Assembly (NCBI GenBank): GCA_004431415.1 | Contig: QPMI01000432.1 | Location: 124,001-188,000 of the forward strand | Direction of reading: 5' to 3' | Source of the DNA: Cyanophora paradoxa CCMP329 | Taxonomy: Eukaryota > Plantae > Glaucophyta | Length of the DNA stretch: 64,000 bases | In this document: one piece after another, positions 1 to 64,000 of the stretch | How the letters are laid out: each line of letters begins with the position of its first letter | How positions within the stretch are numbered: the stretch's first letter is position 1 | Notes under the pieces: generated by a model | What the model was told of the DNA's origin: nothing | Seen by the model: the letters and a program-made list of their open reading frames with translations, nothing else | Database searches by the model: none | Program-made: the position numbers and the translations under genes

Positions 1-8
1 CTCTGCAG

Positions 9-562
9 CATCCGCCGTAACGAGAAGATCGCCTGCTACGTCACCATCCGCGGCGACAAGGCCAAGGAGCTCCTCGAGCGTGGCCTGAAGGTGAAGGAGT
101 TCGAGCTCAAGAAGAGCAACTTCAGCAACACCGGCAACTTCGGTGCGGTCCTCTCCCGCTTCCTTTTTCCTTTTTCCATCTGCCGATCTGATCGGAACCC
201 TCTACGTCGACAGGCTTCGGTATCCAGGAGCACATCGATCTCGGCCTGAAGTACGACCCGTCGACCGGCATTTACGGCATGGACTTCTACGTCGTGCTCA
301 AGCGCCCGGGTGCCCGCGTCGCGACTCGCCGCCGCGGTTCGCAGCTTCCCTCTGCCTGGGCTGTTCACAAGGGAGCGCTGCTGACACGCCGCACAGCTCA
401 GGGCCACATTGGTCTGAACCACAAGGTGTCGAAGGAGGAGGCCGTCAAGTGGTTCCAGTCCAACTACGACGGTGCCCAGCCCTCCCGCCGCGTCCCATGG
501 CGCGCCCCGGTTCGCTGACCTGCGAGCCACCGAATTTCGCAGGCATTGTCCTGGACAAGTAA
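9..562 (+). CDS. RPL11: 60S ribosomal protein L11 (uL5), 5'-truncated by window edge; 4 exons visible
   Basis: Spliced translation [44 protein letters not shown]|[41 protein letters not shown]|[25 protein letters not shown]|GIVLDK*. GT-AG introns at about 143-213, 337-396 and 472-542. Confidence 0.97.
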
Positions 563-1019
563 TTGCTCTGGACTTTGTTCCTCGCCCGACGCGATCCCCC
601 GTGTATGAATGCATGCGCCATTTTGCTACGACGTGGGCATGGGGGGCGGATGCACTGAGGCGCATTGATATCCGGATCGGGCTGCACATGCATGGCGCTT
701 GCAGCAGATCGTCAACCGCGAGCGCACTGCGGAGCGGGCGAAAGGAGATAGTGTAGCGGCGCCTGGAGGCCAGGGACGGCAGCGAACAACGCCAGCGCAG
801 GGGTACACCAATCGATCGGCAGCGCCTCTGCGCAATGTCGACGTCGGTGCCGGCCCAGAATGTTCTGTCGCCCGAGCGGCCACCTCGATCGGACTCTTGT
901 GCGATCGCCCGTGAGCCTGGCGTGGTGCGCGTGGATCGCCGATTCTTTAATGCAAGAGACCTCCGCCGCCGATCAGCCATTGGGGACTCTCTGAGGGGTT
1001 GAATCATCTCTTTCCGCAG

Positions 1020-4000
1020 ATGCCGGCCCCGTGGAGCCCGCGCAGGACCTCCATCGTGTCACCTCAAGGCGCGGAGCACTGCCCTGCTGGGCTCGCGCGC
1101 GCTGATCGATCTCATGCAGCTGCGCCTGCGTTAATGGATGTTCTCCCGCTGGGATCGGTCGTCAAGGTGCGTAGCGACGAAGCTCGAGGCGGTCTCCGCG
1201 CGCACGCTGACGCTTGCTCCGCACCGCTGCAATGCCTTTTCTTCGTGTAGATCTTCACTGTCATGACCTGGTGCGCTCGCCCCGCGCGAAATCAGCGGCC
1301 TTAAGCTTACCGATTGAGCTTGCGCTTCGGTCGGACTCGGGACGCCTCTGCAGTCCCAACTACGGTGCGCGAGTGCAACTGCTCAATTTTTGTTCTGTTT
1401 TAGTAATTCCTCCCGCAGCAATGGTTTGACCGCGTGCGAGAGGATTTGAAGGACTATGCTAATGTCTTGCTGCGTCAACAGCCCTGGCAAATGAAGCGGC
1501 AAATGAAGAGCACCGGGTCCGGATTCGCGATAAGCGACCGGCGGGTTATTACAAATGCACACGTGCGCATTCGAGAGTTTTTCACAAGTTTTCCGATGTC
1601 ACCAGACTGAACTCTTTCTCCCTGCAGTGCGTGGCCGATGCAACAGTGTGCTCTTTGCTCACTTTCCTCCTCGGTTCTTCTCTCATCGCGTTACCTAGAG
1701 CGTGATGGTGAGGAAGCATGGGAGCGCCGAGAAGATCCTTGCGAAGGGTGTGCATGCCCATCCGTTTGATGCACGGTACCACTACTGGTAGCTGAGAACC
1801 TCAAAATTATTTTCCACAGTGGAACATGTCGGCCATGAGTGCGACTTGGCGATTTTGACAGTGCAAGACGACAAGTTCTGGGAAGGAATACAACCGCTGG
1901 AGCTTGGAGGGGTCCCACACGTGGGCACTTTTTGAATTTCGCAGTCAGATTTCGTGATCCCGACAGTTAGGCTAACTCGTTCATCGCACCTCAGCTACAG
2001 GACTCTGTTCAAGTTGTGGGATATCCTACAGGCGGAGATGCAATTTGTGGTGAGCATGGCTCTTTTGTGACATTGTACAATGCACATTTGACAATTTTTT
2101 GCAGTCACATCAGGAGTGGTGCATTCTGTTTCGTGGGGCAGGCCTGCTCTTCGAAGATGCTCATTCTTGGTGCGGCCAGGTCAGCCGTGTGGAGGTCCAG
2201 ACGTATACTCATGCCAACGGGAGCCTGCTTGCGATTCAAATCGATGCTGCCATCAACTCGGGTTTTTTCTTTTCAGTTCAAGAACATGTTTCAAGGGCTG
2301 AATCATACGGCAGGGAACTCGGGCGGTCCAGCACTGCGCAATGGAGAAGTGATCGGTGTAGCTTTCGAGACGCTGAAGGCACGGGGTTTTGCAATCGCCT
2401 TTCTGCTTTGCAATTGAGGCCGCTGACTAGAATGTTTTCAGAATGCCGACAATATCGGCTACATCATACCGACGCCTGTTGTCCGACATTTTCTCGAAGT
2501 GCGCCAGCTGTTCTGCTTCTTTTCAATGAATCATCACGCCCATCCATCGCTAGGATATCAAGAGGAACGGAACCTACTCTGGATTTCCTTCGCTTGGCTG
2601 CTACTGGTAATTGATTGCTCAAGATTGCCATCCGAACCCTTTCAGGTTCTGATTATATTGCAGGCAAGCTATTGAAAGCGACTTCCTCCGCAAGAGCGTC
2701 CAGCTTCCACCAGGAAAGGTGCTTCACCAAGTACCTCGCACAGTTTTGATACCGGCACTGATAAAAGGGGGTGGCAGACGGGCGTTTTCGTGAACAAGAT
2801 CCAGCCTTTGGCAGCTGCAAAGGCTGCACTCAGTCCTGGCGACGTCCTCCTGTCCGTCAACGGTCCATCTGCACGTTTCTCTTGGTTTCTGGTTAATTAC
2901 TGAACCTTTCGGTCTCAGGAGTAACGATCGCAAGCGATGTGTGCCGTTTACATACAGCTCCTCACTTTCATTGCATCCACGTTTCTGATCCGGTGTTTCT
3001 CGGCGCAGGGCACAATCCCGTTTCGAAAAGCCGAGCGGGTTGGATTCCGGTTTGTCCTTTTCGATCGAGCTTGATGCCCTTTTCTTATGCTCGCCCCTGC
3101 ATGCAGATACCTGATCAGCGAGAGATTCTGCGGAGAGGTTGTCAAGGTTGGTGTGTTGCGAAACGGAAAAGAGATGGAGGTAGATGTGGAGCTCTCTCTT
3201 GTTAAGCCATTGGTTCCAGTGCACCTATTTGACGGTATGTTTTGCTCCTGCCTGGTCTGTGCTGCTCTGACACTAAAGTTTGCTTCTCTTCTTCAGTCTT
3301 TCCCTCGTGCGTGCATGGCATCAATGTCCACCTGCATGCTTCTGTCTGATTCTCTTTCCTCTGTGCAGATACTACATCTTTGGAGTGCGTTGCTTCTGAC
3401 TGGAGTTCCTTGAAATTCATATCTAATCTTGTGCTGCCAGGGCCTTGTCTTTGTCGTGCTCTCACAGGTCCTGCATTTCGACCTTCAGTTCTTTGATGAG
3501 GTTACTGAACATTTCATTATGCAGCCATACCTCCGCAATGAATACGGGAAGGATTGGGAAACGAAGGCCCCTGTGAAGGTTCGCATGCTTGCCTGTGAAC
3601 TGTTTCCATACAGGACACACTGACGTTTTCCCTTCAGCTGTGTGCTCTTGCCTTGGATGGCGAGCTGAATCAGCCCGACCAGCATGTGGTCTTGCTCTCT
3701 CAAGTCCTGGCTAGTGAGATCAATGTTGGCGTGCGTGCTTATTCTTCCTCTGATGCCCTCAATGCTTCATGCATGATGAGCTTCGTCGTCATCCTGCAGT
3801 ACCAGCTGAATATGGGGTGAGGTTTAGTGTGGTGCACACATATGTTGCTCATGATCGGGACCAATAATCTCACAGGAACATCGTCCTATCGGAGTTCAAT
3901 GGGGTGAAAATCAATAATATTAAGCAGCTGGCAGCCCTCGTGGAGTCCAACAATGAGCCATTCGCAAAGGTAAGCGAATAGCTTTGCGAAGGCTTCAAAA

Positions 4001-4311
4001 ATCCTTCTATAGCATAAAATTGCCCCGCAGTTCTTGCTCGAGAACGAGAAGGTCATCGTTCTTGACACTGCTATTGCCAAGTCGCAGACTCCCAACATCC
4101 TGCGTCGTGCGTTTGTCCTTAGTTCTGTGCTCTGTCGCAAGCCTGGAGGACCACAGCTTCTCATTAGTCCACAGAGCACGCGATCCCGGCAGCAATGTCC
4201 GTGGATATCTACGAGGGCCTTCAGCCAAAGAAACCGATGGAAGATGGCATGCACACCGATAAGGCTTTGGAGGCCCAGTCAAGTGCCCGTGAACAAGCAG
4301 CCTTTGCATGA
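1020..4311 (+). CDS. Deg/HtrA serine protease with PDZ domains (plant Deg2/9/10-like), >20 short exons; true start may lie upstream (~835)
   Basis: Spliced translation gives PNYAMPWQ..STGSGF..TNAHCV (His), GHECDLAIL (Asp), [24 protein letters not shown] (Ser), NIGYIIP, the PDZ region ([25 protein letters not shown]) and a stop at 4309-4311. Confidence 0.92.
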
Positions 4312-4653
4312 AATAAGCAAGAGTTCGTCAAACAGCTCCCCGATGCTGCAGTCGTGCCTCAGCCTTTCATGTTGCAAGTTGTTGTACCACCACAGTAGCT
4401 AGCGCTATAGTATTTTAGATCGATCCTCAAAATAGCGCCACTATTTTCAATCATTTCAATTCAGCACGTGCACAATATCTCTGCTGTTTGCTTCTGTAAA
4501 GTCGATGTGTGATCATTTGAGAACTTCCAAATTAGACTTTTCAAATAGGTATAGATATCCTGCTTGCATTCTCATTGAGATCATTTTGAATAAAAAACAT
4601 GCGCTATCTGGAGCTGTTTGCAGGATTCACATTATCCTCTCCAAGGGCTAAGC

Positions 4654-5419
4654 TTAAGCCTTGTTCAGGAGATTTAGCAGCCCGCTCCCGCCTCTGCCTC
4701 CGTGCAGCCTCCAAATCTTTGAGAAGCTGCGTGATCTGACCAAGGACACGTTGAATTCGAATATGTGGAGTCGAATAAGGAGGTCAAGTTCACTTACGTC
4801 TTTGTACTCGCCGTAATCAATGGCATGCGCAGCAGCGGGCTGGACGTGCTCCCCAACAAGCTGAGATTGGGCAAAGGGGTTCGGCAGCGGTGGCACCCCT
4901 CGCGTCGAGAGTAAGAACGGCTCGAGGACAGGTGCATCTTGACCCGGCAGGGCCGGCTCGTCTGTGCCCCCTAGCCTCCTGGGGAGGACGGTTATGAGAT
5001 AGCGCGGTTCGCAGCGTTCACAGACTCACAATCGCTTAAGGAGTCCGCTGCTCTGCGCGTCCGCGTCGTCCCCGAGCGGGTCTAACTCGCGCCGCCTTCG
5101 CACCCCGACGCCGGCGGCTCGCTGGACTCCCGTCGAGGCCTGGCGGCCAGATACCTCTGGCAGCACATGCTGGGAGTGAGGGTGCGAGATCTGTGCGCTG
5201 AGAGGAAGCAGTGAGCCCATGAGTGGGAGGCGGCCGAGGGCAAACCTTTCTGCGCCGGCCGGTGTCTCTGCATCCGTGGACAGGTCGTCTCTGGGGGCAA
5301 GGCGCCTATACGTACAGCACTCATCAGCATGAGGTACGACTGCGGTGCGAAGCGAGACCGCACAGTCGCTTGAACAGATCGGGGTCGACCGCATCCTCGT
5401 CCTCGCGCCGCCGGCGCAT
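4654..5419 (-). CDS. Hypothetical protein with two RRRRE...KRLRL (bipartite NLS-like) motifs
   Basis: MRRRREDEDAVDPDLFKRL|RLAPRDD ... VRRRRELDPLGDDADAQSSGLLKRL|RLGGTDE ... NLLNKA*. GT-AG introns restore the frame at both motifs. Confidence 0.55.
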
Positions 5420-5926
5420 GCAGCGACGCCGCAGGCGGCGACAGGCTGCGGCGTAAAAGAGTCGGGCGGAGCCGGCAAAACCGAGGCAGACAAGGCACTA
5501 CGCAGACCGAGCCCCGTCGTCCTCACGCGCTCGGTTGCAGCGCGGTTCGACCTCACGACCGCAACGCACAAAGCGCGTCCGCTGGCGTCAGGGAGTCGAG
5601 TCGGGCGCTGCTGCCGGCCGAGCGATGAACGTTCCACAAAACTTCACCAAGCGCGCACCGGCGGCAGAGACACCGCTGCACTCTGCTTGAACTGTAAACT
5701 GCTGCCCGGGCCCGCTAAAGAAAAGGGGGGGCGACACTGGCGGAAATTCCGCGGAATTCAAAATTGGGTACATGCCCGAGGGTCCAGATCTGGGTATAGG
5801 TTTCGAGCAGGACCGGTGCGGACCTTGGACGCCCCGCTGCGCCGCCGCCCGGCTGCGACTAACACCCGCCTGCTGTAGTTCGTCGTCTCGTTTCCGTTCA
5901 GCGACCGGCAACCACTTCTCCCAAAG

Positions 5927-6663
5927 ATGGTCTGCGCTTCACATGCCATTCCGGGGCGCGGGCAGCGCGGGCCGTCCGGGCCAAAACTGCGATAGCATCC
6001 ACGGCGGCGAGCCCATGCGCCGTCCGTTTCGAGGGACGCCTATTACCGAACTCGCATCCTCCAATCTCGCGCGTTTTTCGGCGCGGAGCGCCTGACCGGC
6101 CTACGGCGCCCTCTCGCAGGCTTCTGGCGTCGTCGCAGACCCTACTGTCGTGCCGGTTGTGCAGGAGATGAACCTGAAGAAAGCATACAAGTACATCATC
6201 TTCAAGCTGAGCGACGACAAGAAGACGATCGTTATCGAGGAGGCGTCGCAGAACCAGAACACCCCCTACCTGGAGTTCACCCGGCGCTTGCCGCCCAACG
6301 AGTACCGCTATGCCATCTTCGACTTCCCCTACACGACGCGGGAGGGCTCGACCCGCAGCAAGCTCGTGTTCTTCAAGTGGTCAATCATTCCTTCCTTCGA
6401 CCGCGCATTACAGCTGGGCGCAGCGCTCATTCCTCGCGCCCCCCAGGAACCCGGAGACTGCGCCGCTGAAGCAGAAGATGGTGATGGCTTCTTCTGCCGA
6501 CGCTTTCAAGAAGAGCCTCGGCGTTATGCTGCCCGAAGTTCAGGCTTCGGATATGGGCGACCTGGCGGAGCAGAATGTGCTTGAGAAGGCACGCTCTCGT
6601 TTATCTCGCCTTGTTCTCGTTAGCACTGCTATTGACGACTGACGATGCGCACAGGTCAAGTAA
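5927..6663 (+). CDS. Actin-depolymerising factor / cofilin
   Basis: M|ASGVVAD..KKAYKYIIFKLSDDKKTIVIE..LPPNEYRYAIFDF..RSKLVFFKW|NPETAPLKQKMVMASS..EVQASDMGDL..EK|VK*. The intron directly after the ATG (5930-6119) is typical of ADF genes. The last intron is GC-AG (6589-6654). Confidence 0.95.
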
Positions 6664-6972
6664 ATGCAAGCGTCTTTGACCTGGCCTGTGAAGTGCCACC
6701 CCAGCCAATCGTTCCCTCGACGACCGGAAAATGCCCATCCCCCCAACCACGCCCACCTTAGACCCCCGCCTAGTTTTCTGTCTTCGTAATTCAAGCTGTT
6801 TGCATTCGTTCGATTTCCTTGGCTTGACCCCGCTTAAACAGAACAGAATTCGCGTGTTTCGCGGAAACGGAATTCACGTGCTTTGATGTGCATGCGGGAT
6901 TGCAGGAGCCAATGTGGTATGGGTAATTCACAGAACCGTACATATCTGAACAAAAATCGAGGATGAAAGGCA

Positions 6973-8283
6973 CTACGCAAACCTGAGGTGGGGCGGTGAG
7001 GGAAACGAGGCGGCAGATCTCGGGCGGCGGACCTGGTGGGACGGTACGGGTCCGCAGCTTGCTTGGTGCGGGACAGGACCGCGCAGCCGATGATGGAGGA
7101 GATCACGAGGCAGACAATCGAGACGAGGGCGAGGACACCCGAGACCCAGGGAATAACCTGCTTGGCAGTGTCCGCCGCGGGGGTGATGTCCAGCGAGGTG
7201 TTCAGGGCCTCGTTGACGGCAGCGATCTTCGCCTCGGCGCCGCCAAAGAAGTTCGAGTTCTTCTCCTTGATCTGATAGACGGATATGCTCAGTTCTAGAG
7301 CGGCTAAAAGGTTTCTGAATGAGAGAGAAAGGGGCTGGGCCACCTCGGGGTAGGCCAGGGCAGCGAAAACGACGATCGTGGCGGCGACAAGGATCGCGGC
7401 CATAACGACGAAGGTTACGAAGGCCTGCGCTCAAGGAAATCGGATCAACACAACCGCACCGGGTCTGCTGGAGGCGCGAACCTTGAAGACGCCGCGGGAG
7501 GTCTTAGCAGAGAAGAAGGCGCAGGAGAGGAAGAAGCCGATGAGAGAGAAGAGGGCCGCCACGGCGGAAAGCACGACGCAAGCGATGCCAGAACGGTACA
7601 GCCTGGGCACAGAGCGAAGGGAGGTCAGTCAAGCACTGACATGCCACACGCTAGGGCGCACTTCTTGCACTCGACCGTGTTCGAGTCCGCAGCGCCGCAG
7701 TCCTTGTAGACCTGGCATGGTATTCTCAGCACCTGCAAAGCGCAGCAACATCGAGGGAACTTACGAAAACGGGGTCGCGGCTCGGCAGGCCGGGGGTGCC
7801 ATCAACAGTGTACGACAGGCGGGACTTGCGGTAAATCAGACCGAAGGTCGCCTGATACTGCGCACGAGGTACTTAAAGAGCGGCCCCCCTGGCTGCTCCA
7901 CGACGGTGCCACGGCACAAACCTCAACGTGCACGTTGCTGGTCACACTGTTGACGGACGCTGTCGTTGAGTATCCGATCGTCGTGCGAACCTGCGTTCAG
8001 GGCTGTCAACGAAGGCCCGGCGGCGGCGCTTCGACGGCCGACAAGGCGGGCAGTTAGCGACAGCTAACGTCGGTCCGCTGTGCTGGCAGCTCCGTAGGCG
8101 GGAAAGACTAACCCACTGTGGAAGGGCGATAGCCGCGATTATGCAGCAGAACGCCGCGAGGCTGAAGAGCCTGGAACGCAACACGGAGGTCAGGCAAAGC
8201 AGGAAAACGGCAGCTAGCAGTCGCCTGCGGCGCAGAGGAAGTACAGCTTACAGGGCAAAGGTTCCGCTGCAAACCCGCGCCAT
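6973..8283 (-). CDS. Four-TM membrane protein, claudin/PMP22/amastin-like topology
   Basis: MARVCSGTFAL|LFSLAAFCCIIAAIALPQW (TM1 followed by W), ..YQATFGLIY.. loop, then hydrophobic segments GIACVVLSAVAALFSLIGFFL, FVTFVVMAAILVAATIVVFAAL and VSGVLALVSIVCLVISSIIGCAVL; ends PYRPTR|FA*. Confidence 0.6.
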
Positions 8284-8361
8284 TGCTGCGGATGAACTCT
8301 TCGAAGAGGACGATGCCGTACCCCAGATTTCGAAAAAGTTGGACGCGCGCTGAGCACCCAC

Positions 8362-9003
8362 ATGGACGCGCTGCGGGACTTCTGGCGGGCGTGGTTCGTT
8401 TGCGTAGGCCCAGCGCCGGACACGCCACCCGCGAGACCAGCGAGAAGTACCACCCGCGAGATTGGCACGTCTCCAGCGTTCCCGCAGCTAGCGCTCACTG
8501 CCCGAGAGATCAGCGTCCAGACCTCGCCGTCGTGCGACAGATCGGCTGAAGCGAGGGACTTTATCTTGCGCGCTCCAGTCGTCCTCGAGCCCGTGCCGGA
8601 GCCGCCCCTTGTTTCTATCCTGACTCCCATATCGATGAGAAGCACGAGGGCGAGCGCCGTGAGCGGCACCCCTTCAGCGGCCCGCTCTGCAGCGAGCGCT
8701 ACTCCAGACCAAGAGAAGGAAAACTCGAGGCTGGACGCATGCAAACTGGATGAAGTAGATATGCTTTCTCCAACAGACCCTCGCTTCAGGTGCCGCGGCC
8801 CGGCGGCGCCCAGCTCAGAGAACTTCCACTGACCCGAGGGCTCGCTCAGGAAACAACATCGAGAGCACGAGCCGCTGCCTGTGGCCCCGACCCCGTTCGA
8901 GAAGCGGCTAGAGAAGGCCCTGCAGAAGAGCGAACGATCTCTTGCAATGGGGCTGCCACCTGCTCCCATGCGCCCAGTCTCCCTTCCGAACAACTCTGCA
9001 TGA
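8362..9003 (+). CDS. Hypothetical protein with a plant JASON-like C-terminal motif
   Basis: The ORF MDALRDFWRAWFVCVG... is joined by a GT-AG intron (8790-8849) to RKQHREHEPLPVAPTPFEKRLEKAL...NNSA*. Confidence 0.55.
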
Positions 9004-9207
9004 TTCTGTAATTTTTTGAATCTATAATCTCACTGCATGGTACATCACTTTGCATTTTACATGTGGGGGAGGACCAGACCACCACCAAATTGCAAAGCCC
9101 AGGGTGACTTAGCCGGGCCCGGGGGTTTGAGAGGCCGGGTTTTTAGCTCAGGTCAAGGGTGCAACAGGTAATTTTTTTAACACATAAGAATAAAGTGAGA
9201 TGAGAAC

Positions 9208-11474
9208 CTAAGTACTCGCTAGCTGCCTTACAAGGAGACTAACTAAGTGGTCAGAGACGGCCGTCCGAGCCATGTGCAGACTAAAGTCGGCAAAGATGCC
9301 ATCCTGTAGCTGCTGCTGATGCTGCTGAAGCGCAAAAGCCTTGGATGCCAGGAGTTCTCCAAGCAATCCATTGAGAAGAACATCTTCCATCTCTTCTATG
9401 ACCACTGTCTCTGCACGGTTGGCGACTGTGCCCACCAGCACGTCCAGCATTGCACTTTCAATAAATAGACGGGAGGCTTTGTCCTCAAGCAGCTCCAACT
9501 CTTCAGAGTTTCGTTCACCGAATAGAAGACTTTGGAAAGCCGTTGACACCTGCAAAATTAAAAGAATCAGCATGATACTTCTGGTCTGAGACACCATTTA
9601 TACCTCAAAGGAGATCGATCTGCACTCCTGCTGAATGCCTTCCTCAATAGTTTCTTCTGCAATGCTCTCGATAATAGTTTCTTGGTAGGCCTCCCTTGCA
9701 AGTTTGAACAACATAGGCTCGACAAACTCCTGGGTAAGGAACTCGACCCTGCATTCTGTTAAAAAAAAGATGACGAAATCAGAGGGGGATGTGACTATGC
9801 CCACCACTCTTTCTCCATGTGCTTTTCTGCCATCTCAATGATAGCCTCCCGCGCAATGGTTGAAAGAATGTAGCTCATGCTCTCGCCAACGAACTCCTCA
9901 GTGTAACTTTCTTCAGGCGTCTTGACTGCAGTGAGCTTCTGGTAGAAGTAGCTGCAGAGCAAGAGTAAGGCTGCTGTTGACTAAGAAAGGTCAATGGTCC
10001 GAAAAATGTGCCTGTTCACGAGTTCGTTGATGGCAGCATTGGCAGCCTTTCTAAGCTCCTGGGGCAAGCACTCCGAAAAGATGTCATCGAGGATGCCCTC
10101 CAGCAGCTCGTTGTACTGCCTTACACGCTCTTCTTCCACGGAAACCTCAACGATGGTCTGCCGTGCGACTTCGGGCAGCAGCGTCGATCTGAGCGTGTCG
10201 TGCACGAAGTCCAGCATGAAAATCAAAACATTGCGCTCCTCCCTCACCTGCAGAAGATATGTATTGGAGGACAAGTACACACAAAGGCCAGTGTACACAC
10301 CCTTCGTTGTGCACCCCGGAATGCTTCGTCCCTCGATTGCCATATCTTTCGTCCGATGATAAGATTTTCCAAAAGCAGACAGCGGTTTGGTGCAGACCTT
10401 GGTTCGCCACCAGCGCTGAAGGCGCCTGGCAGCTTTTCCCCGGCGCACATCTTCTCCTCCATGCTTTGAGTGCACGGATTCCCTGACAAGTTGAGCGCTG
10501 CCCGAATCCCTGTGGCATTGTTTGGCTCCTCTTACGACTGAGAGGCACAAACTTGGCGCACGATGCACTTGAGGACCCCGTTGACTCAGAGGAGGACCTG
10601 CGGTGCTGCCTCCTTCCCCTGGGCTCGTCTTGGACGACCAATTGCTGGATCACCCCTGCGAGAAGCTGAACCGCCGAGATGCCGTCGGGGCTGCTACGCC
10701 TTCGCCTGTGCCTGGACAGATGCACCCGGAAACGTTGGCCGGGCACGCGAGCAGTCGACCGCGAACAGACCTTCGAGCTCTTCGCCTCTCGCGCCGGTAG
10801 CGATCACGGCCTTCATTACTCTCGGGCAACGTCCGCGCGCTCAGCCGCAGGCGGTTCTCGGCAAGCTACGCCCACGCAGAATGTTGGCTCAGCAAACCGC
10901 GTGTCGAAGAGCGCCGCGGCTCACCGGAGGGGGGAGCTGCGTATAAGGTTGCGGGGGAAGCGGGGGGGGTCCCGCAGCGACCGGAGCAGCCAGGCCGCCG
11001 AGCGCCGCTAAGGAAGGCCAGGGAGGCGCCATGCCGTAGGCTCCAGCTTGTGGATGGCCTTGAAAAAGTGGATGTCCCGGCATTCCCTGCCACAACTCGT
11101 TTAATCGCGGCACGTACGCATGCTTAACCGGCGGCACCTGGTGCACAGAGGGTGCGCCCGGATAATACACGAGATGCTGGCCCGGCGCTGGCTGGGAGGG
11201 CGTGACGGCCTGAAGCACCTGAGGAATTCTGAAATAAGACTGAGCATACCTGATTGTAAGTCTGAAACGCTCGAGCCTGCGGCGGCTCCGAGAAGGAGCG
11301 CGAGCGGAGCGGCGAGAGCTGGCGGTGGCGGGCGGCTTCCTGCAGTAGCTGCTGCTGCATCATATTGTACCGCATGAGCTGCTCGGCGGGGTCATAGCCG
11401 GGCGGCAGCGCCGCCGGCCGTGGCCAGCCGGCCCCGGGCCACGCTGCGGCCTGCTGCTGCTGGGCGTACCACAT
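9208..11474 (-). CDS. Hypothetical protein with a Q/P-rich N-terminus, an IQ-like motif and an acidic helical C-terminus; start uncertain
   Basis: Exon ORFs MWYAQQQQ..., KAARRLQRWWRTK (IQ-like), VREERNVLIFMLDF..., VEFLTQEFVEPML... and VSTAFQSLL...QLAST*, separated by GT-AG introns. Confidence 0.6.
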
Positions 11475-11808
11475 GGCCGCTGCCTCCCTAGCCTCGGGGC
11501 ATACTGCAACTGTATCTAGGGCCGCCTCCTAACAACTCTAGCTAACGCGGCTCCCGCAGCCAAAGTCTTCGTAGGCGGCGCGAAGGCGTTGACGATCCGA
11601 GGTGCAGAGAGATTAGTGCCTGTGCGTAGAAAGCTATGAGGGCAAACCGCTCGCAGCCCGCTGCCCAGCGCCCAGCGCCGGCCACGTGATTGGGGGTACA
11701 CGCCACTCGGGCGATGCGGCTCAGGCGCTTCTGCAGCCGCGCGTTCTTGCGCTCATGACGCGCCATAGCAACTGCCAGTCGACACAGAAGCACCAGCGAA
11801 GTTTGTAG

Positions 11809-12540
11809 ATGAATCTCAGGATGCGGACGGAGAACTTGCAAGTTCTTCGCCAGGGAACGGGCCCCGCGGCCTTGCTGCTGGTTTACTGGCTAGCAGCGAT
11901 GCTTCTGGGCCTCTCAGACGCGCAGACCACCGGTGTGATTGCCCTGCCCCCGTCTATCGTCGCACCATGACCGTATCGCAGGAAACACCACCACGGCGTC
12001 GCTGGCGACAACCGTGAAGCCTGCGAGCAGCAATCACCATCAAGCTCGCTTGCGGATGGAAGGTGCCTCTCCACCCAAGCGTTCGGTGTTCGCCTTCTCA
12101 TAACTCTCTGCAGCGTTCCTGCGGCGGCTGCCGGGGCGGCGATCGCTGCGGTTGTTGTTGGGATCGCCTTCATCTTCATCTACCGCGCTTGCTACGTCAA
12201 CAGGAAGGGCCGAGTCGTCGGCGCTGGAATGGAGGCGCCCGCTGGCGAGGCTTTCGCGCAGAACCCGTTCAGCCAGCTTCAGACGCCAGCCTCTCAGCCT
12301 ATTGTACAAGGAACCGTGCAGATCACTCCGCAGCCCCGAGCGCCGTCATTGGTCGACCTCTCAGAGGACCCCCGCGGGGAGATCCGGCCGGCCAGCCGGA
12401 CGAGGTCGTCGGACACGGCGGACGATTACAGCTCGATGGACGACTCGATTGCCGCTAGGGTGCTGCTAGCACCGCGGCCTGGCTCTCGCGAACAACAGTC
12501 CCAGGGTTCGGAGTACAACAGCGCGAACAACTCTCTCTGA
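11809..12540 (+). pseudogene. Truncated duplicate of the receptor-kinase 5' half (signal peptide, TM, juxtamembrane; no kinase domain)
   Basis: Copy of 13175-13904. A 1-nt deletion shifts exon 2, and the duplication junction creates TGA (NSL*) at 12538-12540. Confidence 0.7.
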
Positions 12541-12840
12541 TGCTGGCCCGGCGCTGGCTGGGAGGGCGTGACGGCCTGAAGCACCTGAGGAATTCTGAAA
12601 TAAGACTGAGCATACCTGATTGTAAGTCTGAAACGCTCGAGCCTGCGGCGGCTCCGAGAAGGAGCGCGAGCGGAGCGGCGAGAGCTGGCGGTGGCGGGCG
12701 GCTTCCTGCAGTAGCTGCTGCTGCATCATATTGTACCGCATGAGCTGCTCGGCGGGGTCATAGCCGGGCGGCAGCGCCGCCGGCCGTGGCCAGCCGGCCC
12801 CGGGCCACGCTGCGGCCTGCTGCTGCTGGGCGTACCACAT
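12539..12840 (-). pseudogene. Truncated duplicate of the 5' exons of the IQ-motif gene
   Basis: Identical to 11173-11474 (MWYAQQQQ...) and cut at the duplication junction. Confidence 0.65.
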
Positions 12841-13174
12841 GGCCGCTGCCTCCCTAGCCTCGGGGCATACTGCAACTGTATCTAGGGCCGCCTCCTAACA
12901 ACTCTAGCTAACGCGGCTCCCGCAGCCAAAGTCTTCGTAGGCGGCGCGAAGGCGTTGACGATCCGAGGTGCAGAGAGATTAGTGCCTGTGCGTAGAAAGC
13001 TATGAGGGCAAACCGCTCGCAGCCCGCTGCCCAGCGCCCAGCGCCGGCCACGTGATTGGGGGTACACGCCACTCGGGCGATGCGGCTCAGGCGCTTCTGC
13101 AGCCGCGCGTTCTTGCGCTCATGACGCGCCATAGCAACTGCCAGTCGACACAGAAGCACCAGCGAAGTTTGTAG

Positions 13175-14885
13175 ATGAATCTCAGGATGCGGACGGAGAA
13201 CTTGCAAGTTCTTCGCCAGGGAACGGGCCCCGCGGCCTTGCTGCTGGTTTACTGGCTAGCAGCGATGCTTCTGGGCCTCTCAGACGCGCAGACCACCGGT
13301 GTGATTGCCCTGCCCCCGTCTATCGTCGCACCATGACCGTATCGCAGGAAACACCACCACGGCGTCGCTGGCGACAACCGTGAAGCCTGCCGAGCAGCAA
13401 TCACCATCAAGCTCGCTTGCGGATGGAAGGTGCCTCTCCACCCAAGCGTTCGGTGTTCGCCTTCTCATAACTCTCTGCAGCGTTCCTGCGGCGGCTGCCG
13501 GGGCGGCGATCGCTGCGGTTGTTGTTGGGATCGCCTTCATCTTCATCTACCGCGCTTGCTACGTCAACAGGAAGGGCCGAGTCGTCGGCGCTGGAATGGA
13601 GGCGCCCGCTGGCGAGGCTTTCGCGCAGAACCCGTTCAGCCAGCTTCAGACGCCAGCCTCTCAGCCTATTGTACAAGGAACCGTGCAGATCACTCCGCAG
13701 CCCCGAGCGCCGTCATTGGTCGACCTCTCAGAGGACCCCCGCGGGGAGATCCGGCCGGCCAGCCGGACGAGGTCGTCGGACACGGCGGACGATTACAGCT
13801 CGATGGACGACTCGATTGCCGCTAGGGTGCTGCTAGCACCGCGGCCTGGCTCTCGCGAACAACAGTCCCAGGGTTCGGAGTACAACAGCGCGAACAACTC
13901 TCTCGGATCCTGGCACAAGGGCATCCCCGGCAGCTCGCCGAACAGCCTCGGCCCTCCTTCTCGGACCCGGTCGGAAGCCTCGGAAGGCCTCCCATGTATT
14001 GCCGCTCTAATTCTCCCTTTCCTCTTTCTTTCTCGCGCACCAGGACACGTTCCAGTGCGCCGCCGACCGTCCGCAGCGCCGCGCCGCGCCCGCCGCTGAC
14101 ACCGCGCAGCCTGTACCTAGTGATGCCGAAGAGCCGGTGCACTCTGGAGCGGTACATCATGGCGAAGGAGCGCGTTGCGATGCCGTTTCTACTGGAATTT
14201 TCGCTGGACATAGCGCGCGGGATGCGGTATCTGCACCAGGACCACCGCGACGGCGAGCCGATCGCGCACCGCGACCTGAAGACCGCGAACATCCTCATGA
14301 TGGACAGCCCGGACACGGAGATCCCGTTCTGCCAGCTCTCCGACTTCGGAATCGCCCGGGACGCCTCGGCCTACACCGGCATCGTCGGCACCCGCCTCTA
14401 CATGTGCCCGGACGGCCTCAAGAAGAAGGACTACGACCCGCTCAAGGCGGACGTCTGGAGCTTTGGCCTCGTCGTGATGGAAATGTTCACGGGCCTGAAG
14501 CCCTACGGCGGCACCTGCTCGGACGACGGTCCGCCCCCGCCCGATTCCCCGCGCCCGCCTCGCCCCGCTGACTGGCCGCCAGACATCATTGCGGGCCGCC
14601 CGTTCTCGAGCGGGCAGATCGACAGACTGCCGGACTGCCTCCGCAACCTGGTCGCCGCCTGCCTCTCCCCGTCCCCCGTCGATCGCCCCTCCTTCGCCCG
14701 CGTGCGCCCCCTACCCCCCTACCCTGCCCCCCTTCTTCGTCCAGCAAGTCAGTACCCCTGAGCCGCCGCCCCTGGACGCCTAGGTCGTGGACCACCTGGA
14801 GGCCGCGGCGAAGGACGTCAACGCGGCCATCAACCGGAACCGCCCCGCGGAGAACCGCTCCCGCTACCTCACGATTGACAACTGA
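13175..14885 (+). CDS. Single-pass receptor-like (TKL-type) kinase with only the C-lobe present
   Basis: Signal peptide (AALLLVYWLAAMLLGLSDAQ), short T/S-rich ectodomain, TM AAIAAVVVGIAFIFIY plus RKGR. Then LYLVM..DIARGMRYLH..IAHRDLKTANIL..LSDFGIAR..GTRLYMCPD..KADVWSFG..CLSPSPVDRPSF..LTIDN*. No GxGxxG or VAxK found. Confidence 0.8.
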
Positions 14886-15447
14886 GCCAGGCCCGCGGCC
14901 GCCCGCAAGGCGTGTACATGTATCAGTCAAAAGCGGGCCGCTTCGCTTACGTGGCCGCCCGACACGTGTGCTCTTAGTACGTAGCACGCCATTAGGTAGT
15001 AACTTAAGATTTCCGTCTACGTATACGTCTTAATTGTACGGTTTTCGATTCGTTGTCATAATGTGGTCCTCGCGTCGTGTGACTCGTGTATCCTCTGATT
15101 AGTAAGTACTTGATGCAAGCCAAATACGTATATTTCACTTGAAATACGTAAACAGCCACCGCAGACATCGCGACTCCGCCATGCGTGCGGCGCGCATTCA
15201 TGCTTTCAAAGCGTTCTAGATCTGAGGCTCGCTGCATGCACATGTACATGTTCGCTAAATAAGCATTGAAAGCCGCTGAGCTCGTCAAACATCATGCCAT
15301 GATGGCGGGGCATGAAACTAGTACGTACTAGAGATAACTCCAGCCGCTGAGCCATCAGAGGGCTCCGGTGCTCGCAGATCATCGGATCCGCCGGGCCGCC
15401 GGGCTGGATGGGCCATAAAGAGTGCATGCGCAGAGGGCGCGCCGCTC

Positions 15448-17973
15448 CTACTCGACGACGATGCTCCAGGGGCTCGGCGTGCGGCCGTACTGCGCGGCGG
15501 TAGAGCATTCAACGATTAGCGCCGAAGAGACGGCAGCGAAGGCGGGCGGGGCGGGGCGGGGCGGGGCGCGCCTGGATGCTGAGGAGGGCCTCGCGGATGC
15601 GGTGCGCCATGGCGCCCATCTTGGCCGGCGCGCCGTCCTCGCCGATGACCGGGATCTCGAGCTCCTTGCCCTGGTACAGGATCGCACGGATGGGCGTCAC
15701 GACTGCCGCCGTCCCCGACCCGAAGCCTGCGCGCCCGCCTCTCAGTCTCGGGGCCCGCGGGAATCGAAGAACCCCGGCGCCGAATGCAGCGGCAGCGCGG
15801 CGCACCCTCGACCATCCTGCCCTCCGAGATAGCCTCGACGATCTCCTTCATGTAGTATGGCCGCTCCGTCACCTTGAACTGAGGGATCAAAGCGAAGGGA
15901 AGGAGTCGGAACGAGAAGACCGGGCGGCCCATAGGAAAATTGAGATGGAAGAGGGCGCGCCTCGCCCCACTGGCGCGTGAGGGCGACGATGGAGTCGCGG
16001 GTGACGCCGGGGAGGATGGTCCCGTCCAGCGGGGCCGTGATGAGCTCCAGCGCCCCCGCCTTGTCCCGCCACAGGAAGAACACGTTCATCATCCCCACCT
16101 GCTCGCCGTCTTAGGAAGGCAGTCTCACAAACCTCGGCACGGGGGACGAGAGTTGGCGCGCGCGCCTCGGTCACTTGGGCGTCCTCGCCGAACAGCCAGA
16201 GGACCTGGTTGCAGCCGTCCCGCGCCGCCTCGACCATCGCCAGCGCTGCGGGGCGGCGGCGACCGCCTGAGATGAGCCGCGCCCCTCCAGCGAGGGCCCT
16301 CCCCCGCGATCAGGCGCACTGCTCATGGCGTAGTTGCCGCCGACCTTGAAGGCCCCCGTGCCGCCCGGCCACGCCCGCACGTACCGCTCGTCCGCCATGA
16401 GCTTCACCGGCTGCGGGAACCTGCGCGGGGGAGGCCTCCCGCGTCGGGCCCCCGCGGGGCGCGCGATGCCTGCGGGCGGCGGACGCACCAGGTTCCCATG
16501 GGGCTGTTCGAGGGGGCGGGGGGTACGGTCAGAAAGAGAGGGGTACGGGGGGGGGGGAGATACGGACCTAAGGATGACGTAGAGGAGGGCCTTGTGGGAG
16601 GGGGCGACGCCGAGGGAGTCCTGAGGAGGGGGCTCGGGGCGGGCGGGGGTACAGGGGCGTGGAAGGTGGGGTGTGGGGTACGCGGCGCGGCTCGCCTGGT
16701 TGCCGATGAGAGTGGGCCTGATGTACAGCGCGCACCCGGGCTGGCGGGGTACCCACTCCTGATCCACCAGCACGAGCTTCTTGATCATCTGAGTCATCTG
16801 AGTCAGCTCCCAGCCGGACGCCCCTCATCTGAGTCATCTGAGTCCGACCTTGATGAGCTCTTCGCCGCTGAAGGTCGGGAGGGCCAGGCGCGCGGCCGAG
16901 GAATTCATGCGGTTCATATTCAGCTCTGCGGGGAGCGGGCGGCGAGTCAGCTGTGATTGACGCGTTTTGCGGCTAAGACTGTACCTGGCCGGAACATGCG
17001 GATCTTGCCGGCTTCATCGCGGTAGACCTTCAGCCCTGGCGAGCGCTACAGTCAGGGCCGGAGGCTAAACCAAGGACCGGACGGACTGCCGCACCCTCGA
17101 AGCACTGCAAGGGGGAGTGATCGATCAGGCGGAGGGTAACGAAGGCGGTGGGACGCGGGCGCTCGGACCTGCAGCGCATAGTGCAGGGCAGAACATGCGG
17201 GGGACAGCTGCGGGAGAGCGCACGCGTTCCGTCAGCGCCACGCGTTACGCGGCGTCGCTACGCAAAGAAGCGAAGACGCACCTGGAGGGATCCGTAGGGG
17301 CGAATGACGGGAGTCTCCCAGCCGCCCTCCAAGGTCCACGCACATTCAAGCATGTGATCTGCGGATGTCGCCATACGCGGTAAGTTGCAAAGAAAGAGCG
17401 GCAAACGCAGGGCATGCGAATGGCGAGCTATCTCTGTGATATCTCCTATGTGCACATCCGCATCAAAGGGCAGCACTGCATGGAGGGACGTCGCGATAGG
17501 GCGCAAGCGCCCTGAGCGCAAGCGCTGGACCTCCAGCCGCTCATGCTGGGTGCTGCACGCCACTTTAGGTCGTTAAAGGCCCTCCGCTTATCATCTTATG
17601 ACGCAGCGCGCACTGAGCGCGTTAGCTGCGTCCATCCGCGGGCATGACGCGGCGGCCCGCATCGCGACTAGGACGCTCGCAGCGCGCTATGACGGATTTA
17701 TAGGGAGTTGCTTGACATAGACGTGTGGGTTTAGCACGTGGATACTTAGCGGGGGCAAGGCCTCGCGCGGGCGACGGCCGAACCGGTGAAGACTCTGCCG
17801 AAGGGCAGATTCCAGTCGGTGGGTTTGTCCTTGAGGTTCTTCGCAAGCTGAATCTGCATCCGGCTGGACTGCAGCACGCGTCAGGTTCGCGGAGACGGGA
17901 AGCGGGCTAGGCCGGGCACCTCGAGCGGCTTGGGTGCGGGCGCAGCCGCCTCTTGCGCAGTGACGGGAGGCAT
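15448..17973 (-). CDS. BCAT: Branched-chain amino acid aminotransferase (PLP class IV), ~14 exons
   Basis: LPFGRVFT|DHML, LHYALQ|CFE|GLKVYR, MFRP|ELNMNRM, LYIRPTLIG, RAWPGGTGAFKVGGNYA (PLP Lys), QVLWL, E|VGMMNVF, ILPGVTRDS, FGSGTAAVVTPI, IQ|YGRTPSPWSIVVE*. Confidence 0.95.
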
Positions 17974-18184
17974 CGAGCTGCTCTACAGGCTCGCGAGATC
18001 AGATGGGCGGGGTACAGGAACGTAATTCCGTGGAAGCAAGCGACACAGCGATTTGAAGCGAGGAAGCGAGCGCCCAGGGTCCAACAGGGCGCGAGCATCT
18101 TGCAGAGGGGGCTGCAGGCCCGCGCGCCCCGCGGGGGCGCCGGCTTCGCCGATCGACCCGCAGCCAGCAACCGGGAGGAGAGCC

Positions 18185-19276
18185 ATGAAGGTCGACGTCT
18201 CCTACCTCACCAGCATCGTCTCTCCCCGGCCTCCAGGCCGCACGCTGGAGCCGCTGGATCAAAAGAGCACCGCGCACAGCCTGAACTTAGCTATCCTCGA
18301 GGACGGCACTGAGCCGGATGCTGCGACCAGCCTCTACGGGCTGCTTGAGACGGAGAGCGGACAGAAGGCCGCGCGCAAGTTCTTCCAGACGCAGTGCAGC
18401 CAGGAACAGCAACACACAGGATACGCAGCGCTGGGCCACACGCCATTCGGCGGCCCATCCGCCGCATATATGAGCGAGAATCAATTCTTAGCTCTGATGA
18501 GGAAGCTCAGCTCCCTCTCCACGCCCCAAATCCTCGATCTCTTCGACCTGTTTGGTGCAGAAAGGCCCCTCGCCCAACGCCCGCGCCCCGCTGCCCGCTC
18601 ACTCCATTCAATGGCAGACTCACGCGATGAGGCCGGCTACTTGGGCTTCTCCGACTTCTTTCTGATACTTGCCCTGTTCGCGGCGCGAGAAAGCGGCCAG
18701 TGCTTGTCTTTCCAGTGCGCTCTGTGTGCGCGCCCTCGCTCAGCCCGGCGCTCAACGCGGATGCACAGGTACAGACATGGGAAAGAACTGTTTGAGCGGC
18801 TCGCGACGCCTTGGGCGAATCTGCTGCCTCAGAGGCCCCCCGTGGAAGGAGAACAACAGGGCCCCCCTCCCCCTCGTGTCACGGCGGAGTCTGTCCGCCG
18901 GCTTGTGGCCTGCACGCTGGACATGCCTTCCCAAGCCGTATCCTCCGCGTTCCGAGAAGCCGGTGTCCTCCCTACAGAGTCGGTCACACAGGAGGTGCGT
19001 GCCCTGCACGATCGAGTTCGACAAGAGAAGTGACACAGCCCACAGGAATTCAATATTCTCATGTTCGCCATATTTCGGGCATGGGACATCAGCCGAACGA
19101 GCGCCAACAGTGACTCGGCGGCCCCGGTGGGTGCAACAGCGCACCCCTCGACAGGGAACCCCGTCCGGGAACACAAGGGGAGCAGCAGCAGTGGTGGGCG
19201 GAACAATAGTGTGGCAAGCCAGAATGCGGGCGGCTCCAGGCATCGCCGTCTCAAGCGATGGTGTACAATTCTATGA
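18185..19276 (+). CDS. EF-hand protein, EFCAB9-like, with C-terminal CaaX (CTIL)
   Basis: MSENQFLALMRKLSSLSTPQILDLFDLF|DSRDEAGYLGFSDFFLILALFAARESGQCLSFQ|YRHGKELFERL..VTQE|EFNILMFAIF..RWCTIL*. Matches my recollection of the EFCAB9 pattern IVFDMLD..GEIDFEKF..FMYRHSRPVFDLL. Confidence 0.7.
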
Positions 19277-19839
19277 AGCAGAGTGCAGTATTCCTTCGTG
19301 AACTCAAGCTGAGGGCTGCCTGGTCGACTGTCGAACCTGGCATTTGGGGTTCATGTTCAATGGTTGGTATTGTATGGCATTTGCATGCATATGGTACTTC
19401 AGACAGATTAAATACTAGCAAGACTTAAGCTTCAATATTAATTAACCATGAAACACAGTCTCAGCTGCAGGGCCTGGGAGAAATTAAATGAAACCAGTGC
19501 ACGTGTGCAGCCTTGCATGCAGCCCCCCATGCAAATGAAGATGTTAACAAAGGCCCCTAGCTAGCTTGCGATCGATATCGGTGCAAAGATCGAGCTCGAG
19601 CTCCGTGCCAAACACGCCGTACCACGTATACGTATGTATACGTATACGGTCCTGGTCCAAGGTTGAAACCAGGCGTACCCCCGTCGGCTGCCTTCACTGG
19701 CTCGAGCGTTAGATAGAAGTCGCATTCTGCGGTGACACTACCGCCTTTGGATGCGGGGTGGCTAGGAGGACAAGTTCGTTTCGGCTGCGCGAAGGGGGCG
19801 GGATCTTGAACACGATCCTCGGCTCTGTCGCACCTTGCC

Positions 19840-22800
19840 ATGTTCCCGCTCGTTTTCAAGGTAGCAGATTCCCGCCTTTCGGCTTCGCCGCTGCTAACTG
19901 CCCGTGCCCTCTCCACGTACGCGCCGCAGAAATGCGAACTCCAGAGCTACCGCCGAATCCTCTCCAAGTATGTAAGCAAGAAGATTGGCGAGCCGGCGCT
20001 CGCCCACTATGAGCCGTAAGCCGCCCAGTCAACCGTGCCCGCTTCTCTGTCGAACCCGCGCGCTTGCGATCAGAATGATCCAGCTCCTGGAGAGGCTGCA
20101 GAGCGCGGTGTGCGCTATTCAGTCGGGGGGACCCGTGAACCATGACGGGCGGGACAACCTGCACAAGGTCGGTCCGGGGCGAGGCCTGTCCTGCCGCCGG
20201 CGCGACGCTGAGCTGAGCTGACGGGGGCGGGCGGCCGCAGTACTTCTCGCAGCTTCTGCTCCTGGAGGCGAACATATACGCGCAGGACGCGCGTGCGGAG
20301 GAGGCGCTGAAGATCGAGTACTGCTGGACGGACCTGTGGAACCCGAAGAAGAAGATCTCTATGACGAACATCGGGCTCGAGAAGGCTGGCGTGCTTCTCC
20401 AGCTCGCGCTCTACAACAACCAGCTCGGCATCCAGTCCTCCAAGAGCGCCCGCCTCTCCTACAGCTACTTCGCGGTCCGTTCGGGGACGGCGGGCACGGC
20501 CCAGCGCCGCGTCCCTCACGCGCGCCTCTCCGCATTCGCAGGCGGCCGCTGGTGTCGTCGCGCACCTGCAGGAGAGCATGCTCACGGGCCAGGTACGGCG
20601 GCGCCCACTGGGGCCGGCGCTTAGGGCCTCCGCTGGGCGGGGCTCACGGGCCCCGGGCCGCAGCTGCGGGGGGCCCAGGCGCCGGACCTCTCGCAAGAGA
20701 GCCTCTCCGGACTCTACAGCCTCTTTCTCGCCCACGCCTACGTGCGCCCGCTCCCCCGCCCCGCCCCGCCCCCGCCCCGCCCCGTCTTGAGGGCCGGCCG
20801 CCGGCGGGCGGGCGGGCAGGCCTGCTACTACGCGAACGCGATCGAGCAGAAGCAGGCCAAGGACGGGGTCATGGCCCGGCTGGCCGCCCAGGTGCCCCCC
20901 GCCTGATCTCCGAGCTGGGCGTTGCCTGCTCTGAGCTGCGCTCTCTCTGCCCCGGGCAGTCGGCGATCCACTACGGGGAGGCGGTGCGGGCGTTCACGAG
21001 CCTGGTCTCGGCGTACGGGCTCGACAAGCACCACTACATCCTCGAGGGCGCCCGCCGCCTCCACGCACACTACCAGGTCCGCCCCGGGGGCGCGCGCCAG
21101 GCGGAGAGGCTCTGGCGGGCGGCGCGGGCTCGCCTGCGCGGGCTGCACTCCCCGAATGAGACGCCCGCGCTTAGGGCTGACCAGGCTTAGGGCATAGTAT
21201 ATCCCCTAGCTAATCCAGCCGCACCCGCTGACGCTCGCGGCTCCCGCCAGGCGGAGGCGAACTACCGGATGGCGCTCGTGCTGCACGAGGGCGAGCGGCC
21301 CGAGGTGCGCTGCACGAGCGATGGCGCCGGGCCCTCCCTCCCGAGCCGACCGACTGACGTCTCCGCCTCCGCCGCCGTGGCCAGGTCGGCAAAGCGATCG
21401 CGCACCTGCAGCTGGCGGCGGGGCTCCTCTCGGGGGCCGGGCGGGAGCGGGACGGGGGCGCGTTCAGCGCGCTGCGGAGCAGGCCGGCGGTCTCGGAGGA
21501 GGACCGGGCGCTCCTGGGGGTCGTGCAGAACCACCTGGACGCCCTCCTCAAGGAGAACGCGGTGATCTACCAGCACGCGGTGCCCCCGCCCGAGGCCCTC
21601 CAGCCGGTCCCGGGCCTCCCCCGGCCCCTCGTCAAGCCCACGCCCTTCTCGGTCCGCGCGGCGCGGCGCGGCTCGGACCCCGATCGGGCTCGTCCTGATG
21701 GGCGGGGGCAGCCGGAGGGGCCGAGGGCGGGGGCGGGGGAGGACCCGTGGTCGGGGGGCCAGGGCCCCTCGTCGCAGGGGGCGGGCACGGTGCGGCACTT
21801 CGCCGGCCCGATGACCGTCCAGCAGCTCCTCCGGGAGGTCGAGTACCAGGTCGGCTGAGGCGCTGGCTAAAAATAGCAATTACCGCGAAGCTGGAGCTGA
21901 AGCCGCGCAGGCGACGGCGATGCGGGCGACGGCGGAGCAGTGCCAGCGGCAGATGGCGCTCAAGTTCATGGAGCCCGGGGCCGGCGTGCTGCCCCCGGCC
22001 CTCTTCACCGCCGTCCTCTCCCTCAAGGACGAGGCGGGCGAGCGGCCCGTCGCCCGCCTCGAGGAGGACCAGGGCGTCGCCCAGGTCCGCGGGGACGGGC
22101 CGGGGCCGGGGGGTTGCCAGAGGGGGGTACTGTCCGCTTCCGGCGCGCCTCGCGCCTTTCTCCTCGCTGGGATAGGGCAGGGGGGACGGCTGGCTAGGGG
22201 TGATGCCGCCCTCCCCCTCGAGACCTTGCGCACCCCCCTATCTTCCTTCTCACGCTCGAGCACCGCGCAGGCGATGGCGCGGGAGTGCAGGAGCCTCTAC
22301 GACCAGATCGAGGGCTCCCTCTCCCCGCTCGCCCAGGTCCCCCCTCCGCCCGCCCCCCCCGGGCTTCCTTCCGCCCCTTCGCCCCTGGACGCTCAGCCCC
22401 CGCTTCGTTCGCAGAAGGAGCTCTTCGACGAGCTGCGGGTGCAGCGGGTGAGCGTCCAGAAGGGGGAGCAGCACGCCTCGAACCTGCAGGAGCGCATCGC
22501 CAAGGCCCGGCCCCTCCTCGAGCGCCTCTCCACGCCCCGCGTGCGCCCCGCCCCGCCTTCTCCCCGCTCTTCTCTCTTGACCGATCTCGATCCAGGCGGA
22601 GCTGTTGAACCTGCGGCCGTACCCGGGCCCCGGGGGGCCGGGGAGCCGCGGGGCCGGGGCGCTGGGCCCCGCCGGCGGGGCGGTGCGGCCGCCGCAGCGC
22701 ATCGTGGACATGCTGAGCGCCCTGGAGGCGGCCGTGGCCAACCGCGATGCGGCCATCGGGCAGCTGCGGGCGCGCGCGCAGCGGGCCCCGCAGGCCCCCG

Positions 22801-25701
22801 CCAACGACGCCGAGGTCGAGGGCATCAAGGCGCGCCTGGACCAGGCCAACACGCAGCAGCTCGGCGTCGTCTCGGCGGTGCGCACGGCGCGGCGCATCCG
22901 TTTCGCTTGGCTGCCGCGCCCTTCTTCTCTTCTTCGCCGCTCTTATCCTCCCCTCCTCTCCCGACGCCGGCGGGCAGCTGGAGGCGGAGACGGGGCGCAT
23001 GAACGCCGAGGCGCCCGACCACGTCCGGCAGGTCCGCGCGCCGAGCTCGGGGCCGGCCCGCGCTTACCTTAGCCCGCGGGCGGGCGGGGCAGTGCGAGAG
23101 CATGCAGCACGAGTTCGAGGCGGCGGTGACGACCTTCCGGGAGATCCAGGCCGCCGCCCGCGAGGCCGCAGACTTCCTCGGCAGGTCCGTCCGTCCGCGC
23201 TTAGCCTGGGTCGCTTCCTCTGCCGCCGCCGCCGGCCGACCCCCGCGCAGCGTCCAGGACACGCTCCGGAAGTTCGCGGGGCGGGCCGCGGAGCGGAACC
23301 GGCAGCTCGGCGCCCGCTACGCCAACTACGGGCCGGGGCCGCAGGTCAACTACCCGCCCGCCGTACCCCCGTGCGCCCCGCCGCCCCCGCCCCGCCCCTC
23401 CCCTCCCCTGAGCCCCGTCTGAGAAAAGCCGCAGACCGCAGAACCTCATCCCGACGCCGTACCCCGGGCAGCAGCAGCAGGGCAGGGCGGGGCAGCCGGG
23501 GCCGCCCCCCGGCCTCCGCACGCCCCGCACGCCGGGCTCCGACATCTGTGCGCCGGCCCGCCCGCCCCTCCCGCCCCCGCCCCCCCCATGCACCGTCCGC
23601 CGTCCAGCGAACGGCTCGCCCGCCCGCGCGCGCGCGCCCGCAGCGGCGACGCAGTCGGACCAGATCCGGCCGGACCAGGTGCAGTTCGGGCCGGTGCTGG
23701 GCCGCGGCGGCTTCGGGCGGGTCTACCTGGGGACGTGGCTCGGCACCGAGGTCGCCATCAAGGAGCTCATGGTCAGCGCCGCAGAGATGGCCGCCCAGGT
23801 GAGCCTCAGCCGAAGCGCAAAAGCCCGCGACGCGACGGGCCCGGCGAGCGCGGCCTCTTAGCTCCGCGCGCGCCCGCCTCGCGCTGACGGGGGCGGGGGC
23901 GGGGGTACAGGCGCGGGACGACTTCCGTGCGGAGGTCGAGACCCTCCGGTGCGCCCGCCCCCGTTTCTTTCTCGCGCGCCCCGCGCCGCCCGCTTTCCTC
24001 CCCCTCCAGCCAGCTCTGACCGCTTCTCGCCCCGCCCCGCCCCGCCCCACAGAGCCCTGCGGGTAGCCGCCACCCACCCACCCACCCACCCCCGCCTACC
24101 CTTCTCCCCCCTCATTCCGTCTCCCCCCGCCCCTCGCAGCACCCGAACGTGATCCAGTTCTTCGGGGCGTACGAGAACAACAACCAGCTCTACATCGTCA
24201 CCGAGTTCGCGCAGCAGGGTCCGCCCCGGGCGGCGCGGCGCGGCGCGGGGCGGCGCGGGGATGAGATGGGATGGGATGGGAACATCGATTCCGTGGCTCC
24301 TCCTTGCACCCCCCCGCATCTTCCTTCCTGGCCCCTCGCCGCTGCGCTGAGACAGAGCGGCGGGCAGGGCACCTGCGCAACTTCCTGACGACGAAGCGGC
24401 CCAACTTTGAGCAGAAGATCTCAGTCATCTTCAACGTCCTCTGCGGTGCCCGCCCCGTACCCCGCCCCGCCCCGCCCCGCCCCGCCCCGCCCCGCCGCGG
24501 GTGCACGGGGCGCCCCCGCTCCCGGCTCAACCCGCCCCCGGCAGGGATGATGTACCTCGTCTCCCTGGAGCCGCCCATCCTCCACAGGGACCTCAAGTGC
24601 GCAGGCCGCGCGCCTCCGGCCAGCTCCCCCGCCCCCCGCTCACGCCCTGGCTCGCTGGCAGGTCGTTCAACGTGCTGATGATGGCGGACGGGCGGGCCAA
24701 GCTCGCCGACTTCGGCCTCGCCCGCATCAAGAGCGAGGCCCAGGCGAGCCAGCGAGCGTGTCCCGCTCCCCGCCCGGTCTCTGTCTGAGGGGCGCGCGCT
24801 CGGGCAGGCGACGATCAGCGCGGCGGGGACGCCGGCGTGGATGGCGCCGGAGCTGCTGCGGGGGGAGACGGGCTGCACCGAGCAGTCCGACGTCTTCTCC
24901 TTCGGCGTCCTCGTGCGCCCCGCGGGGGAGGGGAGGGGGCGGGTCGGGGGGTGCTGGGGCACGAGGGCTATTCAAGAGGGGGGGCCAGAGGCGTCGCCGT
25001 CCATCCCTCTGCGGGAAGGGGTCGACGCCCTGCGCTGCAGGTGTGGGAGATCGTGACGGAGGACCTGCCGTGGGTCGGCATCGAGCCCATCGCCGTCGTC
25101 GGCCAGGTCCCCTTCCCTCTCCCAGCCCCGCCCCGCCCCGCCCCGCCCCGGCGCCCATCTTCTCTCCAGGTCGGCTTCAACAAGCGGCGGCTGACCATCC
25201 CCGCCGACGTCCACCCCGCCCTCAAGCACCTCATCTCCCAGTGCTGGCGCGCCCCCCCGTGCTCCCGCCCGGCCCCCTAGTCTGAGGGGCGGGGCAGGGA
25301 GGAGGACCCGGCGCGGCGGCCGACCTTCCGGCGCATCCACGACGAGTTCACGCGCGCCTTCGCGCCCCTCGTCCGCGTCAACCTCGGCGCCGCCAGGTCC
25401 GATCCGCCCCCGCCCCCGCCCCAGCACAGCTGGATTCGATGTTCCGACCTCCTCGCTCGGCGCCGGCAGCTCGGGGGCGGGCGGGGAGAGCAACCCGGCG
25501 ACGTACATCGTGAACGGCAACGTGCAGCAGGCGCGGGGCGGGGGCGGCTCGGGCGACGGCCAGAGCGACGGCTCCTTCTTCTCGTTCCTCGGGAACACCC
25601 TCTCGGGGCGGCCGCGCGCCGGCAACGGCAACGGGCCCGGCGGAGGCGGCGGCGGCGGCCAGGGCGGCGAGCAGCGGGCCGGCGGGTGCGCGCAGCAATG
25701 A
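19840..25701 (+). CDS. ALIX-like BRO1 + V domain + Pro-rich region fused to a TKL (Raf/MLK-like) kinase, C-terminal CAQQ
   Basis: BRO1: EYCWTDLW..NIGLEKAGVLLQLA..PDLSQESL..ARLAAQ..AEANYRMA..GKAIAHLQ..KENAVIYQHAVP..LVKPTP. V-domain end: FEAAVTTFREIQAAAREAADFL. PRR: YPPAVPP|PQNLIPTPYPG. Kinase: LGRGGFGRVY, VAIK, FRAEV, HPNVI, LHRDLK|SFNVL, DFG, GTPAWMAPE, SDVFSFG, CW|EEDPARRP. Ends GGCAQQ*. All junctions are in frame. Confidence 0.88.
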
Positions 25702-25772
25702 CAGTGGCGGCCTCTCTTTTGTGTCTGTTATTTTTTTGTGCGCAAAGAGAGAGAAATAGAGAAGAGCTGTAG

Positions 25773-27470
25773 CTAGGGGCCGGGCCCGGCGAGGGCGGCC
25801 ATGGACGAGGCGATGTCGGATAGGACGGGGTCCGCGGCGCCGCCCGGCACCAGCAGCGCCGCCGCCGGGCGTACTCGCGCGCCACCCTCCCCGCGAGGCG
25901 CCGCAGCCGGGCCGCCGCCTCGGGCCCGGGGGGCGCCCCCCGCTCCGCGAGGGCCTGCAGGAGCGGGGCGAGGGCGTAGGTCCCGAAGTGGGCCCCGTCC
26001 TGGGCGTAGAAGGGCCCCACGTGCGCCTCGGACCACTCCAGGAACTGCTCGGCCGCCTCCACGGCCGCCTCAAGTGCGGCGCCCGCCCCGCGGGCGTCCC
26101 GCGCCCAGTGCTGCGCCGCCAGCCGCCGGCACCAGGCGGGGGCCCAGTGGCGCGGCCCCAGGGTGCGCGAGAGCTGCTGGGCGTACGCCGAGAGGGTCTC
26201 GGGGGTACCCCCCTCGAGCTCGAGGGCCTCGGTACCCATCCAGGAGGCCACGTTCTGGGCCGCTTCGGCCTCCGCCTCGAGGGGCATGTCCGCGTCCGAC
26301 CACGTACCCCCGCACTTGTCGCAGGGCTGCCGGGCGCCGCGGGGCGCTCGCTCAGACTTCGGAGGGGCGCGGGCCGGTGGGGCGGGGATAGAAAGGGCGC
26401 GTACCCCCCAGCGGGTCGGCTCCCCGGGGGAGGGGAAGACGGAGCCGTCGCAGCCGTCGCCGGCGCACCAGAGCCCGCGGCACGTGTCGGGGGCCGAGCA
26501 GCGCGCGCAGGCGCAGCGGAAGCTCTTCGTCCACTCCAGCTGCGCCCGCCGCAGGTCCGCCCCGATCGCGAGGTACTTCCCTGCGCGAGGCCTCAGCCGC
26601 GCGGCGGCGTGTCGAGGCGGGCGGGCGGGCGCGGGCGGGGACCTGGGAGGTAGGAGGTGGACGCGAGCTCGCCGGCGGGGAGGGCCCGCACGACGCGCAG
26701 GACGAGCCGCTGGCCTCCGCCGGGCCACGCCTCCCACGCGTGCAGCAGCGCGGGCCCGCAGGAGTGCGCGAGCTTCCCCGCGCGCTCGAAGAGCCCCACG
26801 AGGTCGTTCCCCGCCGCGAACGAGTTCGTCGTCGCCGCGAGCACCGCGTGCACGCACGCCTCCTTCGCCAGCGCCCTGAACGGCGGCGCGCCAGACGCCT
26901 CCATCGCGCACCGCCGCAGGCTCTGCAGGTAGGGCGTGACCCGGTCCGCCGGAGGGACCGCGAAGTCCATCACGCGAGCGGCGGCCTGCGGCCGCGCGCG
27001 GGCGCTCGATCCCGGGCGGCGACTGCGCAGAGGGAAGCGCGAGCGAGCGGACGCGCACCTCGGGGCTCTTCGCGAGCGCCGCCAGCACGTACACGGTGTC
27101 GACGTGCACGGGCGCGAACTTCTCCGGCGATCGCGCGGCGTCCGAGTTCACCTTGCGGACGATGGCGTTGAGCTGCGGCGCGTGCAATCAGCGGAGCACG
27201 ATCGATGTGTGCGAGTGCTAGCTGATTCCGGGCTTAGCTAGGGCTTGGCCGGCCGGTGAGCGAGCGCACCGCGCGGTAAGCGGGGTCCTTGAGGTCAGGC
27301 TGCGGGTTCGCGGGCCACGCGAGGAGCGGTTCCTCGGCGAGGAAGACCTCGCCCGGGGCGAACGCGCGCACGGCCACCGCCGCGCGGCCAACATCGCCGT
27401 CGAAAGACTTGACCGCCCACCCAAGCGCCTCGAGTCCCTCCGACCAGTGCGGCGCGCTTGCGGCCGCCAT
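25773..27470 (-). CDS. SET-domain (SMYD-like) lysine methyltransferase
   Basis: VGRAAVAVRAFAPGEVFLAEEPL, TNSF..GLFERAGKLAHSCGP, LRVVRALPAGELASTSYL, LRRAQLEWTKSFRCACARC (post-SET), CxxxxC..CDKC. One apparent C-run frameshift near 25870. Confidence 0.85.
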
Positions 27471-27844
27471 GGATCGGCAGCCTCTACCCCCCTTGTGCGT
27501 TTCGGAGCTGCACAGCCTGCACTGCGCATGCGGCACCCGGTGCGCGACTGTACAGTGTTGAATTACGCACGAGCACTCTCAAACGAAATGCCTTTCCTAC
27601 AGCTGCGCACTAAATAATGAATCCAGGCGGGCGTTCCGCCCGGGGCCAAAATTGATCCGATGGTCGTCGACGTCGGCTCTACCAGTTGACATTACCGCGT
27701 TCGCAAATATACGCGGGGCGCACGCCCGTCGCAATCGACGCGAGGGCACTCTTAATGGCGCCCCGCTCGCGGCCGTCACTGCGCAATCGCCCGTGCAACC
27801 GTCAGCGCGGTCTAGAGCAAGGGCAGGGCCCGGGGCGGCGCGCA

Positions 27845-29573
27845 CTAGTAGTTGAAGACGTCGAGGCCCGAGAAGTCGAAGGCGCACTGGAGCCCCGGGA
27901 GGTTCGCGAGGCGGACCAGCGCGCTGGCCGAGACGCGCGGGCGCTTGATGCCGCCGGCCGTCCGGTTCTCCTCCAGCACCAGCGCGAACGTGGCGCCGGC
28001 GCGCAGCGTCCGGAGGACGTCGTGCATCCTCTGCATGGCCTTGGCCTCTGCGCGCGCTGTGGTGTAAGGGCGGCGGATTCGAATTCGAATTCAGCGCAGG
28101 GCCGCGGGGACGCACCGGCGGCGGTGAGCATGCCGAGCCCAGGCAAGCCCAGGCGGAGCTCGACGAACGTGAGGCGTTCGAGCTTGCCGGAGGCGGCGAC
28201 GAGGGCGGCGAGGTCCAGCACCTCAGCCACGGACGCCTCTGCCCTGTACGGCTTGCTGATCGTCAAGCTGTGTGTGTGCGCGCGCGCGAAAGCAAGTGAG
28301 TCGGGGTAGACGGATACAAACGGACGAGGGCGTACCGCTTGATGCAAGATACGAGGCCGGGCACGGCGGCCCAGGCGCGCCAGGCGGCGGTGAGGGCCCC
28401 GACGCGGACCTCCACGCGCGACGGGGCGAGGGCGGCGACGCAGGCGAGGAGCCGCGGGATTTGATCCGCGTTGACGTCGCGGGGGAGGAAGATCGCCCGG
28501 CAGCGGAGGGAGCCGGTCGCGAGGCGGCCCTCGAGCAGGTCCAGGAGGGCGTCCAGGGCCTCGCCGGCCGCGGGGCGCAGGTCGAGGCTGTGGACGAGCC
28601 GGAGGCCCGGGGCGGCCGCCAGCGCCTTGTCGAGATGCCGCGCGTCCACTTCCCCGAAGAGGGAGTGCAGGCCGGGGTGCATGAAGACCTGAGCGCGGCG
28701 GCGGCGGCGCGGCTCAGTCGGCGCGGCCTGCGCCGGGGTGCGCTGCGGCGGGAGGCGCGGACCGCATCCGGGCCGAATTCGAAGAAGGCCGCGGCCCTGT
28801 TCTTGCCGCAGACGAGCAGCTCCCGCAGGCCAGCGCCCGTGCGCGCCGCGATCCGCGCCGCCACCGATTCGTAGGCGAAGTAGGCGGAGCGCGCTTCGAG
28901 CAGGGGGAAGTCGAGGCAGATCGACTGGACGCCCCGCGGGAGAGCGTCCACGACCTGGCCGAGGAGGCGGGCGGCCTCCCTCTTCGGCTCGCCGCCCTCA
29001 GGCACATAAATCCGGCGCTCCAGCAAGGGGACGCTCGAGTCGTAGACGTGAATCTTGACGGCGCGGGCGTCGCACTCGGCCAGCTCCGCGGCGGCCTCCC
29101 GCACCGACTTGGCCTCGAGCAGGTGCCGCCTGTTCTCGTCGTCCAGGCCCGTCTCGTTCGCCTCGAGCTCGGCACGAGCTTCGTCGACGTCTCCGGGCTC
29201 AACAGCGTCGAGGATAACGGCGAACCTGCGCGCGCGAGAGAAAAAGGAGTCAGGCGAACGCAGCAGAAGTCTTCGTGCTGGCTTACTCCTTGGTTGCCTG
29301 CATGACACACTCGCGGAACTCTTTGTTCACGCCCGCAAACGCCCTCGCGTCCGCGGTCACGGACACCAGGTGCTTCGCAATGACATCATTAATGTAGGGT
29401 GGAAGCTCGGCGAGCGGGAAGGCAGCGGGTCGGAAGCGACGGCGAATTGCGCCTGCGAATGCGCAACACAAGAATGGTCAGTACAGAGCGCTAGCGCGAT
29501 GGGAGTTTTATAGCGCGAACGCATTGGACGAACCTTCGCGCAGGTGCGCTGCTGCCTTCCGGCGCAGCTGCAT
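27845..29573 (-). CDS. F-box-like protein with a degenerate leucine-rich C-terminus; start uncertain
   Basis: FPLAELPPYINDVIAKHLVSVTADARAFAGVNKEFRE resembles an F-box. Downstream exons carry LRELLVC, LERLTF and SLTIS LRR-like segments; ends LDVFNY*. Confidence 0.55.
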
Positions 29574-30134
29574 CCATGCATTGCCGCGGCCGCCAGCGTC
29601 TACGCGGCGCACAGCCCGCAGGTGCACGACGCGTCTAGCGCGGATTGTTGTCATGGCAGATGATGGCGGTAGCTGCCGGCGGGCTGCTGCTGCGTGCTCG
29701 GAAGCTGCTGGCTAACTGTTCTGGCGCTCGCTCAGGAGTGCCCGGCTGCTGCCTGCTGTGGTATACGCACAGCGAACAAAAAAATGACGCCCTGACGGGA
29801 GGTCCAAGTGCGCGTTCCATTGCGGCTTCAGCTGACCTTCAAGGAGCCTTCTCATCGCCGGGGCGATTGCTTGGCCGAGTACCGGGTACGCGCAGGCAAT
29901 CGCCGACATGAACCGAGTTCGAGCGGACGCGATGACGGCGATCGCTGTGAAAAAAGGATCTTGCGCGTGCGGAAGTACCCCCTGCGGGAAGCTTGCGGGG
30001 GAGCTCCACGCGCGAGCGAGCGTCGCGCGTAGACCTTCTGAAGCGATCGCGCGCGTCGCGGAGGCCCTCGCAGCGGCCTGGGCCGAGAGCGCCGGGAGCC
30101 CGGGGTACGGCCTCAATGGCAATGAGCACCAGCC

Positions 30135-33100
30135 AACCTAGGCAAAAGTGCAAGCAGGGGGCCCGCACGGCATTGATACAGCCCTCGCGCATGTTGAAGA
30201 CTTGATTTGCGCGCAAGTCCGAGGTCCGCACGCTCCAGCTTCCGATCCCACAGGACCGTTAACGTTGGGGGGTGGGACCGTTGGGGGGATACATACTCAG
30301 ATTGGCATCGGGCACGATGCTGCTCGCAGAGCGCTCGTCTACGCTCCTGCAGCAGCTCTTGAGCCGGCACATCGTCGTCGTCCGCGCCAAGCACGCGCAG
30401 TTCAGCGCTCAGCCGCCCGCGCAGAGAGGAACGTCGCCGTACGCTCCGGAGCGCGGCCCGGGTCAGCATGTGCTCTTTCTTTCATCTCTTGAGCAGTCTG
30501 GTGCGTCTCGGGCAGCGCCTCGTCCCCTTTGGCTGCGCTCTAAGCCGCGCACCGAGGTCTCTTCGACGAACTGGGCGCAAGGCTCACTGCCTGGTCGCCG
30601 AGTCACCGCAACAACGTCAAGGCCACCGATACGGGTCGTCGGCTTCTTGATCTTCTGCGGAAAGAGCCCTGGAAGCTCGCGGTTTGGCCTACGTCCGCGT
30701 TGCGCACTTCTTTCCAAGGGCTCTGTGCCCGCTTTTCGCTTGCGCAGTTCAACAGCTGGTCACCGGCGACGACGAACGTGCAGAGGGCGGCGGCTTCGCG
30801 GCGGCGGAAGCGGGCGAGCGACCTGGCAGCCGTGCCGGTGGCCACGCAGGCGCTGCATGGCGGCCGTGGGCGCGAACCGCTTGCGTACGCGGGTCTACTA
30901 CTTCTTCTCCTTCGAAGGCTTAACGGTTCGCCCTTCCTCGCCTCGCCTTGGGGTCGCTTCCGTTCTGACCGTTGTTTCCCTCCTTCTCAAGCTCTCTTTC
31001 GGGGCGAGATCTTCCGTGCGGAGCATGCGGGATGCATCATCCTGTGCGGTGAGAAGGCTCTGCAGTTTCTTCTCGGTCAGGTTCGCGCTGCCGTTCTTTT
31101 CCGCGATTCCGCCGCCGTACGCGACACGCAGTCGCAGGCACCTGTGCGCTGGACTGGGCTCATTATGAACATCTGCATCAAAGGCACGACGACGAGCGGC
31201 CGCGCGGAGGCGTGGAAGGCGTTCCGGGCGAGGCGGGACTGGGTAAGCGTCCCCAAGGACGACCGCTTGCAGATCCCAGGCGGGCAAGCACCCGACTACA
31301 GCTTCGTGCTCGAACCTAGGCAAAAGTGCAAGCAGGGGCCCGCACGGCATTGATACAGCCCTCGCGCATGTTGAAGACTTGATTTGCGCGCAAGTCCGAG
31401 GTCCGCACGCTCCAGCTTCCGATCCCACAGGACCGTTAACGTTGGGGGTGGGACCGTTGGGGGATACATACTCAGATTGGCATCGGGCACGATGCTGCTC
31501 GCAGAGCGCTCGTCTACGCTCCTGCAGCAGCTCTTGAGCCGGCACATCGTCGTCGTCCGCGCCAAGCACGCGCAGTTCAGCGCTCAGCCGCCCGCGCAGA
31601 GAGGAACGTCGCCGTACGCTCCGGAGCGCGGCCCGGGTCAGCATGTGCTCTTTCTTTCATCTCTTGAGCAGTCTGGTGCGTCTCGGGCAGCGCCTCGTCC
31701 CCTTTGGCTGCGCTCTAAGCCGCGCACCGAGGTCTCTTCGACGAACTGGGCGCAAGGCTCACTGCCTGGTCGCCGAGTCACCGCAACAACGTCAAGGCCA
31801 CCGATACGGGTCGTCGGCTTCTTGATCTTCTGCGGAAAGAGCCCTGGAAGCTCGCGGTTTGGCCTACGTCCGCGTTGCGCACTTCTTTCCAAGGGCTCTG
31901 TGCCCGCTTTTCGCTTGCGCAGTTCAACAGCTGGTCACCGGCGACGACGAACGTGCAGAGGGCGGCGGCTTCGCGGCGGCGGAAGCGGGCGAGCGACCTG
32001 GCAGCCGTGCCGGTGGCCACGCAGGCGCTGCATGGCGGCCGTGGGCGCGAACCGCTTGCGTACGCGGGTCTACTACTTCTTCTCCTTCGAAGGCTTAACG
32101 GTTCGCCCTTCCTCGCCTCGCCTTGGGTCGCTTCCGTTCTGACCGTTGTTTCCCTCCTTCTCAAGCTCTCTTTCGGGCGAGATCTTCCGTGCGGAGCATG
32201 CGGGATGCATCATCCTGTGCGGTGAGAAGGCTCTGCAGTTTCTTCTCGGTCAGGTTCGCGCTGCCGTTCTTTTCCGCGATTCCGCCGCCGTACGCGACAC
32301 GCAGTCGCAGGCACCTGTGCGCTGGACTGGGCTCATTATGAACATCTGCATCAAAGGCACGACGACGAGCGGCCGCGCGGAGGCGTGGAAGGCGTTCCGG
32401 GCGAGGCGGGACTGGGTAAGCGTCCCCAAGGACGACCGCTTGCAGATCCCAGGCGGGCAAGCACCCGACTACAGCTTCGTGCTCGAACCTAGGCAAAAGT
32501 GCAAGCAGGGGGCCCGCACGGCATTGATACAGCCCTCGCGCATGTTGAAGACTTGATTTGCGCGCAAGTCCGAGGTCCGCACGCTCCAGCTTCCGATCCC
32601 ACAGGACCGTTAACGTTGGGGGGTGGGACCGTTGGGGGGATACATACTCAGATTGGCATCGGGCACGATGCTGCTCGCAGAGCGCTCGTCTACGCTCCTG
32701 CAGCAGCTCTTGAGCCGGCACATCGTCGTCGTCCGCGCCAAGCACGCGCAGTTCAGCGCTCAGCCGCCCGCGCAGAGAGGAACGTCGCCGTACGCTCCGG
32801 AGCGCGGCCCGGGTCAGCATGTGCTCTTTCTTTCATCTCTTGAGCAGTCTGGTGCGTCTCGGGCAGCGCCTCGTCCCCTTTGGCTGCGCTCTAAGCCGCG
32901 CACCGAGGTCTCTTCGACGAACTGGGCGCAAGGCTCACTGCCTGGTCGCCGAGTCACCGCAACAACGTCAAGGCCACCGATACGGGTCGTCGGCTTCTTG
33001 ATCTTCTGCGGAAAGAGCCCTGGAAGCTCGCGGTTTGGCCTACGTCCGCGTTGCGCACTTCTTTCCAAGGGCTCTGTGCCCGCTTTTCGCTTGCGCAGTT

Positions 33101-36100
33101 CAACAGCTGGTCACCGGCGACGACGAACGTGCAGAGGGCGGCGGCTTCGCGGCGGCGGAAGCGGGCGAGCGACCTGGCAGCCGTGCCGGTGGCCACGCAG
33201 GCGCTGCATGGCGGCCGTGGGCGCGAACCGCTTGCGTACGCGGGTCTACTACTTCTTCTCCTTCGAAGGCTTAACGGTTCGCCCTTCCTCGCCTCGCCTT
33301 GGGGTCGCTTCCGTTCTGACCGTTGTTTCCCTCCTTCTCAAGCTCTCTTTCGGGGCGAGATCTTCCGTGCGGAGCATGCGGGATGCATCATCCTGTGCGG
33401 TGAGAAGGCTCTGCAGTTTCTTCTCGGTCAGGTTCGCGCTGCCGTTCTTTTCCGCGATTCCGCCGCCGTACGCGACACGCAGTCGCAGGCACCTGTGCGC
33501 TGGACTGGGCTCATTATGAACATCTGCATCAAAGGCACGACGACGAGCGGCCGCGCGGAGGCGTGGAAGGCGTTCCGGGCGAGGCGGGACTGGGTAAGCG
33601 TCCCCAAGGACGACCGCTTGCAGATCCCAGGCGGGCAAGCACCCGACTACAGCTTCGTGCTCGAACCTAGGCAAAAGTGCAAGCAGGGGGCCCGCACGGC
33701 ATTGATACAGCCCTCGCGCATGTTGAAGACTTGATTTGCGCGCAAGTCCGAGGTCCGCACGCTCCAGCTTCCGATCCCACAGGACCGTTAACGTTGGGGG
33801 GTGGGACCGTTGGGGGGATACATACTCAGATTGGCATCGGGCACGATGCTGCTCGCAGAGCGCTCGTCTACGCTCCTGCAGCAGCTCTTGAGCCGGCACA
33901 TCGTCGTCGTCCGCGCCAAGCACGCGCAGTTCAGCGCTCAGCCGCCCGCGCAGAGAGGAACGTCGCCGTACGCTCCGGAGCGCGGCCCGGGTCAGCATGT
34001 GCTCTTTCTTTCATCTCTTGAGCAGTCTGGTGCGTCTCGGGCAGCGCCTCGTCCCCTTTGGCTGCGCTCTAAGCCGCGCACCGAGGTCTCTTCGACGAAC
34101 TGGGCGCAAGGCTCACTGCCTGGTCGCCGAGTCACCGCAACAACGTCAAGGCCACCGATACGGGTCGTCGGCTTCTTGATCTTCTGCGGAAAGAGCCCTG
34201 GAAGCTCGCGGTTTGGCCTACGTCCGCGTTGCGCACTTCTTTCCAAGGGCTCTGTGCCCGCTTTTCGCTTGCGCAGTTCAACAGCTGGTCACCGGCGACG
34301 ACGAACGTGCAGAGGGCGGCGGCTTCGCGGCGGCGGAAGCGGGCGAGCGACCTGGCAGCCGTGCCGGTGGCCACGCAGGCGCTGCATGGCGGCCGTGGGC
34401 GCGAACCGCTTGCGTACGCGGGTCTACTACTTCTTCTCCTTCGAAGGCTTAACGGTTCGCCCTTCCTCGCCTCGCCTTGGGGTCGCTTCCGTTCTGACCG
34501 TTGTTTCCCTCCTTCTCAAGCTCTCTTTCGGGGCGAGATCTTCCGTGCGGAGCATGCGGGATGCATCATCCTGTGCGGTGAGAAGGCTCTGCAGTTTCTT
34601 CTCGGTCAGGTTCGCGCTGCCGTTCTTTTCCGCGATTCCGCCGCCGTACGCGACACGCAGTCGCAGGCACCTGTGCGCTGGACTGGGCTCATTATGAACA
34701 TCTGCATCAAAGGCACGACGACGAGCGGCCGCGCGGAGGCGTGGAAGGCGTTCCGGGCGAGGCGGGACTGGGTAAGCGTCCCCAAGGACGACCGCTTGCA
34801 GATCCCAGGCGGGCAAGCACCCGACTACAGCTTCGTGCTCGAACCTAGGCAAAAGTGCAAGCAGGGGCCCGCACGGCATTGATACAGCCCTCGCGCATGT
34901 TGAAGACTTGATTTGCGCGCAAGTCCGAGGTCCGCACGCTCCAGCTTCCGATCCCACAGGACCGTTAACGTTGGGGGTGGGACCGTTGGGGGATACATAC
35001 TCAGATTGGCATCGGGCACGATGCTGCTCGCAGAGCGCTCGTCTACGCTCCTGCAGCAGCTCTTGAGCCGGCACATCGTCGTCGTCCGCGCCAAGCACGC
35101 GCAGTTCAGCGCTCAGCCGCCCGCGCAGAGAGGAACGTCGCCGTACGCTCCGGAGCGCGGCCCGGGTCAGCATGTGCTCTTTCTTTCATCTCTTGAGCAG
35201 TCTGGTGCGTCTCGGGCAGCGCCTCGTCCCCTTTGGCTGCGCTCTAAGCCGCGCACCGAGGTCTCTTCGACGAACTGGGCGCAAGGCTCACTGCCTGGTC
35301 GCCGAGTCACCGCAACAACGTCAAGGCCACCGATACGGGTCGTCGGCTTCTTGATCTTCTGCGGAAAGAGCCCTGGAAGCTCGCGGTTTGGCCTACGTCC
35401 GCGTTGCGCACTTCTTTCCAAGGGCTCTGTGCCCGCTTTTCGCTTGCGCAGTTCAACAGCTGGTCACCGGCGACGACGAACGTGCAGAGGGCGGCGGCTT
35501 CGCGGCGGCGGAAGCGGGCGAGCGACCTGGCAGCCGTGCCGGTGGCCACGCAGGCGCTGCATGGCGGCCGTGGGCGCGAACCGCTTGCGTACGCGGGTCT
35601 ACTACTTCTTCTCCTTCGAAGGCTTAACGGTTCGCCCTTCCTCGCCTCGCCTTGGGGTCGCTTCCGTTCTGACCGTTGTTTCCCTCCTTCTCAAGCTCTC
35701 TTTCGGGGCGAGATCTTCCGTGCGGAGCATGCGGGATGCATCATCCTGTGCGGTGAGAAGGCTCTGCAGTTTCTTCTCGGTCAGGTTCGCGCTGCCGTTC
35801 TTTTCCGCGATTCCGCCGCCGTACGCGACACGCAGTCGCAGGCACCTGTGCGCTGGACTGGGCTCATTATGAACATCTGCATCAAAGGCACGACGACGAG
35901 CGGCCGCGCGGAGGCGTGGAAGGCGTTCCGGGCGAGGCGGGACTGGGTAAGCGTCCCCAAGGACGACCGCTTGCAGATCCCAGGCGGGCAAGCACCCGAC
36001 TACAGCTTCGTGCTCGAGCTTCTGACGATCACTGAGAAGGACGCAGTCGTGCGCGTGCTCTGCCTGAGTTTTCCGCACGCGCGCTCGGCCGATTCTCACA

Positions 36101-39100
36101 GAACGCGTGCAGAAGTGCGGGTTGAAGGCCCGCGAGCGACCTCGGACCTCGCTGGTCGCCTGGAGTGGAGTGCACAGGTGCGAAGCGCCCGCTGCGCTGC
36201 CTCGCAGGCTGCTTCTGACCCCGCACGCGCACGTACGCAGGAGGCTGTCCGGCGCTGCCTCGCGGAGGACGGCGCGGCCAGCGAGGACGTGCAGCGCATC
36301 CTCCTAAACTCGCTCACTCTCGAGAAGAACGTCGAGCAGCTGACGTCGAAGGACCCGCCGCCGCGTCAGCGCGGCATCATCTCGGTGGCCGGCTTTTTGA
36401 ATTCGCCCGCGGCCTGTGCGTACGCCTGCTGACTCTGCCTTGCGCAGGTTCTGGCCTGCGTTTGCCTCGCAGAGCGCCTGCCGAGCGCCGCCTTCCCGCG
36501 CTGCGCGAACGCGGGCATAGGCTCTGGCGTCGGCACTTCGGCCTGGGACGCCGCCTGGTGTGCAGCTTCTCAATGCGCACGGCTGCGCGTATCTGATTCC
36601 CGCTCTGCAGGGACGCGATCTCAGCGGATCTGGGGCGGGTCGCCCCGCCGGCAATCCCGGCGCCGGCGGATCTCGGCGTCCCTTCACCTACGCAAGCGTA
36701 CGCGCCAGCGCCCCGTAGCCCCTCTTAAAAGCCCGCCCCCAACTGTTTCTTTACGAATCTTGTGGGATCCCGCACGGCATTGATACAGAGTGCAAGCAGG
36801 GGGCCCGCACGGCATTGATACAGCCCTCGCGCATGTTGAAGACTTGATTTGCGCGCAAGTCCGAGGTCCGCACGCTCCAGCTTCCGATCCCACAGGACCG
36901 TTAACGTTGGGGGGTGGGACCGTTGGGGGGATACATACTCAGATTGGCATCGGGCACGATGCTGCTCGCAGAGCGCTCGTCTACGCTCCTGCAGCAGCTC
37001 TTGAGCCGGCACATCGTCGTCGTCCGCGCCAAGCACGCGCAGTTCAGCGCTCAGCCGCCCGCGCAGAGAGGAACGTCGCCGTACGCTCCGGAGCGCGGCC
37101 CGGGTCAGCATGTGCTCTTTCTTTCATCTCTTGAGCAGTCTGGTGCGTCTCGGGCAGCGCCTCGTCCCCTTTGGCTGCGCTCTAAGCCGCGCACCGAGGT
37201 CTCTTCGACGAACTGGGCGCAAGGCTCACTGCCTGGTCGCCGAGTCACCGCAACAACGTCAAGGCCACCGATACGGGTCGTCGGCTTCTTGATCTTCTGC
37301 GGAAAGAGCCCTGGAAGCTCGCGGTTTGGCCTACGTCCGCGTTGCGCACTTCTTTCCAAGGGCTCTGTGCCCGCTTTTCGCTTGCGCAGTTCAACAGCTG
37401 GTCACCGGCGACGACGAACGTGCAGAGGGCGGCGGCTTCGCGGCGGCGGAAGCGGGCGAGCGACCTGGCAGCCGTGCCGGTGGCCACGCAGGCGCTGCAT
37501 GGCGGCCGTGGGCGCGAACCGCTTGCGTACGCGGGTCTACTACTTCTTCTCCTTCGAAGGCTTAACGGTTCGCCCTTCCTCGCCTCGCCTTGGGGTCGCT
37601 TCCGTTCTGACCGTTGTTTCCCTCCTTCTCAAGCTCTCTTTCGGGGCGAGATCTTCCGTGCGGAGCATGCGGGATGCATCATCCTGTGCGGTGAGAAGGC
37701 TCTGCAGTTTCTTCTCGGTCAGGTTCGCGCTGCCGTTCTTTTCCGCGATTCCGCCGCCGTACGCGACACGCAGTCGCAGGCACCTGTGCGCTGGACTGGG
37801 CTCATTATGAACATCTGCATCAAAGGCACGACGACGAGCGGCCGCGCGGAGGCGTGGAAGGCGTTCCGGGCGAGGCGGGACTGGGTAAGCGCTCCCAAGG
37901 ACGACCGCTTGCAGATCCCAGGCGGGCAAGCACCCGACTACAGCTTCGTGCTCGAACCTAGGCAAAAGTGCAAGCAGGGGGCCCGCACGGCATTGATACA
38001 GCCCTCGCGCATGTTGAAGACTTGATTTGCGCGCAAGTCCGAGGTCCGCACGCTCCAGCTTCCGATCCCACAGGACCGTTAACGTTGGGGGGTGGGACCG
38101 TTGGGGGGATACATACTCAGATTGGCATCGGGCACGATGCTGCTCGCAGAGCGCTCGTCTACGCTCCTGCAGCAGCTCTTGAGCCGGCACATCGTCGTCG
38201 TCCGCGCCAAGCACGCGCAGTTCAGCGCTCAGCCGCCCGCGCAGAGAGGAACGTCGCCGTACGCTCCGGAGCGCGGCCCGGGTCAGCATGTGCTCTTTCT
38301 TTCATCTCTTGAGCAGTCTGGTGCGTCTCGGGCAGCGCCTCGTCCCCTTTGGCTGCGCTCTAAGCCGCGCACCGAGGTCTCTTCGACGAACTGGGCGCAA
38401 GGCTCACTGCCTGGTCGCCGAGTCACCGCAACAACGTCAAGGCCACCGATACGGGTCGTCGGCTTCTTGATCTTCTGCGGAAAGAGCCCTGGAAGCTCGC
38501 GGTTTGGCCTACGTCCGCGTTGCGCACTTCTTTCCAAGGGCTCTGTGCCCGCTTTTCGCTTGCGCAGTTCAACAGCTGGTCACCGGCGACGACGAACGTG
38601 CAGAGGGCGGCGGCTTCGCGGCGGCGGAAGCGGGCGAGCGACCTGGCAGCCGTGCCGGTGGCCACGCAGGCGCTGCATGGCGGCCGTGGGCGCGAACCGC
38701 TTGCGTACGCGGGTCTACTACTTCTTCTCCTTCGAAGGCTTAACGGTTCGCCCTTCCTCGCCTCGCCTTGGGTCGCTTCCGTTCTGACCGTTGTTTCCCT
38801 CCTTCTCAAGCTCTCTTTCGGGCGAGATCTTCCGTGCGGAGCATGCGGGATGCATCATCCTGTGCGGTGAGAAGGCTCTGCAGTTTCTTCTCGGTCAGGT
38901 TCGCGCTGCCGTTCTTTTCCGCGATTCCGCCGCCGTACGCGACACGCAGTCGCAGGCACCTGTGCGCTGGACTGGGCTCATTATGAACATCTGCATCAAA
39001 GGCACGACGACGAGCGGCCGCGCGGAGGCGTGGAAGGCGTTCCGGGCGAGGCGGGACTGGGTAAGCGTCCCCAAGGACGACCGCTTGCAGATCCCAGGCG

Positions 39101-39875
39101 GGCAAGCACCCGACTACAGCTTCGTGCTCGAGCTTCTGACGATCACTGAGAAGGACGCAGTCGTGCGCGTGCTCTGCCTGAGTTTTCCGCACGCGCGCTC
39201 GGCCGATTCTCACAGAACGCGTGCAGAAGTGCGGGTTGAAGGGCCCGCGAGCGACCTCGGACCTCGCTGGTCGCCTGGAGTGGAGTGCACAGGTGCGAAG
39301 CGCCCGCTGCGCTGCCTCGCAGGCTGCTTCTGACCCGCACGCGCACGTACGCAGGAGGCTGTCCGGCGCTGCCTCGCGGAGGACGGCGCGGCCAGCGAGG
39401 ACGTGCAGCGCATCCTCCTAAACTCGCTCACTCTCGAGAAGAACGTCGAGCAGCTGACGTCGAAGGACCCGCCGCCGCGTCAGCGCGGCATCATCTCGGT
39501 GGCCGGCTTTTTGAATTCGCCCGCGGCCTGTGCGTACGCCTGCTGACTCTGCCTTGCGCAGGTTCTGGCCTGCGTTTGCCTCGCAGAGCGCCTGCCGAGC
39601 GCCGCCTTCCCGCGCTGCGCGAACGCGGGCATAGGCTCTGGCGTCGGCACTTCGGCCTGGGACGCCGCCTGGTGTGCAGCTTCTCAATGCGCACGGCTGC
39701 GCGTATCTGATTCCCGCTCTGCAGGGACGCGATCTCAGCGGATCTGGGGCGGGTCGCCCCGCCGGCAATCCCGGCGCCGGCGGATCTCGGCGTCCCTTCA
39801 CCTACGCAAGCGTACGCGCCAGCGCCCCGTAGCCCCTCTTAAAAGCCCGCCCCCAACTGTTTCTTTACGAATCTT
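30135..39875. repeat. Nested tandem array A5-B-A2-B: seven ~1.18-kb units (A) plus two ~0.745-kb tails (B)
   Basis: A starts at 30135, 31313, 32486, 33664, 34842, 36789 (12 nt shorter) and 37955. B lies at 36017-36761 and 39131-39875. The copies are near-identical apart from G/C-run lengths and a gtcccc>gctccc change at ~37890. Confidence 0.97.
38676..39842 (+). CDS. 3' exons of a spliced hypothetical gene whose body is the amplified unit (5' end probably near 29650)
   Basis: Exon chain with GT-AG introns: ..LFRGEIFRAEHAGCIILCGEKALQFLLGQ|APVRWTGLIMNICIKG..FVLELLTITEKDAV|KCGLKGP..WSAQ|EAVRRCLAEDG..RGIIS|VLACVCL..DAAW|DAISAD..PRSPS*. Confidence 0.5.
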
Positions 39876-40031
39876 CAGCCTAGCGTTCTCTAAAAACAAT
39901 ACCAGCATTCTTTCCAATGCGCGCGGCCACTGGCGAGCGCCCCGGGGAAGGAGCTTTGCATGCGCACGCACACGTATATAGATATACAGGAATCGAACAG
40001 ATCGAGAGGCGGGCGAGCCTCGGAGCCCGAG

Positions 40032-41450
40032 CTAGCAAGCGCCGAGTTTCCGAGCCGCCCGCGCCGTGTCGACGTCGAGCTGGGCGACGAGAGCGGGGCC
40101 GCCGGCGGGCGACGAGCGCGGGGCCGCTGGCCGGCGCCGCGGCCTCCCCGAGCTGCTGATGCTGCTACTGCTGCGAACGCGGGCGCTACGTCGCGTCGCC
40201 GCCGCCGCAAGCCGCGCCGCCCCGGCCCACAGTCGCCTGGCTGCCCGGAAGCGAGCGCGCATCTGCGAGAAAGCGTGCGTCCGCGCGTACGCGTTCAGGA
40301 GCGATTGCCTTGGGACGAGGCGCTTCGCGAACCTGAAGAGCGCCCCACGGGGCGCGGGAAGCCTCGCCGGGAGCCTTAGAACGAAGCGCGTGCCTGCACT
40401 GGCACGTGCCTGCCAGGCGAGTGCGCGTATAAGCACTGATTTCCGAAAGCGAGCGGAGCGGCCGCACCGTATTCGAGCTCCCGGCCGCCGCACAGAAGCC
40501 TGGGAGCGAGCGCGTGCCTGCGAGACGATCGCTCAAAAGCGATTCCAGAGAGCGATAGCGAGAGGGCGTCCCTGCGCACCTGAAGCCGGCGCGGGCGACG
40601 GTGGAAGCTGCCACCGCACAGCTGCCACTGAGGCCGAAAGCGGCCGCCGCACCTGCGAGAGTATGCAGGAGAGACGATAAGAAGCCAAGAAGCCACAAAG
40701 CGAAGGCAGGTTTACCTGAAGCGCGGTGGGTTCAACGGACTCAACGCCGTGAGCCTGGCGCGGGCGACGGGCGGCCGCGAAGGTAAGCTAAGCTCTACGC
40801 TTCATCTGTAGAGCCCTCTCAGCCGCCCAGCAACCTCCGAACTCCGCGCCGCGCTAGCTGGACGCTGCCTGGCCCCGGAGTGCTGCTGGCGAAGAGCTCC
40901 AGGCATCTGACGACGCTTCTGGTCGAGTAGCTACCGCCGAGCGCGTGGCGGCTTCTTGGCTGCAAAGGCTCGGTCGCAGCTGCTGCGTCGATTTGGCACT
41001 GGTACCCTCCGATCCCCTGCCCCCCCCTCCAGCCAGGCGCGGCCCGGCAGCCCCGATCCGGCGGTGCCTGGCGATCGCCTGATTTCCATTCATAACGAAC
41101 CGGCGATCGCTTCGCCAATGAGAAGACCGTGACGCGATACGTCACCGGCGACCGCAGAAACGAGAACACGCAAGCGATCGCTTTGCGGAGGCTCCTTGTT
41201 AGGGCTCGATTCCGATCGGGTACCCTTACTAACCGAGGCGATCGCTGGAGAAATGAGAAGGCTCAAGCTTAAGCAGGCGAATGCTCTTAGCTTAGTTAGC
41301 TAAGCCTGGGGGGTAGAGGCGCTCTTCAGGTGGGGAAGAGACGCAGCCGGGGTAGGTAGAGGTGTGAGGCCAGTTTGCAACCCGGGGGTCTCAGCCGATC
41401 GGAGTTCACCCGCGCCGCCCTCCGAGATGAAGCAAGGCGAGCAGCGGATC
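40032..41450 (-). CDS. Possible low-complexity hypothetical gene; exon structure unresolved
   Basis: Exon-like ORF pieces (..FAKRLVPRQSLLNAY.., ..LVAQLDVDTARAARKLGAC*) with no recognisable domain. Confidence 0.25.
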
Positions 41451-41496
41451 TCCCCGTAGCCGGCCAAGTGCCGCGCTCGCGCGCGAGACTCGAACA

Positions 41497-44385
41497 ATGA
41501 GCTCCTTCTCTTGGGTCCGTTCCGGCAACCCGCCGCACTAGGCTCTCCTTGGCGAGACGAGCTGACGGTGTTTCTCCACTTCGTTTGCGCAGATTGTCGC
41601 CTACGTCCAGTCGCACAATGGACCCGCGGAGCTTGGCGTGTCCCTCGTGTCGATCCTAACGCGGCAATCGCTCTTGTGCCAAGTCGGAGCCCTGCACGGT
41701 GAGCAGCGGCAGGCGTTCTTATCTGGCCGACCGGGTTCGCTTGGGCGCCGTGCCGGCTCTAGAAATCGCGCCCGACCACCTCTGACCGCAGTCCGCAGAT
41801 GAACTGCACCTCCAGACGCGATCCCCGCAAAAGTTCGTTTCTGGATGGAACGGGAAGGACTCGAAAGGCGGCGGCTATCAATCCAGCCGCGGCCAGCCGT
41901 CGCACTTCCAGATGCAGCAACAGGTGCGATGCAGAGCGGCGCGCGTGCAGAGCGGCGCGCGTGCAGAGCGGCGTGCATGTCTTCGAGTGCTGACGTCTCG
42001 ACCGCAGGAGCGCGAGGCGCGCCTGGAACTGCTGGAGCTGGAGCGCGAGCAGGGGGCCGAAGTGCAGCGCCTCATCGACCGCTTCCTGGCGCTCAGCAAC
42101 GAGCGCAACGAGATCCTGGAGAAGGGCGCCGAGTACAAGCGGCGGTTCCGGGAGCAGAGCGAGCGTTCGCAGACGCTGACGCAGGAGCTCTCTGAGCTGC
42201 AGGCCGACAACGGGAAGCTCGCGGCGCGGGTGCGCGTTGGCGGCCGCGGCGTGGCGCGCCCCGCTCAGCGCGCGCCCTTCGCAGATACGCGAGCTGGAGG
42301 ACGCTGTGTCCGTGGAGCGGCAGCGCTTCATAGAGCAGGTGGAGAGCCTGCAGGGAGTCGTGCTGGACTCGCAGGCCCGGCACATGTCGCTCCTCAGCGA
42401 GAACCGGACGCTCCAGGAGCGGGCGCGGGAGCACGCCGACGTGATGCGGGCGGCGGCGCAGCTGCAGCAGCGGGTCTCGGACCTGGACGGGCAGCTGCGG
42501 GCCGCGCAGCAGCAGGCGGCGCAGGCGATGCAGGTGGCGGCGCGGGCGCAGGAGGAGGCGGCGATCAGCCAGCAGCGGAGCGTCTCGCTGCGCTCCGTCG
42601 GCTCTGAGGAGGCGCGCGATGTCGTCCAGCGGGCGGACTACGAGCGCCTGGCCGAGGAGCACGCGCGCCTCCAGGAGACGCTCGCGTCCCTGCAGGCGCA
42701 GGTCCGGGCCGCCATGGCCGGGCAGGCCGCCGCCGCCGCCGCTGCCGCCGGCGGCGTGTCGCCCTCGAAGGATCTGGAGCGGAGCATCAGCATGGACGTG
42801 CCTGCAGAGGAGTACGCGCGGGTGGTGGACGAGAACGGCCTGCTGCGGGAGAAGCTGGGCGGCGTCGCCTCGCAGCTGCGGCGGCAGCTGGAGGACCTGG
42901 ACGCGCTCGCCTCGGAGTACAGGGCGGTCGCCGAGGAGAACGGGTTCCTCGCGCAGGCCCTCGAGGAGCAGGCCGAGGAGCTCTCGCGCCTCCGCTCCGA
43001 CGTGCGCGACCTCGCCGCCGAGAACGAGCAGCTCGCCCGCGGTGCGCTCCCCTCGCCCGAGCCCCTGAGCGGCCCCTGAGCGGGCCGGGCCGCGCTGGGG
43101 CGCAGCGCTGGACGCGGTCGGGGACTGGAAGGGCCGCGTGGAGGCGGTCAAGAAGGTGGCGCTCGAGGAGTGCGAGCGGCTCGCGGAGGAGAACGACCGG
43201 CTCCGCAAGCGCGCCGAGGAGGCGGACGACCTCGCCAAGCGCGCCGCGCGGCTCGAGCGGGAGCTGGAGGAGAAGGGCGTGCTCCTGGAGGAGCTCCGGG
43301 GGCAGGTTGCGGCGTCCACGCAGGAGCTCTGGGCGGTGGAGAGCGAGCGGCGGAAGCGCGAGGAGGAGGGCCGCGGCGCCTTCTCGTGGGGCCGCCTCTT
43401 CGGGGACATCGGCTCCTGCGCCACGAACGAGCCGCTGACGGCCGCCTCGTCCGTCGCCTCGCCGGCCGTCTCGGAGGCGGTGGAGGCCTCGGGCCACGTC
43501 GCCGCCCAGCTGCAGGCCGCCGAGGCCGCGCGCCGCCTCGCGCCCCGCCCGCCCCCCGCCGTCCTCGCATCCTTCCAGGCCCCCGAGAGGCAGCCGGGCC
43601 CCGCCAGCCCCGCCCCGCCAGCCCCGCCCCGCCGCCCCTCCCGCCGCCCCGCCCGCGGCCCCGGACCCCCGAGCCGGCGGGCCCCGGCCCGCGGCGGCCG
43701 CCCGCGCGCCCACGCCGACGCAGGAGCCGAAGAGCTCGCCGCGGGGCGCCGTGAGCTCGCGGAGCGTGCTGCCGGAGGGAGGCGCGGCGCAGGAGACGCC
43801 GCGCGCCACGGCGAGCGAGAAGCTGCGCGGCCTGAAGGAGTCGATCCTGGCCGCTGTCGAGAAGGCCGCAGGCGGCTTTAAGGCCGGCTCTGGCGCCGCC
43901 GCCGCCGCTTCCTCCTCCTCCTCGTCGGCGGCGAAGGAGGGCGCCCCGCAGTCCGAGCGCGACCGCGAGGCGGCCGCCCTCGAGGCGAGCGCTTTCCCCC
44001 CCCCCCCCTCTCCTCTTGACCCCTGCTGAAGGCGGGCGGCAGGCCAAGGTGAAGCAGCTGGAGGAGCAGAACAAACAGCTGGTGCAGCAGGTCCCCCGCC
44101 TCGCCCCGCCCCGCCCTGCCCCACCTCCTCCCCCGCCCCCGGTTCGAGCCTCCGCCCGCCCGCCCGCCCCGCAGGTCGCCACCGTCCTCAAGACCAAGGC
44201 CGACACGATGTTCGCCCTCCACTACAGGTGCCCGCCCCGCGTCCCTGCGCCCCTCTGCTCTCAACTCAGCCTTGCGCAGCGGGGGCCAGCCCGAGAGCCA
44301 GGCCCTCGCCGCCCTCGGAGGCGGGGACTCCGCCGCTCCGCGCCCCTCCGGCTCTGCCGCCCGCCCTGCCGAAGCGCGCGCTGGA

Positions 44386-44418
<33 letters not shown>

Positions 44419-45426
44419 CAGCCGCCCGCTTCTCCCGCGAAGGCCGCCCCGCAGCCTCAGCCTCAGGCGCAGCCCCAGGCGCAGGCGCAGACGCAGACGC
44501 AGCAGGCGCAGGCGCCGGGGAGCGCGCGGAGGCCGAAGTGCCCTCCTCGGCCCGCGCCCTCCAGGCTCTCCAGGCCGCCCAGCAGCAGCAGGCGCCGCAG
44601 CCGCAGCAGGAGGCCTCGGCGCCGGCCGCCCGGGCGGGCCCGGCGCCGGCGGCCCAGCCTGCCGCGCCTCCCAGGGAGGGCGCCGAGGAGGGCGGGCGGG
44701 ACTGGCGGCGCGGGCGCAGTACCCCGCCCTCCTCCCCCGCACCGCGTTCGCCTCGCGTCCTTCGGGCCCCTCGGCTCGGCCCCGTCCGCCCCCCTCCCCC
44801 TCTCCTCCGGCGCCAACACCCCCGAGATGCGCCCCTCCTCCCCCGCCCCCGCTTCGGCCCCGCCACCGCTCCCGGCCCGGCCCCGCCGAGGCCCGCACGC
44901 CACCGCGATCGCGGCGCCGGCGACGACGCCCGTCGGCGCGGTGGCGCCGCTGTCCGCGCGGGCGGGCGGCGGCGGCGGCGCTATGATGCCCTCCACTGAG
45001 AAGCTCGCCGAGGCGATCGCCGCGCGTATGTCCGGGCCCCTCCCCACGCCCGGCCCGCCCCCGCCCCTCCCGCGCGCCGAGGTCCTCCCCACCCCCCGCC
45101 CGCCGACACCGCCTCCTCCCCCTCCTTTGCTTCCTCCTCCCTCGCCCGCCCGCGGGCCCGCGGCGGGCGGCTCGGGAACCCCGCGCGGCTCGGCGGCGGC
45201 GTCGGCGGCGGCGGCGGCGGCGGTGGCGGCCCTCGCGGGGGACGCGAAGAACGCGGCGGCGGTGCAGCGCTCGCTGGAGCTTCGCGCACACCTCGAGCGT
45301 CTCAACGCCGACATCCGCCGCACGCGCTCCGAGTGGGAGGAGCGCATGGGCGACCTCGACCGCGTGCTCACCGTCGCCATCAAGCCCGCCCCGGCAGGCG
45401 GCCCCGCAAAACCCGCCCCCAAGTAG
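41497..45426 (+). CDS. Large coiled-coil protein with a Pro/Ala-rich C-terminal region; start uncertain
   Basis: Heptad-rich exons EREARLELLELEREQ.., IRELEDAVSVERQRF.., LRRQLEDLDALASEY.., VKQLEEQNKQLVQQ and LELRAHLERLNADIRR..KPAPK*. Some homopolymer frameshifts in the GC-rich parts. Confidence 0.7.
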
Positions 45427-46634
45427 AGCTATAGCGCCCGGCCGCGCGGCGCGGATCGCGATTAGATGCGATTTACACTTATGAATACGCGAACTCGCTC
45501 CGTGGTCACTGTGGGAGGGCGTCTAAATCTGGAACTTCCTTCACTACGAGCAGTGGAGGGTGCGGGAGACGAGCCGAATGTCCAAATCCGCTATTGGAGG
45601 CACGGCCCGCCCCCCGCGCTGTGCCTGCGGGTCCTCCTCTCGAGCGTGCTCGTCTGCGGTCCTGAGTCAGCTCGCGCTTGCGCGGACGGCGACGCGCAAG
45701 GAGTCTATTCTCGCGGACCCGTAATGTTTCGAAGGGAGGAGAGCGGCGGCGTCATCATCATGTTCACCGCAACGTAGAAAACGATGACGAAAAGCGTGCA
45801 CACGCATGCGTAGATCGGCACCGCCACCGCCCAGTACCTGCAATGAAGCTCAGACTACGCTACCTGCCCCGTGCCTCATGCGCACCGGTCAGGATAATAG
45901 TATACGCCGATCGAATGAAGGACCTCATCCGGGAGATACGCCCAGCACAGGTACGCGCCTGCGCCGGCGCCACGCGATGAGCGCGCTCTTCGCGACGCCC
46001 GCAGGCACGGCCGCTCACCGAGGCAGACGAGACTGGCGGCCCATACCACAAACCCTTGAACGTCCGCGTCTCCCGCGCGCGCCGGCGCTGGTTGCTGAGG
46101 GCTCTGGGAATCCAGCACGGACCCCGCGCGCTACTTGCCGAGGCGATTACGTGTCAGATCTGTATACGGGTTGGTGCAGCCGCCAGGCAGCGCAATTTTG
46201 CAGCTGTCGCAGGAAGTTCGGCTTAGTTCGGCGTAGTTCGCTTTGGCGGGGATACAGCATTCAGAAGGCCTAGAGAAACCAAGAAAAGTTCGCGAGCTAG
46301 CTATAGCGAGCGCGGCCAGCACCCCGACGAAGGCTTTGCCTTCAAGACCCGCTCAACTCATACCAAAGCTCCTTCGCCGCCGGACGGCTTCCGCTAGCGC
46401 TGCAGCGGCTTTGTGCCTCCCAGCTGAGCGTGAAGCGCACCAGTCGCTGCTTTTTCAGCATGTCGTGTCCGTTTTCAGGTCCGCATAGCGCTGCTTGCTT
46501 TGGGTCTTCTCATCAGCTCCGCAGGCAAGGGCGGTGATGGCATCTGTCCGTTCTCGGGCCTCACTGCACGGGACAGGCCTATGAGTGCTGTACGCTGCAG
46601 TTCGCATCTCTATAATTGCGCTCGCTTCTCATTA

Positions 46635-47189
46635 GGCGCAGCGCGGAGATTACTCTTCTTTTCTGGGCGCCGGCGGCGGCGGCTCCTGTCCAGTGAAGAC
46701 AAGCGGCGGATTCGATTTGCAGGTGGCAGTGGAATCGCAGGCGGAACCAATAGCGATGACGAACGTGCCGCTCTTCCTTGTGCGCTAATCTTGATTTGCT
46801 TGCGGCGCTGCCAGCACTTTCTGGCACCTGCCAACGTCACTATCCCCCTCAGAATGTTGACGATTTCATCCGGCTCGTGCTGCTTGCCCCTGCGTGCAAG
46901 GCTTTCAGCAACTGCGATCCCAGCGAGTTCTACCTGACGATCGCAGGGCACGGCAAGCCCTTAGGGGCGGTGCGTTTCTAGGGCATCTTTGCCCTGACTA
47001 CTTTGCACTGAATTTTGCGAGCAGATGCGAAAGCTTGAAGTTGCCGGGGTCAAGAATAACGACTGCCTCATCCTCACCCGCAAGAAGACTGGTAACCATG
47101 ATGCTCTCATGTTGCGTGAAGAAAAGATGCTCAAGGAAATATCCTTTGGTGTTTCCGCAGTTGAGAAGCAGTCGTCGATGAGGAGGTGA
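46635..47189 (+). CDS. 3' exons of a hypothetical protein with a ubiquitin-like domain; 5' exons probably within 45500-46600
   Basis: FDLQVAVESQAEPIAMTN|NVDDFIRLV..DPSEFYLTIAGHGKPLGA|MRKLEVAGVKNNDCLILTRKK..SMRR* follows a beta-grasp pattern. Confidence 0.4.
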
Positions 47190-48402
47190 CTGTATGGTTC
47201 CTGGCGCAAGTCGGGCAATTGCAAGCTTCCAGGCAAGACCCAGCAACTCAGCCAACTCCTGTCCCTGTAAGTTAAGATGCCAATTGCCAATGATCAGTCT
47301 TCTGGTGCTTCATTTTGGATCATCGATTGCATAGAGCTTTCATGAATTTCTCGGGCTAGCTAGTCTAGTTAGCATTTAGATAGACAGGTCTAGTTAGGTC
47401 CTGGTTTAGCCCATAAGCTCCATGGTTGGGATGTATACGTGAGTTTTTGCCTCGTAGACAGTGCATGTGCAGTGTTGAAGACAAGTTTCCCCTTCAGAGC
47501 TCTGCTGCCGAGAGGCCTATAGCTAGCTACCGTAGCTATATAGAACGTTTAACAGGACATTTCAAGTCACATGCACGTTTTGACTGCAGCTGCAATAGCT
47601 AGGTCACGACCAGCAGGACGCTGTGACCGTCGGACGGCCTGGCCTTGGCAGATGTATTCGAATTCGCATCTTGATCACGATCATGATCTAGAGCTCTATA
47701 GCTATATATATATCTGAAAACTTGAAACGCTGCAGCGCAGGCATGCGCAGCGCATGCAGCTGACCCGACGTGGCGTTTCAAAGTTCGAACGGCTGACTTC
47801 CGATCGCGAATTCGAATTTCTTATTCTTGAGCTTGCAGAGCGCGGGTAAGCGTACCCGGGTAAGCACTTTGTTTTTTTCCGACTTGGCGTCAGCCACGGC
47901 CTTGGTGCGCATGTGAGTCGAGGAGCGGCGCGGCGCGGACCAGGGGGCTCGCAGCCGCTGAGCGCGCTATCATCATACTAGGCTGGCAGCTATCGGGTCT
48001 AGCGACGAGCACGCGCTCATATTCACGTCGGCAATCCGACGGTGCGGAGCTAACAGATTGAACGGAACTTCGGACGCTTACCGCGAGCGAGTCAAGCCGG
48101 GGCGAGTTGCCTTTACTCCGTGTCCTTGCTTAGCAGTGTCTAGAGAGCCCCCGCAGCAGCTGCTGCGGCGGCCGGCGGCCGCCAGCTAGCAGCATCTAAT
48201 CGAAGTTGGCTGCAGTGCGCGGGCGGGCGGGCGTGCTCTCGGCTCAGCGGGCATTCCAGCTGCGATGCAGCCGATAGATCTAGGCTAGGTTAGCCTGGCG
48301 GCGGCGCTCCGGCGCGGGGTCGCCCGCCTAGTCGCTTAGGGGCAGGGCGCGTCTGCTGGAGGTGACATTGGTCCAGCCGCGGGCTCGACATTTCCAGCCA
48401 CG

Positions 48403-51400
48403 ATGAGCAGCACGGACACCAGCGACGGGGTCGCTTTCCACCAGGGCTTCAAGCGCTTACGCACCGTGCGCGGGACCCCCGCCCCCGCCGCCCAGCCCGC
48501 CTCGCCGCTGACTCGCTCTTCCCCTTCTGATGCTCAGGCACTCTTCACCGCCGCGCTGTGCGTGGCGCTCGCCTTTGCACTGGGGACGCCCGCGCCCGTG
48601 CAGGAGGCTGACGCCCCCGCCCGCCCCGCGCAGAAAGCTGCTCTTCGACCCGGATGGCGAGCAGTTCGAGCAGCCGTTCTTCCGCGCCGCGCAGGCAACG
48701 CCCCGCCCTTCGCTCCGGCCTCGCAGGCCCCGCCCTCAGAGTCCCGCGCCCCCCTCAGATTCTCGTGCTGGTCTGGAGCCGCCTCCTCTTCTTCCTCACC
48801 GTCTCGGGCTTCGAGCTCTTCTACACCGCCGGCGGCTTCGAGGGCGGCCACGCGCCCGACGTCCTCCTGCGCGTCCTGTTCGTGTACCCCGACGTGGGGC
48901 CGGTGGGGCGCCTCCGCATCCTCTGGACCTTCGTCGGCGGCGTCTCCGCCATCCTCCTCTTCCTCTTCGCCGCGCTCGCGCTCGAATTCCAGTTCGAGGC
49001 GTACCCCAACGCCGTCCGCTTCGCGCGGTGCCGTACCCCCAGCCCGGTTCCCCACCCCTAGCTGATCATGAGGATCCGGCAATGCGGCAGGCCGGTGGCG
49101 CTGCTGCTGCCGACGGCGGCGCTGGTGCCGGGCCTGGGAGCGGCCCTTGCGGTCCTCGCCTGCCCCGCCGGCGCCGGCTCGTGGCCGCAGACCTCGGCGG
49201 GGGCCTGCCCGGCGGCGGTGGGCGACGGCCCCTGGCTCGCCTCCCTTTTCTTCGCCCCCGTCTTCGTCCTCCTCTGCACTCTCTTCGCCCTCCTCGGGTG
49301 CGTACCCCCTTCTCTCCCACCTCCCCCCCCCCCCCCCCCCCCCCCCCATCCTCCGAGCCGGTGCGGCAGGGCGGACTACCGGCGGGCCTCGCCGAACGTG
49401 CTGGCGGCGACGTGGGGCCGCTTCGAGTACGCGTTCGTGGTCCTGCAGGCGGCGCTGATGTGCAAGCTCTTCCTCCTCCCGCACGCCAGCGGCGGGCACG
49501 CCCCCGTCCAGGCCGCCGCCTCCCTTGCCCTCCTCGCCGCCGCCCTCTGGTGGCAGCCCTACCACCGGCCCCCGCTCAACTTCGCCCACGCCGCCCTCGC
49601 CGCCGCCGGCCTCTGGGCGTCCGTCTCCCACCTCGCTGGCCCCGCCGTCCTCCGGCAGCGTGACGTCGCGTACTGGGCGGTCGCCCTGGCGCTCGGCAGC
49701 GCGCCGGCGGGCCTCGCCGGGGCGTACCTCTGCCGCCTGCGGCTCCTGCGGGTCATGGGCCGCCTCGTGGACGGGTTTCCCTCCTTCCTGAGGCCGGCCG
49801 ACGTGCCCGTCGCCCTGAGGGCCATCCTGTACCAGCCCCGCCGCGGGAGCTCCGGCTCGGGCTCGGGCTCGGGCTCCCGCTCGGGCTCGAGCTGGCGCCG
49901 CATCTTCGCGGTGCCCGTGCACCCGGCCGGGCTGGGCGAGACGAGCCTGGAGGGCGAGGCGGACACGCTCGAGTTCGCGGTCCAGCGCGCCCTCTCCGAG
50001 TACGGCAAGGAGGGCTCCGTCCTCGTCCTCGCGGCCGGCCTCGCGCTGGACGCCGGCAACGAGGCGCTGGCCGCGAACCACCTGCGCAAGCTGCGGCTGC
50101 GGGAGCGCGCGGGGCGCGTCGCCGGCGTCTCGGCGGTCGTCGGGGGCGGGGGGCGCCTGCGGGCGTGGGACGTGCAGTACGGCGCCTTCGCTGTCGAGTC
50201 CGTCCGCGCGCTCCTCCTCAAGGAGCGCGGCGAGGAGACCGCCGAGGTCCGCTCGGATCAGATCAGATCGATCCGACCCGATCTGATCGGGCTCCTGGCA
50301 GGTGCACGCGCTGCTGGAGCAGGCGGGGGCGCTGGAGCAGCGCGTGGCGCGGGCGCGCACGCTCTTCTGGAGCTACCTCCTCGAGGGCGAGGTCGAGGTG
50401 CATGCGCCGGCCGCCGCCCAGGCCGAGCTTGCCCTAAGCCAAGCCAACCGGCCCCCTCTAAACTAGCTGGCCCGCCTGACGCCGGGCGGCCCGCAGGTGG
50501 CGGCCCTGCCGGACATCGTCGCCGCCATCGAGCGCGCCAAGGAGCGCGTCGAGCGCGCCTACACCCTCGTGCGCGCGCGCGCGAGCGGCGCCGCCGCCTC
50601 TGCCCTCCCCGACGCCCCCGGGCAGCTGGCGAAGCAGTTCGGGGGGCACGCGGGGGTCTTCCGGCGCTGGGCCGCCTTCGCCTCCGAGGTCCAGCAGGTG
50701 CCCCGGCTAGCTAGCTGGCTAGCTTTCCGCCCGTCTGTCTGTCCGGCTGGCCGGCCGGCCGGCTGGCGGGCTGGGGGGCTGGCTGGCTGGCTGGCCTTCG
50801 CCACCTCTGGACTCACGGCGCGCGAACGCGGCAGGACTACGAGCGGGGGGCGGAGCTGGCGGCGCGGGCGGAGGAGGCGGAGGAGGCGGCGGCGGCGCGG
50901 CGGGCGGCGGCGCTCGAGGGGGCCGTCGCCAACCCCTACGGCCGCGCCGAGCTCGCCCGCCTCCGTCGCACCGAGCGCCACATCAGGTCCGGCCGCGCCC
51001 GTCCCGGCCCCTCTTTCTTGGCTTCGCTCACCGGCCTCGCCGCGTCGCTCGCAGCGGGCGCTCGGGGAGGAGCCTGGTGCGCGGGGCGACCTCCATCGCG
51101 AGCTCGGCGCACACGGCGTCGGCCTCCCCGGGGGGCGTCCCCTCCTCGGGCTTCCTCCTCCCCCGCCCGGGGCCCGGCCCCGCCCCCGCGCCCCCGGCCT
51201 TCTCCGGCCTCCTCGCCTCGTACGCGCCTCCGCCGTGGGGCGCCGCCGCGGCCGATGACTCGCTGGGGCGGCCGGCCTTCGTCCCGGGGCCCGCCCCCGG
51301 GGCCCCCCGGCTAGTGCCGATCAGCACATCTGAGACGTCCACCCTCAGCCTGGGCCTCATCCCGCCCTCGCCGGCCGTGGGCCCCTCGGATCCCCGGAAG

Positions 51401-54400
51401 CCCGACCCGCCCCCTCTCCCCCTCCTCAAGGAGGACGCCCCCCGGGCGCCCCAGCCGGCCCCCCCGGGCCCGGGCCCCGCCTTCGAGCTCGCCCCGCACC
51501 CCTTCGCCCGCGCGCCGCCGGGGAGACGGCGGGGGCGCCGCGGGGGCCGACCCGGGCGGGAGGATGCGCTCAGCGGGGCGGCGGCTCGGACCGCGTGGCG
51601 GGGCTGGGGCAGGGGCCGCCGGGGCCCGACGCGCGCTCCCAGCAGAGCATCGCGTCCCCCGAGGAGCTGGCGCGGAAGCGAGCCCACAAGGAGCAGGCGA
51701 GCCGCCGCCCAGCCTACCCCGCCCCTCCGCTTATCCTCGAGCCCGGCCTGGCTAACTCGCGGGGCTCGTCTGCGCGCAGCTGACGCGGGGCCGGATGCGG
51801 TCGGCGCGGCTGCTGACGGGCGCAATCGCGGCGACGATGGCGCTGACGCTCGTGGCGGGGGCGGCGCTGTACGGCGCGACCATCCCCTTCGCCGACGGCC
51901 TCCTGGAGGGCGCCGCCTCGCCGGGCGACCCGCTGGAGGGCACGGGCGCGGGGGCCGGCGACGTGCACGCGGCCGGGCTCCTCTGGCAGGCCGCCGTGCG
52001 GGCCGCCGCCGCGGCGCGGGCCGTGCAGCTGGCGGGCCGGGCCCGGGCCCGGGCGGGGGCGGGTGCCGCGGGCCCGGCGGCGGCGGAGCTCCGGCGCTGC
52101 GCCGACGCCCTCACGGCACTCGCCGACCGCCTCTACTGGACTCGGTGCGCCCTACCCCCCACCCTTCGAGGCCGATGCCGGGGCGGGGCGGGGCGGGGCG
52201 GGGTGGCTGACGGGGGGCGGGCAGGGGCGGCCTGGAGCCGCACCTGCGGGCCCTGTGGGAGGCCCCCGTGGTCGAGGTGCGCCCCCGCGCCCCCAAACAC
52301 TGGAGCATGCACCAGCCTAGGCTGCCCGGCCGCCTCCCCCCCTGCCCTAACGCGCCCTCCCCTCCTCCAGGTACGCCTCTACGACGGGGAGCGGGCCGGG
52401 GGCCCCTGGACGAGCGCCGCGGTCTCCTTCGCGGACGCCGTGGGCCGCCTCGCCCGCCGCGCCGCGGAGGTCGCCGCCTTCGACGCCGCCCAGGTGCGCC
52501 CTTTCGAGCTCGTCCGCTCGCCCGCACGCCCGCTCGTTCGTTCGCTCGTAAGAGAGAGCGACGCCGAATCTACCTTAGTCGCCCTGCGCCCCCCCCCCCT
52601 CCCCCCCCCCCCCCCCCCCGTCACCCCCCAACTAACGGCCGCCCCCCGCGCAGCTGGCGTCGGCGGCGGCCTCGCCGGCCTTCCGCTACGTGGTGGAGAA
52701 CGCCCCCGCGGGGGTCGCCGACGGGGCCGACGCCCTCCTCCGCGCCCTCGCCGACGAGGTCGCCAACGAGGCCGACCGCCACAGGCGCGCCCCCCCCCCC
52801 ACCCACTTGTTTTAGATCGAGTCTAGTCTTAGAGGGCGCTGCGCTCTAGATCTAGTCTGTAGGGGGCCCCGCCGCCGCCGCCACAGGCGCCTCCGCCCCG
52901 CTGCAGCCTACCGGCAACGCGGAGGGCCCTCCTCCTCCTTCTCCGCCCCTCTCACCGCCGCCGCTGCGCGCGCGCAGGCTGGCGGTGTACGGGGTCTTCT
53001 TCGGCCTCTACGGCGCGTGGCTCCTGGCGCTGCTCGCGCTGCAGCTGCCCACCGCGCGCTCCCTCTTCCGCGAGCGCGCCGCCGTCATGTCTCTCTTCCT
53101 CGAGATCCCCAAGGTGCCCGAAAAGCTTAAGAGCTAAAACGGAACTAGGCACAGTTCTACGCTAGGCGGAGTTTGCAAGTAGCTCCTCTGACGCGCAGGG
53201 GCGGGCGGCAGGCGACGGTGCGGGAGATACGGGACGAGCTGGCGGGGGGGCTCTCCAGGGCGGCGGCCGCCGCGGCGTCGTCGTTGGCGGCGCGGCGGCG
53301 CTCTTCGGTCGAGGGCCCCGGCTCCGCCACCGAGCGGACCCTCACGGACGGCGAGGGCGGGTCCAGCACGCCCCTGCGCTCCTCGCCGCCGGCGCTCCAG
53401 CCGCAGCCGCAGCCGGCGCCGCCCTCGGGCGTGCGCAGCCGGCGGAGCTCGGCGGTGCGGTTCGGCGAGGGGGAGGCGGCGTCCACGATGTCGCCGCGCA
53501 GCAAGGAGGAGGAGGAGGCAGCGGCGCGGGGGCGCGAGAAGGAGCGGGAGACGCGGGAGCGCGAGGCGCGGGAGCGCGACGTCCACCATTTCGTCCAGGT
53601 CCTCCCTCTCCCTCCGCCCCATCTCAGCCCTCCTGACCTGCCTCTGACCCTAGCGGGTGCGGCGGCGCCGCCCCCTGGAGCGCCTCGTGCTCCGCATCGT
53701 CGCCGCGAGCCTCCTCTCCGCCGCCCTCCCCCTCGCCATCTTCATGTCAGCGCCCGCGTCTCCTCAGACCCCTCTGAGAGGCCTCTGACGGCCCCTGCTG
53801 CAGCGTGTCGCTGCAGCTGACGGACTGGGCGGCGGCTGCCGCGGAGCGCCTGGCGGGGGCCGAGCGCCTCGGCGCCCTCGCCCCGCACCTCGCCCTCGCC
53901 CTCCAGGTGACCCCGGCTTGTTCTAGGCTGGGCGAAGTTAGAAGGGGAAGAGGGGGGCGCCCCGGCCCTTCGGGTCGGGCGCTGACGCCCCCCGCCCCCG
54001 CCAGGAGCACGCCCTCAACGCGACGGCCGCCGCCTCCCCCGCCGCCGCCGCCTCGCCGGCGGTGGCGGCGCGCGCCCGCGCCTCGCCGCCCGCTGGGAGG
54101 CCGAGGCGGCGCTCCTGCTCCAGGTCTGCCCCAGGGCGTTGCAGCCGCTTATTTGCCGCCGCGCGCTTGCCCCCCTCCCCTCTCACCTCGGGGCCTCGCC
54201 TCGTCGGGCAGGCGGGGCGGCGGTCGGCGTGGGAGCCGCACTACCGCTTCGGGGGGGAGGGCCCCGCGCAGCTCGCCGCCGCGGCCGCCGAGTTCGGCGC
54301 CGCCGCCGCCGGCTTCCTCGCCGCGGCGCCCCAGGTCCCCGCCCTCCACCCCCTGCCCCACGCCTTTCTTTGCTGAGGCGCCTTCTCCCTCCCTCCGCCC

Positions 54401-57400
54401 CCCCTTTCTCCGCAGCACCTCTCGCTCTCCGCGCCGCGCCTCGTCGCCGCCGCCTCGGCGGCGCGCCTGCCGCTCTCCCCGGGCCCCGCCGCCGACCCCG
54501 CCGCCCCCTCCCTCGCCTCCCGCCTCGCCGCCCTGCAGCGCGCCGAGGAGGCCGAGGTACACCCCGCCCATCCCCCGCCTCCACTCCAACCCGCCTTCCC
54601 TGACCTCCACACCTTCCCTCAGGTGCGGGCGGGGGCGGCGGGGGCGGCGCGGGGCCTGACGGTGGCCTTCGCCCTCTTCGTGCCCCTCCTGCTCCTCGAC
54701 GCCGCGCTCCTCCTCCGCCCCGCCATCCTCGGCGTCCAGGTCAGAAGGGGGAGGGGGAGAGGGAGGCGAGAAGAGAAGCTAGAGCGCGGGGCAGCTGGTG
54801 CTGCTGCACGCGCGCTAGATCTGATCCGATCCGATCCGATCTGACCTGATCTGCCCGATCGCTCGGCTAACGCCGCCGATCGCCCTCGCCCGGTGCGCAG
54901 GGGGAGCACGAGCGCTCCCTCGCCATGCTCCTCATGATCCCCGTACGCGCGGGCGCCCCCTCCCCTTTCCGGCGCCCCCCTCAACGCCGGGCAGACGGAG
55001 GTGGTGGAGGACGTGCCGGCCCTCCGCGAGTTCCTCGCCACCGGCCAGGTCCTCCCCCCGCCCCGCCCCGCCCCGCCCCGCCCCGCCCCTGGCGCGCCCG
55101 AAGAGTAGTGAAGAAAACTCGGCTTCGCCCAGCGTTTGCTTCAATTAAACTGCGCCCGCCTCTCGTGCGCTGCGGCTGACAAGGCTTCGCCCCCGCTCGC
55201 CCGCTCGCCGGGGAGCAGACGCAGGACGTGAAGCAGATGCTGGCGGACACGCGGGAGCAGACCAAGTCCATCCTCCAGGCGCCCCCTCCCCCTTCTCCCC
55301 TCGAGCCCCTCGCCCCTCCCCCCGCCGCCCCGCTCACGCTGGGGCGCAGGCGGCGGTGGACGCCGTCATCGTCGTCGACGACGAGGGCCGCATCCAGGTG
55401 CCCCCTCGAGGTCTAGCCCTCGGAGAGAGGGGGGGCGAGAGTCGATCGGGGCCCTGTCGGGGGCCCCGCCCCGAGTCGGATGGATGGATCTGGGCCCCGC
55501 CCCGAGTCGGATGGATGGATCTCCAGAGAGAGGAGGCTCCCAGAGAGAGGAGGAGTGGGAGAGAGAATCGAGCGGGGCCTCGGATGGATGGATGGATGGA
55601 TGGATGGATGGGTCTCGAAGACACGAGATGCGAGAGACTTACTGGGCTAGGCTACTGGAGATCTATGATGCGGTAGATAGGCTAGTGGGCCGGTTGGGCG
55701 GGGCCCGCCGAGCGCCTGCCACCGCGGGCGGGCCGGGGCCCTTCCGACCGCTGCGCGTCCGCAGGTCTTCAACCGGGCGGCGGAGGAGCTGCTCGGCTAC
55801 TCCCGCGACGAGGCCGTCGGTCCGCCCCCTCCCCGCCCCCGCCCCATCCAGCCGCCGCATCCCGTCTGACTCTGGCGGCCCGCACGCAGGGATGCCGATC
55901 TCGACGCTGCTGCCGGCGCTCCCCGTCGGCTCCTGGCGCGTCGACGAGACCCGTGAGCGCGAGAAGCGGAAGGAGAAGGAGGGCGAGAGGGGGGCGGGCA
56001 AGGAGAGCCTCCGCCGCCGCAAGGTGAGCGGGCGGCGCGGGAGGGGGACGCCGCCGGCTTCAATAGACTGGGCTGGCTTGAGGCCTCTACAAAATTAGGC
56101 CAGCCTGTGTCTGGCCCTGGCTCCCCCCCGCCCGCCGTCTGCCCCCCCGCCTCAACCCCCGCCGCCCTCTCAGATGAGCGTGCTGCGGGTGCCGGTGGGG
56201 GTGCCTGCGAACGCGAAGCGCGGGCGCGGCGGGCGCCTCGCCAGCGTCGAGACCGTCACCGCCCAGGTCTGAGCGAGCCAGAGGAAAGAGAGAGGGCGGA
56301 GAGCGCGCCCGAGAGAGCAAGCGTGCAGCCCTAGCTAGATCTAGACCCGGGCCCCCTCTCGGGCTCCCTGTCCGCACGCCGCGCCCCGCGCCAGCGCGTC
56401 GGCCGCGGGAGCGTAGCATCGAGCTTAAGCGCCCTCCTCCCTCCCCCCATCCCCCCGCAGATGGACATCGCGGCGCGGCGCAAGGACGGCACCAGGTCCC
56501 TCGCTTCGCTCACCCTCACCCCGCCCTCGCTCACCTCCTCCGGGGGCCCCGCAGCTTCCCGGCGACGGTGTCGCTGGGGACGGGGATCACGGCGGGGCGG
56601 CCCTTCTCCGTCCTCTTCATCCGCGACGTCACCGACCGCCGCCGTCCGCAGCCCCCTCCACCCTCCAGCCTCATCCAATCCAATCCAATCCTGGCGCGCA
56701 GGGCAGGAGGAGGAGCTGGAGCGGGAGCGGCAGCGCTCGGAGGCCCTCCTCGCCTCCATGCTCCCCCAGGCGAGCTCCGCCCCCGCCTGCCCCGCCTCCT
56801 CCCCGCCCCCGCCCCATTCGCCTCCGACACCACTGCGTGACTAGCGCCCTCCGCTGCCTCTCTCGCCTCGAACCCCTCCGCTCTGCCCCTGACTCGCCCC
56901 GCCCCCGCCCCTTAGGGGATCGTGGAGCGGCTGAAGGCGGGCGAGCGCGTCATCGCCGACCTCATCGACGAGGGTCCGCCCCCGCCCCGCCCCGCCCCGT
57001 CCTTGAGAGCCTTGGAGCCTTAGAGCCTTGGAGCCTTGGAGCCTTAGAGCGTCAGGCGCCAGAGCGGCGGTCTCTGAGCGCCGCCCCCGTCTGACCCCCG
57101 ACCCGCGCTTCGCCCCGCCCCGCCCCCGGCAGCGACGATCCTCTTCTCGGACCTCGTCTCCTTCACGACCCTCGCGGCGGGGATGCAGGTGCCGCCCCGC
57201 CCCCCTCCTCCTCCTCCTCAACCTCCTCCTCGTGTCCTCCACTGCTCACGCGCCGGCCTGGGCCGGGCAGCCGGAGGAGGTGGTCTCGCTCCTCTCCGAC
57301 GTCTTCGTCCGCTGCGACGAGCTCGTCGACGTCCGCACCCCCCGCCCCCGACCCGGAGGCGCCCTGAGCGCTCTGATGGCTTCTGACCGGCACCCCGCCC

Positions 57401-59289
57401 CGCGCGCAGGCGTACGGGCTGGAGAAGATCAAGACCATCGGGGACGCCTACATGGTCTTCACGGTAGGCCCCCTCCCCAACCCACCGCTCGCCCCTTTTA
57501 ACTGAATCCGGCTTCTCAGACGAAGCCGGCGGAGGTGATGGTGGACTTTGCTCTGGACATGGTCGAGGCGATGCACCAGCTCGCCGCCGAGCGCCGCCTC
57601 CCCGTCCAGCTCGTGCGCGGAGCTTACCGCCCCCCCTCCCCGCCCCTCCCCGCCCCGCGCCCCGCCCCGTCCGGGGCTGTAGCTCCTCTAGATCCCACTG
57701 TCTAGCACCGCCCCTCCCCTCCAGCTCGTCCGCCCCCCGAGCTCGAGCTCCTCGAAGCCATCGCCCACAGCTCACCGCCCCGCCCGCCCCCGCCCGCAGC
57801 GCGTCGGCATCAACACGGGCTCCCTCATCGGTGCCGCCTGCTTTCTTCGCGCCTCGCCCGCCCGCCTCGCCCGGCCTTGACGCGGGCCGGCCGGGCTGCG
57901 TGCGTGCAGCCGGGGTGATCGGGACGACGCGGCTCGCGTACGACGTCTGGGGCGACGCCGTCAACCGTGCGCCAGCGAGCGAGCAAAGCTAGCCGAGGGA
58001 GCCGAGGGCAGAAGGATGGGCGATAGATAGATAGACAGGGTCTTGCAGGGCTGGGCCCCTTCCCTTCGCCCCACCCCGCCCCGCCCCCGCCCCGTGCGCC
58101 AGCGAGCGAGCGGAGCCGGCCGCGGGATGGGCGATAGGATAATCTTGAAGGGCTGGGGCCCTTCCCTTCGCCCCGCCCCGCCCCGCCTGAGGCGCGCGCC
58201 CGGTCCCGCCCCTCGCGCGCAGTGGCGAGCCGCATGGAGTCGACGGGCCTCCCCGGCCGCGGTGCGCCCGCCCCGGGCAGGAGCCGCCCGGCGCCTGTCC
58301 AGCGCCAGCGCTGACGGCGGGGCGGGGCGGGGGCTGGGCAGTGAACATCTCGCCGTCGACGTACGACCGCGTGCGCTACAAGTTCGACGTCGAGGAGCGC
58401 CCCAACGTCCAGGTGGGGGGGCCCCACCGCAGCCGAAGGGGAAGCCGAGGCCTCCGCCTCCGACGCCTCGGCCTGGGCGCAGGTGAAGGGTAAGGGCCCG
58501 ATGACGACGTACCTGATCCGGGGCCGCCGCGCCCGCGCCGACATCAAGGCCGCCCTCCAGGTCCCCCCACCCCCCCACCCCTCTTTCCCCCGGGGGGGAG
58601 GGTCGAGGGTCGGCGAGGGCGTTCCACCAGAGGCCCCGGGGCCCCGAGAATAGACTCCAGGCTTCTGAGAGGCCTAGACCTAGGGGCGCGACCTGTAGCC
58701 CCCACTCCCTCCCCCCCCCTCTCCTTGCCCGCCTCGCCTCCGAGGAGCCGTCCGTCCCGGGTGCCTGACGCCGGCGGGGCGGGGGCAGGAGTCGGCCTCG
58801 CGTGCCTCGCGCTCGCTGCGCTCCCTCTCGCGCCGCTGGGACGCCCCCATCGAGCCCGAGGACGGGGACCGGGACCCGCCCTCGGACCCCGAGCTCCCCG
58901 CCTCACCCCGCGCCGCCTCCGACACGCCCCGGCGGCCCCGCGGCGAGCCGTCGGGGGCGGCGGCGGCGGTGCGGCGGCGGCTGCACGGGGCGCTCAACTC
59001 GTCGGAAGCGAGCACCGGGACGGCGACGCCGGTGCACCCGCGCGCCTCCGTCCTGCTCGACCTCGTCTCCAGCGCCCGCGGGCGCGACTCGCCGGCGCCG
59101 GCCCCGGGCGCCCCCGCCCTCGGCCCCGCCGCCTCCGGCTCCGCCGCCTCCTCCGGCTCCGCCGGCCCGCTCCCGGCCCCCGCCCCCGCCCCCGCCGCGC
59201 CCAGCCTGGTGCCCTTCACGACGGCCGCCGGGCCACCCGTCATTCTGAACCCCGTATTCTCCTTCCCCAGCATCCTCCCCTCCGCCTGA
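48403..59289 (+). CDS. Multi-TM TmcB-like protein with a PAS domain and a class III (adenylyl) cyclase domain
   Basis: N-terminal TM cluster, then a TmcB-like helical block (FWSYLLEG..IERAKERVERAY..VFRRWAAFASEVQQ|DYERG) and further TMs. PAS: AVDAVIVVDDEGRIQ|VFNRAAEELLGYSRDEAVG..ARRKDG..FIRDVTDR. Cyclase: SEALLASMLP, TILFSDLVSFT, EKIKTIGDAYM, RVGINTG, AYDVWGDAVN|VASRMES, VKGKGPMTTY. The K and D specificity residues indicate ATP as substrate. Confidence 0.9.
55582..55609. repeat. (GGAT)7 intronic microsatellite
   Basis: Read directly from the sequence. Confidence 0.9.
57002..57050. repeat. Intronic AGCCTT(G/A)G octamer tandem repeat
   Basis: ccttgagagccttggagccttagagccttggagccttggagccttagagc. 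Confidence 0.85.
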
Positions 59290-60226
59290 GGCCTGGGCCT
59301 GGGTTCGAGCCCGTTCCGCCCCCACATGTACACACAACGGCTTGCTTCTAGATCTCGTTTTGCTCGAACTTTCGGATTTCAAATCATTGAATCGCTTTCG
59401 CCATCAGTATTGGATATCTAGTCCACCGTTCGCCTGAGTGCTGTCGCCGAAATCTGCTTAGCAAACATGCCGTAGTTGGCCAATGCCGGCCTGGCAGCTT
59501 TGAATTTGTCCAACTGGAGAATCTTGATGTGCTTTGTACCCTAGTACCTCTAGTCCGTCGGTATTTATCTCGGAATCATTGCGGCATTTGTTGATTGCTG
59601 CGTTCATGATCAATGATTTTCTTCGTGATTTCTTCATAATCATGCTGCCGGCCGCGGGGGCCGTGCCCAACTTGCTGGCAACTCATGAGCTCCAAGGCTC
59701 CGAGGCTCGTGCAGCAAGCCTCGAAGCCTTGGAGCCTCGGAGGCCCCGCCGCTGACTCAGTAAAGCCTTAAGCTTGATTACGAGACTCGCTGGGCCCGCG
59801 CGCGGGCGGTCCGTGCACGTGGTCCGTCGCATGTACACATCATGGCATGTATCATACTAAGATAGGCATGAGGGGCCGTCGGACTCTGGCCACTTGCAAT
59901 TGCAGGTGGAATTGCAAATGGCCATGCGCCGCGCGGCGCATGCAAGGATTCCTAAGTCACTGAGTTCAGTGACGTAGACGCGCAGAAAGCCCCGGGCCCG
60001 GGGTAGGTGCAAGCGATCACTGGGGGCACGTCATGTCTAGTTGGACCACGCCGCTGAAGTCACCGGAGCTCGGAGGGGCGGCGGCAGCGCCACTGGGCGT
60101 GGCGATTGGACACGAGGGGGCCGGGCCAGGACTGGACGAGGGGAGGGGGGGGGGAGGAGGGGAGGGGGGCGGGGACCGGGAGGGGGGCTACAGCTAGCTA
60201 GCGAGCCTGCCAACCCTGCGGGCGCC

Positions 60227-62595
60227 CTACTTGGCGGGCGGGTTGCGCTTGAGGCCCTTGGGGGCCTCGCGCTTGAACGGGATGAAGTCCTGGCCGTCGA
60301 GGTACGGCCGCAGGCGCTCGGGGACGACGATGCCCGTCTCCGTCTGATAGTTCTCCACGAGGCAGCACAGGAAGCGCTGCACGGCGCAGAGCGTCGCGTT
60401 GAGCATGTGCACGTACTCCTTCGCCGGCTGGTTCGCCTGCGCCCGCTCGTCCGCGTCAGCGAACGAGAGAAGAAGAAGAAGAAAGAGAAAGAAAGGAAGA
60501 GAAGGCGCGCCTTCTTGGTGGTGCCGAAGCGGATGTCGAGGTTGCGGGACTGGTAGTCCGTGCAGTTCGAGGCCGAGACGAGCTCCCGGAAGGCCCCCGA
60601 GGCCGGGAACCACGCCTGCTCGCGAGGGTTAGGCCAGGCCAGGCTAGGATAGGCTAGGCTAGGGTAGGCTAGGCTAGGCCAGGCTAGCGGCCTCCCTCAA
60701 GGCGGGGCGCGGCGGGCGGGGCGCGGCGGGCGGGGCGGGGCGGGTGGGGGTACGGCACCTCCAGGTCGTACTTCTTGGCGGCGGCGTTGTTGAGCGCGCC
60801 CGAGACGATGTTCACCACGCGGTACGGGATCCCAAGCTGCGCAATCCCCGCGTGAGGGGGCGGCGGAGAGAGGAGAAACGAAGGCGGGCGGGCGGGCGGA
60901 CCGACTGGTAGAAGTCCTCGGCGTTCTTGATCATCTCCTCGTGCATCTCCCACGACTTCTCGGGCGACGTGATCGCGAACTGCTCCAGCTTCTCGAACTG
61001 GTGGATGCGGAAGATGCCTGCCAGCAGGCAGTGAGCTCCGGAGAGGACTCTGGTGGCGCGCAGAGGCGCGGGGATCCGGCGCGCACCGAGGGTGTCCTGG
61101 CCGTGGCGGCCGACCTCCTTGCGGAAGCAGGTCGAGTAGCCCGAGTAGCGCATCGGGAGCTGCTCCGGCGCCAGCCACTCCTTCCGGTGGAACCCGCAGA
61201 TCGTCTGCGCCCCGCAGCCCACACCGATCAATTTCGAATTCGAATTCGATCGGATCAAATCTGACCTGCTCCGAGGTGGCGATGAGGTACTTGTCGTCAC
61301 CCTCGCCCGAGACCTGCCGCCCAAGGAGCGTGCGCGTCAGCGGGGCCGAACAACGCCCCGCTACCCCGTCTCCTTTCTTTTTAGAGCGTCAGCTGGTAGT
61401 GCATGAATAAGGTGATCGTCACTGGCATTCGGCGATCTTGGTGATGGGATGGAATCATCATCCGCCCTCTTTCCCTCTTCTTCTTTACGGGAGTTTCCGC
61501 CAGAACGCGAACGGGGCGCACCTTGTAGAGCTCCTCGTCGAACTGCTCGAGCTGCGCGACCTCCGCCATGATGTCCTTCTTCATGAAGTACGGCGTCTGC
61601 GCGCGCGCGCGTAAGCGAGCGAGCGGGCGGCCGCGCGAGGGGGCGAGCGTGCGCGAGGGCGTGCCTGCAGGGGGACGAAGCCGCGCTTGTTGAGGAAGTT
61701 GAGGCCGTAGTGGATGACCGCGAGCGCGAGCATGACGCCGGGGCCCTTCAGGTAGTACCCGCGGTTGCCCGCCACCGCCTGGCCTGCGACCCGCCGCTCG
61801 TCGCTCGCCACGGCGGAGCCGAGCCGCGCAGGAGGAGGCGAGCCCGCGCACCGCGCTCGTAGTCGACGGCGTCGAGCATCTGCATGATGGCGACATGATT
61901 CCAGAGGCCGTCCTTGGGCTTGAACTCGCCCCAGGTGCGCTCCACCTTGTTGTTGTCCTGCGCCCGCGTCGGGCGCCCCTCGGAGCAGCAGCGGGGCGGG
62001 CGCGCCGCACCTCATTGTCGGACACGGGCACGGACTCGTGCACAAGGTTTCCGATGATGTCGACCTTGGCGTCAACCGCCTTGCGGACCTCCTCCTCCGC
62101 CTCCTCCGCCTTCTTGATCTGCTCGTCGAGCGCCTTCGTCTCGGAGATGAGGTCGTCCGCGGGCTGGCCGGCCTGCACAGAAAGAAAACCAAAGTCAGGC
62201 GCGTGCTTTCGCACGGCACGCAGACCGCGGCTGCAGCGGCGGCGGACCTTCTTGCGCTCAGCGACCTGCTTGCTGATCTTTCCGAGCTCCTTGCGCAGGT
62301 TGTCAGCAACGAAGCGAGCTGCGCGAGAAGAAAGGACGCAATGAGACGACTGCACGCCAGTAAGAGCCGGGGCGTGGCCGCGCGCTCGTCCGGCCGCCAC
62401 ATGATCACGGATGGCGCGGCGCGGAGGCGAGCCGCGCGGCCCTCCGGCGCAGAGCTGCTCACCCTGGCGCCACTTCTGATCCAGCTCGATGACTTCGTCG
62501 ACGTGCTCGACCGGCTTGAAACGCCGGCGCTGCGACTCCCGAACGAGGTCGGGGTTGCCGCCCTTCTCTGGCCGGAAGAGGTTGATGTCGAGCAT
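60227..62595 (-). CDS. SARS1: Cytosolic seryl-tRNA synthetase, 11 exons
   Basis: [130 protein letters not shown]. Confidence 0.97.
60630..60687. repeat. Intronic degenerate (AGGCT/AGGCC) pentamer repeat
   Basis: taggccaggccaggctaggataggctaggctagggtaggctaggctaggccaggctag. Confidence 0.8.
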
Positions 62596-62728
62596 TCTTC
62601 CTGTGCGAAGAGAGGCTGCGCTCCTTCGACGAACCCGAACTGAGGGGGGATACCGGTTAACGACGAGTCTTGGCTTCCTGAGCTCCCCGAGCGCCTGCTC
62701 TCTTGAGATCGGCTGGAGTTCGCGTTCC
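62596..62728. promoter_or_regulatory. Inferred bidirectional promoter/5'UTR region (133 bp) between SerRS and SNRNP35
   Basis: Divergent start codons at 62595 (-) and 62729 (+). Confidence 0.55.
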
Positions 62729-63959
62729 ATGCTGCGCCGCGGCGAGCGGCTCGTCTACGACCCGCTGAAGGTGCGGCCGACGCCGCAGCGCGTCGCGCGC
62801 CCTCATCCGCCCGCACAGGCCGGCAGCATCGATGGCACGGACACAACGCCGCACGACCGCGCCATTGTGCGGGCGATGAACGTGTACTGTGAGTTCGGGC
62901 CGCCCGGCGACCTCGCGCAGCGAACTGAGCGCTGCCCCCGCCCGGCCTGCAGACGACCCGGCCCGGGACTCGAAGATAGAGGGCGACCCTTACAACACGC
63001 TCTTCGTCGCGCGGCTGGACCGGAGCGCGACGACGGAGGAGACGCTCCATGAGGCGTTCTCCAAGTTCGGGCCCATCAAGCGCATCAGGCTCGTCCGCCA
63101 CATCAGTGCGCTCCGCTGCGTTCGCACACACACACGTCGTTTCCTCGGCGCACAAATTTGCGGCGGCAGAGACGGGCGAGTCGCGTGGCTACGCGTTCGT
63201 CGAGTTCGAAAACGAGCGGGCTGCGCGCGCGGCGTACAGGGTGCGCGGGGCCCAGCGCCCCCCTCCCCCTCCCATTCTGAATTCAAAGCCGGCGCAGGAG
63301 GCGAATCGTATGGTCGTGGACGGGCGCCAGATCCTCGTCGACATCGAGCGCGAGCGCGTCAGCGACGGCTGGGTGCCCCGCCGCCTCGGTACCCCCCTGC
63401 CCCTCTACCCGCCCCCGCCCTCGGCTCTGCGTTCGGCGCCCGAGCGGTCGGCGCGCAGGGGGCGGCCTCGGGGGAAAGAAGGAGTCCGGGCAGCTCCGCT
63501 TCGGGGGGCGCGACAGGCCCTTCAAGACGCCCCTGTGCGCCCCGACCCGACGCCTGGGTACGCTTTTGACGAGGCTCCCCGCGCAGGCGGCCCCAGGCGC
63601 AGGCGGGCGCGCAGGGGCCGCGCCCCCCCGCCACGCCCTCTCGCGGCGGCGGGCGGGAGGATGGGTACGAGGATAGGAGGCGGGAGGGCGACGGTAGGCG
63701 GCGGGAGGGCGAGTTCAGGCGGCAGGAGGGCGACGGGGGGCGGAGGAGGGACGAGGAGGGGTACGGGAGGAGGAGAGAGGACGGCTGGCGGCACGGCGAC
63801 GACCGGAGGCGGCGGAGCCGGAGCCCCGGGGGGGACCGCCGGGGCGGGTACGAGGACCACGGGGGCAAGCGGGCCCGGGGGGAGGGGGACGGCTCGCAGA
63901 AGAGGGAGCGGCACGACGACCGCGACGGGGGCGGAGGCGGCGGCCGCGGGCCCCCGTAG
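62729..63959 (+). CDS. SNRNP35: U11/U12 snRNP 35-kDa protein (minor spliceosome)
   Basis: YDPLK|[44 protein letters not shown] (RNP1), [14 protein letters not shown]|[22 protein letters not shown] and an R/D/E/G tail. [13 protein letters not shown] and [17 protein letters not shown] distinguish it from U1-70K. Confidence 0.95.
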
Positions 63960-64000
63960 CCGGCCGGGCGTCGTCGGCCTGGGAGCCTTTCGTTTAGCTA

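Follow-up and report, generated by a model that had tools for sequence, protein, structure and literature searches.

The glaucophyte Cyanophora paradoxa carries a real, spliced, and expressed gene in which an ALIX-like BRO1-V scaffold is continued in a single reading frame by a TKL kinase domain and a terminal CaaX motif. The gene lies within a 64,000-nucleotide stretch of contig QPMI01000432.1, referred to below as the window, in which all coordinates are given. BRO1-V-TKL kinase-CaaX is apparently an undescribed variant of ALIX known from one species, and its product is a candidate for a kinase that docks on ESCRT-III.

RESULTS

One spliced transcript encodes the whole protein. Exons rebuilt by script define a coding sequence at 19840..25701 (+), whose 31 exons and 30 introns yield 3312 nt and 1103 amino acids without an internal stop, ending in CAQQ*. 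The original prediction had traced one frame through about 25 introns; the single frame holds, but the count rises to 30. Intron sizes range from 51 to 186 nt, with 28 GT-AG and 2 GC-AG introns (24744 and 25247), and a 10-nt microexon follows kinase helix C (24053-24062, +), and three RNA runs have its letters between the two sides of the joint. Third-position GC is 0.93 to 0.99 in all five parts of the coding sequence, linker and tail included. The protein model is already in a public gene set: database protein P0001 (EukProt EP00741, Cyanophora paradoxa tig00020610_g11988.t1) is identical to the rebuilt model.

The stretch is present in 11 RNA-type runs from three studies (the RNA label is an automatic guess, and the contigs are nonetheless spliced), and three of these runs plus one DNA-type run (X12) were compared with the locus. 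In each of two studies, a single RNA contig crosses 23300-23750 and covers the gene from its BRO1 exons as far as the CAQQ codons of the final exon, namely, a 3511-nt contig in study P2 (X4, record 10) and a 4949-nt contig in study P1 (X1, record 1). The offset between these contigs and the coding sequence is constant at 8/8 tested pieces, so that all intron lengths of the model agree with the transcript, those at the two joins critical for the fusion included. The first join (23370/23435) is fixed by length through these offsets, while the second (23547/23644) is listed directly in three RNA runs and is absent from X12; altogether, the three RNA runs list 15 splice joints, of which X12 has none. 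DNA contigs also cover the locus. The joins predicted at about 23370/23434 and 23548/23644 are thus in frame, as had been proposed, with no stop or intergenic gap between the halves, and neither transcripts that end before the kinase nor a separate kinase start were seen.

The transcript spans approximately 19691-25751, beginning about 149 nt 5' of the ATG and ending near 25750, and its 5' untranslated region holds a four-codon upstream open reading frame (19751-19762). By computation, retention of intron 23371-23434 would expose a stop at 23420 and shorten the product to 725 aa, an ALIX-like protein that lacks the kinase and CaaX motif. Retention was not seen in the contigs, which drop minor isoforms, and a splice switch at this intron is possible.

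Past the 3' end of the gene, the X1 contig continues toward a convergent minus-strand neighbor (25773-27187, -) with a Cys-rich CxCxxC stretch that appears SET/SMYD-like by eye and has no Pfam match; its frame may run antisense into the last exons of the fusion gene (stop at 25277) or else shift near 25860. Elsewhere in the window are a tandem duplication of about 1370 bp with 99.8% identity (11173-13914) and an array in which a 1178-bp unit is repeated in tandem about 8 times, with copies more than 99.5% identical and no Pfam or Rfam match (30135-39875).

The N-terminal half has the fold of ALIX and a largely conserved hydrophobic CHMP4 patch. The BRO1 domain (aa 2-358, exons 1-10, 19843..21651, +) scores 176 bits against a Pfam cut-off of 35 (E 1e-51), and its predicted fold matches chain 3c3o of the ALIX-CHMP4A complex (VIA Z 36.7, rmsd 2.5). 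In alignments to human ALIX and 21 homologues, the surface-1 residues I212 and L216 of human ALIX correspond to V205 and L209, F199, the aromatic residue before the patch, corresponds to Y191, and the lysine of the GLK motif corresponds to R138; the ALIX numbering of F199 and L216 in the CHMP4 patch is the one we take to be standard. At surface 2, ALIX I318-Y319 is matched by I330-Y331, with Y331 kept. Relative to the 21 homologues, residues beside the patch have drifted, GLK becoming SAR and the conserved AQAQ...KA becoming AHAY...NA. As judged from these alignments, the hydrophobic core of the predicted CHMP4 patch is conservatively kept and its flanking polar residues are changed. Such positions matter in known proteins: I212D in ALIX blocks or impairs CHMP4 binding, and in BROX, a farnesylated CHMP4 binder, K141E/K144E or L212D abolishes it (PMC3230590).

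The V domain (aa ~377-692, exons 11-18, 21766..23320, +), proposed originally as a V-domain-like helical region, is real despite a Pfam ALIX_LYPXL_bnd match that covers only aa 602-681 and falls below the cut-off. The protein aligns colinearly to residue 683 with the ALIX of the glaucophyte Gloeochaete (27%, E 4e-59), and also with the canonical ALIX of C. paradoxa (27% identity), and Atlas features of aa 355-700 rank ALIX V clusters first (0.94). An AlphaFold2 model (pLDDT 80.6) has six long helices in the V region and matches full ALIX 2oev in Foldseek (E 3e-19); for its V part, the best VIA match is the ALIX V domain 2oex (Z 14.8, 288 residues), where helical bundles reach about 13 by chance. 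This support is not fully independent, since the model was built with an ALIX alignment. Features of the V domain tied to cargo are eroded. In place of FYxxL, the motif on which YPXnL ligands depend (PMC5145805), the protein has F666-L-G-S-V670, with Phe kept, Tyr and Leu changed, and the preceding EG turned into EA. A V loop of about 23 aa, whose Trp is present in 21/21 homologues, is deleted after L482. The linker that follows (aa 693-752, 23321..23660, +) crosses the introns at 23371-23434 and 23548-23643 and leads into the kinase; it is rich in Pro, Gly, Gln, and Tyr, much as first described. With about 60 aa, this proline-rich region is internal rather than of the long terminal type found in ALIX, and it contains no P(S/T)AP or PPxY motif.

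The C-terminal half is a predicted active kinase with a probable lipid-anchor signal. The TKL Ser/Thr kinase domain (aa 760-1010, exons 20-30, 23682..25346, +; Pfam PK_Tyr_Ser-Thr, E 3e-59) keeps every motif that had been read from the DNA (GRGGFG, VAIK, the helix-C Glu, HRDLK, DFG, and APE), at G766-G771, K786, E806, H880-R-D882-L-K884-x-x-N887, DFG 900, and APE 924. HRDLK together with GTPAWMAPE (of the GTxxWMAPE type) is a Ser/Thr pattern. The domain is therefore predicted to be an active Ser/Thr kinase, and its reading as a pseudokinase is rejected. Plant Raf-like kinases of the CTR1/EDR1/SIS8 and PAS types share 41 to 44% identity with the domain, and in a tree of search matches only it is sister to the CTR1/EDR1/PAS-type group (83/89, a node that is not starred). 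The plant kinases differ in bearing their own EDR1 or PAS domain, where the fusion has BRO1-V.

A Gly-rich flexible tail without a polybasic run (aa 1011-1099, 25347..25686, +) leads to the CAQQ motif and stop codon (25687..25701, +), a C-a-a-X sequence with X = Q that does close the reading frame once the introns are removed, as the spliced RNA contigs confirm. The end of the tail (25660-25701) presumably resembles DnaJ-A C termini, and the CaaX motif may have arisen by capture or by convergence. In Arabidopsis J2/J3, CAQQ carries a farnesyl group that aids membrane association, while non-anchor roles of farnesylation are described for the yeast orthologue (PMC5769771). By analogy, CAQQ is probably a lipid-anchor signal here. 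The tail contains neither a basic run nor a palmitoylation-type second cysteine near CAQQ, so that the motif would give weak membrane affinity; of the earlier description of the protein as membrane anchored, the motif stands, and firm anchoring is too strong.

The fusion gene is a diverged duplicate of a glaucophyte ALIX gene. A canonical 845-aa ALIX (tig00020610_g11953) is encoded 35 gene numbers away on the same contig, beyond the window, which answers the earlier question of whether a separate ALIX exists and indicates that the fusion is a fast-evolving duplicate of glaucophyte ALIX. In a BRO1-V tree of 14 rows, from which the long-branch rows (Euglena, Aureoumbra, P0018, and Convolutriloba) and near-duplicates were left out, the fusion forms a clade with the two glaucophyte ALIX proteins (100/99) on a branch two to three times longer than theirs (1.57 versus 0.47 and 0.72). 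With the long-branch rows included, the glaucophyte ALIX clade is recovered at 79 SH-aLRT. These placements support descent of the fusion from ALIX; the order of the duplication relative to the Cyanophora-Gloeochaete split has a p-AU of 0.35 in the BRO1-V tree. Both halves look native to Archaeplastida, given the ALIX clade and the plant-type kinase placement, and we infer duplication and domain gain within the lineage. Transfer from a distant lineage is rejected. The 27% identity to the paralogue points to a duplicate of great age.

No second BRO1-TKL fusion was found. In searches capped in number and limited in length, residues 1-700 matched only the protein itself among the matches listed, a phmmer search with exon 4 against 1.84 billion representatives returned only the fusion and Gloeochaete ALIX, and no Atlas cluster held both BRO1 and a kinase; none of the best 120 kinase matches contained BRO1. 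The architecture had been put forward as undescribed, and our literature search likewise found no BRO1-kinase, with subscription papers mostly outside its coverage; the C. paradoxa genome paper does not mention ESCRT, ALIX, or Bro1.

A candidate for an independent parallel exists in Euglena gracilis, where a single transcript model, EG_transcript_1062 (P0027, 1148 aa), combines BRO1 (11-349) and an alpha-kinase (816-994) with V-like helices between them, although a profile comparison of the V region by itself falls short of significance (E 0.038). It shares the order of BRO1, V-like helices, and kinase with the Cyanophora protein and differs in the unrelated fold of its kinase and in lacking a CaaX motif. 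The conserved V-loop Trp seemingly is lost there too, and no paper on this transcript was found. If it is real, the two proteins represent convergence on BRO1-V-kinase. Haptophytes and diatoms have BRO1-UBA and BRO1-V-UBA proteins (P0023, P0025, and Atlas rows), further signs of BRO1 proteins gaining accessory domains in algae.

DISCUSSION

The fusion recombines elements found separately in known proteins. It shares the colinear BRO1-V-proline-rich order with ALIX/PDCD6IP, yeast Bro1, AtBRO1, and the ALIX proteins of C. paradoxa (g11953) and Gloeochaete; it differs from them in the added kinase and CaaX motif, the short proline-rich region, and the eroded FYxxL motif and V loop. Like HD-PTP/PTPN23, it continues BRO1-V-PRR into a phospho-signaling domain, but that of HD-PTP is a holozoan tyrosine phosphatase (PMC4342544), whereas the fusion has a Ser/Thr kinase of independent origin and a CaaX motif; orthology to HD-PTP is rejected, as Pfam finds a kinase and no phosphatase. 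ULK3, which binds and phosphorylates ESCRT-III (PMC4475061), likewise ties a kinase to an ESCRT-III-binding module, predicted as such in the fusion, but does so with tandem MIT domains and a ULK kinase, and the targeting modules are not homologous. BROX is a BRO1 protein ending in a farnesylation motif, also predicted in the fusion, and has no V domain or kinase; with both of these between BRO1 and CaaX, orthology to BROX is rejected. The original prediction had seen in this gene a candidate for a new system. We read it instead as a new variant of ALIX, because it duplicates an ALIX that the genome retains in canonical form, is known from one species, and has eroded cargo features, with a candidate parallel BRO1-alpha-kinase in Euglena.

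The reading that we favor, and on which we regard the balance as even, is an ESCRT-III-docked kinase that works like ULK3 and is built like HD-PTP. The recruitment to Snf7/CHMP4 proposed originally is plausible in this light. After local duplication of a glaucophyte ALIX gene, one copy would have kept little of its proline-rich tail and acquired a Raf-like kinase with a CaaX tail, giving up cargo capture to serve as an address, while canonical ALIX retained the housekeeping adaptor role. BRO1 would dock on the C-terminal helix of the ESCRT-III protein Snf7/CHMP4, the farnesyl group would contribute weak membrane affinity, and together they would place an active Ser/Thr kinase at ESCRT sites (the endosome, the abscission bridge, or the flagellar membrane), where its substrates could be ESCRT-III subunits, cofactors, or cargo. 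Each element of this scheme, from binding of Snf7 and farnesylation to catalysis, location, and substrates, is a prediction. In its favor are the single spliced transcript, the BRO1 fold match, the hydrophobic CHMP4-patch residues, the retention of the whole BRO1-V region despite 27% identity, the intact kinase residues, and the precedents of ULK3, BROX, and red-algal ALIX. The last is located at the cleavage furrow and at the abscission bridge (PMC7169423), which by analogy makes these a plausible site for the fusion. The reading is weakened by the long branch, the changed polar residues at the CHMP4 patch, the existence of Bro1 proteins that do not bind Snf7, the absence of an orthologue, among the matches listed, for a conservation test, and the lack of a second membrane signal.

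Several of these points fit a Raf-like signaling kinase in which BRO1-V is a regulatory, dimerizing, or autoinhibitory module independent of ESCRT-III, an alternative that we consider possible but clearly less probable. The related CTR1/EDR1/PAS kinases bear varied N-terminal regulatory modules, ALIX dimerizes via its V domain (PMC3230590), and the erosion of FYxxL and the V loop and the changed polar residues near the CHMP4 patch speak for it; rhophilin-2 (PMC3230590) and plant BRAF are Bro1 proteins that do not bind Snf7. However, the hydrophobic patch and surface-2 Y331 are kept, and a 375-residue BRO1 fold would be costly as a mere spacer.

It is unlikely that the ALIX copy is an integrated decoy, baiting viral or parasite hijackers of ESCRT whose binding activates the kinase for defense. 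Viral late domains often target ALIX (PMC5145805) and the putative bait half diverges fast, but the pocket for late domains has eroded instead of being preserved, and the one copy found shows no sign of a diversifying family. Less probable still is that domain shuffling yielded a nearly neutral protein, expressed but dispensable: its being known from a single species would suit this, yet the duplicate, for all its great age, has preserved its reading frame, fold, catalytic motifs, codon bias, and 30 spliced introns. Two adjacent genes or an assembly artifact read as one, in favor of which a minor kinase-less isoform from intron retention could be cited, is highly improbable and, as the main form, is ruled out by the spliced contigs of two studies and the DNA contigs over the locus.

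Kinase control of ESCRT-III timing is known mainly from animals, through ULK3, Aurora B, and Src acting on ALIX. The fusion may deliver phosphorylation right where membranes are cut, and it would offer a one-protein system for finding ESCRT phosphosites in a lineage that lacks an actomyosin-type literature. That it is known from one species, for which few genetic tools exist, limits its weight. More tentatively, BRO1-V-kinases could be a recurrent and so far undescribed class of "writers" of phosphorylation at ESCRT sites, a counterpart to holozoan HD-PTP that arose separately in euglenids, with an alpha-kinase, and in glaucophytes, with a TKL kinase and farnesyl tail, with the Cyanophora protein timing ESCRT-III scission by phosphorylating the polymer to which it is bound. 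If ESCRT binding has been lost, the protein would still exemplify an ALIX scaffold reused to regulate a Raf-like kinase. An ALIX-kinase fusion in an early-branching relative of plants, together with the Euglena parallel, would show that BRO1-V has served repeatedly as an address label for phospho-enzymes.
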